A DNA stretch of 57,897 nt, counting the filler, from Asterionella formosa (Eukaryota), in assembly GCA_002256025.1 (NCBI GenBank). It is 8 parts of 8 records of this genome, joined end to end, with 100 filler letters (N's around TTAATTAATTAA, not from the genome) between each part and the next. Parts side by side here need not be neighbours in the genome. Positions count along the whole stretch, not along the records: positions 21,784 to 28,936 come from NKIB01012515.1; 7 more parts are not named here. The stretch is one strand, 5' to 3'. The position numbers and the translations under genes are program-made. The notes under the pieces are model-generated. The model was given only the letters and a program-made list of their open reading frames with translations. It ran no database searches and was not told where the DNA came from. The stretch's first letter is position 1, and every line of letters begins with the position of its first letter. Positions 1 to 57,897 of the stretch are shown piece after piece.

Positions 1-282
1 GTAGTCTACCAGGATACTTGGTACTCCTCCCTATGTCCGACCCCATCGACTACCGGTATCATGATTACATAAATTAAACCTGATTTAGGTACCTGGTACC
101 TGGTACAAAGTACAAGGTACTCCCTCCTACCTAACTAATGGCCATCCATACGTTTGACTTGATGTATACCAATCGTGCCGTCGCTGCCTTCCCTTTGCTT
201 CCTTGCTTGCTCCACTTCTCGTGTTTGCTCTCACACGGCAACTACTTCCATCATCGTCAGTATTTCCAAGCTTGATTGATTG

Positions 283-858
283 ATGATGATGATTAGGACG
301 GCCCTATCCAATAACTTGATCCGTCGAACGAGTTGCCTTTCCCTTCAGAAATGTAACTATAGAGGAGATTCCGGAGAAGCAATGCAACATAATCTGTCGA
401 AAAAGGAACAAGATCTCGTGACAATCGCCCTTCCTCGTGCGGAGAAAATCATGGAACGCCACATCCGGCTACCAGACCTCAACAAAATTCCTCCGGGATC
501 ACTTAGTGGTGGAATAAATGGGGAAGAGCTTGAATTGGAAGTTCGTAAGAAGCGTTTGGTCTATCGATCCAAGCAACGCGGTTGGCTTGAGGTTGACCTA
601 CTGCTTGGGACCTGGGCGAACATGAATGTTCCATCCCTGAGTGCTTCAGATCTTGATGAATTTGAAGATTTTGTGAATATGGAAACAATTGATATTTACA
701 ATATTATTACTCTTCGTTTGGATGTACCAGAGGAGCTCAAGCGAGAAGATGGAAATGGGGTGGTGGAGAGAATTCAAGCCTGGGCTAGAGAAAGTCCACT
801 TGGGAAGGCAGATCCCGAGATTTATGAATCTGTAAAGAAGGATAACAATTTGATTTGA
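283..858 (+). CDS. SDHAF2: Succinate dehydrogenase assembly factor 2 (Sdh5/SdhE family), mitochondrial
   Basis: Motif RKKRLVYRSKQRGWLEVDLLLG is the Sdh5 signature (RG..E.D.LL). The N-terminus is R/S-rich like a mitochondrial presequence. First ATG is at 283; the ORF track started at TTG 280. Confidence 0.9.
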   Translation: MMMIRTALSNNLIRRTSCLSLQKCNYRGDSGEAMQHNLSKKEQDLVTIALPRAEKIMERHIRLPDLNKIPPGSLSGGINGEELELEVRKKRLVYRSKQRGWLEVDLLLGTWANMNVPSLSASDLDEFEDFVNMETIDIYNIITLRLDVPEELKREDGNGVVERIQAWARESPLGKADPEIYESVKKDNNLI

Positions 859-1364
859 GTTTGATTTAATTTTACTAGGGCATGTGCCATGATTGCTACC
901 GGTAGTTCTCTCTCTGGTGCCGTCGTGCTTACTTCGCCTGTTACCCCACATGTAGGTTTCACCTGTGACCGAAGTTTACGCCCCTTCATGGCAGAATTGG
1001 CCACCTTCGTTAAATGCAAATGCTTTGCATGATGTGCATTATCAGTAGTGCATTACTAGAAGCGTATCATCAGTATATGTGCACACATAAAAAATACTAA
1101 CGTGTTATTCGTATTTATGGTCTACGATACCAGGGTACTGTACCAGGATACGCACCGGTACCAGACGAGTTTCATTCCTTGTTTTCAACTTCTCATGTGG
1201 CTATTCGCTCCTAACATACCGGTACCCGTACTGGATGTACTGACGAACCGGTAAACGTAACGGCACACAGAATAATAGCGGTATTGCCGGTATGATCTTG
1301 CTTTACGCACACCATCATATGAATCAATTCCTTCATCATGACCACCACAGCAGCTCCATGATCC

Positions 1365-1943
1365 ATGATGACAGAGAAACAAAAGATGCTCGCAGGGGAG
1401 CTCTACTTTGCCTTTGATCCAGAATTGGTAAGAGATCGAACAAAAGCGAAGCAGCGTTGCTTTGAACTTAACCAAATAGCGCCATTGGATATTGAGAAAA
1501 AGAAGGAACTCACGAAGCTTATACTGGGAGTTGATGACGCTTACCTAGAGTCTCCCTTTTTCTGCGACTATGGCTACAATATAAAGGTGGGGAAGAATTT
1601 TTATGCCAACCATAACTGTACTATTTTGGATGGAAACGCTATCACTATTGGAGATAATTGCTTGATTGCACCAAACGTCTGTATTTCAGCGGCGACGCAC
1701 CCACTTGATGCCACCTCCCGCAGTAGAGGCGACGAATATACCAGGCCGATAACCATTGGGAACAATTGTTGGCTTGGGGCCAGCTCAACCATATGTCCAT
1801 CAGTATCGATCGGTAACAACGTGGTCGTCGGGGCTGGGGCTGTAGTAACACGAGACATGCCTGATAACGTCGTCTGTGCTGGGGTTCCGGCCAAGATTAT
1901 TCGTCAATTAGGCGAAAATGGCACACATAATAGCGAATCATAA
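1365..1943 (+). CDS. maa: Maltose/galactoside O-acetyltransferase (Mac domain + hexapeptide LbH repeats)
   Basis: MTEKQKMLAGELY, PFFCDYGYNIKVGKNFYANHNCTILD, ATHPLD, IGNNCWLG and VVGAGAVVTRD motifs. Intronless. Confidence 0.92.
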   Translation: MMTEKQKMLAGELYFAFDPELVRDRTKAKQRCFELNQIAPLDIEKKKELTKLILGVDDAYLESPFFCDYGYNIKVGKNFYANHNCTILDGNAITIGDNCLIAPNVCISAATHPLDATSRSRGDEYTRPITIGNNCWLGASSTICPSVSIGNNVVVGAGAVVTRDMPDNVVCAGVPAKIIRQLGENGTHNSES

Positions 1944-2100
1944 GTAATGTATATACATTTAGAAGCTCTTGACTTTTGCGTATTTCTGGAAAATAGTGAA
2001 TGTTGCATGGCTTGCTTGACAGTATTGAGTCAGTATGCAAAGCTAACTGCTGGTATCCAAATGGGGCTACTATCTCTCTTCGTACTAACATTCCATGTTA

Positions 2101-3371
2101 CTAGTTCATCCTTTCGATTACAACCGCGGACGCTCCTCCACCGCCATTACAGATCGATGCACAACCGATACTTGCATCTTTATGCTTCAACACATCATAT
2201 AGCGTTCCAATTATGCGAGCTCCGCTCATTCCGATAGGATGACCAAGAGCCACTGCACCACCAAAGACATTCACTCTTTCATGATTCAACCCCAAAAGCT
2301 TCATGTTGGCCAAAGCCACCACACTGAAAGCCTCATTTATTTCGTGGTAGTCGACATCAGATGCAACTAGACCCGCGTTCAACAGTGCAACAGGAACCGC
2401 CAACGACGGAGCAGTCGAGAAGTCAACGGGGGCTCCAGCTGCATCACCAAAGCCACGAATTCTAGCCAATGGCTTAACACCCAACTCATTTGCATAATCT
2501 TCTGTCATGATGACCATAGCAGCTGCTCCATCGTTCAAAGAACTTGCGTTGGCGGCTGTCACAGTTCCATTCTTGTCAAAAGCTGGTTTTAGAGTTCTAA
2601 GTTTGTCAAGGTCAAGAGCAGCCGGTTCTTCATCTTCGCTGAAAAATATTGGAGAACCACGGCGTTGAGGGACTTCTACGTGGACAATTTCTTCAAACAC
2701 GCCACTCTTGATTGCTTCGGTCGCTCGCCTATATGACTCCAGAGCATACGCGTCCTGGTCTTCTCGACTAAAACCGTAATCCCGAGCACACTTTTCGCCA
2801 CACATTCCCATGTGCTGATCTGAATAACAGTCCCAAAGCCCATCGTGAATGATACCATCCAGTAGCTTTGCATGTCCCAGCATAGTTCCTGATCTAGAAT
2901 TGGGTAAATAATGTGGAATATTACTCATGCTCTCCATGCCTCCAGCCAGCACAGCAAACTTTGGTTCACTGGAACACATCAAGGTCTGGCATGATAGCAT
3001 GACTGATTTCATTCCTGAAACATGGGGGAGAAGACTTTAGTGGGACATTGTTTCCCTGGAACTCTGCAATCGAAAACAAAAATAGAAAACGTACCCGAGG
3101 CGCAAACTTTGTTGACGGTCGTACAAATGGTTGCTTCCGGCATTCCTGCACCGAGAACTGCTTGTCGAGCAGGAGCTTGCCCGATTCCAGCCGAGACCAC
3201 GTTGCCAAGATAGGCTTCTCGAATGAACACGTCGCTCTCCGTGGGAAGCCTAGCTAGTGCTCCCTTGATGGCAACTGACCCAAGCTGGGGCGCCGTTATG
3301 GACGCCAGAGATCCTCGGAACTTGGCGATTGGCGTGCGGGCGATACTAGCAATGACAATCGACTTTGACAT
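2101..3371 (-). CDS. ACAT: Acetyl-CoA acetyltransferase (thiolase II); 2 exons: 3371-3095 and 3014-2101
   Basis: ARTPI; catalytic NKVCASG|MKSV restored by an 80-nt GT-AG intron at 3094-3015; NEAF, GHPIG and CNGGGG motifs. Confidence 0.95.
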
Positions 3372-5280
3372 GTTTACCGAGCAATGCGAGATTGCGTTCT
3401 ATGTTGTGTAATGGCAGTGGTCGCAATCCCACCAAGATTTTTAACATTGTGATCCTCACAACTCATGACATGAATTTCTTAACAAATTAGTTCTTATTCG
3501 AAAGCATCACTGAGATTCAATCTGTGCATATATATATACATCATTTCATGATTTGTATTCGAAGCCCATTCTAGCATCTATAGGAAATTCTGGGATTCTG
3601 ACGAAACATGTGTACCGGTATTGTTACCGGTACGCGGCTGTAGCCGCTTTGCCTAGGACTCCTGTTAACTACACAACTCTTTTGTCGTGGGCTAAGGACC
3701 GGTAGACACCTTGTGTAGGTGGTAATGCTGGTTGATGGTGAGATGGTGGGTTTACTAAGTAGGGTTTCCGACACCTTTGTACCCACCGTACACAGAGTCC
3801 GTAGACTAGGTTTCCGGGTGGATGGGTGTGGTTTATGCTTTTATCAGATGACCATTTTGGTGTATTAACACGATGTTATCCTTCCATAAGCTCCTGAGCT
3901 TGTTTTCGTAGTCAGCACTGCTCGAGCCAGTCTTCAAGGTTGCTTCCGAAGTCAGCCGTTTTGATGAAAAAATGATTCTTTTCTCTTTTCAACTGCCGGA
4001 GGTTGAGGTGTTTGGCTGGTGCTGGCTGGGAAGTACTGCCATATCTTTGCTACATCACTCACATCCCAGGCTACAATTCTTGTTAAAAAATCTACTGACA
4101 AGTTGCAGTCATTTTACTGAAATTGATGACGTGACTCAGGGCACGCGTTTATTTACATAGAAAACGTCATCAATTCACTCTTTAAAATCGTCTGTATGCA
4201 TGGTGATCACCACTTAGTGACGTCCTAGGTTTTATGCTAATTTTTTCTTCAAAATAATGCAACGTCAAGAAAACACAACAACTACTGGGGTAATAGAGGG
4301 GCGGCCCAAAGCAAAAGTTAGCAATAGTAAGTACCGGTAAAAGTACTCCAGTAAGCTATAGTAGCACTAGGCAAAAGTAAGCAAGTCTTGCTTACATTGC
4401 TTTATTCTCTCCAAACTCAAAATCGCTCTCCTTTTCTGGCCGAAGTGATGAAAACAACCTATCTTAATCAACGGTTTTCAGAGTCGTTGGGATTGGAAAT
4501 TTGTAACTGCCGGGATTATCATAGCAATGACCCGATATAACTATTATAAACTACTGCATCTACAACGCCGATTACTGGTACAGCCGCCACAAAAAAGACG
4601 CTAGTCAAATATGATCACCCAAATTAATTATTTGGGTGGCCCAATATGACGAATTTAGCTACGTACATAATTTAAGGGTATGACATCACAAAAAAATACG
4701 ATGCATCATACAATATATATGGACGGAGTGAACTAAAATAGTTTTGACAACTTCCATAATTATTTTAGAAACCCACATAATTTTTGGGGCCAACTGACAA
4801 TATTTTCTGGCGACACGAAGAAAAATTTGTTCAGTAATAATCTCTATAATACGGTACTTTTCTCTACAATTCGCAACATTTCCGTTCACAAATATTCTTC
4901 ACTCTGACTACCATTAATTCTGTTAGTTTGCTCCCATTTTATCTTTACTTTGATCACATTAATACCTCAAGGTTAAACAAATATATATGCTAGTCAAACA
5001 AATAATTAGCTATGTGTAACCAATTCATTTTTTCAATTTCATTCTACAATCGCAAAATCAATCAAATTAATCGCTTTGCTATCTAGTTTTTATTGATACT
5101 TTCTATAGAACGTGATTCTCAAACCAATACAACAAGCAATGGATGTTCATTCTTGCAGCTGGATGCTGTAACTAATAGCAAGATTGCTTGTCTACTCATA
5201 GTACTTGCAGGAATCCCTGTTACTACTACCGGTAGATCAATTCATTGGAAATGAGCCGGCTGCTCATTCTCATTGCTTGG

Positions 5281-6285
5281 ATTGGTTGTCTTTTGTAGAA
5301 AGAGGGAAACATTTGCAGAGTGAGTTGATGAGAAAAAAGTTACGAAGCCATGATTTCGGTTCTGCTGTGCTCCTTACCATGTTCCCCAATGGCCAAACCA
5401 GCCCTGATCATATGATTGTCTGCGATCAGTGAACAACAATCGCAGAGTGAGTTCATGAACAAACAATCGTTACAAAGGCATCATTTTCGTTGTGCTTAGC
5501 TACCATGCCGCAGCCTGATTCCCAACAAATCTCTCGCTCAACAGATTGATTGTTTGTAGACAAAGAACAGCGTTTGCAGAGTAAGTTCGTGATCAACAAG
5601 CAAGTAACAAGCACACAATCAAGCCCTTTATATAATTCATTACAAAAAGCAATTCATGCGCTAACAATTCCGAACAAAGACGAAGGAGAATAGGAGAGGA
5701 GATCCGCCCACAACAAGCAACAGCAAACAGTATCAAGCAACAAAAGGCAAGAAAACATTGCACTTGCTTATCATGTATATTATTGTCCCCTTTGCACCAG
5801 AGGAATTGTTTCGACAATGCGAAAAACAAATGATCGATAGCCTGCCTGACACAGAGCACGACACATTTCATTCTTCCCAAGGTTCAACCCTGCCCTGCCA
5901 AAAACAGTTTGATTGTCCGTAGGAAAAGAACAAGGTTCACAGAGTAAGTTCATGACTTGACCACTGTTCCAAATACAAACGGAACAAGCAAGCAAGAGGA
6001 AAAACAAAATGGAGGTAGAGGAACTACAACAACAATCAAACATAGTTCCGAACACAGTCGAAGAACATGATGGTGCAGAGCAACAAGAGGAACAACAACA
6101 ACAATGTAACACACAACCTGTCTTCATTTTCCAAAATATTTCTCGAACTTTCAGATGCATCCTTTCTGTACTACTACTGACGAGGAATAACAAAACAATT
6201 GCCTGTCTGTTTCTTCCAGAACCGGCCCGCAACTGAGTCCTCGTTATGTTCTGGAAGCGACGAACATGACTCACAGAGTAAGATC
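5281..6285 (+). repeat. Degenerate dispersed repeat of 5 units, each with a 21-nt core ending in CAGA and followed by GT(A/G)AG; micro-exon-like
   Basis: Cores at 5299-5319, 5426-5446, 5560-5580, 5923-5943 and 6257-6277. Three are preceded by a TAG acceptor (TTGTAG or CCGTAG). Confidence 0.65.
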
Positions 6286-7162
6286 ATAGCTGTTTAAACT
6301 CACATAAGACCTTTTTCCATTTCTTAACAAACAATTCATATTCAGTTCAAACGGAGGGCAAAGAACAAGCAAGAGAAGGGTAGACATACAGGCACAGTAA
6401 CCACGATGCACCACTAGCCAGCTCCTTGTTTCCAACAATAAGATCCAAAAGGATAACAGCAGAAACAACATCAACAACGACAACAACAACGACAAGAATA
6501 ACAATAACCACAATGCATAATGCATTTTACCACAAAAGTTATAATTTATTCCTTCACCACGTTCTAGCCAGTAGCTGTTTTCCATTCAAAGAAAACTGGC
6601 GCGGAAGGTCCTCCTCCTATACCTTTGCTTTGTACTAGCCATGTGTACATTCTACATAACAAAAAGCTGGCGCGCAGTCTATACTTTGTCAGTATACTTT
6701 TTGGCAAGCAATGCAGACCTCACGAAAATCTGACGAACATGGTGAATCGTCACAATTTTCAACGTTGCGATTTGCAAAAGGATAGTACCAGTAATGCCGC
6801 TAGATTGCACTACATAGGATGTCTGAATTAATTCAACTATTTTTCCCACCTTTTCGGAGCGTCTATAAGCAAAACTAACGCTACAATGAAGACTCCAACA
6901 GGGAAAATATCTAGCTGTAGCAAATCTATCGATTATGCGAATTTTTTTACACAGAAATAGCTATTGCATGTATTCGCGTTCATCTGATGATCATGTCATT
7001 GTAGTCGGCCTGAGTAGAAAATAAGAGCTGCAACCAAAGCTATTTCTTTTCGGAAAGGCTACAATTTGTCTACAATGATTAATTTATCAAATGAAATTCG
7101 GTTAACAAATCAAATCAAAAGAAACGTTGGTAGATATGTTTTATATATACTGGCACCCGTAG

Positions 7163-7262
7163 NNNNNNNNNNNNNNNNNNNNNNNNNNNNNNNNNNNNNN
7201 NNNNNNTTAATTAATTAANNNNNNNNNNNNNNNNNNNNNNNNNNNNNNNNNNNNNNNNNNNN
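7163..7262. other. Artificial scaffold spacer (N44-TTAATTAATTAA-N44)
   Basis: 100-nt six-frame-stop linker. Identical spacers at 14424-14523, 21684-21783, 28937-29036, 36187-36286, 43430-43529 and 50665-50764. Confidence 0.98.
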
Positions 7263-7594
7263 GTTCATAATCATTCAATTAAGAGTTTACAGGAGAGAAG
7301 AAACCATTCGAACTTGTAATGTTTCCGCACACAGCGCACAAAGTATATCCGTTTCGTCCACTTCAGCATGACAATCTCGCCAATCAACCCATAAACAAAC
7401 ACATTCTACTTGTTCTCGTTGAAATTTTCAATTCTCACATGATACTACATCTACTATTGAGATTCAGCATAGAAGGAGATACGAAAATGTGCGTAACAGA
7501 CTACTGTCCACATAGCTATAGTTATAGAATGATTCTGATTAGAACGCATTTCATTTTCATATCGCTCGCTCGTTTCTGCACTTGAATTAACTAT

Positions 7595-8020
7595 TGAACT
7601 TGTCCGCATCTTTGATACCATCAAGAGAGCGAAAGCAAGTGGCTCTTTTCATTGTTGTTTGCTCGTAGGAAGAATTTGATATCTGTATCGTCATTTGCTT
7701 GTTGGAATGGTCCGTTGCCTCAAACTTGCTTGGCGTGTGCGTGCACACACTGTCGACTTGTTTTCAATGGTATGTTGTTCTTGTATTCACTGTTGAACTT
7801 GTCCGTATCTTTGTTACCATCAATAGAGCGACAAGTGGGTCTCTTCATTGTTGTTTGCTCCTGGAAAAGTCGGTTTCCGTGTCATCCTCATCAATAGAGA
7901 GACAAGTTCTTTCGTTGGAAAAATTGGTACACGTGGTATCATCATTCGCTCGTTGGAACCACTGTCCGTTGCCTCAAACCTGATTAGCGTTTGAGTACCG
8001 GTATGTGCACCGTCGACTTT
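7595..8020. repeat. Diverged ~200-bp direct duplication
   Basis: TGAACTTGTCCG(C/T)ATCTTTG...CATTGTTGTTTGCTC...GTCCGTTGCCTCAAAC occurs from about 7595 and again from about 7794. Confidence 0.75.
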
Positions 8021-8682
8021 TGTACATTACAGGCGGAGTGACTTCGCTACTAAATTGCGTGATATAATAATATACCCTGTAGCACAATGCAGAATACAGT
8101 TGCTTCCCAATCATCTCATCATAATTGATAAGATGATACTGTGATATCATGATAAGGTTACATCGATGCATACATCACCAAAGTATGATGGGTAATAATG
8201 AATAAAGTGCATCACAGAACTATGATACACTGATCATAAAATTATGATGATTTTATAAAATGTTTATGATATAATTTTGATCAAAATATGATTATGTTAA
8301 AATAATACAATGATAATAAAATACGATAAAATATGTACACAAGTGTTACCAAGACATCATAGAAAATAAATCAAGCAATCATAAAGTATGTTAATTAGTA
8401 TATGTGTTTGTCGTTTAATGTATACAGTTAGAGTCAACAGTTAATATGATAGTATTATACAGTGCATAGGATCTAAGTATACGGATGCGTTGATATGTAC
8501 ATCACTATAATATGATTTGTGATATGGATTGATGCATATCACATACCGGTATCCTCAACAACCGGCCATCACGTTCATTGTCGTGTCGTCTTCCCTTGTT
8601 TTAGCTATATACCGGTATATGCCAGCATGTGTATTGTGTAAACACTACGCTGGCGGAACATGCATATTACACTGTGCTCTGT

Positions 8683-8866
8683 TTAACAAGGAATTGTAGC
8701 AAGTGTTGGTCGATCAATAGGCGAAATCACTGGAGAAACAGATGTAATAGGACCCACTGTGATTGGGCTAGGAGAAGCGACTGGAGATACAGAAGAAACT
8801 GGGGGTGCATCAGGAGGAAGTGTAGCAAGTGTTGGTCGATCAATAGGCGAAATCACTGGAGAAAGC
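8683..8866 (-). pseudogene. Pro/Ser/Thr-rich (mucin-like) coding fragment with a ~44-bp direct repeat, fused to the PGRL1 fragment
   Basis: TGTAGCAAGTGTTGGTCGATCAATAGGCGAAATCACTGGAGAAA at about 8695 and 8821. The minus strand reads SPVISPIDRPTLAT twice. Confidence 0.5.
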
Positions 8867-9553
8867 AATGAATTTATCAGGGAAGAGAAGCTCCTCTGTA
8901 ATAAATTTAAATCCGGTGTAGAGGAACGGAGTGCCAATGAGGAGGAAGAACAACGGGTTGATTCTCAACACAGTCGACAAGAGTTCGAAACCAATACCAA
9001 GCCAAACACTCGTGAGAACAATAATGGCGGGAAGGTAGAGAAGATTTGATCTGAATTGGTATTCTTTCAATGTGACAGTGCAAATTCCAGTGTCGATGTA
9101 GCATTTTGGAGATGTTGACACTGCAAACTTCGATCCAGTTTCCTTGAGCTCCGTCTTCAATGCATCAAACTCAGCATCTGGCATCATTGGTTCACCTTTC
9201 AAGTATGCCTGCATGGCGGCGAGATATGTGTCTTCCTTTCGGTTCATGACAACCATGTCAGATCCGTTCCATTGCAAATCTTCCTTCAGTAGGTCAATCT
9301 CGTCATCCTTGAGCATTTGCCTTCCAGTGGCATAGTAGGACTGAAACGCGTCCAGAAAGATACGCTCCTTTTCAACTACTGTGAGACGAATGAGTTCCCC
9401 ACTTTCCGGTTCGACGACACAGTATTTCTCGTCAGGAATGCATTCTTCTTCCTGCAAGTTAGTCTCAAAGAATCGTCCAGACTTGGCGTCGTAAGCGATT
9501 TCTCTCGTTCCGCTCGTAATGGTGATCTTTTCGTCGCTTCCTTCTTCGGCCAT
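8840..9553 (-). pseudogene. PGRL1: PGR5-like protein 1 (PGRL1) fragment; lacks the targeting peptide and the C-terminal CxxC region
   Basis: EKERIFLDAFQSYY..GRQMLKDDEIDLLKEDLQWNGS..YLAAMQAYLKGEPMMPDAEFDALKTELKETGS matches the PGRL1 core, followed by two TM segments. Homology ends abruptly at PDKFIA, where GPCP..C would be expected. Confidence 0.8.
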
Positions 9554-9649
9554 TAATAGTGGACCAGCAACACGACCAGCTGTTGTCGTTGTCTTCCTTA
9601 AAGTTCGATGATCTTAAATTCATTTACCTGTACTGTCCCGCTTTAGTAG

Positions 9650-10100
9650 CAGCAGTCATAGACATATGGTGTTCTATTGCTTGCTTATTACTCCGAGTAC
9701 CGGTACCGCTTGTCAGTGTCACAATCATACAATCCTAAAACTATGATGATTTACTATGGTGTGATATTGCTTGCTTATTAGTCCGACTACGGCTTTTCAG
9801 TTTCACGATTATACAATCCTAAAACTATGATGATTTACTGTCTAACTGCAGTGTGCTATGGTAGCAACAGTTCTGAACATATGGTTTTCTATTGAATTAT
9901 AATTTTATGATTATACAATCCTAAAATTATGATGATTTACTGTCCCACTGTAATTGCAACAGTCATGAACATATGGTGTTCTTTTGGTTTTTAGTTTTAC
10001 GATCATACGATCCTAAAACTATGATGATCTACTTTCCCACTGCGGTAGCAACAGTCCTGAACATATGGTGTTCTGTTGCTAGTTTACTACTCCGACTACC
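9650..10100. repeat. Tandem array of about 4 diverged 85-100-bp AT-rich units
   Basis: Core ATACAATCCTAAAACTATGATGATTTAC at about 9727, 9810, 9912 and 10004, with linked CAACAGT..TGAACATATGGTGTTCT motifs. Confidence 0.85.
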
Positions 10101-13100
10101 CCCAGTATATCACTTAATACCTGTTACTGGTGCTCTGTATATATATATGATATATTGTTATTGTCATACCGGTATGATGTACCGGTACACATGAAAAGCT
10201 CCCAACCAAAAAAGGGGCTTAGAAAATTTGCTACCAAAACCCTGGAGGCAATTGAACGGTCTAAATAATTAGTTTCAACGGACGTAGAAAATATCGATGC
10301 AAACAAATTTCAGAAACAATTCCGGTACATGTACCGGTAGTCGTGGAAAACAATGGACATATAGTGCATTGAGTATTTTCGAATTATGTATATGCGAGTA
10401 TGATCATCTCAACCATATCAGATGTTCCATATCGAGAGCGCCTTTGAATTTTATAAATGTATAACACTTCATATATTTATATATATTTTTACAAATTTTA
10501 TTACTATATACATGGCATAAATACTTTTGAAATCGTTCTGTCATGTTAACAAACAATGCCTGCTGCTTCATGAAAAGATATGTCGTAGTAAAGCACATGG
10601 ACAAGAAAAGAAAGTTTTCGCAATCCATTACGAAAAACATTGTGACTTCGATACATTGCGCCTTCGAAGGATGGAGAATGTTTAAGGTAATATAATGAAG
10701 CCATCAATGTGGTACTTGGATGAAAATCGTTGGGAGACAGGCAGCACAACAACAAATTGTTAACTAAACGCAGCCACATTTCCTTTTTTCTCAGTTGATT
10801 CAACAGCTCGTTTCGCTTGTTGGGGAGCACCAATGTAAAACCAAACCAAATTGCGTAAGTGCTCTTGTCGCTCGTTGGACCTATTCACTTCTGTTGGAAC
10901 AAAACTAACAAAACGTTTATATTCTCTCAAAGTTAAGATGATAAAAATGAACCGGTAAGTTTTATTCGACAACATTGGATACCCGAAACTTACTTATTCA
11001 AGAATTTACTGACAAGTTACTATTACAGACTTATGCATCAGTTGCATTGATTTGTGGTAAGTGAAGCAAGAGGATATGATGGAATTGCGCATTCTTGTGT
11101 CAATGTAACATGACTAGCTAACAAACCATTCCTTCTCATTGTAACTGTAGTAACTGCATGCATAGGACAATAAAAACAATCAAACAACGGAATAGTCGGC
11201 AAGTTCAGAATGACACTTACAGCAGGGAACGAGACGCAGCATCAGTAAGGCACTGCCTCGCACACAATTCAGATGAGAGGAAGAAAGAGCAAGAAAGGAA
11301 TATACATTGAGCCGAGTAGAGAGAGAAACGTTGGGTCGCTGGCATGTAGATTAATAGATAGCATCGCTTAACTTGATAGTTAAATTACGATCCATTTCAA
11401 TCTATTTTGAACAATGCTTGTGATTAGAATTATGATCATGTTTACGATAGATATACGATGAAACAATTCGCATGATAGCATAGTTGAGCTGGTTTTAGGA
11501 TACGTAGTAGTTATAATTTACATCGGGCGATCACGAGAAGTGAAAATAATATGAGAAGGTTTATGATATTTATGGGAAATGTTGTTGATCAGTTTATACA
11601 CATTGTGTGTTGATAATGTTCTTATTATCATCATACTTCAAGGTCGGTAACATATTAATAAATCATCATAGATACAAGATACCTTGATCATATTTTTGAT
11701 CCAAAAATTATCATATATACGAAAATCCTGTGCCACTTAGCGTACGATACCCTTGATCATATTTTCATGATATTTTTTATTTACAGACGTGCTTGTACTA
11801 GGGGGCTAACCCACTTTTCCTTGCACTCACAGCAAGGCCATGCGGGACAGTAAAGAGTTCATTAAATCCAAGTCTTCTTCTGATCATCTAAATTGTGTTC
11901 AACTACTTCTGCATGTGATAGTATTCAGGAACTGGAAGACGGTTTTGTTATAGAGTTCACAAATCGCTCAGCATGTTCTATTTGTATTCAGCAAATTCAA
12001 TTCGCAGTCAGCAAATTCTAGTCCTTGTAAGCAAGTGGACATCATGATAGAAGTGGTTGATGAAACTGAACTTACCGGGATCAAACAGCTGATTATTGTC
12101 CTGATCTGGATGGTTCAACTGCAATCTATTGATGAAGTGGAACATATCATTTAAAGCATCGCTAAATGTTAGTGAGCAAAGATTTGAAGGCATTGAAATG
12201 AGGTTACATCACTACAATATCATTTGAATTGGTGCAATGGAAAAGTGAAGTGACAGGGAGTCCAAGCTTCTTCCCCAGTGTGTAATAAGTTCAATGCTGA
12301 TGGTAGGGTATCAACTTGACAACAGCTAAAATATTTGTGGCTAATATTTTTTATTCCTCTCCCACTCTTATTTTTCCTGGATAGTGCCTGGTAGAATGAA
12401 GTACTGTATAATTCAGTGTCCTGGCCCCCAATGTACACTGCCACGACTGAATTTGACTGATTTTACTAATAGAGAGGGGGGCAGGAAAATGAAGAGATTT
12501 CTTTTATAATTGATGCAGGATCCCCCAGCTGATCACAACCACCCTGCGCACTCTAGTGTTTCATGTGTACAAAGTAGTCGCAAAATCATAGCTAAATAGT
12601 TATGTACCAGTGCCTACGAGAAAAAACAGAATTATGGCAAGGTACTCTATCAGATAACGGGTCCCAATATTACAATACCTTTTTTTTATCTCCTTTCCTG
12701 CAATGCATTATCACTACTTTGTGTACCAGTAGTATAGTAGGCACAGGTGGGTGTGATCCGCCTGAGGTACAATTCATTCTCGTGTGTACGTTTTGTACTG
12801 ACCATTCTTTCGGTTTCGGTTTGACCTACATAAAATTCAGGGTGTGAAGAAGAAGTTAAAAATCAAAACGACTGCGAACAACCCCATTCGCATCCTCGCT
12901 TGATTGCTATCATGAAACGGTATAAAAAAAGGTACCGGTAGCTAAGAATTTAGGATTCTTTTTACCATAATTTTCTGTTGCCCTTCCAGTCTCGAAATGA
13001 TGGTTGCATGTCTGACGACGCTACCAGTACTATACTAACTTAGTTACGGGACCTGGTGCCAGGTAGAGCGAATGATCAATGATCTTTGTATTTTATAACA

Positions 13101-13125
13101 ATGTTGAAAACGGGAACAACTTTTA

Positions 13126-14423
13126 GGGTCGTTCTTATCATTTTTTTTCGTGTATCACGGAATTTGAATTTTTTTGAAAATGTATCAGCAACGGTAACTC
13201 GATTTGAACTGAATTTCATTCATTCCAAAAGTGTCACTGTATCACTAATTTGTGATCACATTGTATCATGGAGTAAAATGAATCTTCAACGGCAACAGGC
13301 TGGCGAAGATCATGTGTATATCCCTCCAGAATATAATGATGGTCTTGATATCAAGCAACAACAAAATATAATTACCGGGAAACTAAATATAATATTAAAA
13401 ACACACATTTGCATGAATCATGTCGTCGCCATTTGATTTACTTGATGATAATGACGATGACAGTAGTGATCTTGATTTCTTCTTCCTCTGTCATTTAACT
13501 AAGGAAGCAGAGGAAAAAGAACACTCATCCAAACGACAAAGGCGACGCTGTAAACGGCAGCTTCAGTCATCTGAACGACGACGACAACGAAGGCACAAGT
13601 GGCACCACGAAAGAATCTCCTGGCAATCACATGTCGAGAAACTCAATCACGAGATTGCTTTCGAGAAGACATACAGAATGTCACACAGAGCATTCAAAAA
13701 ACTCACCTCCATGCTGGAAATTCAGATTGCAGGGAATTATTCCAAATGTGGCACTTCTGAGCCCATAATTCCCGAAATTGTGGTAGCCATTGGTTTGCGA
13801 TGGCTGGCTGGTGGCAGTTACATCGACATTCGTCATGCCTACGGTTGTAGCATTGCTTCACTTTATCGATGTCGTGATTTGTTCATTGATGCTGTACTAA
13901 ACTGTGAAGAACTCGAAATTATTTTTCCAAAAGAAAAAGAAGAATTTATCAAATTGGCTTCCAGCTTTGAATGCAAAAGCTCAGAGGGCGTGATGAGAGG
14001 ATGTGTTGGTGCTATTGACGGCTTCCTTGCCACCATCAACCGCCCGACTATAGTTGAAAGTGGCAACAACCCTGGTTCATTTTTTTCCGGTCACTACATG
14101 ACTTATGGAATCAATGTCCAGGCTGTTTGTGATGCTGACTCAAGATTTATTTATTTTGGTGTAATTGCACCGGGAAAATGCAGTGACCAAGTAGCTTTTG
14201 AAAAAACTTCCATTTTCGATCAAGTTGCAGCATTCAACACAGGTTTTTATCTGGTCGGCGATGCAGCTTACACATTGTCTGATGTAATGCTTGTTCCCTT
14301 TGTTGGCTCACAACGTGATGATCCAACACAGGATACATTTAACTTTTTCCTTTCACAGCTAAGGATAAGAATAGAAATGGCATTTGGTCTTCTTCAGACA
14401 AAATGGTGTGTTCTGAAAAAAAA
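13126..14423 (+). mobile_element. PIF/Harbinger DNA transposon, copy 1 (left end + transposase; truncated by the scaffold end)
   Basis: Starts TTA|GGGTCGTTCTTATCATTTTTTTTCGTG, where homology to copy 2 (45794) begins. TTA target and GGG terminus are typical of PIF/Harbinger. Confidence 0.85.
13420..14423 (+). CDS. Harbinger DDE transposase (DDE_Tnp_4 / HARBI1-like), 3' partial
   Basis: YRMS..F..L, LRWLAGGSY, GCVGAIDG, GINVQAVCDAD, SD, YLVGDAAY and FNFFLSQLRIRIEMAFGLLQTKW. Frame is open to the contig end. Confidence 0.92.
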
Positions 14424-14627
14424 NNNNNNNNNNNNNNNNNNNNNNNNNNNNNNNNNNNNNNNNNNNNTTAATTAATTAANNNNNNNNNNNNNNNNNNNNN
14501 NNNNNNNNNNNNNNNNNNNNNNNTTTTTACGGAATGAACATATTGTGACGATAACGTACATTCAAAACGAATCTTTCAATAGCATAAGCAACTATTCGTA
14601 ACAGACTGTATTCGTTATTTCCTTGTG

Positions 14628-15542
14628 TCATCTCATTGGGACCCATTCCGGAGGATAATAGTCTTGCAATAAGATCTGCCCGGCGTTGGTTAGATGATCC
14701 ATCACAATGGCATCCTCGTAATAAACAACGTCTCCCCCCGCAAACTTGCCAGCGAACCACCCAAATGTGCCCACACTCATAATAATATGATTGCATAAAC
14801 TCAGAATAGCTAGATCTACCGCTGGCGTCGAGTGCACCATGGCAGCAGAATCGAATACTCCTTGGTCCTGACACCAGGGAATATCATCCGATGCTACGAC
14901 AAATTTTACCGTTTTGTCGTATTTATGACTAAAGAAATCCATGGCTCTCGCAAAGTAGGATACTGGAGCTTGGTTGAGGTAATTTGTAATTTCTAAATCT
15001 CCACGTCGGACGTGAATGCCGACCAAGATCGAGCCTGGGTGGGGTCGAATTTGTTGAATGGCAGTGGCGGCTTCTTGTTGAATGGCCGGTAGGAACTGAA
15101 ATGTGTGTCGCACATCTTGGTCCAAGTACTTGAAAGATTGTAAGTAAGTGCCGACCGTGACATAACAAGGGGGGAAGAAGCAAATGGGAAGTCGAAAGTC
15201 GGTGTAGATACCGTAGCCTAATTCGTGCACAACAGCAATCTGTGGCAATTGTTGGGTACATTTTGGAAAGGGACCTTGGAATATCGCGTCGAATGGGAAG
15301 GGATGCTCAGCAGACACGCAAAATTCCACACCCTTTGCATGACTAATACCCAGAGCTGATGCGTATTGAAATAGTTGGTTACCAAGTCGACCAGGACCGG
15401 ATTGTGCCACAATGACAATCTTGGGGCGGCTCCACAATCGACGGCCAACGATACTAGCAAAGGCATACAAGGCGAGGCCCAGGAGGGGAAAGGCGACCCA
15501 AGAAATGCGCTTTTCTGTTCGGTATTTCGGAGTAAACTTCAT
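14628..15542 (-). CDS. Alpha-1,2-fucosyltransferase-like glycosyltransferase (GT11), type II membrane protein
   Basis: N-terminal TM segment; GRLGNQLFQYA, VGIHVRRGD, FVVASDDIPWC and DLAILSLCNHIIMSVGTFGWF motifs. Confidence 0.9.
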   Translation of the reverse strand: MKFTPKYRTEKRISWVAFPLLGLALYAFASIVGRRLWSRPKIVIVAQSGPGRLGNQLFQYASALGISHAKGVEFCVSAEHPFPFDAIFQGPFPKCTQQLPQIAVVHELGYGIYTDFRLPICFFPPCYVTVGTYLQSFKYLDQDVRHTFQFLPAIQQEAATAIQQIRPHPGSILVGIHVRRGDLEITNYLNQAPVSYFARAMDFFSHKYDKTVKFVVASDDIPWCQDQGVFDSAAMVHSTPAVDLAILSLCNHIIMSVGTFGWFAGKFAGGDVVYYEDAIVMDHLTNAGQILLQDYYPPEWVPMR

Positions 15543-15657
15543 CTCATGCGTGGCAATCAGCGAAGCATAGAGTCATCCCTTTGTGCAGCATGGTCCAAAA
15601 GACCATTTAGAGGTAACAATGGTAACTGATGGGTAATAGATAATGGCAATCCAAATT

Positions 15658-16390
15658 NNNNNNNNNNNNNNNNNNNNNNNNNNNNNNNNNNNNNNNNNNN
15701 NNNNNNNNNNNNNNNNNNNNNNNNNNNNNNNNNNNNNNNNNNNNNNNNNNNNNNNNNNNNNNNNNNNNNNNNNNNNNNNNNNNNNNNNNNNNNNNNNNNN
15801 NNNNNNNNNNNNNNNNNNNNNNNNNNNNNNNNNNNNNNNNNNNNNNNNNNNNNNNNNNNNNNNNNNNNNNNNNNNNNNNNNNNNNNNNNNNNNNNNNNNN
15901 NNNNNNNNNNNNNNNNNNNNNNNNNNNNNNNNNNNNNNNNNNNNNNNNNNNNNNNNNNNNNNNNNNNNNNNNNNNNNNNNNNNNNNNNNNNNNNNNNNNN
16001 NNNNNNNNNNNNNNNNNNNNNNNNNNNNNNNNNNNNNNNNNNNNNNNNNNNNNNNNNNNNNNNNNNNNNNNNNNNNNNNNNNNNNNNNNNNNNNNNNNNN
16101 NNNNNNNNNNNNNNNNNNNNNNNNNNNNNNNNNNNNNNNNNNNNNNNNNNNNNNNNNNNNNNNNNNNNNNNNNNNNNNNNNNNNNNNNNNNNNNNNNNNN
16201 NNNNNNNNNNNNNNNNNNNNNNNNNNNNNNNNNNNNNNNNNNNNNNNNNNNNNNNNNNNNNNNNNNNNNNNNNNNNNNNNNNNNNNNNNNNNNNNNNNNN
16301 NNNNNNNNNNNNNNNNNNNNNNNNNNNNNNNNNNNNNNNNNNNNNNNNNNNNNNNNNNNNNNNNNNNNNNNNNNNNNNNNNNNNNNNNNN
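15658..16390. other. Assembly gap (N run)
   Basis: Continuous Ns; ORFs crossing it are artefacts. Confidence 0.99.
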
Positions 16391-16645
16391 CAGTATACAT
16401 GGAGACAAATAATAAAGCAAGGAACAAAGAGCCACAGCAAAACTTTTCACTTTGCTTTCCGCATCGTCTGCCACCATTGTTTATTACTATTTCCCTCGGC
16501 GGTGTGCATGTACTGAAACGAATATATCATGTTGCAAAGACCTACCACCTGTCACCAGTCGGCATCCAGTTTACGTTAGTGCTTGAACGAGCGTCTCTCT
16601 CTCTCTCGAGGGCCTCTACATATAAAGACGAGACTACACATTATC

Positions 16646-17698
16646 ATGAGCTTCTGGAAGACAAGACTGACCAAGGCATTTCCCTGTCGCTTGCCAATCG
16701 TAGGAGCTCCCATGGCCAATGTCAGTGGAGGGTTGTTGGCTGCGGAAACGTGTCGAGCGGGAGCGCTTGGATTTCTCGCAGCAGGTCATTTAGCTTCCCT
16801 AGAAGAATTGAATAGAGAAATTTTTACGCATCGAACCCACTTTCCGGATGGCCCTTTGTGCATTGGCTTTATTGGACATTCGTCCATGAAAGATGCAGCA
16901 GCTTGGGAGCGTCTGGAGCGAGTGTTTGAATCACATCAACCGGATGTGGTCCAGTTCTTTGCCCCTTCCGTCATGATACAAGAATCTACAATGAAAACCA
17001 ATGTCGAATTGGCTCATTCCTACGGAACCAAAGTCATGGCGCAAGTGGGCAGCGTCTCCGAAGCGAGACATGCATTGTCAGCCGGAGTTGACGCCATTAT
17101 CGCACAGGGAACGGAATCTGGTGGTCACGGGCTGCGTCGAACATTGGGAAATGGAACGTTGGCGTTGTCGGCACGAATTGTTTCTATATCTGGAACGACA
17201 CCAGTTCTTGCTGCAGGTGGAATTGTCGACGGTCGAGGATTGGTAGCGGCATTGGCTCTGGGGTGTGATGGAGTCGTTTTGGGGACTCGGTTGTGGGCAT
17301 CCAAAGAATCATTGGGCCATTTTTCATTCAAAGATTGTTTAATAGCCGCAGATAGTGGTGATGAAGTCATTCGTAGTACTTGTATCGATCAGATATTCAA
17401 TCGATATTCTCCCACGCCATGGCCAATGCCGTATGATTCAGTTGGAATGCTGCGAAACCAAACATCTCTTCGATGGGATGGCAAGGCTGCAGACCTTGCA
17501 GCAGCAATGGACGAAGATGATCGTCTTGCTGCAGAATATAGATCAGCAGTTATTGATGGTGACTCCAACATTGCTGCCGTGCTCTGTGGGGAAGGTGTTG
17601 GCGATATACAAGAAATCGAGCACGTAAAGGACATTATTGCGAAAATCGATCAAAATGCACGTGAGATTATTGCAGCTATGCCAAATTTGCTACAATAA
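16646..17698 (+). CDS. Nitronate monooxygenase / 2-nitropropane dioxygenase family (FMN TIM barrel)
   Basis: PIVGAPMA, AGALGFLAAG, QVGSVSEA, GVDAIIAQGTESGGHG, PVLAAGGIVDGRG and GVVLGTR motifs. First ATG at 16646. Confidence 0.92.
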   Translation: MSFWKTRLTKAFPCRLPIVGAPMANVSGGLLAAETCRAGALGFLAAGHLASLEELNREIFTHRTHFPDGPLCIGFIGHSSMKDAAAWERLERVFESHQPDVVQFFAPSVMIQESTMKTNVELAHSYGTKVMAQVGSVSEARHALSAGVDAIIAQGTESGGHGLRRTLGNGTLALSARIVSISGTTPVLAAGGIVDGRGLVAALALGCDGVVLGTRLWASKESLGHFSFKDCLIAADSGDEVIRSTCIDQIFNRYSPTPWPMPYDSVGMLRNQTSLRWDGKAADLAAAMDEDDRLAAEYRSAVIDGDSNIAAVLCGEGVGDIQEIEHVKDIIAKIDQNAREIIAAMPNLLQ

Positions 17699-17725
17699 CT
17701 ACTTTTTAACTGAGTAAAGTCTGCT

Positions 17726-18436
17726 TTAATGTATCTTTCTTGCCATGGAGATGCTGACTCTATTATTGCTTCCCTCCAGATCAAATTCCCATGACAACCC
17801 AGACTCAACGCCAACATGATGCAATAATTCCCTTGTTGAATCTGCGAGTTTGTACGACACCAATAGGTACGTTCCACCCAGTATCAATACCTTCCCTACG
17901 TTCTGGAATAGTCTGGATACAGGACCGTCCCACCCTTCTCCACACATGAGAGCATCTACGAGGCCTTTATCGACCATCGAGTCGAAGGAATGTAGGCCAA
18001 GATTAACTTCTAGTGCATCAGCACATACAAAAGTCATTCGCCCACACGTTGTTGCTCCATGCATTTTTCGTAGCTGATCTATACATGTCGGCGAGGAATC
18101 TAGGCAGGTAATGAAAAGGTGTCGCCTCATATTGTACAGGACTCGCGGAAGATTTGAATTGCCACATCCGACCACAAGGCAGTTGTTGGACTCTGGAGGG
18201 ACAAGTTCGGCAATTGTTTTTAGCTGAACTGACGAGTGCCATTCAATGACAGTGTCATCTCCTTGGTAGTGGTTTTCCCATCCTGTTGTGGACGAGAAAT
18301 CAAAATTCGTTCCAACGTTCAAAGCACTTCGAGTGCCACTTTGTATTACAGTTGAGGGACATTGAAATGCCGCCGTTGCGGACATCATCATACTGATAGC
18401 TAAGAACAGTATGTAATTGGAACTAGACATCCTCAT
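17726..18436 (-). CDS. Class I SAM-dependent methyltransferase (METTL13/EEF1AKMT4-like domain), probably plastid-targeted
   Basis: W..HY, EWH, LVVGCGNS, LDSS, ADA and DKGLVDAL motifs. Signal peptide ends ATAA-F (ASAF-like). Confidence 0.82.
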   Translation of the reverse strand: MRMSSSNYILFLAISMMMSATAAFQCPSTVIQSGTRSALNVGTNFDFSSTTGWENHYQGDDTVIEWHSSVQLKTIAELVPPESNNCLVVGCGNSNLPRVLYNMRRHLFITCLDSSPTCIDQLRKMHGATTCGRMTFVCADALEVNLGLHSFDSMVDKGLVDALMCGEGWDGPVSRLFQNVGKVLILGGTYLLVSYKLADSTRELLHHVGVESGLSWEFDLEGSNNRVSISMARKIH

Positions 18437-18988
18437 GTTTCGGCGGCGAACGTGTAGTGCTTATGTGATCTTGGATTTTTGGGAAACGAAAATGTAAATT
18501 ATTTTCTAGCGAGCGAGGATGATTGAGTTAGATGGGAGAGCAGATCGCGCGAGATGCTACCACCAGGGTACCAGGGACAGGTATCATGTCAGGACCAGGT
18601 AGTCTACCAGGTACCCTGTGAGTATCTGGTACGGCGTCCTTACCTCCAGGTAGTGACTGGTATACCGGTACTCCGTCCACGTGATGGTGGTAGCGGCTGC
18701 CACGATGGTGATCCATGGTCCGATTTCGATTACCGGTACTTCGGTAAAATCGCAACTGTTCTTTGTAATAGATCATACGTATATGTACCGGAATACCGCT
18801 ATGTATTTCCACATAAATAAATGCAGGTACAGGATATAATACTCTAGGTAAATCTATTATTCCACACTTTGCTTTGTTGCCACCACCGAATATATCACAA
18901 CATCACCCTGTACATAGGATAGCTGCAACACAACAAATACAAAAGTAGCATTAAAGATCACTAAGCCAGAGACGAGTAGCACATCGAG

Positions 18989-19588
18989 ATGTCTCATGTT
19001 CCTATGAGCACGCCATGGATGCCGAGACGACGGCGGTCTTTCCATCTTCGCCTCATATTGGTTGTGACTTCCTTGTCGCGCTCGAGTTGGGCGTTCCTTG
19101 CAAGAAGCACCATTCCTGCAACGTTCTATGGGCCATTACATACCAATCCGACCAACTACCAACGGATCATTAGTAGCAACGCGACACCAGATGATTCGGC
19201 ATCGACCCCTCAGCACCTGATAGACCTGCAAACCTTTTTGAAGCTCACAGATCTTGTCACGACGGGTGGTGAGGCAAAGCGTAAGATCCAAGAAGGGGGC
19301 TGCAAGGTCAATGGACTACAGGAAGAACGACGATCGAAGAAATTATTTCCTGGCGACGTTGTTGAACTCAATGGCGTCGTTTTGGACGTGCAAAAGGAGG
19401 TTGCGAGGCAGGGTTATATAATTAAGGTGAAGTTGCCCAAGGAACAGCGACCAGGGTATACGGCTCCAACGAAAGCAAAGGAGTATTCGGGAGAATTTAG
19501 GACTGAAGAGTGGAGGACAGAGAGAAAGGAGAAGAAGTATGCTCGCAAAAAGGAAAAACAAAATCGGGGCGAGGGTGTGGACGAGTAG
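18989..19588 (+). CDS. S4-domain RNA-binding protein (YaaA/YbcJ-like), probably plastid-targeted
   Basis: IDLQTFLKLTDLVTTGGEAKRKIQEGGCKVNG..EERRSKKLFPGDVVEL. Hydrophobic stretch ending SSWA-F; basic C-terminus. Confidence 0.85.
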   Translation: MSHVPMSTPWMPRRRRSFHLRLILVVTSLSRSSWAFLARSTIPATFYGPLHTNPTNYQRIISSNATPDDSASTPQHLIDLQTFLKLTDLVTTGGEAKRKIQEGGCKVNGLQEERRSKKLFPGDVVELNGVVLDVQKEVARQGYIIKVKLPKEQRPGYTAPTKAKEYSGEFRTEEWRTERKEKKYARKKEKQNRGEGVDE

Positions 19589-19708
19589 TCTATATATGCA
19601 AATGGGAAATATCGATTAAATTGCCATATTCCGATGTGATCCTACATTATGTCCTTTCACTTGCGGTACCTGAAACCTTTATTTTAATTTTTCTGCTTTA
19701 CTTATACG

Positions 19709-21169
19709 CTAGAATAGTGCAGCAAATAACAAGGCAGCAAGTATTCCCACCAAAGAAATCGACGACGCAGCAGAGACAGGGGCTGGAGTGGGGACTGCAA
19801 CAGGTTTAACATCCGTCATGACGACACATTCTGTGGCCATTGATTCCAGAGGCGCTGTAACATTTTCGCATTGGCCCAAAGCATCAATACTTTCCGTAAA
19901 AACATTACGGAACCAAACTCGAACGTGAATACCAGAACCCGTTCCAACAACATCACAAAAATCCTGCAAAACAACATCTGCATACCACAAAACAACCGAA
20001 TTCAATGAGACAACTGCAAAGGGGCGAATCTTAAACACTCAGACGAGAAAAATCGTTCACTTACCAGGTTGAGCCAAACGATTCTCGAACCAAGAATCGA
20101 TACCGCCATTCCTGAGGTTGTCAAAAACTCGTTGGTTCTGAACACTTGGAAGGGCAGCGAACTCGTTCTTGAAAGCTTTGTGAGCGATGTCCCAGTTGTC
20201 GCTCGGGTAGAACCAGTGATTAGCTCCCTTTGCGAACTCCACAAACTCGGTGATGTTCATGTAGACAAAGGGTGGTCCTCCATATGTGTTGTTGATAATG
20301 ATGGATCCTTCATGAGAATTGAGTAGTGTCGCACTGCAGGCATCGGCATAGTCACAGTAGTAGTTGGGGCATTCAGCAACGTCAAAACCATTCTCTCCAC
20401 TGTAATTGGAGTAATATGCCCAAACAGCAATTGGTTTGTTCTGGGAGTCGGTTGCCGAGGTAGCTTGAGCGTTTCCGATGACACAGTCGTATCGTGCTGC
20501 AACGTCACCGAACACTTGGTTTGCAATGGCTTCCAAGTTGAAAAATGCAGAGTAGAACTTGATCCATTCAAGAATTCCCAAGCTAGTCGTTTCACTACTC
20601 TCAGAAATACTAACATCGGAGAATAAAGTATCAGAATCGGAAAATGCGACAAGATCCTGACCTGATCCATTCAATGCAAGCAGAGCCAGGACTCCAGGAG
20701 AGCTGCTGTTACTGGGATCAGGAACTATCAAAAATTCGCCATCCGACAAAAGCTGTTTGACACACGATGACGAAATGTAGTCAGTCCCAAAAGCGTCTCC
20801 GAGCCATGCCTTCATCTGCGTTCTTGCTCCCAACAACTCAAGGAAAGGGATGGCAGTGGTGGAAGTAATCCCGCATCCACTTTGAAGTGGAACGGCAACC
20901 ATTGTGGTTGTCGTATCAGTTAGATTCAACGTAGGGGGCGCCGTTCCACATTGGTAAAGGACGTAATCGTACGCCTGAAGCTCATTGCGGAGAATTTTGT
21001 AGGTGGGGAAATACTGGATATCCCAATATTCAGAAATTGTGGCATTGACTTTGTGAGGAAAGAAATCGAAGTCAGCTGCGAAATCGGATGTGTTGATACA
21101 AACCAGAGGATTGTGCTGGCCAAATGCAACGGCGAGACTCGATAGGAATGAGACAAAGGTAAGCTTCAT
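19709..21169 (-). CDS. CBA1: Cobalamin acquisition protein CBA1-like periplasmic-binding-protein homologue; exons 21169-20065 and 19977-19709
   Basis: Signal peptide; DFFPHKV, YKILRN, YVLYQCGT, EWIKFYSAFFNLE, CPNYYC and WFENRLAQP|DVVLQD motifs. 87-nt GTAAGT...TGCAG intron. Hydrophobic C-terminus (GPI/TM-like). Confidence 0.82.
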
Positions 21170-21532
21170 GTTTAAAGTTGTTCGCTTTCGGTAAAGTAAG
21201 TGCCTTCGTTGACGCTATCTTATTTTGTTGTTTATAGGCAAATATCAACCGCAGGCAGTTCTGATCATTTCATTTTGTTGATTTGCGAATTTGTGTAGAA
21301 CGTGCTTCATTCAACATCGTCACTTTATATATATTCATATATCTATACAATTTGTCTACAAATTATACTAGGTAAACTTATAGGAGGAGTACTAAAAAAG
21401 AAGCAAGCAAACAGGATCCTCAGGGGAACCTTCAAACATCGTAGCATGTGGAAAATACAGTATACCGGGTGTACCGTTATTCTCAAAATTTAAGATGCGT
21501 GCACTGTATATACGCTTATAGGCATGTATTTA

Positions 21533-21613
21533 CCAGCAAGTTGAGGTAATTTTGCTGAAACTAAAGATTTAGATTAAAATGTTAGTTAAAGCAAAATGAC
21601 CGCAGCTTGCAGT
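21533..21613 (+). mobile_element. MITE family A, copy with internal deletion
   Basis: TA|CCAGCAAGTTGAGGTAATTTTGCT...AGCAAAATGACCGCAGCTTGC; homologous to 39023-39119. Confidence 0.8.
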
Positions 21614-21783
21614 GTTCTCGTCCCATCACCTCATGTACCCTTATGGTACCTGGTACTACTTACTTACTAACAGTTATACTTAANNNNNNNNNNNNNNNNN
21701 NNNNNNNNNNNNNNNNNNNNNNNNNNNTTAATTAATTAANNNNNNNNNNNNNNNNNNNNNNNNNNNNNNNNNNNNNNNNNNNN

Positions 21784-21883
21784 TTGGATTGGTGTTATTT
21801 GTAGAGTCCGCGGCGTGAACAGCAGATGGACAGTAGTTCACCGTCAACATAAAGAAAGCAGCAGAAAAGGAGAATCTCGCCAT
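21784..21883 (-). CDS. 5' end of a secreted protein, truncated by the scaffold start
   Basis: MARFSFSAAFFMLTVNYCPSAVHA-ADSTNNTNP is signal-peptide-like; the frame is open to the contig edge. Confidence 0.45.
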
Positions 21884-22131
21884 GTTGTTCTCAGTGTGTT
21901 TTGTTTTAAGGAGGGAATGTGAAATGGAATGAAGTTCGATTGTTACAGTGGCAACACGGACGTAGAACCAAGGGTCAACAAAATGGCTAGCATACCATAT
22001 CCTTTTATTTCGACTGGTGTGTACCGGTATGCCGGTAAGTACCTGGTACCCTGGTACAGTATTTGCAGTACTGCTCGTGTGAAAACCTAAGCTGGATAAG
22101 TTGAAACAGATACCGGTAGTCAAATGAATCT

Positions 22132-22485
22132 TGTTTGTGTCTCCAAATTACGGTAGTCAAGTCATGACCTTTTTGGGTCTACTAGTCATGAACATGAGTC
22201 AATCTTTTCTCATACATGAATCAATCTTTGAATCTTGTCATGCTTGTCATGAACATGAGTCGATTTACTCATATATGACTTAGTTTTGTTTGTTTGGTTT
22301 GCAAAAAGTTAATTTTATAAGATCACTTTATTTGGAAATACCAATAGAGTCAGATCTATCCTACAACATTCTCCTAAATTCACCGTGTTCCTTTGATCCA
22401 CTGCCTAGCACCTACACTGCTGAGTACATACATCGAGATATACATACTATTCTTCAATAAGTTGAAATCCTTTCAGGTTAATCTA
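22132..22485 (+). mobile_element. Putative 5' LTR of a Ty1/copia element
   Basis: TG...CA ends (TGTTTGTG...CCTTTCA). Followed by GGTTA...TGAGCCC, which resembles an interrupted half-tRNA-Met PBS. Lies upstream of gag. Confidence 0.5.
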
Positions 22486-22654
22486 TGACTTCTCTTTCAA
22501 GTGATTCTGAGCCCAAAACGCTTATATCTGCGCATTCTTCAGTTGGTTTCTCCTGCTCCTTTGTTCCCAGAGCCATTTTCTAAAACCAATTCATTTTCTT
22601 GTCCCAGTGACAGTGTCAAACTTCTTTCAGCAAACTTCATTGTATATTCTTTCA

Positions 22655-22850
22655 TTGTTACCCAGTATTGCCCCTTGAGACAATTGCCCGGTCCTTTTTT
22701 TCTCTCTTTCTTCTTTCAGCAAGCTTCAATGCATTTTCTTTCATTGTTACCCGGCATTGCCCCTTGAGACAATTGCCCGGTCCTTTTTTAAATCTCTCTT
22801 TCTTTTCTTTATTACCCAGTATTGCCCACTGAGACAATCGCCTGGCCTAT
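22655..22850 (+). repeat. Three ~40-bp direct repeats in the copia 5' UTR
   Basis: TTGTTACCCAGTATTGCCCCTTGAGACAATTGCCCGGTCC at about 22655, 22744 and 22809, separated by pyrimidine tracts. Confidence 0.85.
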
Positions 22851-23319
22851 TTTTTCACTTTTTCTTAATTCTCTTCTTTTATCACTGCTTTCTTATCTTT
22901 CCCATACACTCCCACTTCCTTGCAACAATGTCAGTATCCACTACATCTAAGCCGCGTATTACGTGAAGTGACCATCAAGTAAATAAGCCTAGTTGATTTT
23001 GAATGGATCACATGAATTAGTTGAATACATCAAAATGCTTACTTGAATGTATCTATATATTATCTGAATACATCACGTTCATTTTTTGATCAGAGTATCA
23101 TGCATGCATTCCTGATCATCACTATATTACATGATCACCTTCACATAATTATTTGAAATCCTTCACGTAATTATTTGAAATCCTTCACTTAATTCTGTAA
23201 TTTAGTTCACATTGCCTTATGATTTTTTTCACGTAATTCTATAATATAGTTCACGTAATGTATTAAATTTGTTTATGTAATTTAAAAGTACAATCAAATA
23301 TGTTGATTTCTTATTCAAC

Positions 23320-24223
23320 TGCCGGTATTTCACATTACATGGGAAACAAATCTCGATGTGCAATCAAACAAAGCAGTTCTTTCAGAATGGCATCTTCAGT
23401 CTTGAGAAGGCAGGCATCATGAGACGTCTGTAAGGACAATGCAAGACAAACAGAAACCGTTCATTCTGAATGAAAAAATTATTCATTCTTGAAAAGGCAT
23501 CATGGTGCGAGATCGCAACAGGAATGTATCACACTGGCTTTCTCCTTGTCCTTGAAATGACTTCTTCATTGACCTGCAAAGGTTTACAAAAGAACAGTGT
23601 GTCAGTAATTCATTTAATAGAGCTAGCAACAGCAGAAAGCAACACATACATGTGCTATTCAAATGTTTCACGGAGCAGTCAAATTGACAGCAAGACACCG
23701 GCATTAGCCAGCCACCAGGCAGCACCGCAACTCACTGATGCATTCAAAATAATGCTCCTGTTGTGAAATGGACAGCAAAAATGTAAAATAAATGTAGAGA
23801 ACAATAATAGAACCACGTGATTTATCGCTCGCTTTGCTGATGTGACGACAAAAACTGAGGATTAAGCTTACCTTAGCTAGTAAAATCTTCCATTGCCGGT
23901 CTCTATATTGCATCATTTCACCTTCTATCAATCCTGCTTTCAAAATAACACCTATTTTCTGAAAAGGCCTGTTATAATGTCAAATGAATGTTGAGAACAG
24001 CAGCATATCATTATGAATTATCCTTCGCTTGGTGATATGATAGCAAAAATACCAAGCAAATAAATCTTACCTTAAAAGCATCCATTGCGGACCATCTCAA
24101 TGTTGCATCATTCCACCTTCTGTTTTTGGTGCAACAAACATATGTGAGCTGATAAAAGATGTGTTTGTAGTAAGGCAGCTGAAAATCTGGAAGGGGGATG
24201 CTAGTTGTAAGGGTCGTCCCCAT
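23320..24223 (-). pseudogene. Decayed multi-exon gene-like cargo of unknown function
   Basis: Several AG|GTAAG donors and ...ACAG acceptors. Two related exon segments (EGGMMQH.DGPQWMLL and EGEMMQYRDRQWKILL). In-frame stops. Confidence 0.35.
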
Positions 24224-24499
24224 GTTGAAAATTAATTGTTAACAGTGGTGTTGAATGTTGGTGTTTTTATGAATTCAGATGGTCAAAAATCCTGGCGTAG
24301 CCATGACTTCCTCTTTGTACCAACAGAACCTACAATCTACACGAAAAAATCTGGCGCAGTCTTGCTAAGAACAATTTCGTCGGGACAAATTTCTGAGGCT
24401 ACAACTGTGACTTGAACAAATATGACAAGAGGGAGAGGACACAGCCAATAGTTACTACTCCTAATTGCACATGCACTCAATGATCTACCATTAGCCTCG

Positions 24500-25070
24500 T
24501 CCTACTATAGTAAAAAAATACGCCTTGATTTTATATTGAAAACAATCAACTGATGAGTTAACCATTTCACTCGCATGATGAAATTTTAATCTGTTGTGTC
24601 TTCCTCAATTCTGTGTGATTCGTACATTCAGAGCATTGTAGCAACTGCGTGGCAACCCATCGGTCCCATGCTTGTTCCGCCTAAAAAGAGCTCTTGGATC
24701 CCTTGAGTGTCAGAGTGTCACTGACTCCATATGACGTTTTTCTCCTTCTCAGTTCATCTAGAATGGCTTCTGTTACTGAAATCACTCCATCTGGCCCTAG
24801 CTAATCGGTTTCCAGTCAAATACAGTTTGGTCACAGCGCACCCTCTCCTGATCCCATCAGCCAACGCCATGGCTTGTCCTTCTTTCCACATGTGATTCCC
24901 TGCCAGCCAAGTAGAGCGTATGAAAGGCATATCCAAACAAAGCACATGCCTATGATCTAATCCCATCATCGCCGACTTGGTTGAATCCAAGATCCAACGA
25001 TCCCAAAGCGCGGTGTGCTGAAATCCCGACAGCCACTGTATTAAAACATACCTTCATTGCCCAAGTTCTT
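24500..25070 (-). pseudogene. Leucine-rich repeat (RNI-like) gene fragment carried as cargo
   Basis: ALADGIRRGCAVTKLYLTGNRL and GIQELFLGGTSMGPMGCHAVATML fit the RNI-like LRR consensus LxxLxLxxNxIGxxG; frameshifted. Confidence 0.45.
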
Positions 25071-28000
25071 GTAACCTGGTTTGAGAATGGAAAGATTTGA
25101 ATTCTACAGCAGGGCCACTTTGACTACTAAGCGTGCGTCCGATGACTGCAATCCTCGGCTTGCTGTGATAGTCAATCTGCCAATCGTGAGTACGGATGGA
25201 GTATTTGAGGGAAAAAAGTGCCAAGGGGTTAGAACAACTGAGCCACGACACAGCGCAAGACAACAACAAGCACTCGGGGTGCTTGTACCAGTACTTAAAT
25301 TGGTCAGCTATCGTCACATGAGTGCTTCTGATAAGCGCTGAAGGACACTCTCTCGAGTCGGCGTTGCTTTGGCGTGCGTAGTGCGAGCTCAATTTGCCAA
25401 TTTTACATTGACAATGCGCACTTACTTCAGCCTACAGCGGCGATGTTTATGGTTGCATCAATTTGGTGCATGAGGATGGCGAAAACTCTTTTCACTGTCA
25501 TTTCTTGGCCGATTCATACCTTCTTGGCATATGTACCATACATTACTTGAGTTGTCTTTCGCAATGATTTATCCTCTAAAACAATTTTATCTTGAACTTT
25601 TAAAATATGTAGTTGTAACATCAACTAGTTTTGTCTTGCAAATCACTGTATGATTCTGAACCATCACATGAAAACCTCGAAGAGAAGTCTTGTTCACTAT
25701 AATAGTTCATATTTTTTACGTGAAGTGCACAACTATAAACTGTAGATTGTCCATGCATGAAATAAGACACCACAAATATCCTTACTATTTCACAAATAAA
25801 GATCTGTGTAGTAAATGAATTAGCCACGAGAGCAGGATATTAGTCGAACTTTGAAATGAATTATTTGAAACATCAACTAACTCAGTCTCGAGTTCAAAGT
25901 TCATTGTGAAAACTTCACATGAAACCGTTAAAACTTCACATGAAGCCGTTAAAAGTAACCTTTTTAACGGGAAGAGTGGCATTAATTCATGTCAAGTACC
26001 CCATCATTAACACTCTTACGTAAATGAAATTTCGAAAAGTGGCGTATTTCGCGGCTTAGATGTACTATTACTACTATTCTACCTACCAAGTTTGGCCAAG
26101 TGACCACTGGTACTGTTGTCAAACGGTACTCTGGTGGTCAACTGAATGATGACTTTACTATCACCAAGAAACCAATGTGGTCTCCTTACCAGATCCGTTC
26201 AGATGATTCCAGGGACATCAAGACTGCATTTTAGTTTTTTACTCAAAAACGTGAAAAGGTATACAATGGACCCAATGGTGACCCTATCAACAATCTCACT
26301 CCTGCTCAGCTCTGCACTCTTATTTACAATGATGCAGAGACTGGCGGTGTGGACCCTTTCCTCTATGCCCCTGACAGTTCTGGTAAAGTTTGGTGTATGA
26401 CCAGACACCATACTTGACTTACTTTTGAAGAGACAAAGAAATATGTTGATCATTGTATTGGTCTCAAGACATTCACACCAGACATTGACACTAAAACTGG
26501 AAATCCCACACCTGATTCTCTCACCAAGTCACGTCAGATTTTTGATGATCAGGCATTGGATGATTCTTCCCACCTCTGGCGTCTGATTGTTTCCTACATT
26601 TCCCCAAACCTCTTAACAGGTCTCCTTGAACGTCTCGAAGATCATGGCAATCGTGGTCCAGGCCTCCTCCTCTGGATGGCCTTAATGGATGAAGTCACCT
26701 CTGGTTCACCTCAGGCAATGGATAGCATCTTGGAAAATTTTAAGAAGATCCAACTTTCTGATTACCCTGGCGAAAATGTCCGCCTCATGGTCCATGATAT
26801 TCAAGCTTCATTTAACCTACTAAAGAGTGGACAATGTCTTCCTATCACTGCCTCCAGCATTGTTGCTACCAAGCTCCTACTCTGTCAAGTTGAGGAATTT
26901 CGTGCTGTCTTCTATACAATCTCTGTCAAGATTGATACTGAAGAGCGGGTTCTCATGGGTAAAGATAATGCTGCCCTTGTCAAATTCCAAGCTACACCAA
27001 GTGGTGTCAAGACACTTCTTGATGTGGCACTCACTCAGTACAAATGTCTCATTGACAATGGATGATGGCCACCTTCCCAAACTGTTCCCAAGAAGCAGTC
27101 AGATTCCCTACCAGATGCATTCCAGGCTACAGTTTTTCCTACTGCTTTTCAAGCCCTTGCTGATGAACTTAAAGCCCTCCGCAAAGATTTTGAGACCAAG
27201 CCTAGTGGGGCTGGCCAAGACCTCTCTAAAACTACTTGCTACAAGTGTGGCAAAATTGGTCATCTTCGTCCTAACTTTCCTGACAAGACAACCACTTACC
27301 CTGAGAACTCTTGGCAAAATGTTCCTCCCACTGATGGAAAGTTTTCTATGACCAAAGATGGTCGCCAGTGGCATTGGTGCAACAATTGCCGTGGCAGGGA
27401 AGGGTGTTGGTCTACTACTCATGGTACTGAGGCTCACAAAGGGAGTCCCAAAACTGTTACCTTTACTGCTGCTGCCAACCTGGCTGGAGTTGCCGAGGAG
27501 TCTCCAGCAGCAGAAGATGGTGTTTTGATGTACAATCCTGCTGGTTTTGTTGCTTCTTGCTATGACCATGATTTCGATTGGTCTTCAATTGAACCTCCGG
27601 ACTTAACTCATCATCATCTTTCCCTTGAGAAAGATGAATTTTTTCAGTTTGGCTTTGGTATCCGTTCCAATAGTGTTGTCAATCCAATGTCTCCATCTGA
27701 CTTGGACATACACTTTCACCACTCCTCTCTTGTTGCCTCCTCATCTGGTTTGGTTCTTCCTTAGCCTCCTACGTCCCACTGTTTGTGCTCCCACTCTGAA
27801 TCAATGACACATTATGACTGCCCAAGTGTCTTTCTCATCAATGAAGGACCTTCCTTGGCATTCCTGGATTCCAATGACATCACTGGACGTTTTTCTGTCA
27901 TCTGGGACACTGGTGCCACTCGTCCTGTCAGTGGGTACACTGGTGACTTTATTGGCCCAATGATTATTCCCTCTACTCCTTTGTTACTTGGCGGCATTGC

Positions 28001-28667
28001 CTCTGGTCTGGTTGTTGAAGGAATTGGAACTGTCAAATGGTCTTTCTATTCTGATAATGGCACCCTCCTTACTCTTCATTTAAAGGCCTTTTATGTCCCT
28101 ACCTGCAAACAACGCTTGCTTTCTCCCCAGAAAATCTTTTGTCCTACTGAAAATGTCCGTGGTACTTTTATGATCTCTTCAGCACATGCCCAACTCTTAC
28201 TTGATGACTCCCCCATTCTCACTGTTCCCTATGACCCAATGCATGGGCTACCAACCAGCCAATATCTTCCTTGGCATTTTCGTCTTGGACATCTTAATTC
28301 TAATAATATTCAATGGCTTCTTTGTCAACCTTCTTTTGGCAACAGTCATAAGGTCCGTGCTGCTGCCCGTTACACTCCACCCAAATGTGCAGCTTGTGAA
28401 TATGGCAAGGCCCATCGTCGTCCTCTTGCATCTACCCTCTCTACACCTTCACCTGAGAGGGAGGGAGCTACAAAATTTGATGATTTATTCCCAGGTTCAG
28501 GTGTCTCAGTGGATCATTTTGAATCAAAGGTGCCGGGTCGTCTATACACCTCACGAGGTAAATCACAACTTGCCTCAACTTATAAAGGCGGTTGTATTTT
28601 TGTTGACCATGCATCTGGACTACTTTATGTCCGTCATCAAATCAGCTTTACTTCAGAAGAGACCATG

Positions 28668-28924
28668 AATGGATTTGTTTGTATGGATATTCCATGGTTG
28701 TTTATCTACCCACTGCTCTCTTGTGCTTGGTCCCCATTGAGATTTGGGTATGGCTATGCTTGATCACTGCAACGGCCATGAGTGGGTTATTGGTGGTCCG
28801 TAATGTGGTGGCTCCCTTGTTGAGCACAGATACAACCGGCAGTAAGGCAGGACCCCTCTTGATGGCGGTCATGGCTTCGCATGTTATCTTTTTGATTGTT
28901 TTGAAGTTGGCCTTTTATCAGTAA
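28668..28924 (+). pseudogene. 3' part of a Yip1-domain (YIPF1/2-like) gene, directly joined to the copia integrase
   Basis: WICLYGYSMVVYLPTALLCLVPIEIWVW...HVIFLIVLKLAFYQ* matches the YIPF1/2 C-terminal TM region. No 5' part is present. Confidence 0.7.
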
Positions 28925-29036
28925 CAATTTCAAAATNNNNNNNNNNNNNNNNNNNNNNNNNNNNNNNNNNNNNNNNNNNNTTAATTAATTAANNNNNNNN
29001 NNNNNNNNNNNNNNNNNNNNNNNNNNNNNNNNNNNN

Positions 29037-30478
29037 AAAGGATAAGTTCCAATCAAGACATTTAATATATTCACTTTCAAGGCATTGGTTGATTCACCGA
29101 AGGAAACGGCAAAAATTTGAATCGGCCCCATTTGCAACTCCGGTAATAGCTGAGCCAAGAGCACTGTAAACCCAAAAACAACCCAGATGTAATAATCAGA
29201 AACTTTCCAAAGCGAAACCCAAAGGAACAAGGTGACGTGAATTGTAATCAGAGTTAACGACCCAAGGAGAGGCTCCAGGCACGCTCCCATAAAATACACC
29301 CACGCCAACGTCCAACAACATAAACTCCACGTCGGATGCGTCCATCCCTGTTGCCATCTTCTTATCCAATGCTTGTCAGTACATTTATCATTTTTCCATG
29401 TGTTTCCCACCACCAAGCCAAGCAGAATGAGTATGGTTCCTGGAAGCTCCAATAGATTCCAAGCTGGTAAAGCAATGAATTCTGCGTGTTCCCATCCTAA
29501 ATGAGGTTCACTATCTGGTTGCAACGATCCATGAGCTAAATGATTAAGTTCCAGATCTCGTACATGGCATTGTACTTGAAGCTGAAATGGACTGGTAGGT
29601 CTAGGACCTTGGTCGAATCTGGTCCGAGTCGAATCATCGCCAACTTCATCATCATAGGGTTCAAACTCTGTCGCGCCATTCTTTGACTCCCCGTTGATGC
29701 CTATTTCGTAACGCTTCCATATCCCTGCTTCAGGAGGCTGTAATGGAAGCTCCATGAAGTAAGGAGCTTGATTGCCGTTGCTGAGTATCGAAGGTTGGGA
29801 AGGGGCACAAATTCGAAAAAGGTCCTTGGTTGGAGCTAGATTGGACTTGACGAGTTCCAGTGCCTTTTCTCCAAAAACATATTCCGTCTGTTTTACTTTT
29901 TTCGGATCTCTCAAAGAGGCTGGTTGGTGGTACTGCTCGACGTCTTGTGTGTTAACTGTACACCATCGATTGTTTGCGGAGGAATGTTGATTTGAACTAT
30001 GCTTGGATGCTTTCTTGATCCGATGTGATTGATCCCATTGGATGGCTGGTGAAGTCTCGATATTGTAGGTATTTCCACTGCGTCGATAATGCAGCTGCCG
30101 GGCCTGCCTAAGTTTCGGGCTTAGCAGAGTCAGCGACAGCGTTGTGATTGACCACCAGCCAAACGATGGCAAGCACTTCGGCTGGATGCCATAAGGTGTT
30201 TTGACAAAGTAATATGATGCGTCATCGAAAGTTGTATATGTACCGTACATTTGTAGAAGCTTTGCTCGGTGCTCCTGCCATTGCCCGAGGTCCCTGACAG
30301 CACTATTGGGTTCTACTTGCACTGGCCCAACATGGCACAAGTTTTGGTTCTGAAGCGATTTGGAGAGAACGAAAAAGCAGAAGCCAGCTGGAAGCGCGAT
30401 CAACACGCCAAGAGACAAGACCAGTGATCGAATGATTGGATATTCTTTGGTGAAAGAGGCAGAAGAAGGAACAACCAT
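29037..30478 (-). CDS. Hypothetical membrane protein (N-terminal TM, C-terminal multi-TM region weakly rhomboid-like); 3' truncated
   Basis: Open frame of about 480 codons running to the scaffold edge. FMGACLEPLLGS resembles the rhomboid TM2-3 G..LE..LGS motif. Confidence 0.6.
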
Positions 30479-31452
30479 AATACCTTTGACACCTTATCAA
30501 CGGTTTCTATTGACGACGCCGTGTCGAACGAAAGGAGAGTTTGATTTTGTTTTGTCGTGGCATTTTATTTTACATCACTGCATGTTATCTTTAGATGATG
30601 CACTCAATTTTACATCAGTACATTTTACCTATGGATAAACCGGTAAGCTATAATAGATATACCGGTAGTAAGGAACAGTATATCATTTGTAAATAGTGCG
30701 TACATTTAACGGTAAATAATATCCAGAGCAACAAAGGAGAAATAATCCTTGTACGTAGCGCATAAACCAGGTGCTTCTAGTTAAGAAGACGGTTTGCGGC
30801 GGTAAAACACAACTGGTACATATGTATGCGGCAGAAAGTGTCAGGATAATTTTGGGTGGCTTACAACAACAGAATAATGCAGTGCGGCTCAGGATGCATG
30901 ATATACATCACTTTCTGAATTTGTTGATACAGCAGATTTTGGAGAAGTTGGTACTCTTGTTGAGCCTCATTCTTGTTGGTTGTGATGATATGAATGGCAT
31001 AAAGGAAAAGTAGATGTGAATGAATGAAACCCCCAACATTGAACTAGGAGGATTGAATGGAGTCTGAGGACCAAAGACAGACTTTTATATTGTCAGTAGG
31101 AATAACTTCTCTAGCCGCTGTGTTGACTGTGATGAATAGTTTCCTTCGCTACAAACTGGTACTCCTTCTGTCCAATAATAGTACTAGAACCGATTATTAG
31201 ATGGATTCCATAAATTACGGACCATCTTTCTATGTGAGGGTCGGCTTACTCGAAAAAATGAGTTTTTATCAGTTACATACTAGACATGAACACAAGCTCT
31301 GTTTTTGTAATTAAATAATTAGCATCCAAATACAAAATTATTCGAACCAATTTAACACGTATCTATACATTGGGTACATGTTTATATCAAGCAATGATGC
31401 TACTAATGCATTGATTTTTCTACTATGATTTTATCCATCATCCTAATCATCA

Positions 31453-31908
31453 TCATTATCTTTATCTTCAAAATGAATGTTGACATCGCTGAGACGCCCG
31501 TTCCATATGACCAGATCCTTGGCTTGACGCTGGCTAGCAACAGTGGTCGCAGTTGCGCCCATCCTCACTGTTGTGGATCAACTGTAACGGTTGAGCTTGG
31601 CTCTGTTGCTCTTTACTTCTCTGTGTGTACAGGCAGTGTTGGACGAGATCCTTCAAGAACTCGAGGACGCTATCCAGGTGATCATGGACTGTGACCTCCA
31701 TCCAGAAGGTCAAAGATGCATAGTTCGGTATCTTGCAAGGAGAATTGCACATGAAAAAATCGAGGCGGTGAATTATTTGGAAACAAAAAGAAAAACAAAA
31801 ATGCGAGGTTATGGAATTGCTCTTTTTACATTTCTAGACAAAATTGCCAAGACTGAAGATGCTGTTAAGGAAGAAATGGTAGACATGGATGACCAGGCGG
31901 GAGTATAA
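31453..31908 (+). pseudogene. Frameshifted fragment of a stramenopile GRSC..H.CCG-motif protein (possibly TE-associated)
   Basis: QILGLTLASNSGRSCAHPHCCGS, then a frameshift to ELEDAIQV...RCIVRYLARR...RGYGIA. Family assignment is from memory only. Confidence 0.35.
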
Positions 31909-33724
31909 AAATAATTCTACTGCTGTGTTTATAAAGTTAAAAATCCAATTATAATTATTCAACTCGAAAAAATAAATAGAATACATGTAGAATCATTAAT
32001 AACCAGTGCTAGTATATTTTTAATATTTTTCAAGGTGGAACTTTTTTGATGCAATGCAGCCATAATGGCGCCAGAGACGGAAAACCCCTTACCAGCACAC
32101 ACTACTACTATTAAGCTGATCATGCAGGAGTGTGTGGGCCAATTCAATTGCTCCTTCCCCAACTGCTCACAATTTGAACACATCATTATGCCCATTATAC
32201 TGGTGGGATTCGAGCTCGCGCTTTCAAATACGTTGTATATTTATTTTATTAACTTTGAACCGGCCCGCCAAATATTTAACTGTTCCATGCACTAAAACAA
32301 GCCGACCATCTATTTCGTCCCCTAGTACCCTCGCTCCATCAGGTCCTTTTTTGAGGTTCTACAGATCATAATACAAATAAGTTGACGATATTGTGGTGTT
32401 AGATCCTTTATCGTCTGCTTGTTGAGAAGAGGTTTTGGCAAGAAGAAGGGGGTCAGGCATCTGCATTTTGTTTGGAGATACGCAAAAGTGGCGAAAAAGC
32501 CCAAAAAATGTTTTTCCAAGTGTAGTTGAAACTTTAATATTTCTATGTTTATTAAATACATATAATTTGTTTTGATACAGACATCCAAAAAATCAATTAA
32601 TTCAAGAGAAAAATATATATGATATGGTATTTATATATTGGATACACTTTCACAAGCAATTGTCAGCAAAAAGAATTTAGGCCAAACAAAATGTAATAGG
32701 AAGAAGGACTAGCTAACTTGCTTAGTTCCAGATCTTGTTGGGAACATAAATGAACCTCGGTCGCCTCATACAAACACATGTACTTTGAAATTGCATGAGC
32801 TTGTTTGTTTCAAACTAACCTCAAACAAACACATCTACTTAAAAATTGCATGAGCTTCTTGTTTGTTTCAGATCAAACTACATTCAAATTTGCATTTCGA
32901 TTAACCTCACACATACGTTGATACTATCAAAAAGGAAACCAAACAAATTGAGATAAAAACAATATGATTACCGGTACACCCTCACCACATTTTTTAATGG
33001 CTCAAAATAGGGAGGAAAAAAGAGGATTCGCCTTCAATGCTACAGTCCTTTAGCAAAACGTAGTAAATTTGCTTGAGCATCTGAATCCAGCTCATACATT
33101 TGAAGTGCTCTATGTTACCTATCTTTTCATTCTTTCTTGCTTGGCTGCGATCAAACCTGAACAAGATATGCATATGTGTTATTGAAATTTGTCAATTAGC
33201 GATCATAGGAGACTACACGCACAGTACTCCTACCAGCCATCACTTATATTGAATGGAATGAACATACTTTTAGACTGTTACTTCGTGTTTTCCATAACTC
33301 TAGCTATTATGGTGCTTTCTACTAATCTGAGTGAGCATGGTTTTTAGCAGGTGGAAGATAACTGTTACCACTACTCCTACATTAGTGCATTGGTAGCTTG
33401 CTGCTGCTCTAGAAAGAAAGAATAGCTCAACTAGTAACTTATAGAGAATCACCTGTTCCTCAATACTATGGATTCATTCACTTTCAAAATCTTTCGAAGG
33501 AAAAATTCCTCTGCCCTTGAGTATAACACTGCTAGGAGACATGCAATTGCGTAATACCCTCAAGAATGGACTAATCTACTCCATATCATTACTGTCAGTG
33601 CATATGATGGTATTCATATAGAAAGCAGTGACATCAGTGACTAGCTTCCTCAGCCAATAAAAATACAAAAAGCTCAAACAATAACAAAACAGAAAACTAT
33701 AAATATACGAATTATCACATTTTC

Positions 33725-34324
33725 TCATTGAGTCACAGCAATAGCTGCCATCCATCCAGGAGCTTGGAGACTCCCAATCTGAATCATACTATCAGTCTTT
33801 CGTTTATTGACATTTACCAAGAGGGCATAGAATGAATTAGAGTCATCGCCATTCACATTTGTAAACTTCCATCCCACATGTTGCACACTGCTTGCGCACT
33901 TATACACTATAGGCGTCCACATGGTTCCCACGAACCAAGAATCCCTAGCTTTTTCTGGGTCAACCGGAGTTTCATGGACATTGACATGCGTTGCTAAATC
34001 TCGCACCAACACCATGGAGAAATCGAGTTCGTTGGTAGAGAGTCGGTAGGGCTGCTTCATATGATAAATTGGCACGGGATAAGTCAAGACTTTGGCAAAT
34101 GTGATGTCTTGAAAGGTGTCGTCATGCGTGATGATTGGTGACTTGGTAAGGAGCAAGTAAGGCTGCAACAAAAGCTGGAGTGCCGTGATGCAGGCCATAT
34201 CTTGCTGGGTGACATGAGGATTGGGAATCACTTCAATCTCGTTCTTTTCTAGCGATGGAAGGAAGGCGGATGCCTGTAACAACAGTAGGAAGGTGACGAA
34301 GAACCGAAGCGACAACATGGTCAT
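33725..34324 (-). CDS. Secreted or plastid-targeted CULT-domain (cereblon thalidomide-binding-like) protein
   Basis: Signal peptide ending QASA-FLP. DSWFVGTMW....C....HVGWKF...SFYAL matches cereblon SWFPGYAW..C..C..HIGWKF...FWGL. Confidence 0.75.
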   Translation of the reverse strand: MTMLSLRFFVTFLLLLQASAFLPSLEKNEIEVIPNPHVTQQDMACITALQLLLQPYLLLTKSPIITHDDTFQDITFAKVLTYPVPIYHMKQPYRLSTNELDFSMVLVRDLATHVNVHETPVDPEKARDSWFVGTMWTPIVYKCASSVQHVGWKFTNVNGDDSNSFYALLVNVNKRKTDSMIQIGSLQAPGWMAAIAVTQ

Positions 34325-34660
34325 TCAACACGCAAATTAACGACGAGAGGGTCATTTTAGCTGAACAATACTAGTGCACGTGGTTTGATTAGCATATTAT
34401 TTGTTGTTTATTCATATTATAGAGTACCGGTATTAGGCCAGTCTAAGTAAAACGGTCTATTGTGGTACCGGTAGTTGATAACAGTGGTCGTCCAGGTCGG
34501 GAAGGGTGCGGTAAAACGACGGTTTGTACTACCGGTATCTATATGATCATAAGATTACTGAGCTAAAAATAAGCAGCGAAGTTCTCAACACAATTTCATG
34601 ACCTCTTCGGCAGCTGTGAACAGATGAATGCATAAACAAATTTCAGCCATCCATCGCACT

Positions 34661-35170
34661 ATGGCATCAAATCCCATTTCCGGCACGGAAGTCAACACCA
34701 ATTCTGGGCTGCCCTTTGGCTACGTGCCTGCCTATTTGCCAGGATCTGCTTCGCTGGTGGAAGAGCTGGATGAAATCCTAATGATTGTGTTGAGGGATGG
34801 AAGGCATTTAGTTGGCGTAAGTACCAAGCGGTGTGTCAAGTTGTTGCCGCATAGAGTAGGAAAAAAGTTCATGGACTGACCAAGAGCATTCATGAACTGA
34901 CAGACCCTGAGATCTTTTGATCAATTCAGCAACATGGTTCTGGAAAATACGTGCGAACGACGCATGGTGTTGCATGACGGTGTTTGCTATTACACGGATG
35001 AACCTTTAGGCCTTTACGTCGTGCGAGGCGACAGCATGGTCTTGTTGGGAAAGCTTAGTGATTTCACCCCATCGAAAAAAGAAATAACTAGGGAAGAGCT
35101 GGAAGACTTACTAGCCAAACACGGGAGTGGGGCACTACAATGGGACTTTGATGCGGATTTAACTGCCTAG
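34661..35170 (+). CDS. LSM1: Sm-like protein LSm1; exons 34661-34816 and 34904-35170
   Basis: YLPGSASLVEELD...VLRDGRHLVG|TLRSFDQFSNMVLE..ERR...GLYVVRGDSMVLLG. 87-nt GTAAGT...CAG intron. Alternative ATG at 34628. Confidence 0.92.
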
Positions 35171-35360
35171 TAGATTTTATAATTTTTTCTCATTGGTAGT
35201 ACTGAGCGCTAGAGCTACTGATGCCATCAATCTACCTTGAGATAAAGGTAGATAACAGTACACCTTATAAATGGCCAAAATTATAACTTCATTTTACAGT
35301 TAACTATATCCAGTCATTCAGTATATAGGCCCAATGAACATGTCACACAAAATTATCCTA

Positions 35361-36052
35361 CTAATCCGCATGCCCATCTTGTAAAACAACGCCACTGGAT
35401 GGAGGGATATCATACATCTTCGAGGCGGACCTCTTTTGTTCCTCCTCTAGGACAGCCATTTCTTCTCGCTTGCACTCAATCTTGGCCGAAATGACAGCAA
35501 TATCCTTGCGGGCTTGATCAAATGCCAGACTAATCTTTGTTTCCTTCTCATCCGTGTTCATGCCAGTATCCAATTCCAGTTGCTCCATCAATTCGTAAAC
35601 TTCGACACCAAACTTTTGCTTTCTAGCCTTGATTTCGCGTTCCAAAAAAACAATATCCGTCTGCCATGGAGTATGAATGGAAGAGGGTTAATATTTTCAC
35701 AAGTCAAATAAGAAAGAATCCATTTTTGTGTCGTGTTTCAGAGCGGTCGCGAACGCATTTATTTTCTTTCTGGAATCGATTGTCGATTGAAGAGGAGAAA
35801 AATGGCAGGGTCCAACTGATCAGATCAAACGACAACACAATCTCAAAAGCTCTCCACCTCCCATGGTGCTATACTCTGCTGTCCCAGGTAACTTCCACAA
35901 CCGCAACGACCAAGATTCACAAGCGATTATGTAGCCTTCAGTAATAGTTCTACAAGGATGTGAATACGTACCTTGAGCATAGTTTTCGCACCTGAATCAA
36001 CAAGGCTTTTCCCCGCCAGCTTCATTTTCTCGAAGAAACTCATCCCTTCCAT
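35361..36052 (-). CDS. Small coiled-coil hypothetical protein (126 aa); exons 36052-35972 and 35660-35361
   Basis: MEGMSFFEKMKLAGKSLVDSGAKTMLK|TDIVFLEREIKARKQKFGVEVYELM joins in frame across a GTACGT...GCAG intron. Confidence 0.75.
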
Positions 36053-36491
36053 TTGTTCACCAGCCCCACAAGCGTACATTCAAGAACTGCGACGATTACG
36101 ATGAAAAAAGATTGACAATGTACAACTTGAGTTTTGTGGGGCGGCGAGCGGGCGAGAATAAATGACATGGTACCTGGTAAACATACNNNNNNNNNNNNNN
36201 NNNNNNNNNNNNNNNNNNNNNNNNNNNNNNTTAATTAATTAANNNNNNNNNNNNNNNNNNNNNNNNNNNNNNNNNNNNNNNNNNNNATGTAATGAGAAGG
36301 AATCCTCATCCTCGCTATTCCTTGCCACTTAAAGTTGAGATATACAAAAGCCCAGCCAGGAATTAAGCTCACTCCTTCGCTTTGCAACCAGCATAATGAT
36401 ATACGGAGCTCTTTACGGAGTATTTTTCTATTCAAACAAAATCTCTTACTACCGCTATTACTTAGTTCGTCCATGCTTCGCTGTGGTCTTG

Positions 36492-38269
36492 TTACCTTTC
36501 TCCAAGTTCCTCCTCGTCGTCTTCCTCCTGCTCGACATTTTCATTAACAGTTTCGGTTTGCCGACTCAAAACTTTCTCAACCTTTTTGCACTCTGTCTCC
36601 AACTTCGCATGTGTTCGCACACCAACGTCAAGTGCAGTGGACACCACGGCCTTCGCTCCCAACTCCTTCGCTCTGAGTCTAGCATCTTTCGATGCGCCTA
36701 GAAGGGAACGGAGACACTTGGCGGAGAGGCACGCATTATGAGGTTTCATGGTGGCCTTGCCAAGCTCTGAGATAAGGGTAGAGAGAATGTCCTTCTGTGT
36801 CACGTTTTGTGCGTCATTCATAAAAGTATTGGCCATGTCCGAGGATGTTGTCCGTGCTCGAGCGCTAGGCTTGGTGGTTTCTTCGGGTTCGTTCCCAAAA
36901 GAGTCCAAATTCTCCATAACATCCAGGGCGTTCGCCAGAACTGCCAATGCCAAATTGTGCAATAATCCAAGGTGTTCGCTGTCGTTGATACGGTCCTTGT
37001 CGCTTAAATCGTCTTCATCGAGATAATCAACTTCCTCGCCGATTCGCCGAAACTGCACCAAGCTCAGAATAGTTTGCCGAATTTCTTCAAAAGGCGATTC
37101 GTCAAAAACAAGAGTGTTATTCTCTTCGTCTATGGTCGTTCCAAGCAAAATTACCCGGGCAGCAATGAGGGCAGTTACTGTCCCAGTCTTGCGCGGGTCC
37201 GTCAACAAGCAAAGAGATTCCAATCCGAGCTGTCGCGCATCCATGCGATCCTTCATCAAGAGACCATGGGCGATTTCAAGGGCAATGACAGCATTTTCTT
37301 CTTCCGACTGAGATTCTGTGGTAACATGGCGGGACAGCAGGCGTTCGACCTTCTTCGAATAAGCAGAGTCAATATCTGATCCCTTCACACCAAAGTCTTC
37401 CACATCAAAGTCACCGATAGCAGCATCGAGAATGTATCTGCTGTATCGATGAAAGGTGATACTACATCCATTGCGACGCTGAAGCTCCACCACAATTTTG
37501 TTGTCCCGGGACGTCGCCCAAAGCGATAGGTGCATTTCAACATTTTCAGCTGTCACTAAGTTCGCCGTCGCCGCTTCATCATCGTAGCTGGCATGTACGC
37601 TGAGCACACGAAGGCAGTCAGAAAGACGGGTCGCGACCTCAGAGAGAGAATCGTCGATCAAGCGAGATGACTTTTCAAGGGGATAAAACGCCGGTACGGG
37701 ACGGAGTGATTTAGGGCTCCAGTTGCTCGTTGAAACCACAACTGCTGCAGAAGAGGGATCATCAATGCTCCTGCTACTCTTTTCAAAAAACGAAGCCTTG
37801 TCGATTAATTCGTCAGTCGCTTCACTCAAAGCAGGTCTTGAGGCGGATGCAGATCCCAGTTGGGCAAACTGAACGGAGCAAACGGAACAGCATCGAAGCG
37901 AAGTGTTAGTCAGAGATTGTCTCGACAACAAAGGATTCAAAACCGAACGGTGTAGACCACAAATGAAGCTCAACACGCTGAAGCGATGGCTCCCCTGATC
38001 ATTTCTAGGTAACGTCGTCAACGCACAGAAAACATAGGTAGAACGCCATGTCGAAAATTTCCCCGGTCGGTCCGGTGGGACTCACGTGCACTCCCATATA
38101 TTCAGCTATGAAGACATCTATGTTTGAGATATCAATCAACCACTGCGTTGAACAAAACTTTGATCCTTCCATTCCATCTCCTCTTGTTACTCACCCTCCA
38201 TTCAGGTCCGTCCCATTTGATGGCTTGATCATTGCCAGAAGCGGCGGATGGCTTTGTTGCGTCGCTCAT
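36492..38269 (-). CDS. Hypothetical protein with helical/ARM-like C-terminus; 5' end split into small exons (38269-38195, 38105-38086, then from 38004)
   Basis: Main ORF of about 500 codons with coding-like composition. GTGAGT donors at 38194 and 38085 and AG acceptors join the upstream exons in frame. A possible further intron ends at 37869 (CTAAC branch site). Confidence 0.7.
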
Positions 38270-39022
38270 GGTTGGTATTTTTAAGATAGAGTGAACAGGT
38301 TGGGAGACTTTCAAAGCGTGGAAGTGAGGAATACTTGTGCCACCATATGACACGCCTGTTAGGTAGGCATACTGTGCGTATTGTCTACATTTCCACCTGT
38401 CTTCAATTTTTGACTGACGGGTCGGACGAGTACCGGAATGTGGTAACCTACCCAGTATATGCATATTATGGAGTAGGTACTACGTCATAATTTTGCAGTT
38501 TTGTTCGTGCTTTGCTGGAAACACACACTTTGATCCCTCTTTCATACTAGTACAATACTCCCTACATACATACGTGTTTTCAATGTCCTGGTGACCTTCA
38601 GTCATATATACGACATGTAAACGAATTAAAAATATTCAGAGATTGTCCACAGGATCGCCATTCGTGCCTGGCATCCTCACAGTCTATATAATATCCAGAT
38701 AATTTTGTATTTGCTGCAGTTGCTATTCAAAAGTACCGGTATGCTATAGGTGCGCGGAACGACTCGGAGTCGAAATTGCAAGCCAAGCCTCCTTTTTGTC
38801 CAGGGATTACCGTTAATACATCATGTATATGTGTCTATGTGTTTCGATTTTTTCGAGCTACATATATAGCAGTAACCATGTGATAGCGCTTGTACGACAC
38901 AATCGCAATATGTGTATGAAATATAATATACTGTCCTTTAGTTACCGGCAGTCCATTCCAGTACTTTCTTGCAAATGTGTTCGTGAGAGAATGAGTATGG
39001 TACCAGGTACCTGGTACCATGA

Positions 39023-39119
39023 CCAGCAAGTTGCGGTAATTTTGCTAAGACTAAAGATTTAGCTTCTTTTATCCCAGATTAAAAATGTTTTTTTAAGCAA
39101 AATGACCGCAACTTGCTGG
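39023..39119. mobile_element. MITE family A, complete 97-bp copy with 24-bp TIRs
   Basis: CCAGCAAGTTGCGGTAATTTTGCT ... AGCAAAATGACCGCAACTTGCTGG (1 mismatch). Right flank is TA. Embedded in GTACC(A/T)G repeats. Confidence 0.9.
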
Positions 39120-39959
39120 TACCTGGTACCTGGTACCTGGTATCGCACGGTTCCCGGCTTGCAATGGTTACATAGGACCGGTAGGAGAAGTGGGGGTCGT
39201 GTATGGCACCCGCAAGTACGTAACTGTGTTCTATGCTGTGCATTGCTTCATTTTGAACATTTTTTTCAAATATTACTTGTTCGAACATTCTCCCTTATTT
39301 GAATACTTACACATAAGCACTTGTTGTTACGGATAGGATTCGGATGCCAGGGCAATAGTATTGTAATAGTTGTCGTCCATAACTAGATATATATGGCTAA
39401 ATAAATAGTTTCTCTCTTACTCCATAATGCTAATGGAAAATTACCCTTCCGTAGCCAAGTGCACAATTTTGACTTCATCAAAAATGACATCAACGGTAAC
39501 CGTTCCCAGCGGTTGTGGTTTGTGCACATCAGAGCTCATTTGTTAAAGTGGCGACCAGTTTAAGTCATTATTACGAAAGTTGGTTCCTAATAAAAGGTGC
39601 TGAAAACACATCATCATGGAAAAGAGGAATCTATCTGAAAGGAATCTTAGCCTATCTCTCCCCTTTTCGATATTTCTTGTGATGTATTATACAATATATA
39701 TACATTTATGTCAATTAATATAATACCTTGCCGGCATTTTATTTTTAAGCAAATTCATATATTACCTTGCCGGCATTCCATTCCATGATTTACAGCATAA
39801 TACGGTACCAGGAAGTTGTCTCAAATGCATAAAAAGTAAATGCTCGACGCTGGACCACTGCCGCATTGCTTTGTTCACCATGATCATGGTTCAACCTCTC
39901 ATTTTCCCCAATGAAGACACAAGTGATTCTTGTAATGATGACGCTCAGCAACAGCGCCG

Positions 39960-40625
39960 ATGACCCTCAGTCCAGTTGGGTATGTTGATGTGTCAGATCG
40001 CTCGGGTGTTGCATTTGATAGCAAAATAGACGTCAAGCATTGTGGCAGTGAGAAAAAGATGATTGGAGATTTCATTGGTGATGAGCCTTTGCATAAGATC
40101 AGTGAACAGGTGCTTGAAGATACCAATAATGACAACAGCAGCGATGTTGAGATTGGTGGCGCTACTGTACAACTGAAAGATCCCAATGGTACAGCTGTCA
40201 TGCCAACCATGACTGACTGCAATGGTAACTTCACGTTGAATGCTTCTCCAGGCATGTACACAATTATCAAACAGACACCTCCTGGATTCGTCAATGTTGG
40301 CAGCAGAACAATTTCTGTAAATACAAGTGCTGCAAATGTTTTGAACATTTGTTTCGATGACCAGCACCCCATCAGTGCTCCAAGTGTGAGTGGCTGCCTC
40401 TCCAGTTACTTTTTGCTTGGATCAATTTCCAGAAGTGTCAAGGAAGATACCGACAACAATGATAGTAAAGAAACTAACTGGGTGGGTGTGACTGTTACTC
40501 TATAGGGTCCAAGTGGTAATGGCCCTATTCTATATACTACTGTTACTTACTTTAATGGCAACTTTGTCTTCGTGAATTTGCCCATTGGCAATTATTTTGT
40601 TAAGAAGATCATCATCCCAGCATTT
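39960..40625 (+). pseudogene. Decayed SdrD-B/Cna-B-like repeat protein fragment
   Basis: Two units: VLEDTNND..D..IGGATVQLKDPNG...TMTDCNGNFT....PGMYTI and GSISRSVKEDTDNND...GVTVTL*GPSG..TTVTYFNGNFVFVNLPIGNY. In-frame stop; no start or signal peptide. Confidence 0.7.
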
Positions 40626-42759
40626 GCACCACTGCATCTTCCTTGTGACCCAACATGGAGCAGACCACTTCGGAAACATCTACTCCTTCCTTTTTTACTA
40701 ACATGATCGCATCATGATGTCTGTCTTGAATGAATCCATCACCTTCATTTTAAGCTGTTTGATATCCTCTGATTCCTCTGTATATCTCAATGCTGTCTGT
40801 AGTGAAGCTTAATATTTATTTCAAGCAAGTTTACCAGACTCTCCGTTGCATCTTATCTTGACAATCAAATCATTGCAGAAAAATTAAAGCAACCTTTTTT
40901 GATTTTACAGATATCTGGTGCAAGCTGGCTACTATTAGCTACGTGTCAGGCTACATAGTACAGTACGAGGAGTCGGATTTGATATAGCGGAGACAAAACC
41001 GATACATACAGGCGTTTCCACTTATACCAGCATTCTAGACTCTACCCTATATACTGCTACCAGGTACCAGGTACCAAAGATTGTGGAGGAGAAGGTAAGC
41101 CCATTGCGACTGGTGTCAGAGTTATCACAATCCCCGGCGCCTTCATTGTTGATTGTCAACTGTCATTGCTGGAATTTCCTCTAAGGATATGCATGTCTTC
41201 TTTCATAAACCTCCTGAAGTAGGCACAGTTTGCGATTTAGTGCAACATGAAGACATACAGAAGAAAGTATTGAAGAGGAAAATCTCAGCAATCAAGACTT
41301 GGGTGTATCTTTGATCCATCATCATATTCGGAGGCAGAATGGAGTCGCGATTCGGGATTGCTGTAAGGGAAGGAGGCTGTTAGATGCAGGTGGATCCACT
41401 TGAAAATAAATTTGCCTGCTGTCCCAGGAGGTGTCCAGCCAGCCATATCCAACAATCTTCCAATGTCAACATTCATTAGTAGGACAAACTATTCACTCTA
41501 TATGTTCGTAGAAATTGAATTAACAAATATAGACTTGTTTAATGTGTTAATCAATGCATCTACTGCTCCTTGATTCACAACAGTAGCTGTATTGTTTGTT
41601 ATCATTAGCAAGAAAAACCATGATGGACCTATGTTGCAGCAACAAACAAACCGGCACACAAGTCACCAAACCATGATGGTACCGGTACCACCAACTTCCG
41701 CGGTTCCGCCATCAAAGGAAGGGGGGGGGGGTTGTGAAAAGTTAAAATATTTGACTATCGAGAAAAGTGAAGAAACGAAAATAAAAAATTCCCTAAATAA
41801 CTGTTGGTCTACATGACGTTCCTGTAGGCGACATACTGGAGAAAACTTCCATCTGTCACAAGGACTGTTCCATGTATACCGGTAGTAAACTTGGTTTGCT
41901 AATATAGTACCAGCAGTTCTTGGCAATCAATGCTGCTAAAATTCGCATATGTAGCCTTTCAGCACGGGATTTCTTTGGCTGGAATATTATTCAAGATTGA
42001 TGACCGGTACCTGGTACCAGGTAGTTTGACTGACCTAATATGAATGCAGTCCTAAATCTTGACATCAACATTCAAAGATAGTAGGCAGTATTTGTCCCCT
42101 GTAGAAAATGGTAGAAGGCATTGCAATGATGATCAATGTCAGTGTTTCAAATTTTGATTTTCAAGTACAATACATATACATAATAGGCATTACTCCATAC
42201 ATAACAATAATGTACTGCCTGCATCCAAATGGCAACCAAATTCAGAAACATTATCTTTCTTTGCTAATGTACCCTGGCTCACAACAGACTTTGTCTATGA
42301 TAGACCAGGGAGTCAGAACAGACTGCAGAAATGACTACCACCAGTAAACAACATTTCCCTATACTAAGTACCAGGGAGTCTATGATTTGCATCAGTGTAT
42401 TTTATTCAAGAGTTGTTCTTCACTTACCAGCAGTTGACAAACCTAACTTGAAGTACAGCTCTGGGATGTGTCCAATACCTCTAAGACTTTCATAACCAAG
42501 TTGCCTCACATAAATCATATGACAAAACATTGACATGCTCAAGGTCTGTCCTGAGGGGGGCTACTTCATACCAAGATGAATTTGTGGACCACTCTCAAGT
42601 ATTCCAGATTTTCAAGAAAAATTGTGAGGTGGACGGAAGTGAAGAGGGTATGACATATTGATCATCAACTTTGTTGGCGGGGTCCCAAAAATATATATTT
42701 ATATATCTCAAGTGTATGTATTTATTTCAAGTATGTATTAGTTTGATTGTAAAGGGCCA

Positions 42760-43429
42760 TATTTCATCGTTTGAAAGGATACCGCAGTACTGGTGGACTG
42801 TTATGTCATGACCTCAAAGGTTGCTATAATTGGCCAATGATCGGATCCACCAACTTTTCTAATTTCGCATTCCTTCAATGTATAATCCTTCTTGTTGAAA
42901 TACACATGGTCATATAAACATTCCAAGAGGTCCAAAATGCCATGTCGAGCATAGAAAAGGATAGTCGGTCCTTGCTAGCAAAGCATTTGTATATCCTTGA
43001 TCTTGGAGAAATTAGTGTGATGGTCCCGAGCGATTGTTGAAATCTCCAACAATAATCATCAAGTTTTGGTCTTTAACTCGCCCTAGATGTGCCTTTATTT
43101 CCTCCATTCGCTCATGCTGCACTGTCCATGGATTGGATGGAAAGGGAGCTTTATGATGTACAATCAGAATTTGAATAATTCGTCCAATTGCGTTGATGGA
43201 TACTCTTAATGCTCCATACCAGTGATTGTAGAGGCGATCGGACCATTGGGATTCATTTATTGCATACTTTGACAGGACAGCCCGCCCACCATAATTCCCC
43301 ATGTCATCACGGAAGCACCTGTGTGGGTAAGTCTCAAAAAGCCCCTCACAATTCTCAAGAACACCCCTCCAACCCTTATTGGATTCCTGTAGACAGACAA
43401 CATCGGCGTTGGACTCAAGTATAGCCCTT
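42760..43429 (-). pseudogene. Decayed exonuclease-endonuclease-phosphatase (APE-like) fragment, possibly from a non-LTR retrotransposon
   Basis: LMIIVGDFNNR motif with an upstream HHKAP; frameshifts and stops. Confidence 0.4.
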
Positions 43430-44027
43430 NNNNNNNNNNNNNNNNNNNNNNNNNNNNNNNNNNNNNNNNNNNNTTAATTAATTAANNNNNNNNNNNNNNN
43501 NNNNNNNNNNNNNNNNNNNNNNNNNNNNNATTCGCTTTACTCTAGTCACTTGGGCGCCGAAATATCTGGTAGCCATAGTGACAAGGGGCACCTATATGGC
43601 TGAGCTGGCCTATGCGCTGTTGAAGCTGTGTCAGAAGGAGCCAGCAATCACCAGCATTCGATACATGATGTTAAGATCCTTGGGTGTACTTTTTGAAATC
43701 CAATGCATTTCTATGGTCTTGGCCCACATCTCACACTTTCCCTGATAATATTATAATTTGATGTTGATTGCTGAGCTATTGAATAAATAAGCATCTCAAA
43801 TTCATTCAACAATGCATGGCGGCCTTGGTTTCTAGCTTCATATTTATATTCAATCAAAATATCCATCCTCGACTCGTAGGATTCAATATATTTTATCATC
43901 TTCGTATTCTTGCTTTTCATCTTTACTCGGCCAATCATCAGCCTCACCACATAAATCTAATCCAGATTGAGATTGTCGACATCATTTATGCAGTTTATAA
44001 GTGCCATTAGTTCTACCAATCATCGTG

Positions 44028-44648
44028 ATGAGCCACTCTTCTCTTTCTCGCTCGCTGCGGTCCCTTGTCCGCCCTCGCATATATCTTCGATGGCAAAGTT
44101 CATCATTTTCCGAATGCAAGGTCGTTCCTCGCAAGAACGCAGCCCTGCAGCAAGTCAAAGCATTTGGACTTTCGACGCTCGAAGCCACGACGCGAGAAGT
44201 GGCCGAAAAGACTCGACGATCACTCTTTGAGGGTAAGAAAGATCGAGGTCCTGATCCAAATCAAATTAGAGAAGGAGAAATGATTCTAGAAATGGTTTGC
44301 AACGCCTTGGAGGAGATGTTGCGAAAGGGCGATTCGACCTTCTGCATCCGTGGCGAACCAGTCAACTTTTTTGACTGTGAAGTGAATTCCAATATGAGAC
44401 AAGCCAAGATATTCTGGTCTCTTCCGCATAGCTTGATTAAGTTACCACAAGAGCTAAAGCATCAAGTGGAGGAGAAGATGCAATACATTTTGGAGCAGCG
44501 AGGGAGCAAACTTCAATACATGGTTCACACCAAGCTCAGGCATTATTATCCGCCGCGTTTGCGGTTTGTGGCCAAACGAGATGTTGAAATGGAAAATCTT
44601 TTGCTAATGGGACTAGAAAACTATGAAAGTGAGAGCGAGGAGAAATAG
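44028..44648 (+). CDS. RBFA: Ribosome-binding factor A (RbfA)-domain protein, probably mitochondrial
   Basis: CEVNSNMRQAKIFWS...L....SKLQYMVHTKLRHYYPPRLRF fits the RbfA fold pattern. R/S/L-rich presequence. Confidence 0.7.
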   Translation: MSHSSLSRSLRSLVRPRIYLRWQSSSFSECKVVPRKNAALQQVKAFGLSTLEATTREVAEKTRRSLFEGKKDRGPDPNQIREGEMILEMVCNALEEMLRKGDSTFCIRGEPVNFFDCEVNSNMRQAKIFWSLPHSLIKLPQELKHQVEEKMQYILEQRGSKLQYMVHTKLRHYYPPRLRFVAKRDVEMENLLLMGLENYESESEEK

Positions 44649-44806
44649 AGCATTTGCACTGGGTTGCTCCGTTATGAACACATAACACGTCTTAACGGCA
44701 CGAAGTAACGACGTGAATTGCAGCATGCAAGTGGTATCTACGTCCGAGTTTAAATAAAGTTCCAACACCTAATTCCTTTTTCTACGAATACATCACTTCT
44801 AATCTG

Positions 44807-45700
44807 TCACCACGTGATAGATAACAACATGGCGACGACAGCAAACCGCATTAGCATGTAACCTAGAACTATTTTTGGCATGCTGAGATTCCGTACAACA
44901 ACAAGAGTTATCCAATTCAATACATCAATGGCTTCAACAAGACAAGGTGTCGATGGAAGTTTGGAATTCTGATTAATGTCGAGTGGCTTCGTTTTGTTGG
45001 CCTTGCTAGGCAACATGTGCATTCGCTTCAAGTCCAAGCCACGTACCATTCTCACTGTAGTCTAATCCATATGATTTCTCGTCCTCAAAGACAGTCCAAG
45101 TGAGTAGGGCATGTCTTTCTCATCGATTGTTTCATTCAGGAAAAATATTGGCTTGCTGCCAACTGTGCCATCATACCTTCACTCAAACATATTCTTTCCA
45201 AATGAATTATGAAGTGGGTGTGCAGCAATCGGCATTCTTTTGCACAACGAACCAAAATATCCACGTCAGAACCAATCGTACTCAATGGCACTTTGATGAT
45301 GTCGCCAGATTTACCGTGCCCATAGGAAATATGGATACTTATTTCGGAGTTTGCTGAAGTCATCGAAAAAGTTGTGCCAGTGATCAAGTCAGGATGGCAC
45401 CACGCATCACACTTGATATATTCTGGAGACGACTCAAAGCAAACAGAAAAGGCGACCACCTTTTGTGCTGCACAATCTTGACCAGGTCTGAACTGAGGAA
45501 TATCACACAAAGTTGCACTGCTCGAAGGAAATCCATAGACACAAATTCATGGATATCGGCCATATTGCCGATATCTTCCGTTGTCAGACCTTCCCTGACC
45601 CATGTATCCATAAATGATGCTTACTGGATGCATTCTAGGATCATGCCAATCAATTTTGTTGAAATTGCGTCTTTTTATTGCTTTCTGTATCCTTTAAGGT
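44807..45700 (-). pseudogene. Frameshifted glycosyltransferase-like gene fragment (GT17/MGAT3-like diatom family), next to the Harbinger insertion
   Basis: W..EGLT.EDIGNMADIHEFVSMDFLRAVQL/CDIPQFRPGQDC..K....FESSPE...W.HPDLI.G spread over several frames. C-terminal TM; 5' part missing. Confidence 0.5.
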
Positions 45701-45793
45701 CCTTTGACCAAATAGGCTATAGATATGAACAATGGTTGATTGTAATCGATTTTAATCATGATTCCTAAAATGTTTTGTAGATAATGAGTTTTA

Positions 45794-47400
45794 GGGCCGT
45801 ACTTTTCATTTTTTTTCGTGTATGTATCACGAAATTTGAAAAATTTTGAAAATGTATCAGACATCAGCAATGGTCAATCGATTTGAAATGAATTTCATTC
45901 ATTCCAAAAGTGACACTGTATCACTAATTTGTGATCAAATTGTGTCATGGAGTATCATTGATCTTCAATGGCAACAGGCTGGCAAAGATCATATGTATAT
46001 CCCTCCAGAATATAATGATGGTCTTGATATCAAGCAGCAGCATAAAATATTATTATACTATATTATAATATAAACACACCATTGCATGATGGCTGAATCA
46101 TGTCATTGCCTTTTGAGTGACTTGATGATAACAATGATGACAGCAGTGATCTCGATTTCTTCATCTTCTGTCACTTAGCTAAGGAAGCAGAGGAACAATA
46201 AAACTCATCCAAAGGACAAAGGCATCACTGTAAGTGGCAGCATCACTCATCCAAACAACGATGACAACGAAGGCACAAGTAGCACCACCAAAGAATCTCC
46301 TGGCAATCACATGTCAAGAAACTCAATCACGAGATTGCTTTCAAGAAGACATACAGAATGTCAAACGGATCATTGAAAATACTCACCTCCATGCTGGAAA
46401 TTCAGATTGCAGGGAATTATTCCAAATAGGGCACTTCTGAGCCCATAATTCCTGAAATTGTGGTAGCCATTGGATTGCAATTGTTGGCTGGTGGCAGTTA
46501 CATCAACATTTGTCATGCCTAGCTACAGCTGTAGCATTGCTTCACTTTATCAATGTCATGATTTGTTCATTGATGCTGAATTAAACTGTGAAGAACTCGA
46601 AATTATTTTTCCAGAAGAAAAAGAAGAATTTATCAAAATGGCTTCCAGCTTTGAATGCAAAATCTCCGAGGGCATGATGAGAGGATGTGTTGGTGCTATT
46701 GACGGCTTCCTATCCACCATCAACCGCCCGACTTTAGTTGAAAGTGGCAACAACCCTGGTTCATTTTTCCGGTCGCTACATGACTTATGGAATCAACGTC
46801 CAGGCTGTTTGTGACGCTGACTAAAGATTTATTTATTTTGGTGTGATTGCACCAGGAAAATGCAGTGACCAAGTAGCTTTTGAACGAACTTCTATTTTCG
46901 ATCGAGTTGCAGCATTCGATACAGGTTTTTATCTGGTCGGCGATGCAGCATACACATTGTCTGATGTAATGCTCATTCTCTTTGTTGGCTCACAACGTGA
47001 TGATCCAACACAGGATACATTTAACTTTTTCCTTTCACAGCTGAGGATAAGAATGGAAATGGGAATTGGTATTTTTCAGACAAAATGGTGTGTTCTAAAT
47101 AAAACCTATCAACAAGCTTCGAAACATCTGCACGCATTATTGATTCATGTGCTTGACTTCATAATTATGTGTTTAATGAGAAGATAATTGATAACAAGAG
47201 AGATTATGGATGATAATCAAACACTTACAGAGATATTCTAGTCAGTTTGTCATCCCTTGGCCGAGGCTACTTACTGACTGTGGAACCCTTGTGTATATTG
47301 CCTGGAAGCTCTGTGATGCGGGATGTGATTCTTACCAGATTTCGAGCCTTGCAACAACCTCCTGTCAATATCGAGAGGAGTAGGAAAAATTACTGAAATT
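45794..47400 (+). mobile_element. PIF/Harbinger copy 2; transposase pseudogene (46100 to about 47395)
   Basis: Starts TTA|GGGCCGTACTTTTCATTTTTTTTCGTG. Colinear with 13126-14423 but with stops, frameshifts and many CG>TG/CA changes. Confidence 0.92.
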
Positions 47401-48492
47401 AATTCAATGTGAAAAATGTGCCATCGACAGCTTAAATTTTCTTTGTCAATATTAATGAATTAGAATTATTCTTATACAATTTTTTTGTCTATGTTGAGAT
47501 TGATGTATGTACCAAATAGAAAAAGGGTCACTTTCATTTTTTCATGAAGGCAAATGTTATTTTCGTCATGGTCAAGGCTGACACGACACGATGCAGTACT
47601 CTCCAGCCGCTCAGAACGACTCCACTGCTGAAGTGGTCAATATATACTACGAAAAAATGCAGAATCCAAGCTAAATAATTACATACTAGTGCCTACGAGT
47701 GTTACCAGTAGGGTACCTGGTACCTTGTGGATGAATCAAGCAAATGATATGATATAGCTATGAATTGTAGGTAGGCAGTGTCATTAGCAACAGCATTATG
47801 TAGGTAGATAGTTGTGATGGCAGTTTAATTGATATGATGATATTACACATCAGCAGGCAAAACAACTTGAAGCAAAATGGTGAAACTTTAAGCAAAATGC
47901 ATTGAAGCAAATGACAGAATAAGCAAAACATATTGGTCTCAATATTTTTAGCTAAATCAGTTTAAAGCTAAATATAGTTTGAAACAATGTGCCGGCCTGG
48001 TTGGTTTATTAAACGAAATTCAAAGAGATAAAAAACATGTAACAAATTGGAATTGGAATCTCCATTGCCGGGACAAAGACGTACGTACGAAGGTAGCACT
48101 GCGTTTGGATATAGCAAAATTACCTCAACTTGCCAGATGCATACAAAAAAGTACATCATCCTGCAGGCAGGCTTTTGAAAACACGCACCGTGCATCGGAA
48201 CTTGAGTTCTCGCCTGTTCGCAAATCTTGGGATGGAAAGGGCTATTTTAATTATTGCCCTCCTTGGATTGCGCTCGGTTTAATCTAGCGAACTGGCATCA
48301 TAGAGATTTGGGAACACTTGTTCTAGATGTCGTACTGAAGAAATCGAATGATAATGAGAATATTTACATGCATACGTGTAGCGATCACAAATGAGGCACG
48401 ATGACACGACTACTTGGCAGTGGTTTGTACTTAATAAATCTATGAGAATAGTTGTTCCAATTCAACAATTAGGTTGCTAATGAGAACCGTCA

Positions 48493-49338
48493 ATGCTTGT
48501 ACAAAGAATGAGGTCAGGTCAGATTCCGATCAGTCCTGGAATTTGTTGCCACGTCGAATACTTTCAACCAATCAAAAGGGATGCTTGCTGCATTACTTGG
48601 ATCCCGCGGATCTCCATGCCATCCTTCGTCAAAAAACATGATACTTCTCCTTCACACAATTTAAAATCTTTACTCATAGCTAAGAAGCAAATGTACCCTC
48701 GTCCTTGCTGCAATCGAACCACTTCAACCCTCTCACAAACAACAATGGTATCTCAAATCAGCTCACGAGTTTTCCCTGGATACTCCTCCGGCGTCTGCGC
48801 TACAAGTGATTCTTTGTGCCCCAACAACCAAAATGAAAATAATGGTGACAATGATGAAGTATCATCTCAGCCTCAATGCAGCATTAATTTGCGAACGAAT
48901 CACAAGAGGAAGTTATCAGATACCGACGAGAACACGAAATGGAGGAGGATGAGCGAGATGCACTTTGCGGTGTCAACGGTGCGCGAGGATCTGTTTCGAG
49001 CTGGCAAGCCGTATCCCGAGGTTCGAACTGCACGACCCAGGGCCATTACTCTCGCCACTTTGGATATGAGCGGCGTTCGATTGATGAGTTCGAAAGAATG
49101 TTCGTCTCCATTCTTTACTCCTGCAGCCATTGACTGGAACTCAAAGTTGACGTATGATTTGCTTACTGACTTTGGATCAGTCTACAACGAGGTTCTACAG
49201 CCGTGTGCAGCGACATCTTACGAACCAAAGCAAATGTATAAACTAAACAAATCTCAGACCAATTGTTGTGGTCCGCCGATATACCAATCAAAACCTGGTA
49301 AGTGGCTTACAATAGAGAATGATAGCAACATTAAATGA
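48493..49338 (+). CDS. Hypothetical protein (likely start at 48745; possible intron from about 49298)
   Basis: 281-codon ORF with an NLS-like HKRK; no recognisable domain. Confidence 0.35.
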   Translation: MLVQRMRSGQIPISPGICCHVEYFQPIKRDACCITWIPRISMPSFVKKHDTSPSHNLKSLLIAKKQMYPRPCCNRTTSTLSQTTMVSQISSRVFPGYSSGVCATSDSLCPNNQNENNGDNDEVSSQPQCSINLRTNHKRKLSDTDENTKWRRMSEMHFAVSTVREDLFRAGKPYPEVRTARPRAITLATLDMSGVRLMSSKECSSPFFTPAAIDWNSKLTYDLLTDFGSVYNEVLQPCAATSYEPKQMYKLNKSQTNCCGPPIYQSKPGKWLTIENDSNIK

Positions 49339-49615
49339 TTAAGGTACCTGTTTATTTGCATTCTTTTGTTTTACATAAACCTCCGCTTCGAGGGCTCTCA
49401 TTCAGAGTTCTTCGCTCTAGTGCGTAGTCTACCTTCAACGATTAGGGAATTATATGGTTATCTTCCATTTTCATATTCCTACGCGTATCATTAAAATATT
49501 CAGTTTTAGCTAGTCACATTCTATTATAACTTGTCCTTGTCACTCCGCTCAACACAGATGGATGCATGATATATACTAAATTTCACATTCGCTTGTTTGC
49601 GTGTTCCCCACGCAT

Positions 49616-50521
49616 TTACTCCTCTAAAACCGCACTGACACCAGGTAGCACAATACGTGCAATATCGTGCAATCGTTTCAACGCCTTCTTGGAATCCTCA
49701 TCGCCCAAAATTGCAGCCTTATAATACCACAAGCATGCTTCTTCATCACTCTGAGGTACCCCTCGAGCTTCTTCAAATGCTTCACCAACACTGTATTTGC
49801 TAGTGACATGCCCTTGATTGGCGGCGCGAATGTACCATTCCAGGGCTTGTTCGTCATTCTGGTCGACTCCACAACCCAGTTCCCAGCACATCGCATATTC
49901 CGCCATGGCTTCGACATGTCCTCCTGTGGCAGCCTTTCCAAAATATTCTGCTGCAGCGTACATATCGATTTCTACACCGTAAGTCCCATACTCGTATAGT
50001 TTGGCCAGTTCGTGAGCAGCGTCCAAGTCTTGTGCCAAGTCAAAGGCAGCAGTGAGCCAAGCCAATCCAAGGGTCGTGTGTTGTTCGGCACCATCTCCTT
50101 GCAAATAGCACTGTGCCAGCTTACGAATGGCAGGAGCAAAGGGTGTAGTGCTAGGATTTGTGTTTACTTCGAGCGAAGTTTCATTCACAATCACACCAGA
50201 GAGCTCTTCCAACAATTGTAGGGCCCTAGTGGGATTAGCGTCAAGGCCCCGAGTGCCTTCCAACATGCTTTGCGCCAATTCCCATTTAGCAGCGTGGCCT
50301 CCGTGGTTAGCAGCATCCATTAAGATATCAGCGCAGGTGGAGTGCACTGTGGATAGTTTTGCCAAGTCACCCCAGTCTAGATAGTCCACCAGACAATGCG
50401 ATAGTAGCTCAGCAGGGAGATTCAGAAGTGGACTGCAACTTCCAAAGCAGTTTTGCACCTTTTCGGAAAAGTAAAGAGGCGAGATGGAAGGCGTCTTCAT
50501 GGCACTGATTGATTCAGTCAT
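49616..50521 (-). CDS. F-box-like + Sel1-like repeat protein
   Basis: LLNLPAELLSHCLVDYLDWGDL is F-box-like. Repeated A..LA.CY..G.G....A..WY..AA..G Sel1 units. Confidence 0.88.
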   Translation of the reverse strand: MTESISAMKTPSISPLYFSEKVQNCFGSCSPLLNLPAELLSHCLVDYLDWGDLAKLSTVHSTCADILMDAANHGGHAAKWELAQSMLEGTRGLDANPTRALQLLEELSGVIVNETSLEVNTNPSTTPFAPAIRKLAQCYLQGDGAEQHTTLGLAWLTAAFDLAQDLDAAHELAKLYEYGTYGVEIDMYAAAEYFGKAATGGHVEAMAEYAMCWELGCGVDQNDEQALEWYIRAANQGHVTSKYSVGEAFEEARGVPQSDEEACLWYYKAAILGDEDSKKALKRLHDIARIVLPGVSAVLEE

Positions 50522-50764
50522 TGTTGATTGAACAGTCAAGGGGAATGCGAGAGTTGAGTGTGTGAGCAGCAAGGAACAAAAGCTGTTCGTCGTTTCGCTG
50601 TTGCTTATAGAAAGAAATGAGTGTGTTGGTACAAGTAACGGTATATATGCTGGTACCTGGTACCNNNNNNNNNNNNNNNNNNNNNNNNNNNNNNNNNNNN
50701 NNNNNNNNTTAATTAATTAANNNNNNNNNNNNNNNNNNNNNNNNNNNNNNNNNNNNNNNNNNNN

Positions 50765-50826
50765 TTAATCTAGAGGGTAAAGATAGCCAAATCTTTAGTT
50801 TCAGCAAAATTACCGCCACTTCCAGG
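50765..50826 (-). mobile_element. MITE family A, partial copy at the scaffold start
   Basis: AAATCTTTAGTTTCAGCAAAATTACCGCCACTTCCAGG|TA is the reverse complement of the family's left arm. Confidence 0.75.
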
Positions 50827-51789
50827 TACTGGTTGGTACCAGGTACCAGGTACCTTTATATTGACAGCCATGCGGATCATTGTGGAGGAATTGAGAACAT
50901 CCGCTGCACTCTCTGGTCAATAGTAAGACGGACAAATACCCTTCGTTCAGGATGGAACTTCAACTGATGGTCCACCAGTCAAAAACTGCTTGTTGCGGCC
51001 TCACAGTTACACATTTCGAGGTCTGGATTTTACCAACATATTAAGATGATGTTGTACCTCAATACATACGTTATGTAAAACAAAATAAAATAGTTTAAGA
51101 TAAAATTAGCTTTCACCAATACAACCACTTTGCACATGGTGCTTAGATAATATATGTGTGCTATCCCAATTTAAACAGGCATCATGATAGTTTGCACCAT
51201 AGCAACAAATGATTATGGTCTGCCTACATCGTGTACCCCAGTATGCATCCTGAAATGATCTGGGGACCATCACAACTTTGGATATGCTGGTCAATCAATT
51301 GTTGTCCAAGAATGCAAGCTTGTGGTGATGACTGTTAAGTCCACTTCTATCTCAACAATCACTGCAAACAAATCTAACAGCAGCTGCAACACATCTTTGC
51401 AGGAACTCGACAGTAGGGCTAGAGGCAATCTCACAAAGCACGCACAAGGCAAGAATGCATTTGTACAAAAGATTGAATTTCTGCAATGCATAGATGCTCA
51501 AAAGTTTGAAGTTGAAAAGGAAGGTTTAAGATGCAGAGCGGAATAATAGAGAAAAAAGAATTGTAGTGCCTTAATGACTTGGACAAGTATTTCACTTGGG
51601 CCCAAATAAATTGACACTACTAGTACCAGTTTTATTAATCCATACAGTACAATGGGACCTGTTTTTTATATCTAGAGCAGTACATGCTGTACCATAGTAG
51701 GACAGCCAAAAGGTTTCTGTTGAGGTGAAGTTGCGAAAATGAGATATTTCTACATTGTTGAATAAATATATTGAGCTAGCATCACCATT

Positions 51790-52176
51790 TAAATAAAAAA
51801 GGATTGCATGTTTTATAGCCCATTCGTACTCCCCTAATTCCAGGCAAGTCTTCCATTGGCTGTGCTGCTAGTACCTGCCAACAAAAACTGTGCTTCCCTA
51901 GTTTTGTAAGCATAGGTGAGTTCCCAACCAGCCATTTTTGGTGAAAAGTGATCATCGTAGCCACTGCATAAGGAGAAACTCCGACCGCCTAGCAGGAAGG
52001 CGGCACAAGCTGCTTGTAGGGGGGAGGGGGCAAACCACTATTTCTTGCACACCAGGCAAGACCTTGCGGGATGGTGAGGAGTGTGGGAGTCGACGAACCC
52101 AACAACCAAATTGTGGGATTCGAACATCAAAACCTCAGATCAAAGGCAACATGCTAAACCACTAAGCCATTCCCTC
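51790..52176 (-). mobile_element. tRNA-derived SINE-like element or tRNA pseudogene
   Basis: Minus strand has A box TGGCTTAGTGG (52169-52159) and B box GTTCGAATCC (52125-52116) at tRNA spacing, but no acceptor stem. A GC-richer body follows; the 3' end is uncertain. Confidence 0.5.
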
Positions 52177-52555
52177 ATCACCTTTTCTTTATGATTATCT
52201 TCGACTAGAAAACTATTTAACTATCTCCCCAAAAAAATTCATATGGAGTATTCTGCAGCTCACGTTTGTTTTTACCTTTGGTTTGCATTACCAGCCCTGG
52301 TGTTCATATCATCCTTACTTACCAACCCAGTAGTACTATTATCTCAAAAAAAATATGGTAGTGACTTTGGGCGTTGGAATTCGGGGATCAATAGCAGTTT
52401 TATTCTTCTAAACGGTACAACAGGACCTGTCATTTTTGTTCACCAGCCACACAAACGGAACCCTACGGACTACATGAAAACGAAAGACAGTTGGAGAATG
52501 CAGGAATCGAACTCGCCACCTCGGAAGGATATGACGGCAATAATGCTTACCCTCC

Positions 52556-52725
52556 ATCATCTATAGATGATACTAATGGTAGATTTATACGTGACAGTGT
52601 TATTGGGCACCCTACATAACCTATAGATACTAATGGTACCAGGTACCAGGCAGTCCTCTGTTTCCACATAATGGCGCCATTGCTTGGTGCCCTCTATCAC
52701 CTATAGATACTAATGGTACTGGTAG
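52556..52725. repeat. Three copies of CTATAGATACTAATGGTA
   Basis: At about 52561 (with a 3-nt insertion), 52621 and 52701. Confidence 0.75.
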
Positions 52726-52974
52726 TAGGCTGTTTCTATGTGATGATGGCGTTATTGGTGTTCCTATGATAGTTGTTACTTTCCATGTCAACGCTGTTGT
52801 TGCACCATTGGTAGTCCGGCAACAATGGTTTCCATGTGAATGTTTTTGTCATGTCATCTCTGTTTTTATCGATTTTCATTTGTGTTGAGTTCAAGAAAAT
52901 TATCATGAGAACGAGCTTTTTGAGCATCAAAGAAAATGGAACACAGAGAGGTTGTGTGGGACCTCATCTCCTTC

Positions 52975-53385
52975 ATTGTTGAGACTGGGTTGCATGCTCC
53001 TCTATTTCCAAAGAACACTAATGTCTCTTAGTAAGTCATGCAAACTCTTATAGTATCCTGGAAAACACTGTCACAAAGAGATTTTAGGGGCTGCAAGAAG
53101 GCCCAGACAAGGAGCAGGCAATACTGTGTGTGCTTATTGAAGTGTCACAACGACGGATCGATTCAATTTGTTGGATGATACAAGTTAGAAATAACAAGAG
53201 TGTCTAGAATACAGTGAAGTTGTTGTGCGGGGCCTGCACAACCTTACTGTTGTTGCTGAAACTGGGTCACCTGCTCCTGTATTTCGAAATAACAGTAATA
53301 TCTCTTATTTCCTGGAAAAGACTGTCACAAAGCGATTTTTAGGAAGTTGCCTTGCAGTCATGTTTGTATTAAAATGTCATGTGGA
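52975..53385. repeat. Diverged direct duplication
   Basis: TGAGACTGGGT..ATGCTCCT.TATTTC...CCTGGAAAA.ACTGTCACAAAG.GATTTT occurs from about 52980 and about 53257. Confidence 0.65.
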
Positions 53386-53847
53386 AATTGCTTGCAGAGA
53401 GGGAGTTGAATACAAGTGTGCTGCCTGTACCAAGAAAGGGGCACACCAGGCGAAACCTTGGTTTATAAATGGTATTTCTGCTAATGCATTGATTATCTTT
53501 ATTGGATCTTCAAAAACACCCAAGATTTCATTCACATTGGCAACAACAAAGGAACAATGGGACTAGTAATAAGTACTAAAATAAACCTTCAACACGGCAT
53601 GTTGACATGCAAAAAGGCAAAAGGTAGAACCCAACAACCACTTATGATGTGCACAGCTACATGTTGAAATTTCATCTCTACCATAACTAATTACTAGCTG
53701 TCTTAGCTTTCGTCCGGTTTTGACGCATTTGTTTCAAGTCATTCCAGATCTCCGCCCAATTTATATATAGTTTGTTGCAACAATTAAATTAAACTATTTC
53801 CTGAACTTCACTTTCTCACATTGTTATTGGGTTGCCTGTTTCCATGT

Positions 53848-55139
53848 TTATTCTGCCTTCATTGCTGAAGCTTCATCCCACAAATTCTGAAACAAGGCTG
53901 TGGATAAATAACGTTCACCAAAGGATGGAATAACAAGAACAATTCTCTTTCCAGCATTGGCAGGACGTTTGGCCAAATTCAAGGCAGCAACCACGGCAGC
54001 ACCAGAACTGATTCCACAAAAGATTCCCTCCTTGGTTGCCATATCTCTTGCCATTGCCATGGCTTCTTCACCAGTCACTTGAATAACTTCATCAATAAGG
54101 CTAGTATCAGCATTTCCAGGAATGAACCCAGCTCCAATACCCTGAATCTTGTGTGGTCCGGCCTTGCCACCACTAAGGACAGCACTTTCAGCAGGTTCCA
54201 CAGCAACAATCTGAATGGATGGATTGAGTGGTTTTAAATACTGAGCACAGCCAGTAATGGTACCACCAGTCCCAACCCCACCCACCAAGATATCCACCTT
54301 GCCATTGGTATCTTTCCATATTTCAGGGCCAGTTGTTTCGCGATGGACCTTGGGATTGTCGGGGTTGTTGAATTGTTGCAATAGGAATCCATTACCTCCA
54401 AGAGATGCAACAATTTCTTCGGCCTTGCCAATGGCTCCACCCATGCCCTTGGCAGCTGGTGTGAGGACCACAGTAGCTCCGAATGCCTTGAGGAGCTATA
54501 AATGGTGGTTGTGTGAGGCATTATAGTGAGTTTGAGCAGTATATGTAAATATATAAATTTATACAATCAACATTCAAGGGAACCCAACAATCCCACATTT
54601 CTAGATACACACAACAAATGATAACCTACCACACGACGCTCCATACTCATACTTTCTGGCATGGTCAAGATAAGTTTATACCCTTTGCAAGCAGCTACCA
54701 TGGCCAATCCAATTCCAGTATTCCCAGACGTGGGTTCCACAAGAGTGGTCCGATCAGGAGAAATGTCCCCGCGTTGCTCTGCCATGGTAATCATACTGAG
54801 TGCAATACGGTCCTTGACACTATTGGCAGGATTACTGGATTCAAGTTTACAAACCACTTCAGCAACACATCCTTCCGCAAGTCGATTCAATTTGACCATT
54901 GGTGTGTTTCCAATCAATTCAAGAATGTTATCTGCAATGGCAGTCGCTTTCATGCTGGTAGTGGTGGTGGCGGTACTAGAAGCGGTAGCAGTGGCAGTAG
55001 CAGTGGTTGGTGCTGTGATGGGCGCTTGTGAATGCGCCTTGGAAAGACGACGACTGCTGCTGGTTACAACGAAGGCAGTGCTTGTGGTTGCTACTGATGC
55101 AACAAGGCAAGAGAGGAGGATGGCAGCTTGCGAATACAT
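53848..55139 (-). CDS. cysK: Cysteine synthase (O-acetylserine(thiol)lyase), plastid-targeted; exons 55139-54630 and 54495-53848
   Basis: IGNTPMV, SVKDRIA (PLP lysine), [39 protein letters not shown] and SFGERYLST motifs. Signal peptide + TSTA-F. Confidence 0.96.
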
Positions 55140-55170
55140 TATGATGATGAGGATTTCAATATATATTCTA

Positions 55171-56050
55171 NNNNNNNNNNNNNNNNNNNNNNNNNNNNNN
55201 NNNNNNNNNNNNNNNNNNNNNNNNNNNNNNNNNNNNNNNNNNNNNNNNNNNNNNNNNNNNNNNNNNNNNNNNNNNNNNNNNNNNNNNNNNNNNNNNNNNN
55301 NNNNNNNNNNNNNNNNNNNNNNNNNNNNNNNNNNNNNNNNNNNNNNNNNNNNNNNNNNNNNNNNNNNNNNNNNNNNNNNNNNNNNNNNNNNNNNNNNNNN
55401 NNNNNNNNNNNNNNNNNNNNNNNNNNNNNNNNNNNNNNNNNNNNNNNNNNNNNNNNNNNNNNNNNNNNNNNNNNNNNNNNNNNNNNNNNNNNNNNNNNNN
55501 NNNNNNNNNNNNNNNNNNNNNNNNNNNNNNNNNNNNNNNNNNNNNNNNNNNNNNNNNNNNNNNNNNNNNNNNNNNNNNNNNNNNNNNNNNNNNNNNNNNN
55601 NNNNNNNNNNNNNNNNNNNNNNNNNNNNNNNNNNNNNNNNNNNNNNNNNNNNNNNNNNNNNNNNNNNNNNNNNNNNNNNNNNNNNNNNNNNNNNNNNNNN
55701 NNNNNNNNNNNNNNNNNNNNNNNNNNNNNNNNNNNNNNNNNNNNNNNNNNNNNNNNNNNNNNNNNNNNNNNNNNNNNNNNNNNNNNNNNNNNNNNNNNNN
55801 NNNNNNNNNNNNNNNNNNNNNNNNNNNNNNNNNNNNNNNNNNNNNNNNNNNNNNNNNNNNNNNNNNNNNNNNNNNNNNNNNNNNNNNNNNNNNNNNNNNN
55901 NNNNNNNNNNNNNNNNNNNNNNNNNNNNNNNNNNNNNNNNNNNNNNNNNNNNNNNNNNNNNNNNNNNNNNNNNNNNNNNNNNNNNNNNNNNNNNNNNNNN
56001 NNNNNNNNNNNNNNNNNNNNNNNNNNNNNNNNNNNNNNNNNNNNNNNNNT
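55171..56050. other. Assembly gap (N run)
   Basis: Continuous Ns. Confidence 0.99.
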
Positions 56051-56220
56051 ATGGATTCCATGACACTTAAATGAGTCGAATCATGTGTTGCCATGCCAAT
56101 CCCTCAGCTGGCAATGAGATTGAAGATTGACGATTGCTATAGTGATCTAATTCCAGTCTTGTCAACAAGTGAAAATTCGAAGATACTCATACAATGTCTT
56201 GTGAGAAGCAAAAGATGGCA

Positions 56221-56494
56221 TGATAAGGAAACAGTTAGTTTGGTCGCTAATTTGAGAATTTGCAATTGAGTCAATAGTGTTATTTGACTTTAGGTTAATT
56301 AGTTTATCTAGGTAGGAGCAGGAAGGCTAGCAGAGAAAAGCAAGTGGTACTAATGAGTTGTAGGACTACTAGCAAGGAAGAACCCAGGTAAAGGATAGTA
56401 CTCACCTGTGGGAAGGAGTACAAAGTCCTTTAATACTGATGCATAGGATAGTCTCACTTGCATCACTCCAAGATTTCGTAACCTGTTTTCAACA
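56221..56494 (-). mobile_element. Possible solo LTR
   Basis: Minus strand TGTTG...CCTTATCA ends; flanks GGCA/AGCA give only an imperfect TSD. Confidence 0.2.
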
Positions 56495-56740
56495 AGCAAG
56501 TATGGAAGAAATGTGTCCCTCCAAATTTGGCTACTAATCTATGCTTGAAAAAGTACATCAGTGGTGACAAACATGTCCTCACCCTATGCCAAAACAAAGT
56601 CTCATTTTGTTCAGACCCACTGATAATCACAGTTCCTAATATAATGATCAGCTCACTGTCAATGTGTCATATGGTGACTCATAGTATATAGGTAGTATTT
56701 CTGTACTATATCATTAATTTATAAATATCACTCAAGTGCA

Positions 56741-57619
56741 TTACAATTCAGGAAAGGATACTTTTCTCAAATCAGGTCTATTTTGAAAGGCATCCAACAT
56801 GACATATGGAAGTTCTTCTTCCTCTGTGCGCTTCAACAGTACATTTAAATCTGCTCTCATGACAGATTTAGGGATTGGTCCAATCAATGCAGTTTCAACA
56901 TTTCCCTCTTTATCTAAAAATGCCATGTGGGGGATAGTGTCCACTCCAAACATATCTACCAAGTACCCATTGTCACGTTCATCTCCATTGACCATTATAA
57001 AGTTGACAGAATCAGAATATTCATGTTCAATGGAGGCCAACGTCCCTGCCATATATTGACAATTGGTACACCATGGTGCCCAAAAATCAATGACTGTTGG
57101 TTTATTATTTTTACCAATAAGTGACAAGGGAGCAGATTGACTTTGCAATTGAACCAATAATGACAAAGGTGTTACGGGATGCAAATACTGGTATACGTAA
57201 TGACAAATGGCAAGTAATACAGATAAAAGGGCCGTGGCAATGTTTGTGGTTCGACGAGCTTGGAGGGAAGGTTCAACGTTCATGGCAGCAGTGTTAGTTG
57301 TTGTTGTTGGTTTCAATTTTGTAGAAACGGCAGCAGTCGAAGCTTCATCCCATTCATCAATTATAACTTGTTGTTGTTGTTGTAGTGGTTGATCAGCATC
57401 ATCATTACTACTACTACTGCTGCTACCACTTGTTGACGTAGCAAATAATGGTGGTAGTACCGAGTAACAATGCTCCTTCCTGGAGAGTGGTAATCGATTC
57501 ATGAGAATTGCACTTGGTGAAACGAGAGCATTGGTAACGATGATCAAAAGGGACAGCAACAGCAACGTTTCAGAAGTAAAAACACATGCGGTTCGTTTCT
57601 GTTGCTGTTTCATCGTCAT
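56741..57619 (-). CDS. HCF164: Thylakoid thioredoxin-like protein HCF164/TxlA (cytochrome c-type maturation)
   Basis: Signal + transit peptide, single TM, KPTVIDFWAPWCTNC, VNFIMVNGD and FGVDTIPHMAFLD motifs. Confidence 0.85.
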   Translation of the reverse strand: MTMKQQQKRTACVFTSETLLLLSLLIIVTNALVSPSAILMNRLPLSRKEHCYSVLPPLFATSTSGSSSSSSNDDADQPLQQQQQVIIDEWDEASTAAVSTKLKPTTTTNTAAMNVEPSLQARRTTNIATALLSVLLAICHYVYQYLHPVTPLSLLVQLQSQSAPLSLIGKNNKPTVIDFWAPWCTNCQYMAGTLASIEHEYSDSVNFIMVNGDERDNGYLVDMFGVDTIPHMAFLDKEGNVETALIGPIPKSVMRADLNVLLKRTEEEELPYVMLDAFQNRPDLRKVSFPEL

Positions 57620-57897
57620 TGTGATGATTCAATTCAGCGAGTTGTGATGTCCACGTTCTCCCACTTGTGTAAAGCAACAAGTTGAGTCTTTGTGTGACCC
57701 CTCAGTGTGGAAGGTGAGGTTAATACATAAATATTAAATGAAATAATTGAGAGACGACAACAGAAATTCTCCTGAGGAGGATGATTCGACTTCACGACAG
57801 CTGGCTTTTTTGCTGACGCTGGCTGGCTGTGCTGATCCTGATGCCTCAACTGCTGGAAGAGGTCATTCCCGACAGTGACCGATGACATCATGAACTA

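Follow-up and report, generated by a model that had tools for sequence, protein, structure and literature searches.

A probable non-autonomous PlavakaB-type element with one captured host LRR fragment, inserted in a copia gag of Asterionella formosa

A 3119-bp element at positions 22944-26062 of the window (the whole 57,897-nt stretch of Asterionella formosa DNA that was analysed, filler included) is very likely a non-autonomous derivative of a PlavakaB-type cut-and-paste transposon of the CMCT/EnSpm clade, which captured one fragment of a host LRR gene and was amplified, one of its copies coming to lie in a copia gag. The element is real but of an expected kind: it does not represent a new superfamily, and its cargo shows no sign of selection. 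Its features are compiled in Table 1.

Table 1. Features of the flagged element and its insertion host (positions in the window; strand. where none applies)
Feature	Position	Strand	Basis
Insertion host: degenerate Ty1/copia-type gag-pol, cut by the contig end	22928..28763	+	Pfam-type matches below cut-offs
2-bp TSD (TA in the flagged copy), left	22942..22943	.	Sequence; single TA at the empty site in 10/10 other copia copies fetched
Left TIR, 13 bp perfect, 18/20	22944..22963	+	Equals the 3' end in the orientation of the autonomous partner
Left end common to transposase-bearing copies	22944..23283	+	84% to L105, 74% to L040
Subterminal array, six TTCAC-core units, 22-bp period	23135..23266	+	Exact periodicity
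Element-borne core: decayed spliced repeat-unit region	23284..24631	-	Profile search; RNA-contig joints
Fragment taken up from an RNI-like LRR gene of the host, 768 bp	24632..25399	-	Donor G000:C2483, L122:2778-3518
Remnant of a ~250-bp tandem unit found in pre-capture forms	25391..25543	+	Four matches in L151, one in L159
Right end common to autonomous copies, with subterminal TTCAC/GTGAA units	25662..26062	-	81-91%; upstream of the transposase in autonomous copies
Right TIR	26043..26062	-	Arm complementarity; TIR match count
2-bp TSD (TA), right	26063..26064	.	Sequence; empty-site comparison

Boundaries and insertion site

The pair of TIRs of about 20 bp, which the earlier note had proposed from the sequence, is borne out. 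The terminal arms (22942-22963 and 26043-26064, TA included) are 91% complementary, and the TIRs proper agree at 13 of 13 positions and then at 18 of 20. Within the window, the TIR 13-mer has only two matches; genome-wide, 602 exact TIR cores were found, compared with one for the reversed control. The arrays of TTCAC-core subterminal repeats described at both ends are likewise present, with eight cores in the left 400 bp and six in the right 450 bp, where shuffled sequence holds 0.8-1.0. Neither count was reached in any of 2000 shuffles.

The start codon of the host gag-pol is at 22928, and its reading is interrupted by the element after 16 nt. The matches of this copia host to the zinc knuckle, Pol beta-barrel and GAG-pre-integrase all lie below the Pfam cut-offs. 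A search with the downstream flank gave 29 matches, from which ten junctions were fetched, namely those where the match extended as far as the insertion site. All ten of these copia copies have an uninterrupted gag with a single TA at the site and without the 3.1 kb, which demonstrates both the insertion and the 2-bp duplication. In the flagged copy, TA lies on both sides. In line with the claim that excision restores the gag frame, the flanks are in frame with each other; the gag also has in-frame stops of its own, apart from the insertion.

Plavaka transposase and autonomous partner

The flagged element shows no transposase similarity in tblastn with 15 Plavaka ORFs, in agreement with the earlier impression of an interior without a recognisable transposase. 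The search for an autonomous partner, which had been recommended, led to loci that have a PF18759 transposase next to these ends. Seven loci (L103, L104, L105, L107, L109, L112 and L114) have the right-end TIR upstream of a Plavaka ORF; they were drawn from 20 stretches requested around Plavaka matches, among which a second Plavaka family is also represented. In L105, both TIRs and a TA TSD surround a truncated transposase ORF, and in L040 the left end of the family adjoins a transposase fragment. The sequence common to the flagged copy and the transposase-bearing copies extends over about 340 bp at the left and 350-400 bp at the right.

The partner transposase matches PF18759 with 42 bits, against a cut-off of 26.3. 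In the transposase P0001, the motifs D, D, C(2)C, H(3)H and E follow one another in this order (residues 253, 362, 384, 618 and 640), and the catalytic residues were assigned by motif order. The anatomy of the autonomous element was tiled from L103, L105, L106/L195 and L110. Contig C14023 carries, in order, the right subterminal region (TIR tip missing), the 5' transposase, the 3' part of an oxygenase-like gene, a further gene, the repeated 3' region and the left TIR. A single intact copy with two perfect TIRs, a TSD and the whole transposase was not seen in the fragmented assembly.

Origin of the interior

The RNI-like LRR fragment noticed in the interior is real and can be traced to an intact LRR_6 gene on C2483, its donor, which has an ankyrin gene on one side and a flavin oxidoreductase gene on the other. 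Outside the captured part, the donor is present in one copy (next best 49%), and no TIR was found around it in 7.5 kb. Over 751 nt it is 91% identical to the element consensus, and the window copy reaches 86%. The fragment consists of the end of one exon, a 126-nt intron and the start of the LRR exon; it is frameshifted, and its splice donor is lost. The intron is kept in the element but is skipped in RNA contigs of two studies, which carry the donor allele (joint 25157-25300). The fragment was therefore captured from genomic DNA.

A second part of the interior, here called the core, had been read as a decayed multi-exon gene. The region does look spliced and decayed, but it is homologous to the 3' region of the autonomous element. 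A profile of five core sequences recovers this 3' region with an nhmmer E-value of 5e-24, and none of 20 shuffles was listed; in the pairwise comparison, window positions 23928-24414 align to it with a score of 143 against a shuffle maximum of 44, the aligned part being 487 of the 1348 bp of the core. These matches imply that the core is element-borne and not host cargo. Its putative introns lie on the minus strand at about 23776-23871 and 23969-24070; each joint is seen in one RNA contig (runs X10 and X7) after extra letters have been placed, and its reading is interpretive. The genome searches revealed no host donor among the best 150 of 443 and the best 40 of 383 candidates and, among the candidates scored, gave only family copies and older relatives at 71-78%. 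Likewise, none of 445 candidates among longer proteins reached E<=0.001 as a donor protein. Sequence of the family is present in RNA libraries, although these contigs may equally derive from carried-over DNA.

The comparison of interiors that the earlier note had called for shows them to be largely constant over about 50 copies, in a few amplified subfamilies, rather than filled with copy-specific cargo. At least 48 matches at 82-97% exist besides the window's own contig (best 40 of 386 candidates scored), and copies of the element are 94.5-97.6% identical to the consensus.

Several interior types nevertheless occur between the family ends, only the LRR piece having been traced to a host gene. 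A 900-bp module is found in 11 of the 20 core-bearing loci fetched and has 44 matches, L035 holds another interior of 1.5 kb between family ends, and in L033 the right end, the only one seen there, adjoins a DUF6818 fragment. These observations could be taken to mean that the family shuffles genes broadly in the Pack manner and has captured host sequence many times independently, the multi-exon part included. This reading is unlikely. The homology of the core to the element's own 3' region argues against it, as does the nature of the L035 interior, which is another high-copy repeat (150 matches) with no family TIR in seven of seven other loci checked. The L035 interior was ruled out as host cargo on the ground of being such a repeat. 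The 900-bp module partly resembles the same repeat, and no host donor for it appeared among the best 40 of 112 candidates scored; nor was a host donor found for the L035 interior or the L033 piece. A general system of Pack-type shuffling by Plavaka elements, in which several independent captures had each reached tens of copies and were transcribed, the LRR piece being one and the 900-bp module and the DUF6818 fragment possible others, appears doubtful. If it existed, small RNAs or chimeric transcripts could feed back on the donor genes, and in the literature searched no Pack system would precede it in diatoms or in the Plavaka lineage. That search returned nothing on diatoms with Plavaka, Pack-TYPE elements or captured fragments, most subscription journals and Repbase lying outside its coverage.

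Capture history and amplification

The preferred reading, one capture of a host fragment, is supported by forms of the element that preceded it. L151 and L159, seen among 20 loci fetched for the presence of the core outside the LRR set, pass from the core through about 90 bp into the tandem unit, without LRR. This layout implies that the LRR piece replaced a short internal stretch.

The LRR piece is present on 54 contigs, one of which is the donor and a few of which may be duplicates. More than 650 nt of it are found in 30 of the 34 copies tested. Forty-eight differences from the donor are common to at least 85% of these 30 copies; the +4 and -1 indels occur in every one of them, and the intron GT is lost in 29. 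Divergence amounts to 6.8% from donor to consensus and to 4.0% from copies to consensus, and the later changes are spread evenly over the codon positions (170/172/144). The identical frameshifts in all 30 copies indicate one capture, followed by neutral amplification. The LRR segments give a star-like tree with little support (one of 28 inner branches starred), and the single origin is drawn from the shared indels. The fragment was accordingly captured a single time, became inactive early and was amplified neutrally to about 50 copies.

It is highly improbable that the LRR piece serves as a functional, domesticated accessory gene. The growth of the carrying subfamily to about 50 copies and the presence of family sequence in RNA libraries would be compatible with such a role, but the frameshifts are universal among the 30 copies, the splice donor is lost, substitutions do not favour any codon position, and it is the donor allele that appears in the spliced RNA contigs.

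Target site duplication and family assignment

The TA duplication of the flagged copy does not hold as a trait of the family. Among the loci fetched, 28 left-right pairings passed the filter, and 25 of them have a 2-bp TSD: TA in 12, AT, TT and TG in three each, CA in two, and AA and GA in one each. Thirteen of the 25 are therefore other than TA, and six of those with TA were retrieved by a search pattern that itself contained TA; L048 and L064 may represent a single locus. The three pairings without a 2-bp match are L031 (inner duplicated end), L058 (TA/CA mismatch) and L139 (3-bp match at a degenerate end). Outside the filter, TSDs were seen in L049 (AA), L056 (CA) and L164 (TA). TA lies outside 255 of the 602 TIR cores (42%, against a background of 6%) and is missing from the other 347. 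The TSD of the family is a variable 2 bp with a preference for TA.

The ends had not been recognised as those of a described superfamily. They do belong to a described lineage, since they match PlavakaB termini and flank a Plavaka transposase. According to the available part of Kojima 2025 (PMC12730594), PlavakaB belongs to the CMCT clade and has CATCA..TGATG termini and a 2- or 3-bp TSD. The family termini, CATCT..AGATG, share four of five bases with this consensus, given in the text of that paper, and have T instead of A as the fifth base; PlavakaB-1_GyCo starts with CATCT as well (PMC12730594). The likeness extends from the CATC.. termini and the 2-bp TSD found here to the PF18759 transposase, where the second D and the E enclose C(2)C and H(3-4)H. 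Unlike PlavakaB as described there from fungi, the present element resides in a host that is not a fungus, and the flagged copy is non-autonomous with host cargo. Plavaka as such has been described from fungi and red algae in the available parts of PMC12730594 and bioRxiv 10.1101/2025.02.11.637652. By terminus and TSD, rather than by a tree, the element can be placed as PlavakaB-type within the CMCT/EnSpm clade.

Two known arrangements were rejected. Canonical EnSpm/CACTA elements have CAC..GTG termini, a 3-bp TSD and Transposase_21, whereas the termini here are CAT..ATG and the TSD is 2 bp; a PF02992 (Transposase_21) search gave no match, but neither did its positive control. An obligatory TA TSD, as in Tc1/mariner, ESTA or PHISTA, disagrees with the 347 cores not preceded by TA. 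It is extremely improbable that the family belongs to a TA-specific lineage (Tc1/mariner, ESTA- or PHISTA-like) or constitutes a TIR superfamily not described before: TA does flank the flagged copy and 42% of all ends, and ESTA and PHISTA with TA TSDs exist (available part of PMC12730594), but more than half of the TSDs (13/25) are non-TA, the ends flank a PF18759 transposase and the termini match PlavakaB.

Proposed mechanism

The PlavakaB-type derivative would owe its mobility to the roughly 340-400 bp that it keeps of each end, with the TIRs and subterminal repeats. EnSpm transposases bind to both kinds of sequence. The Plavaka transposase encoded by full-length members may, by analogy, bind to them here and would move the derivative in trans, leaving a 2-bp TSD, preferably TA. 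An internally deleted form probably retained part of the element's own 3' region and then acquired 0.75 kb of host LRR genomic DNA in place of about 90 bp. The fragment became disabled, amplification of the product yielded about 50 copies, and one of these inserted 16 nt into the copia gag.

The capture itself most likely occurred by template switching during the repair of a break inside the element, a route proposed for multicopy Pack-TIRs of animals in the available part of Tan et al. 2021 (PMC8277862). Clear microhomology was not found at the LRR junctions, so that the junctions do not discriminate between capture routes. The neighbouring-insertion model for plant Pack elements, as set out in the accessible text of PMC8903248, fits less well, because both ends, and the interior on either side of the LRR piece, match the pre-capture form without a break; the exchange of about 90 bp within the element agrees better with a repair-type capture.

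Comparison with other Pack-type elements

Pack-type capture is known from plants (PMC8903248; PMC6379663) and animals (PMC8277862), as far as the available parts of these papers go. The flagged element had been called a Pack-type transposon, and it is non-autonomous, has TIRs and a TSD, and carries a fragment of a host coding gene. The designation holds for the LRR segment, a host capture with a donor and pre-capture forms, but not for the rest of the interior.

Like the plant Pack-CACTA and Pack-TYPE elements described in the text available for PMC8903248 and PMC6379663, it is a non-autonomous member of the EnSpm clade with TIRs, a TSD and a captured gene fragment, and without transposase. 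It differs from plant Pack-CACTA in its Plavaka ends, its 2-bp TSD and the presence of one capture at about 50 copies, most plant Pack-CACTA clusters being of low copy number according to the same sources. With the animal multicopy Pack-TIRs, as far as PMC8277862 could be consulted, it has in common that sequence was captured within a TIR element, which then transposed repeatedly and gave distinct TSDs; superfamily and host are different, and the cargo is here pseudogenised, with no sign of selection.

With this element, Pack-type capture, known from CACTA/MULE elements of plants and TIR elements of animals, is extended to the Plavaka lineage, here in a probable diatom; the import of this is modest. 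The record is unusually complete, since the autonomous partner, the pre-capture form, the donor gene and the amplified product are all found in one genome. It also calls for caution in annotation, where about 50 pseudo-LRR fragments and a TA-looking TSD stem from one PlavakaB family.

Accessory genes of the partner

The autonomous partner carries accessory genes, one of which has an HxD..H motif set resembling that of 2OG oxygenases. Its ORF gave a 2OG oxygenase match score of 0.91 with a recognition of 2261, below the guide value of 2300. Two structure predictions (pLDDT 32.5 and 38.2) were unusable, and PDB and Pfam searches with alignment A1 of this protein gave nothing relevant. A methylase/SET gene was not seen in the partner. 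The oxygenase-like gene is of a non-TET type and differs in this from the TET/JBP of PlavakaB in the available part of PMC12730594. In having accessory genes, the partner, rather than the flagged copy, resembles the giant red-algal Plavaka with PAG1-3, as presented in the accessible portion of bioRxiv 10.1101/2025.02.11.637652.

Further genes of the autonomous partner

Besides its transposase, the autonomous partner, comprising the transposase-bearing Plavaka members with the ends of the flagged element, carries an open reading frame (ORF) of 461 amino acids. The motifs Q-x-x-H-x-D, RGD-x-V-H-x-G and R-x-H-x-Y, a set typical of 2OG-Fe(II) oxygenases, are conserved in it across an alignment of 15 sequences. 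Neither predicted folds nor library searches confirmed this family for the ORF. On contig C14023, its 3' part is enclosed by both element ends.

The autonomous element also contains an additional gene in several pieces, one of which shares 48% identity with an ORF located downstream of the transposase of a second Plavaka family. This second, high-copy family (stretches L077–L090, L117 and L119–L121; transposase P0002) has 58% protein identity to the first.

Coordinates of genes and modules within the examined genome stretches
Feature	Position	Further occurrences
461-aa ORF of the autonomous partner	L103:7038-8420 (G000:C12103)	L106/L195 (C14023)
Multi-piece gene within the autonomous element	L106:7516-9539	
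ORF of the second Plavaka family	L117:6128-7171	
900-bp module of the sister subfamily	L032:931-1824	11 loci

Variation in interiors and ends

A sister subfamily has the ends and the core of the flagged element's family, and its interior differs by a 900-bp module, for which there are at least 44 matches in the genome (40 of 112 candidates scored). About 210 bp of the right terminal region is tandemly duplicated in six transposase-bearing copies (L103, L104, L105, L109, L112 and L022), and at L031:3526-3762 the right end is doubled, with two TIRs. At L033:6743-8210, a DUF6818 (PF20681) fragment abuts a right end of the family; no left end was found in the 8.7 kb that L033 covers.

Make-up of the window

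The N runs at 21684-21783, 28937-29036 and elsewhere are spacers joining contigs, so genes on either side of them are not necessarily neighbours. The contig with the flagged element, C12515, is 7153 bp long, so the copia element around the insertion is cut by the contig end. Upstream of gag, the copia leader has three imperfect direct repeats of 65-89 bp (22621-22866). Elsewhere in the window, 13121-14422 and 45789-47104 form a 1.3-kb direct repeat with 89% identity.
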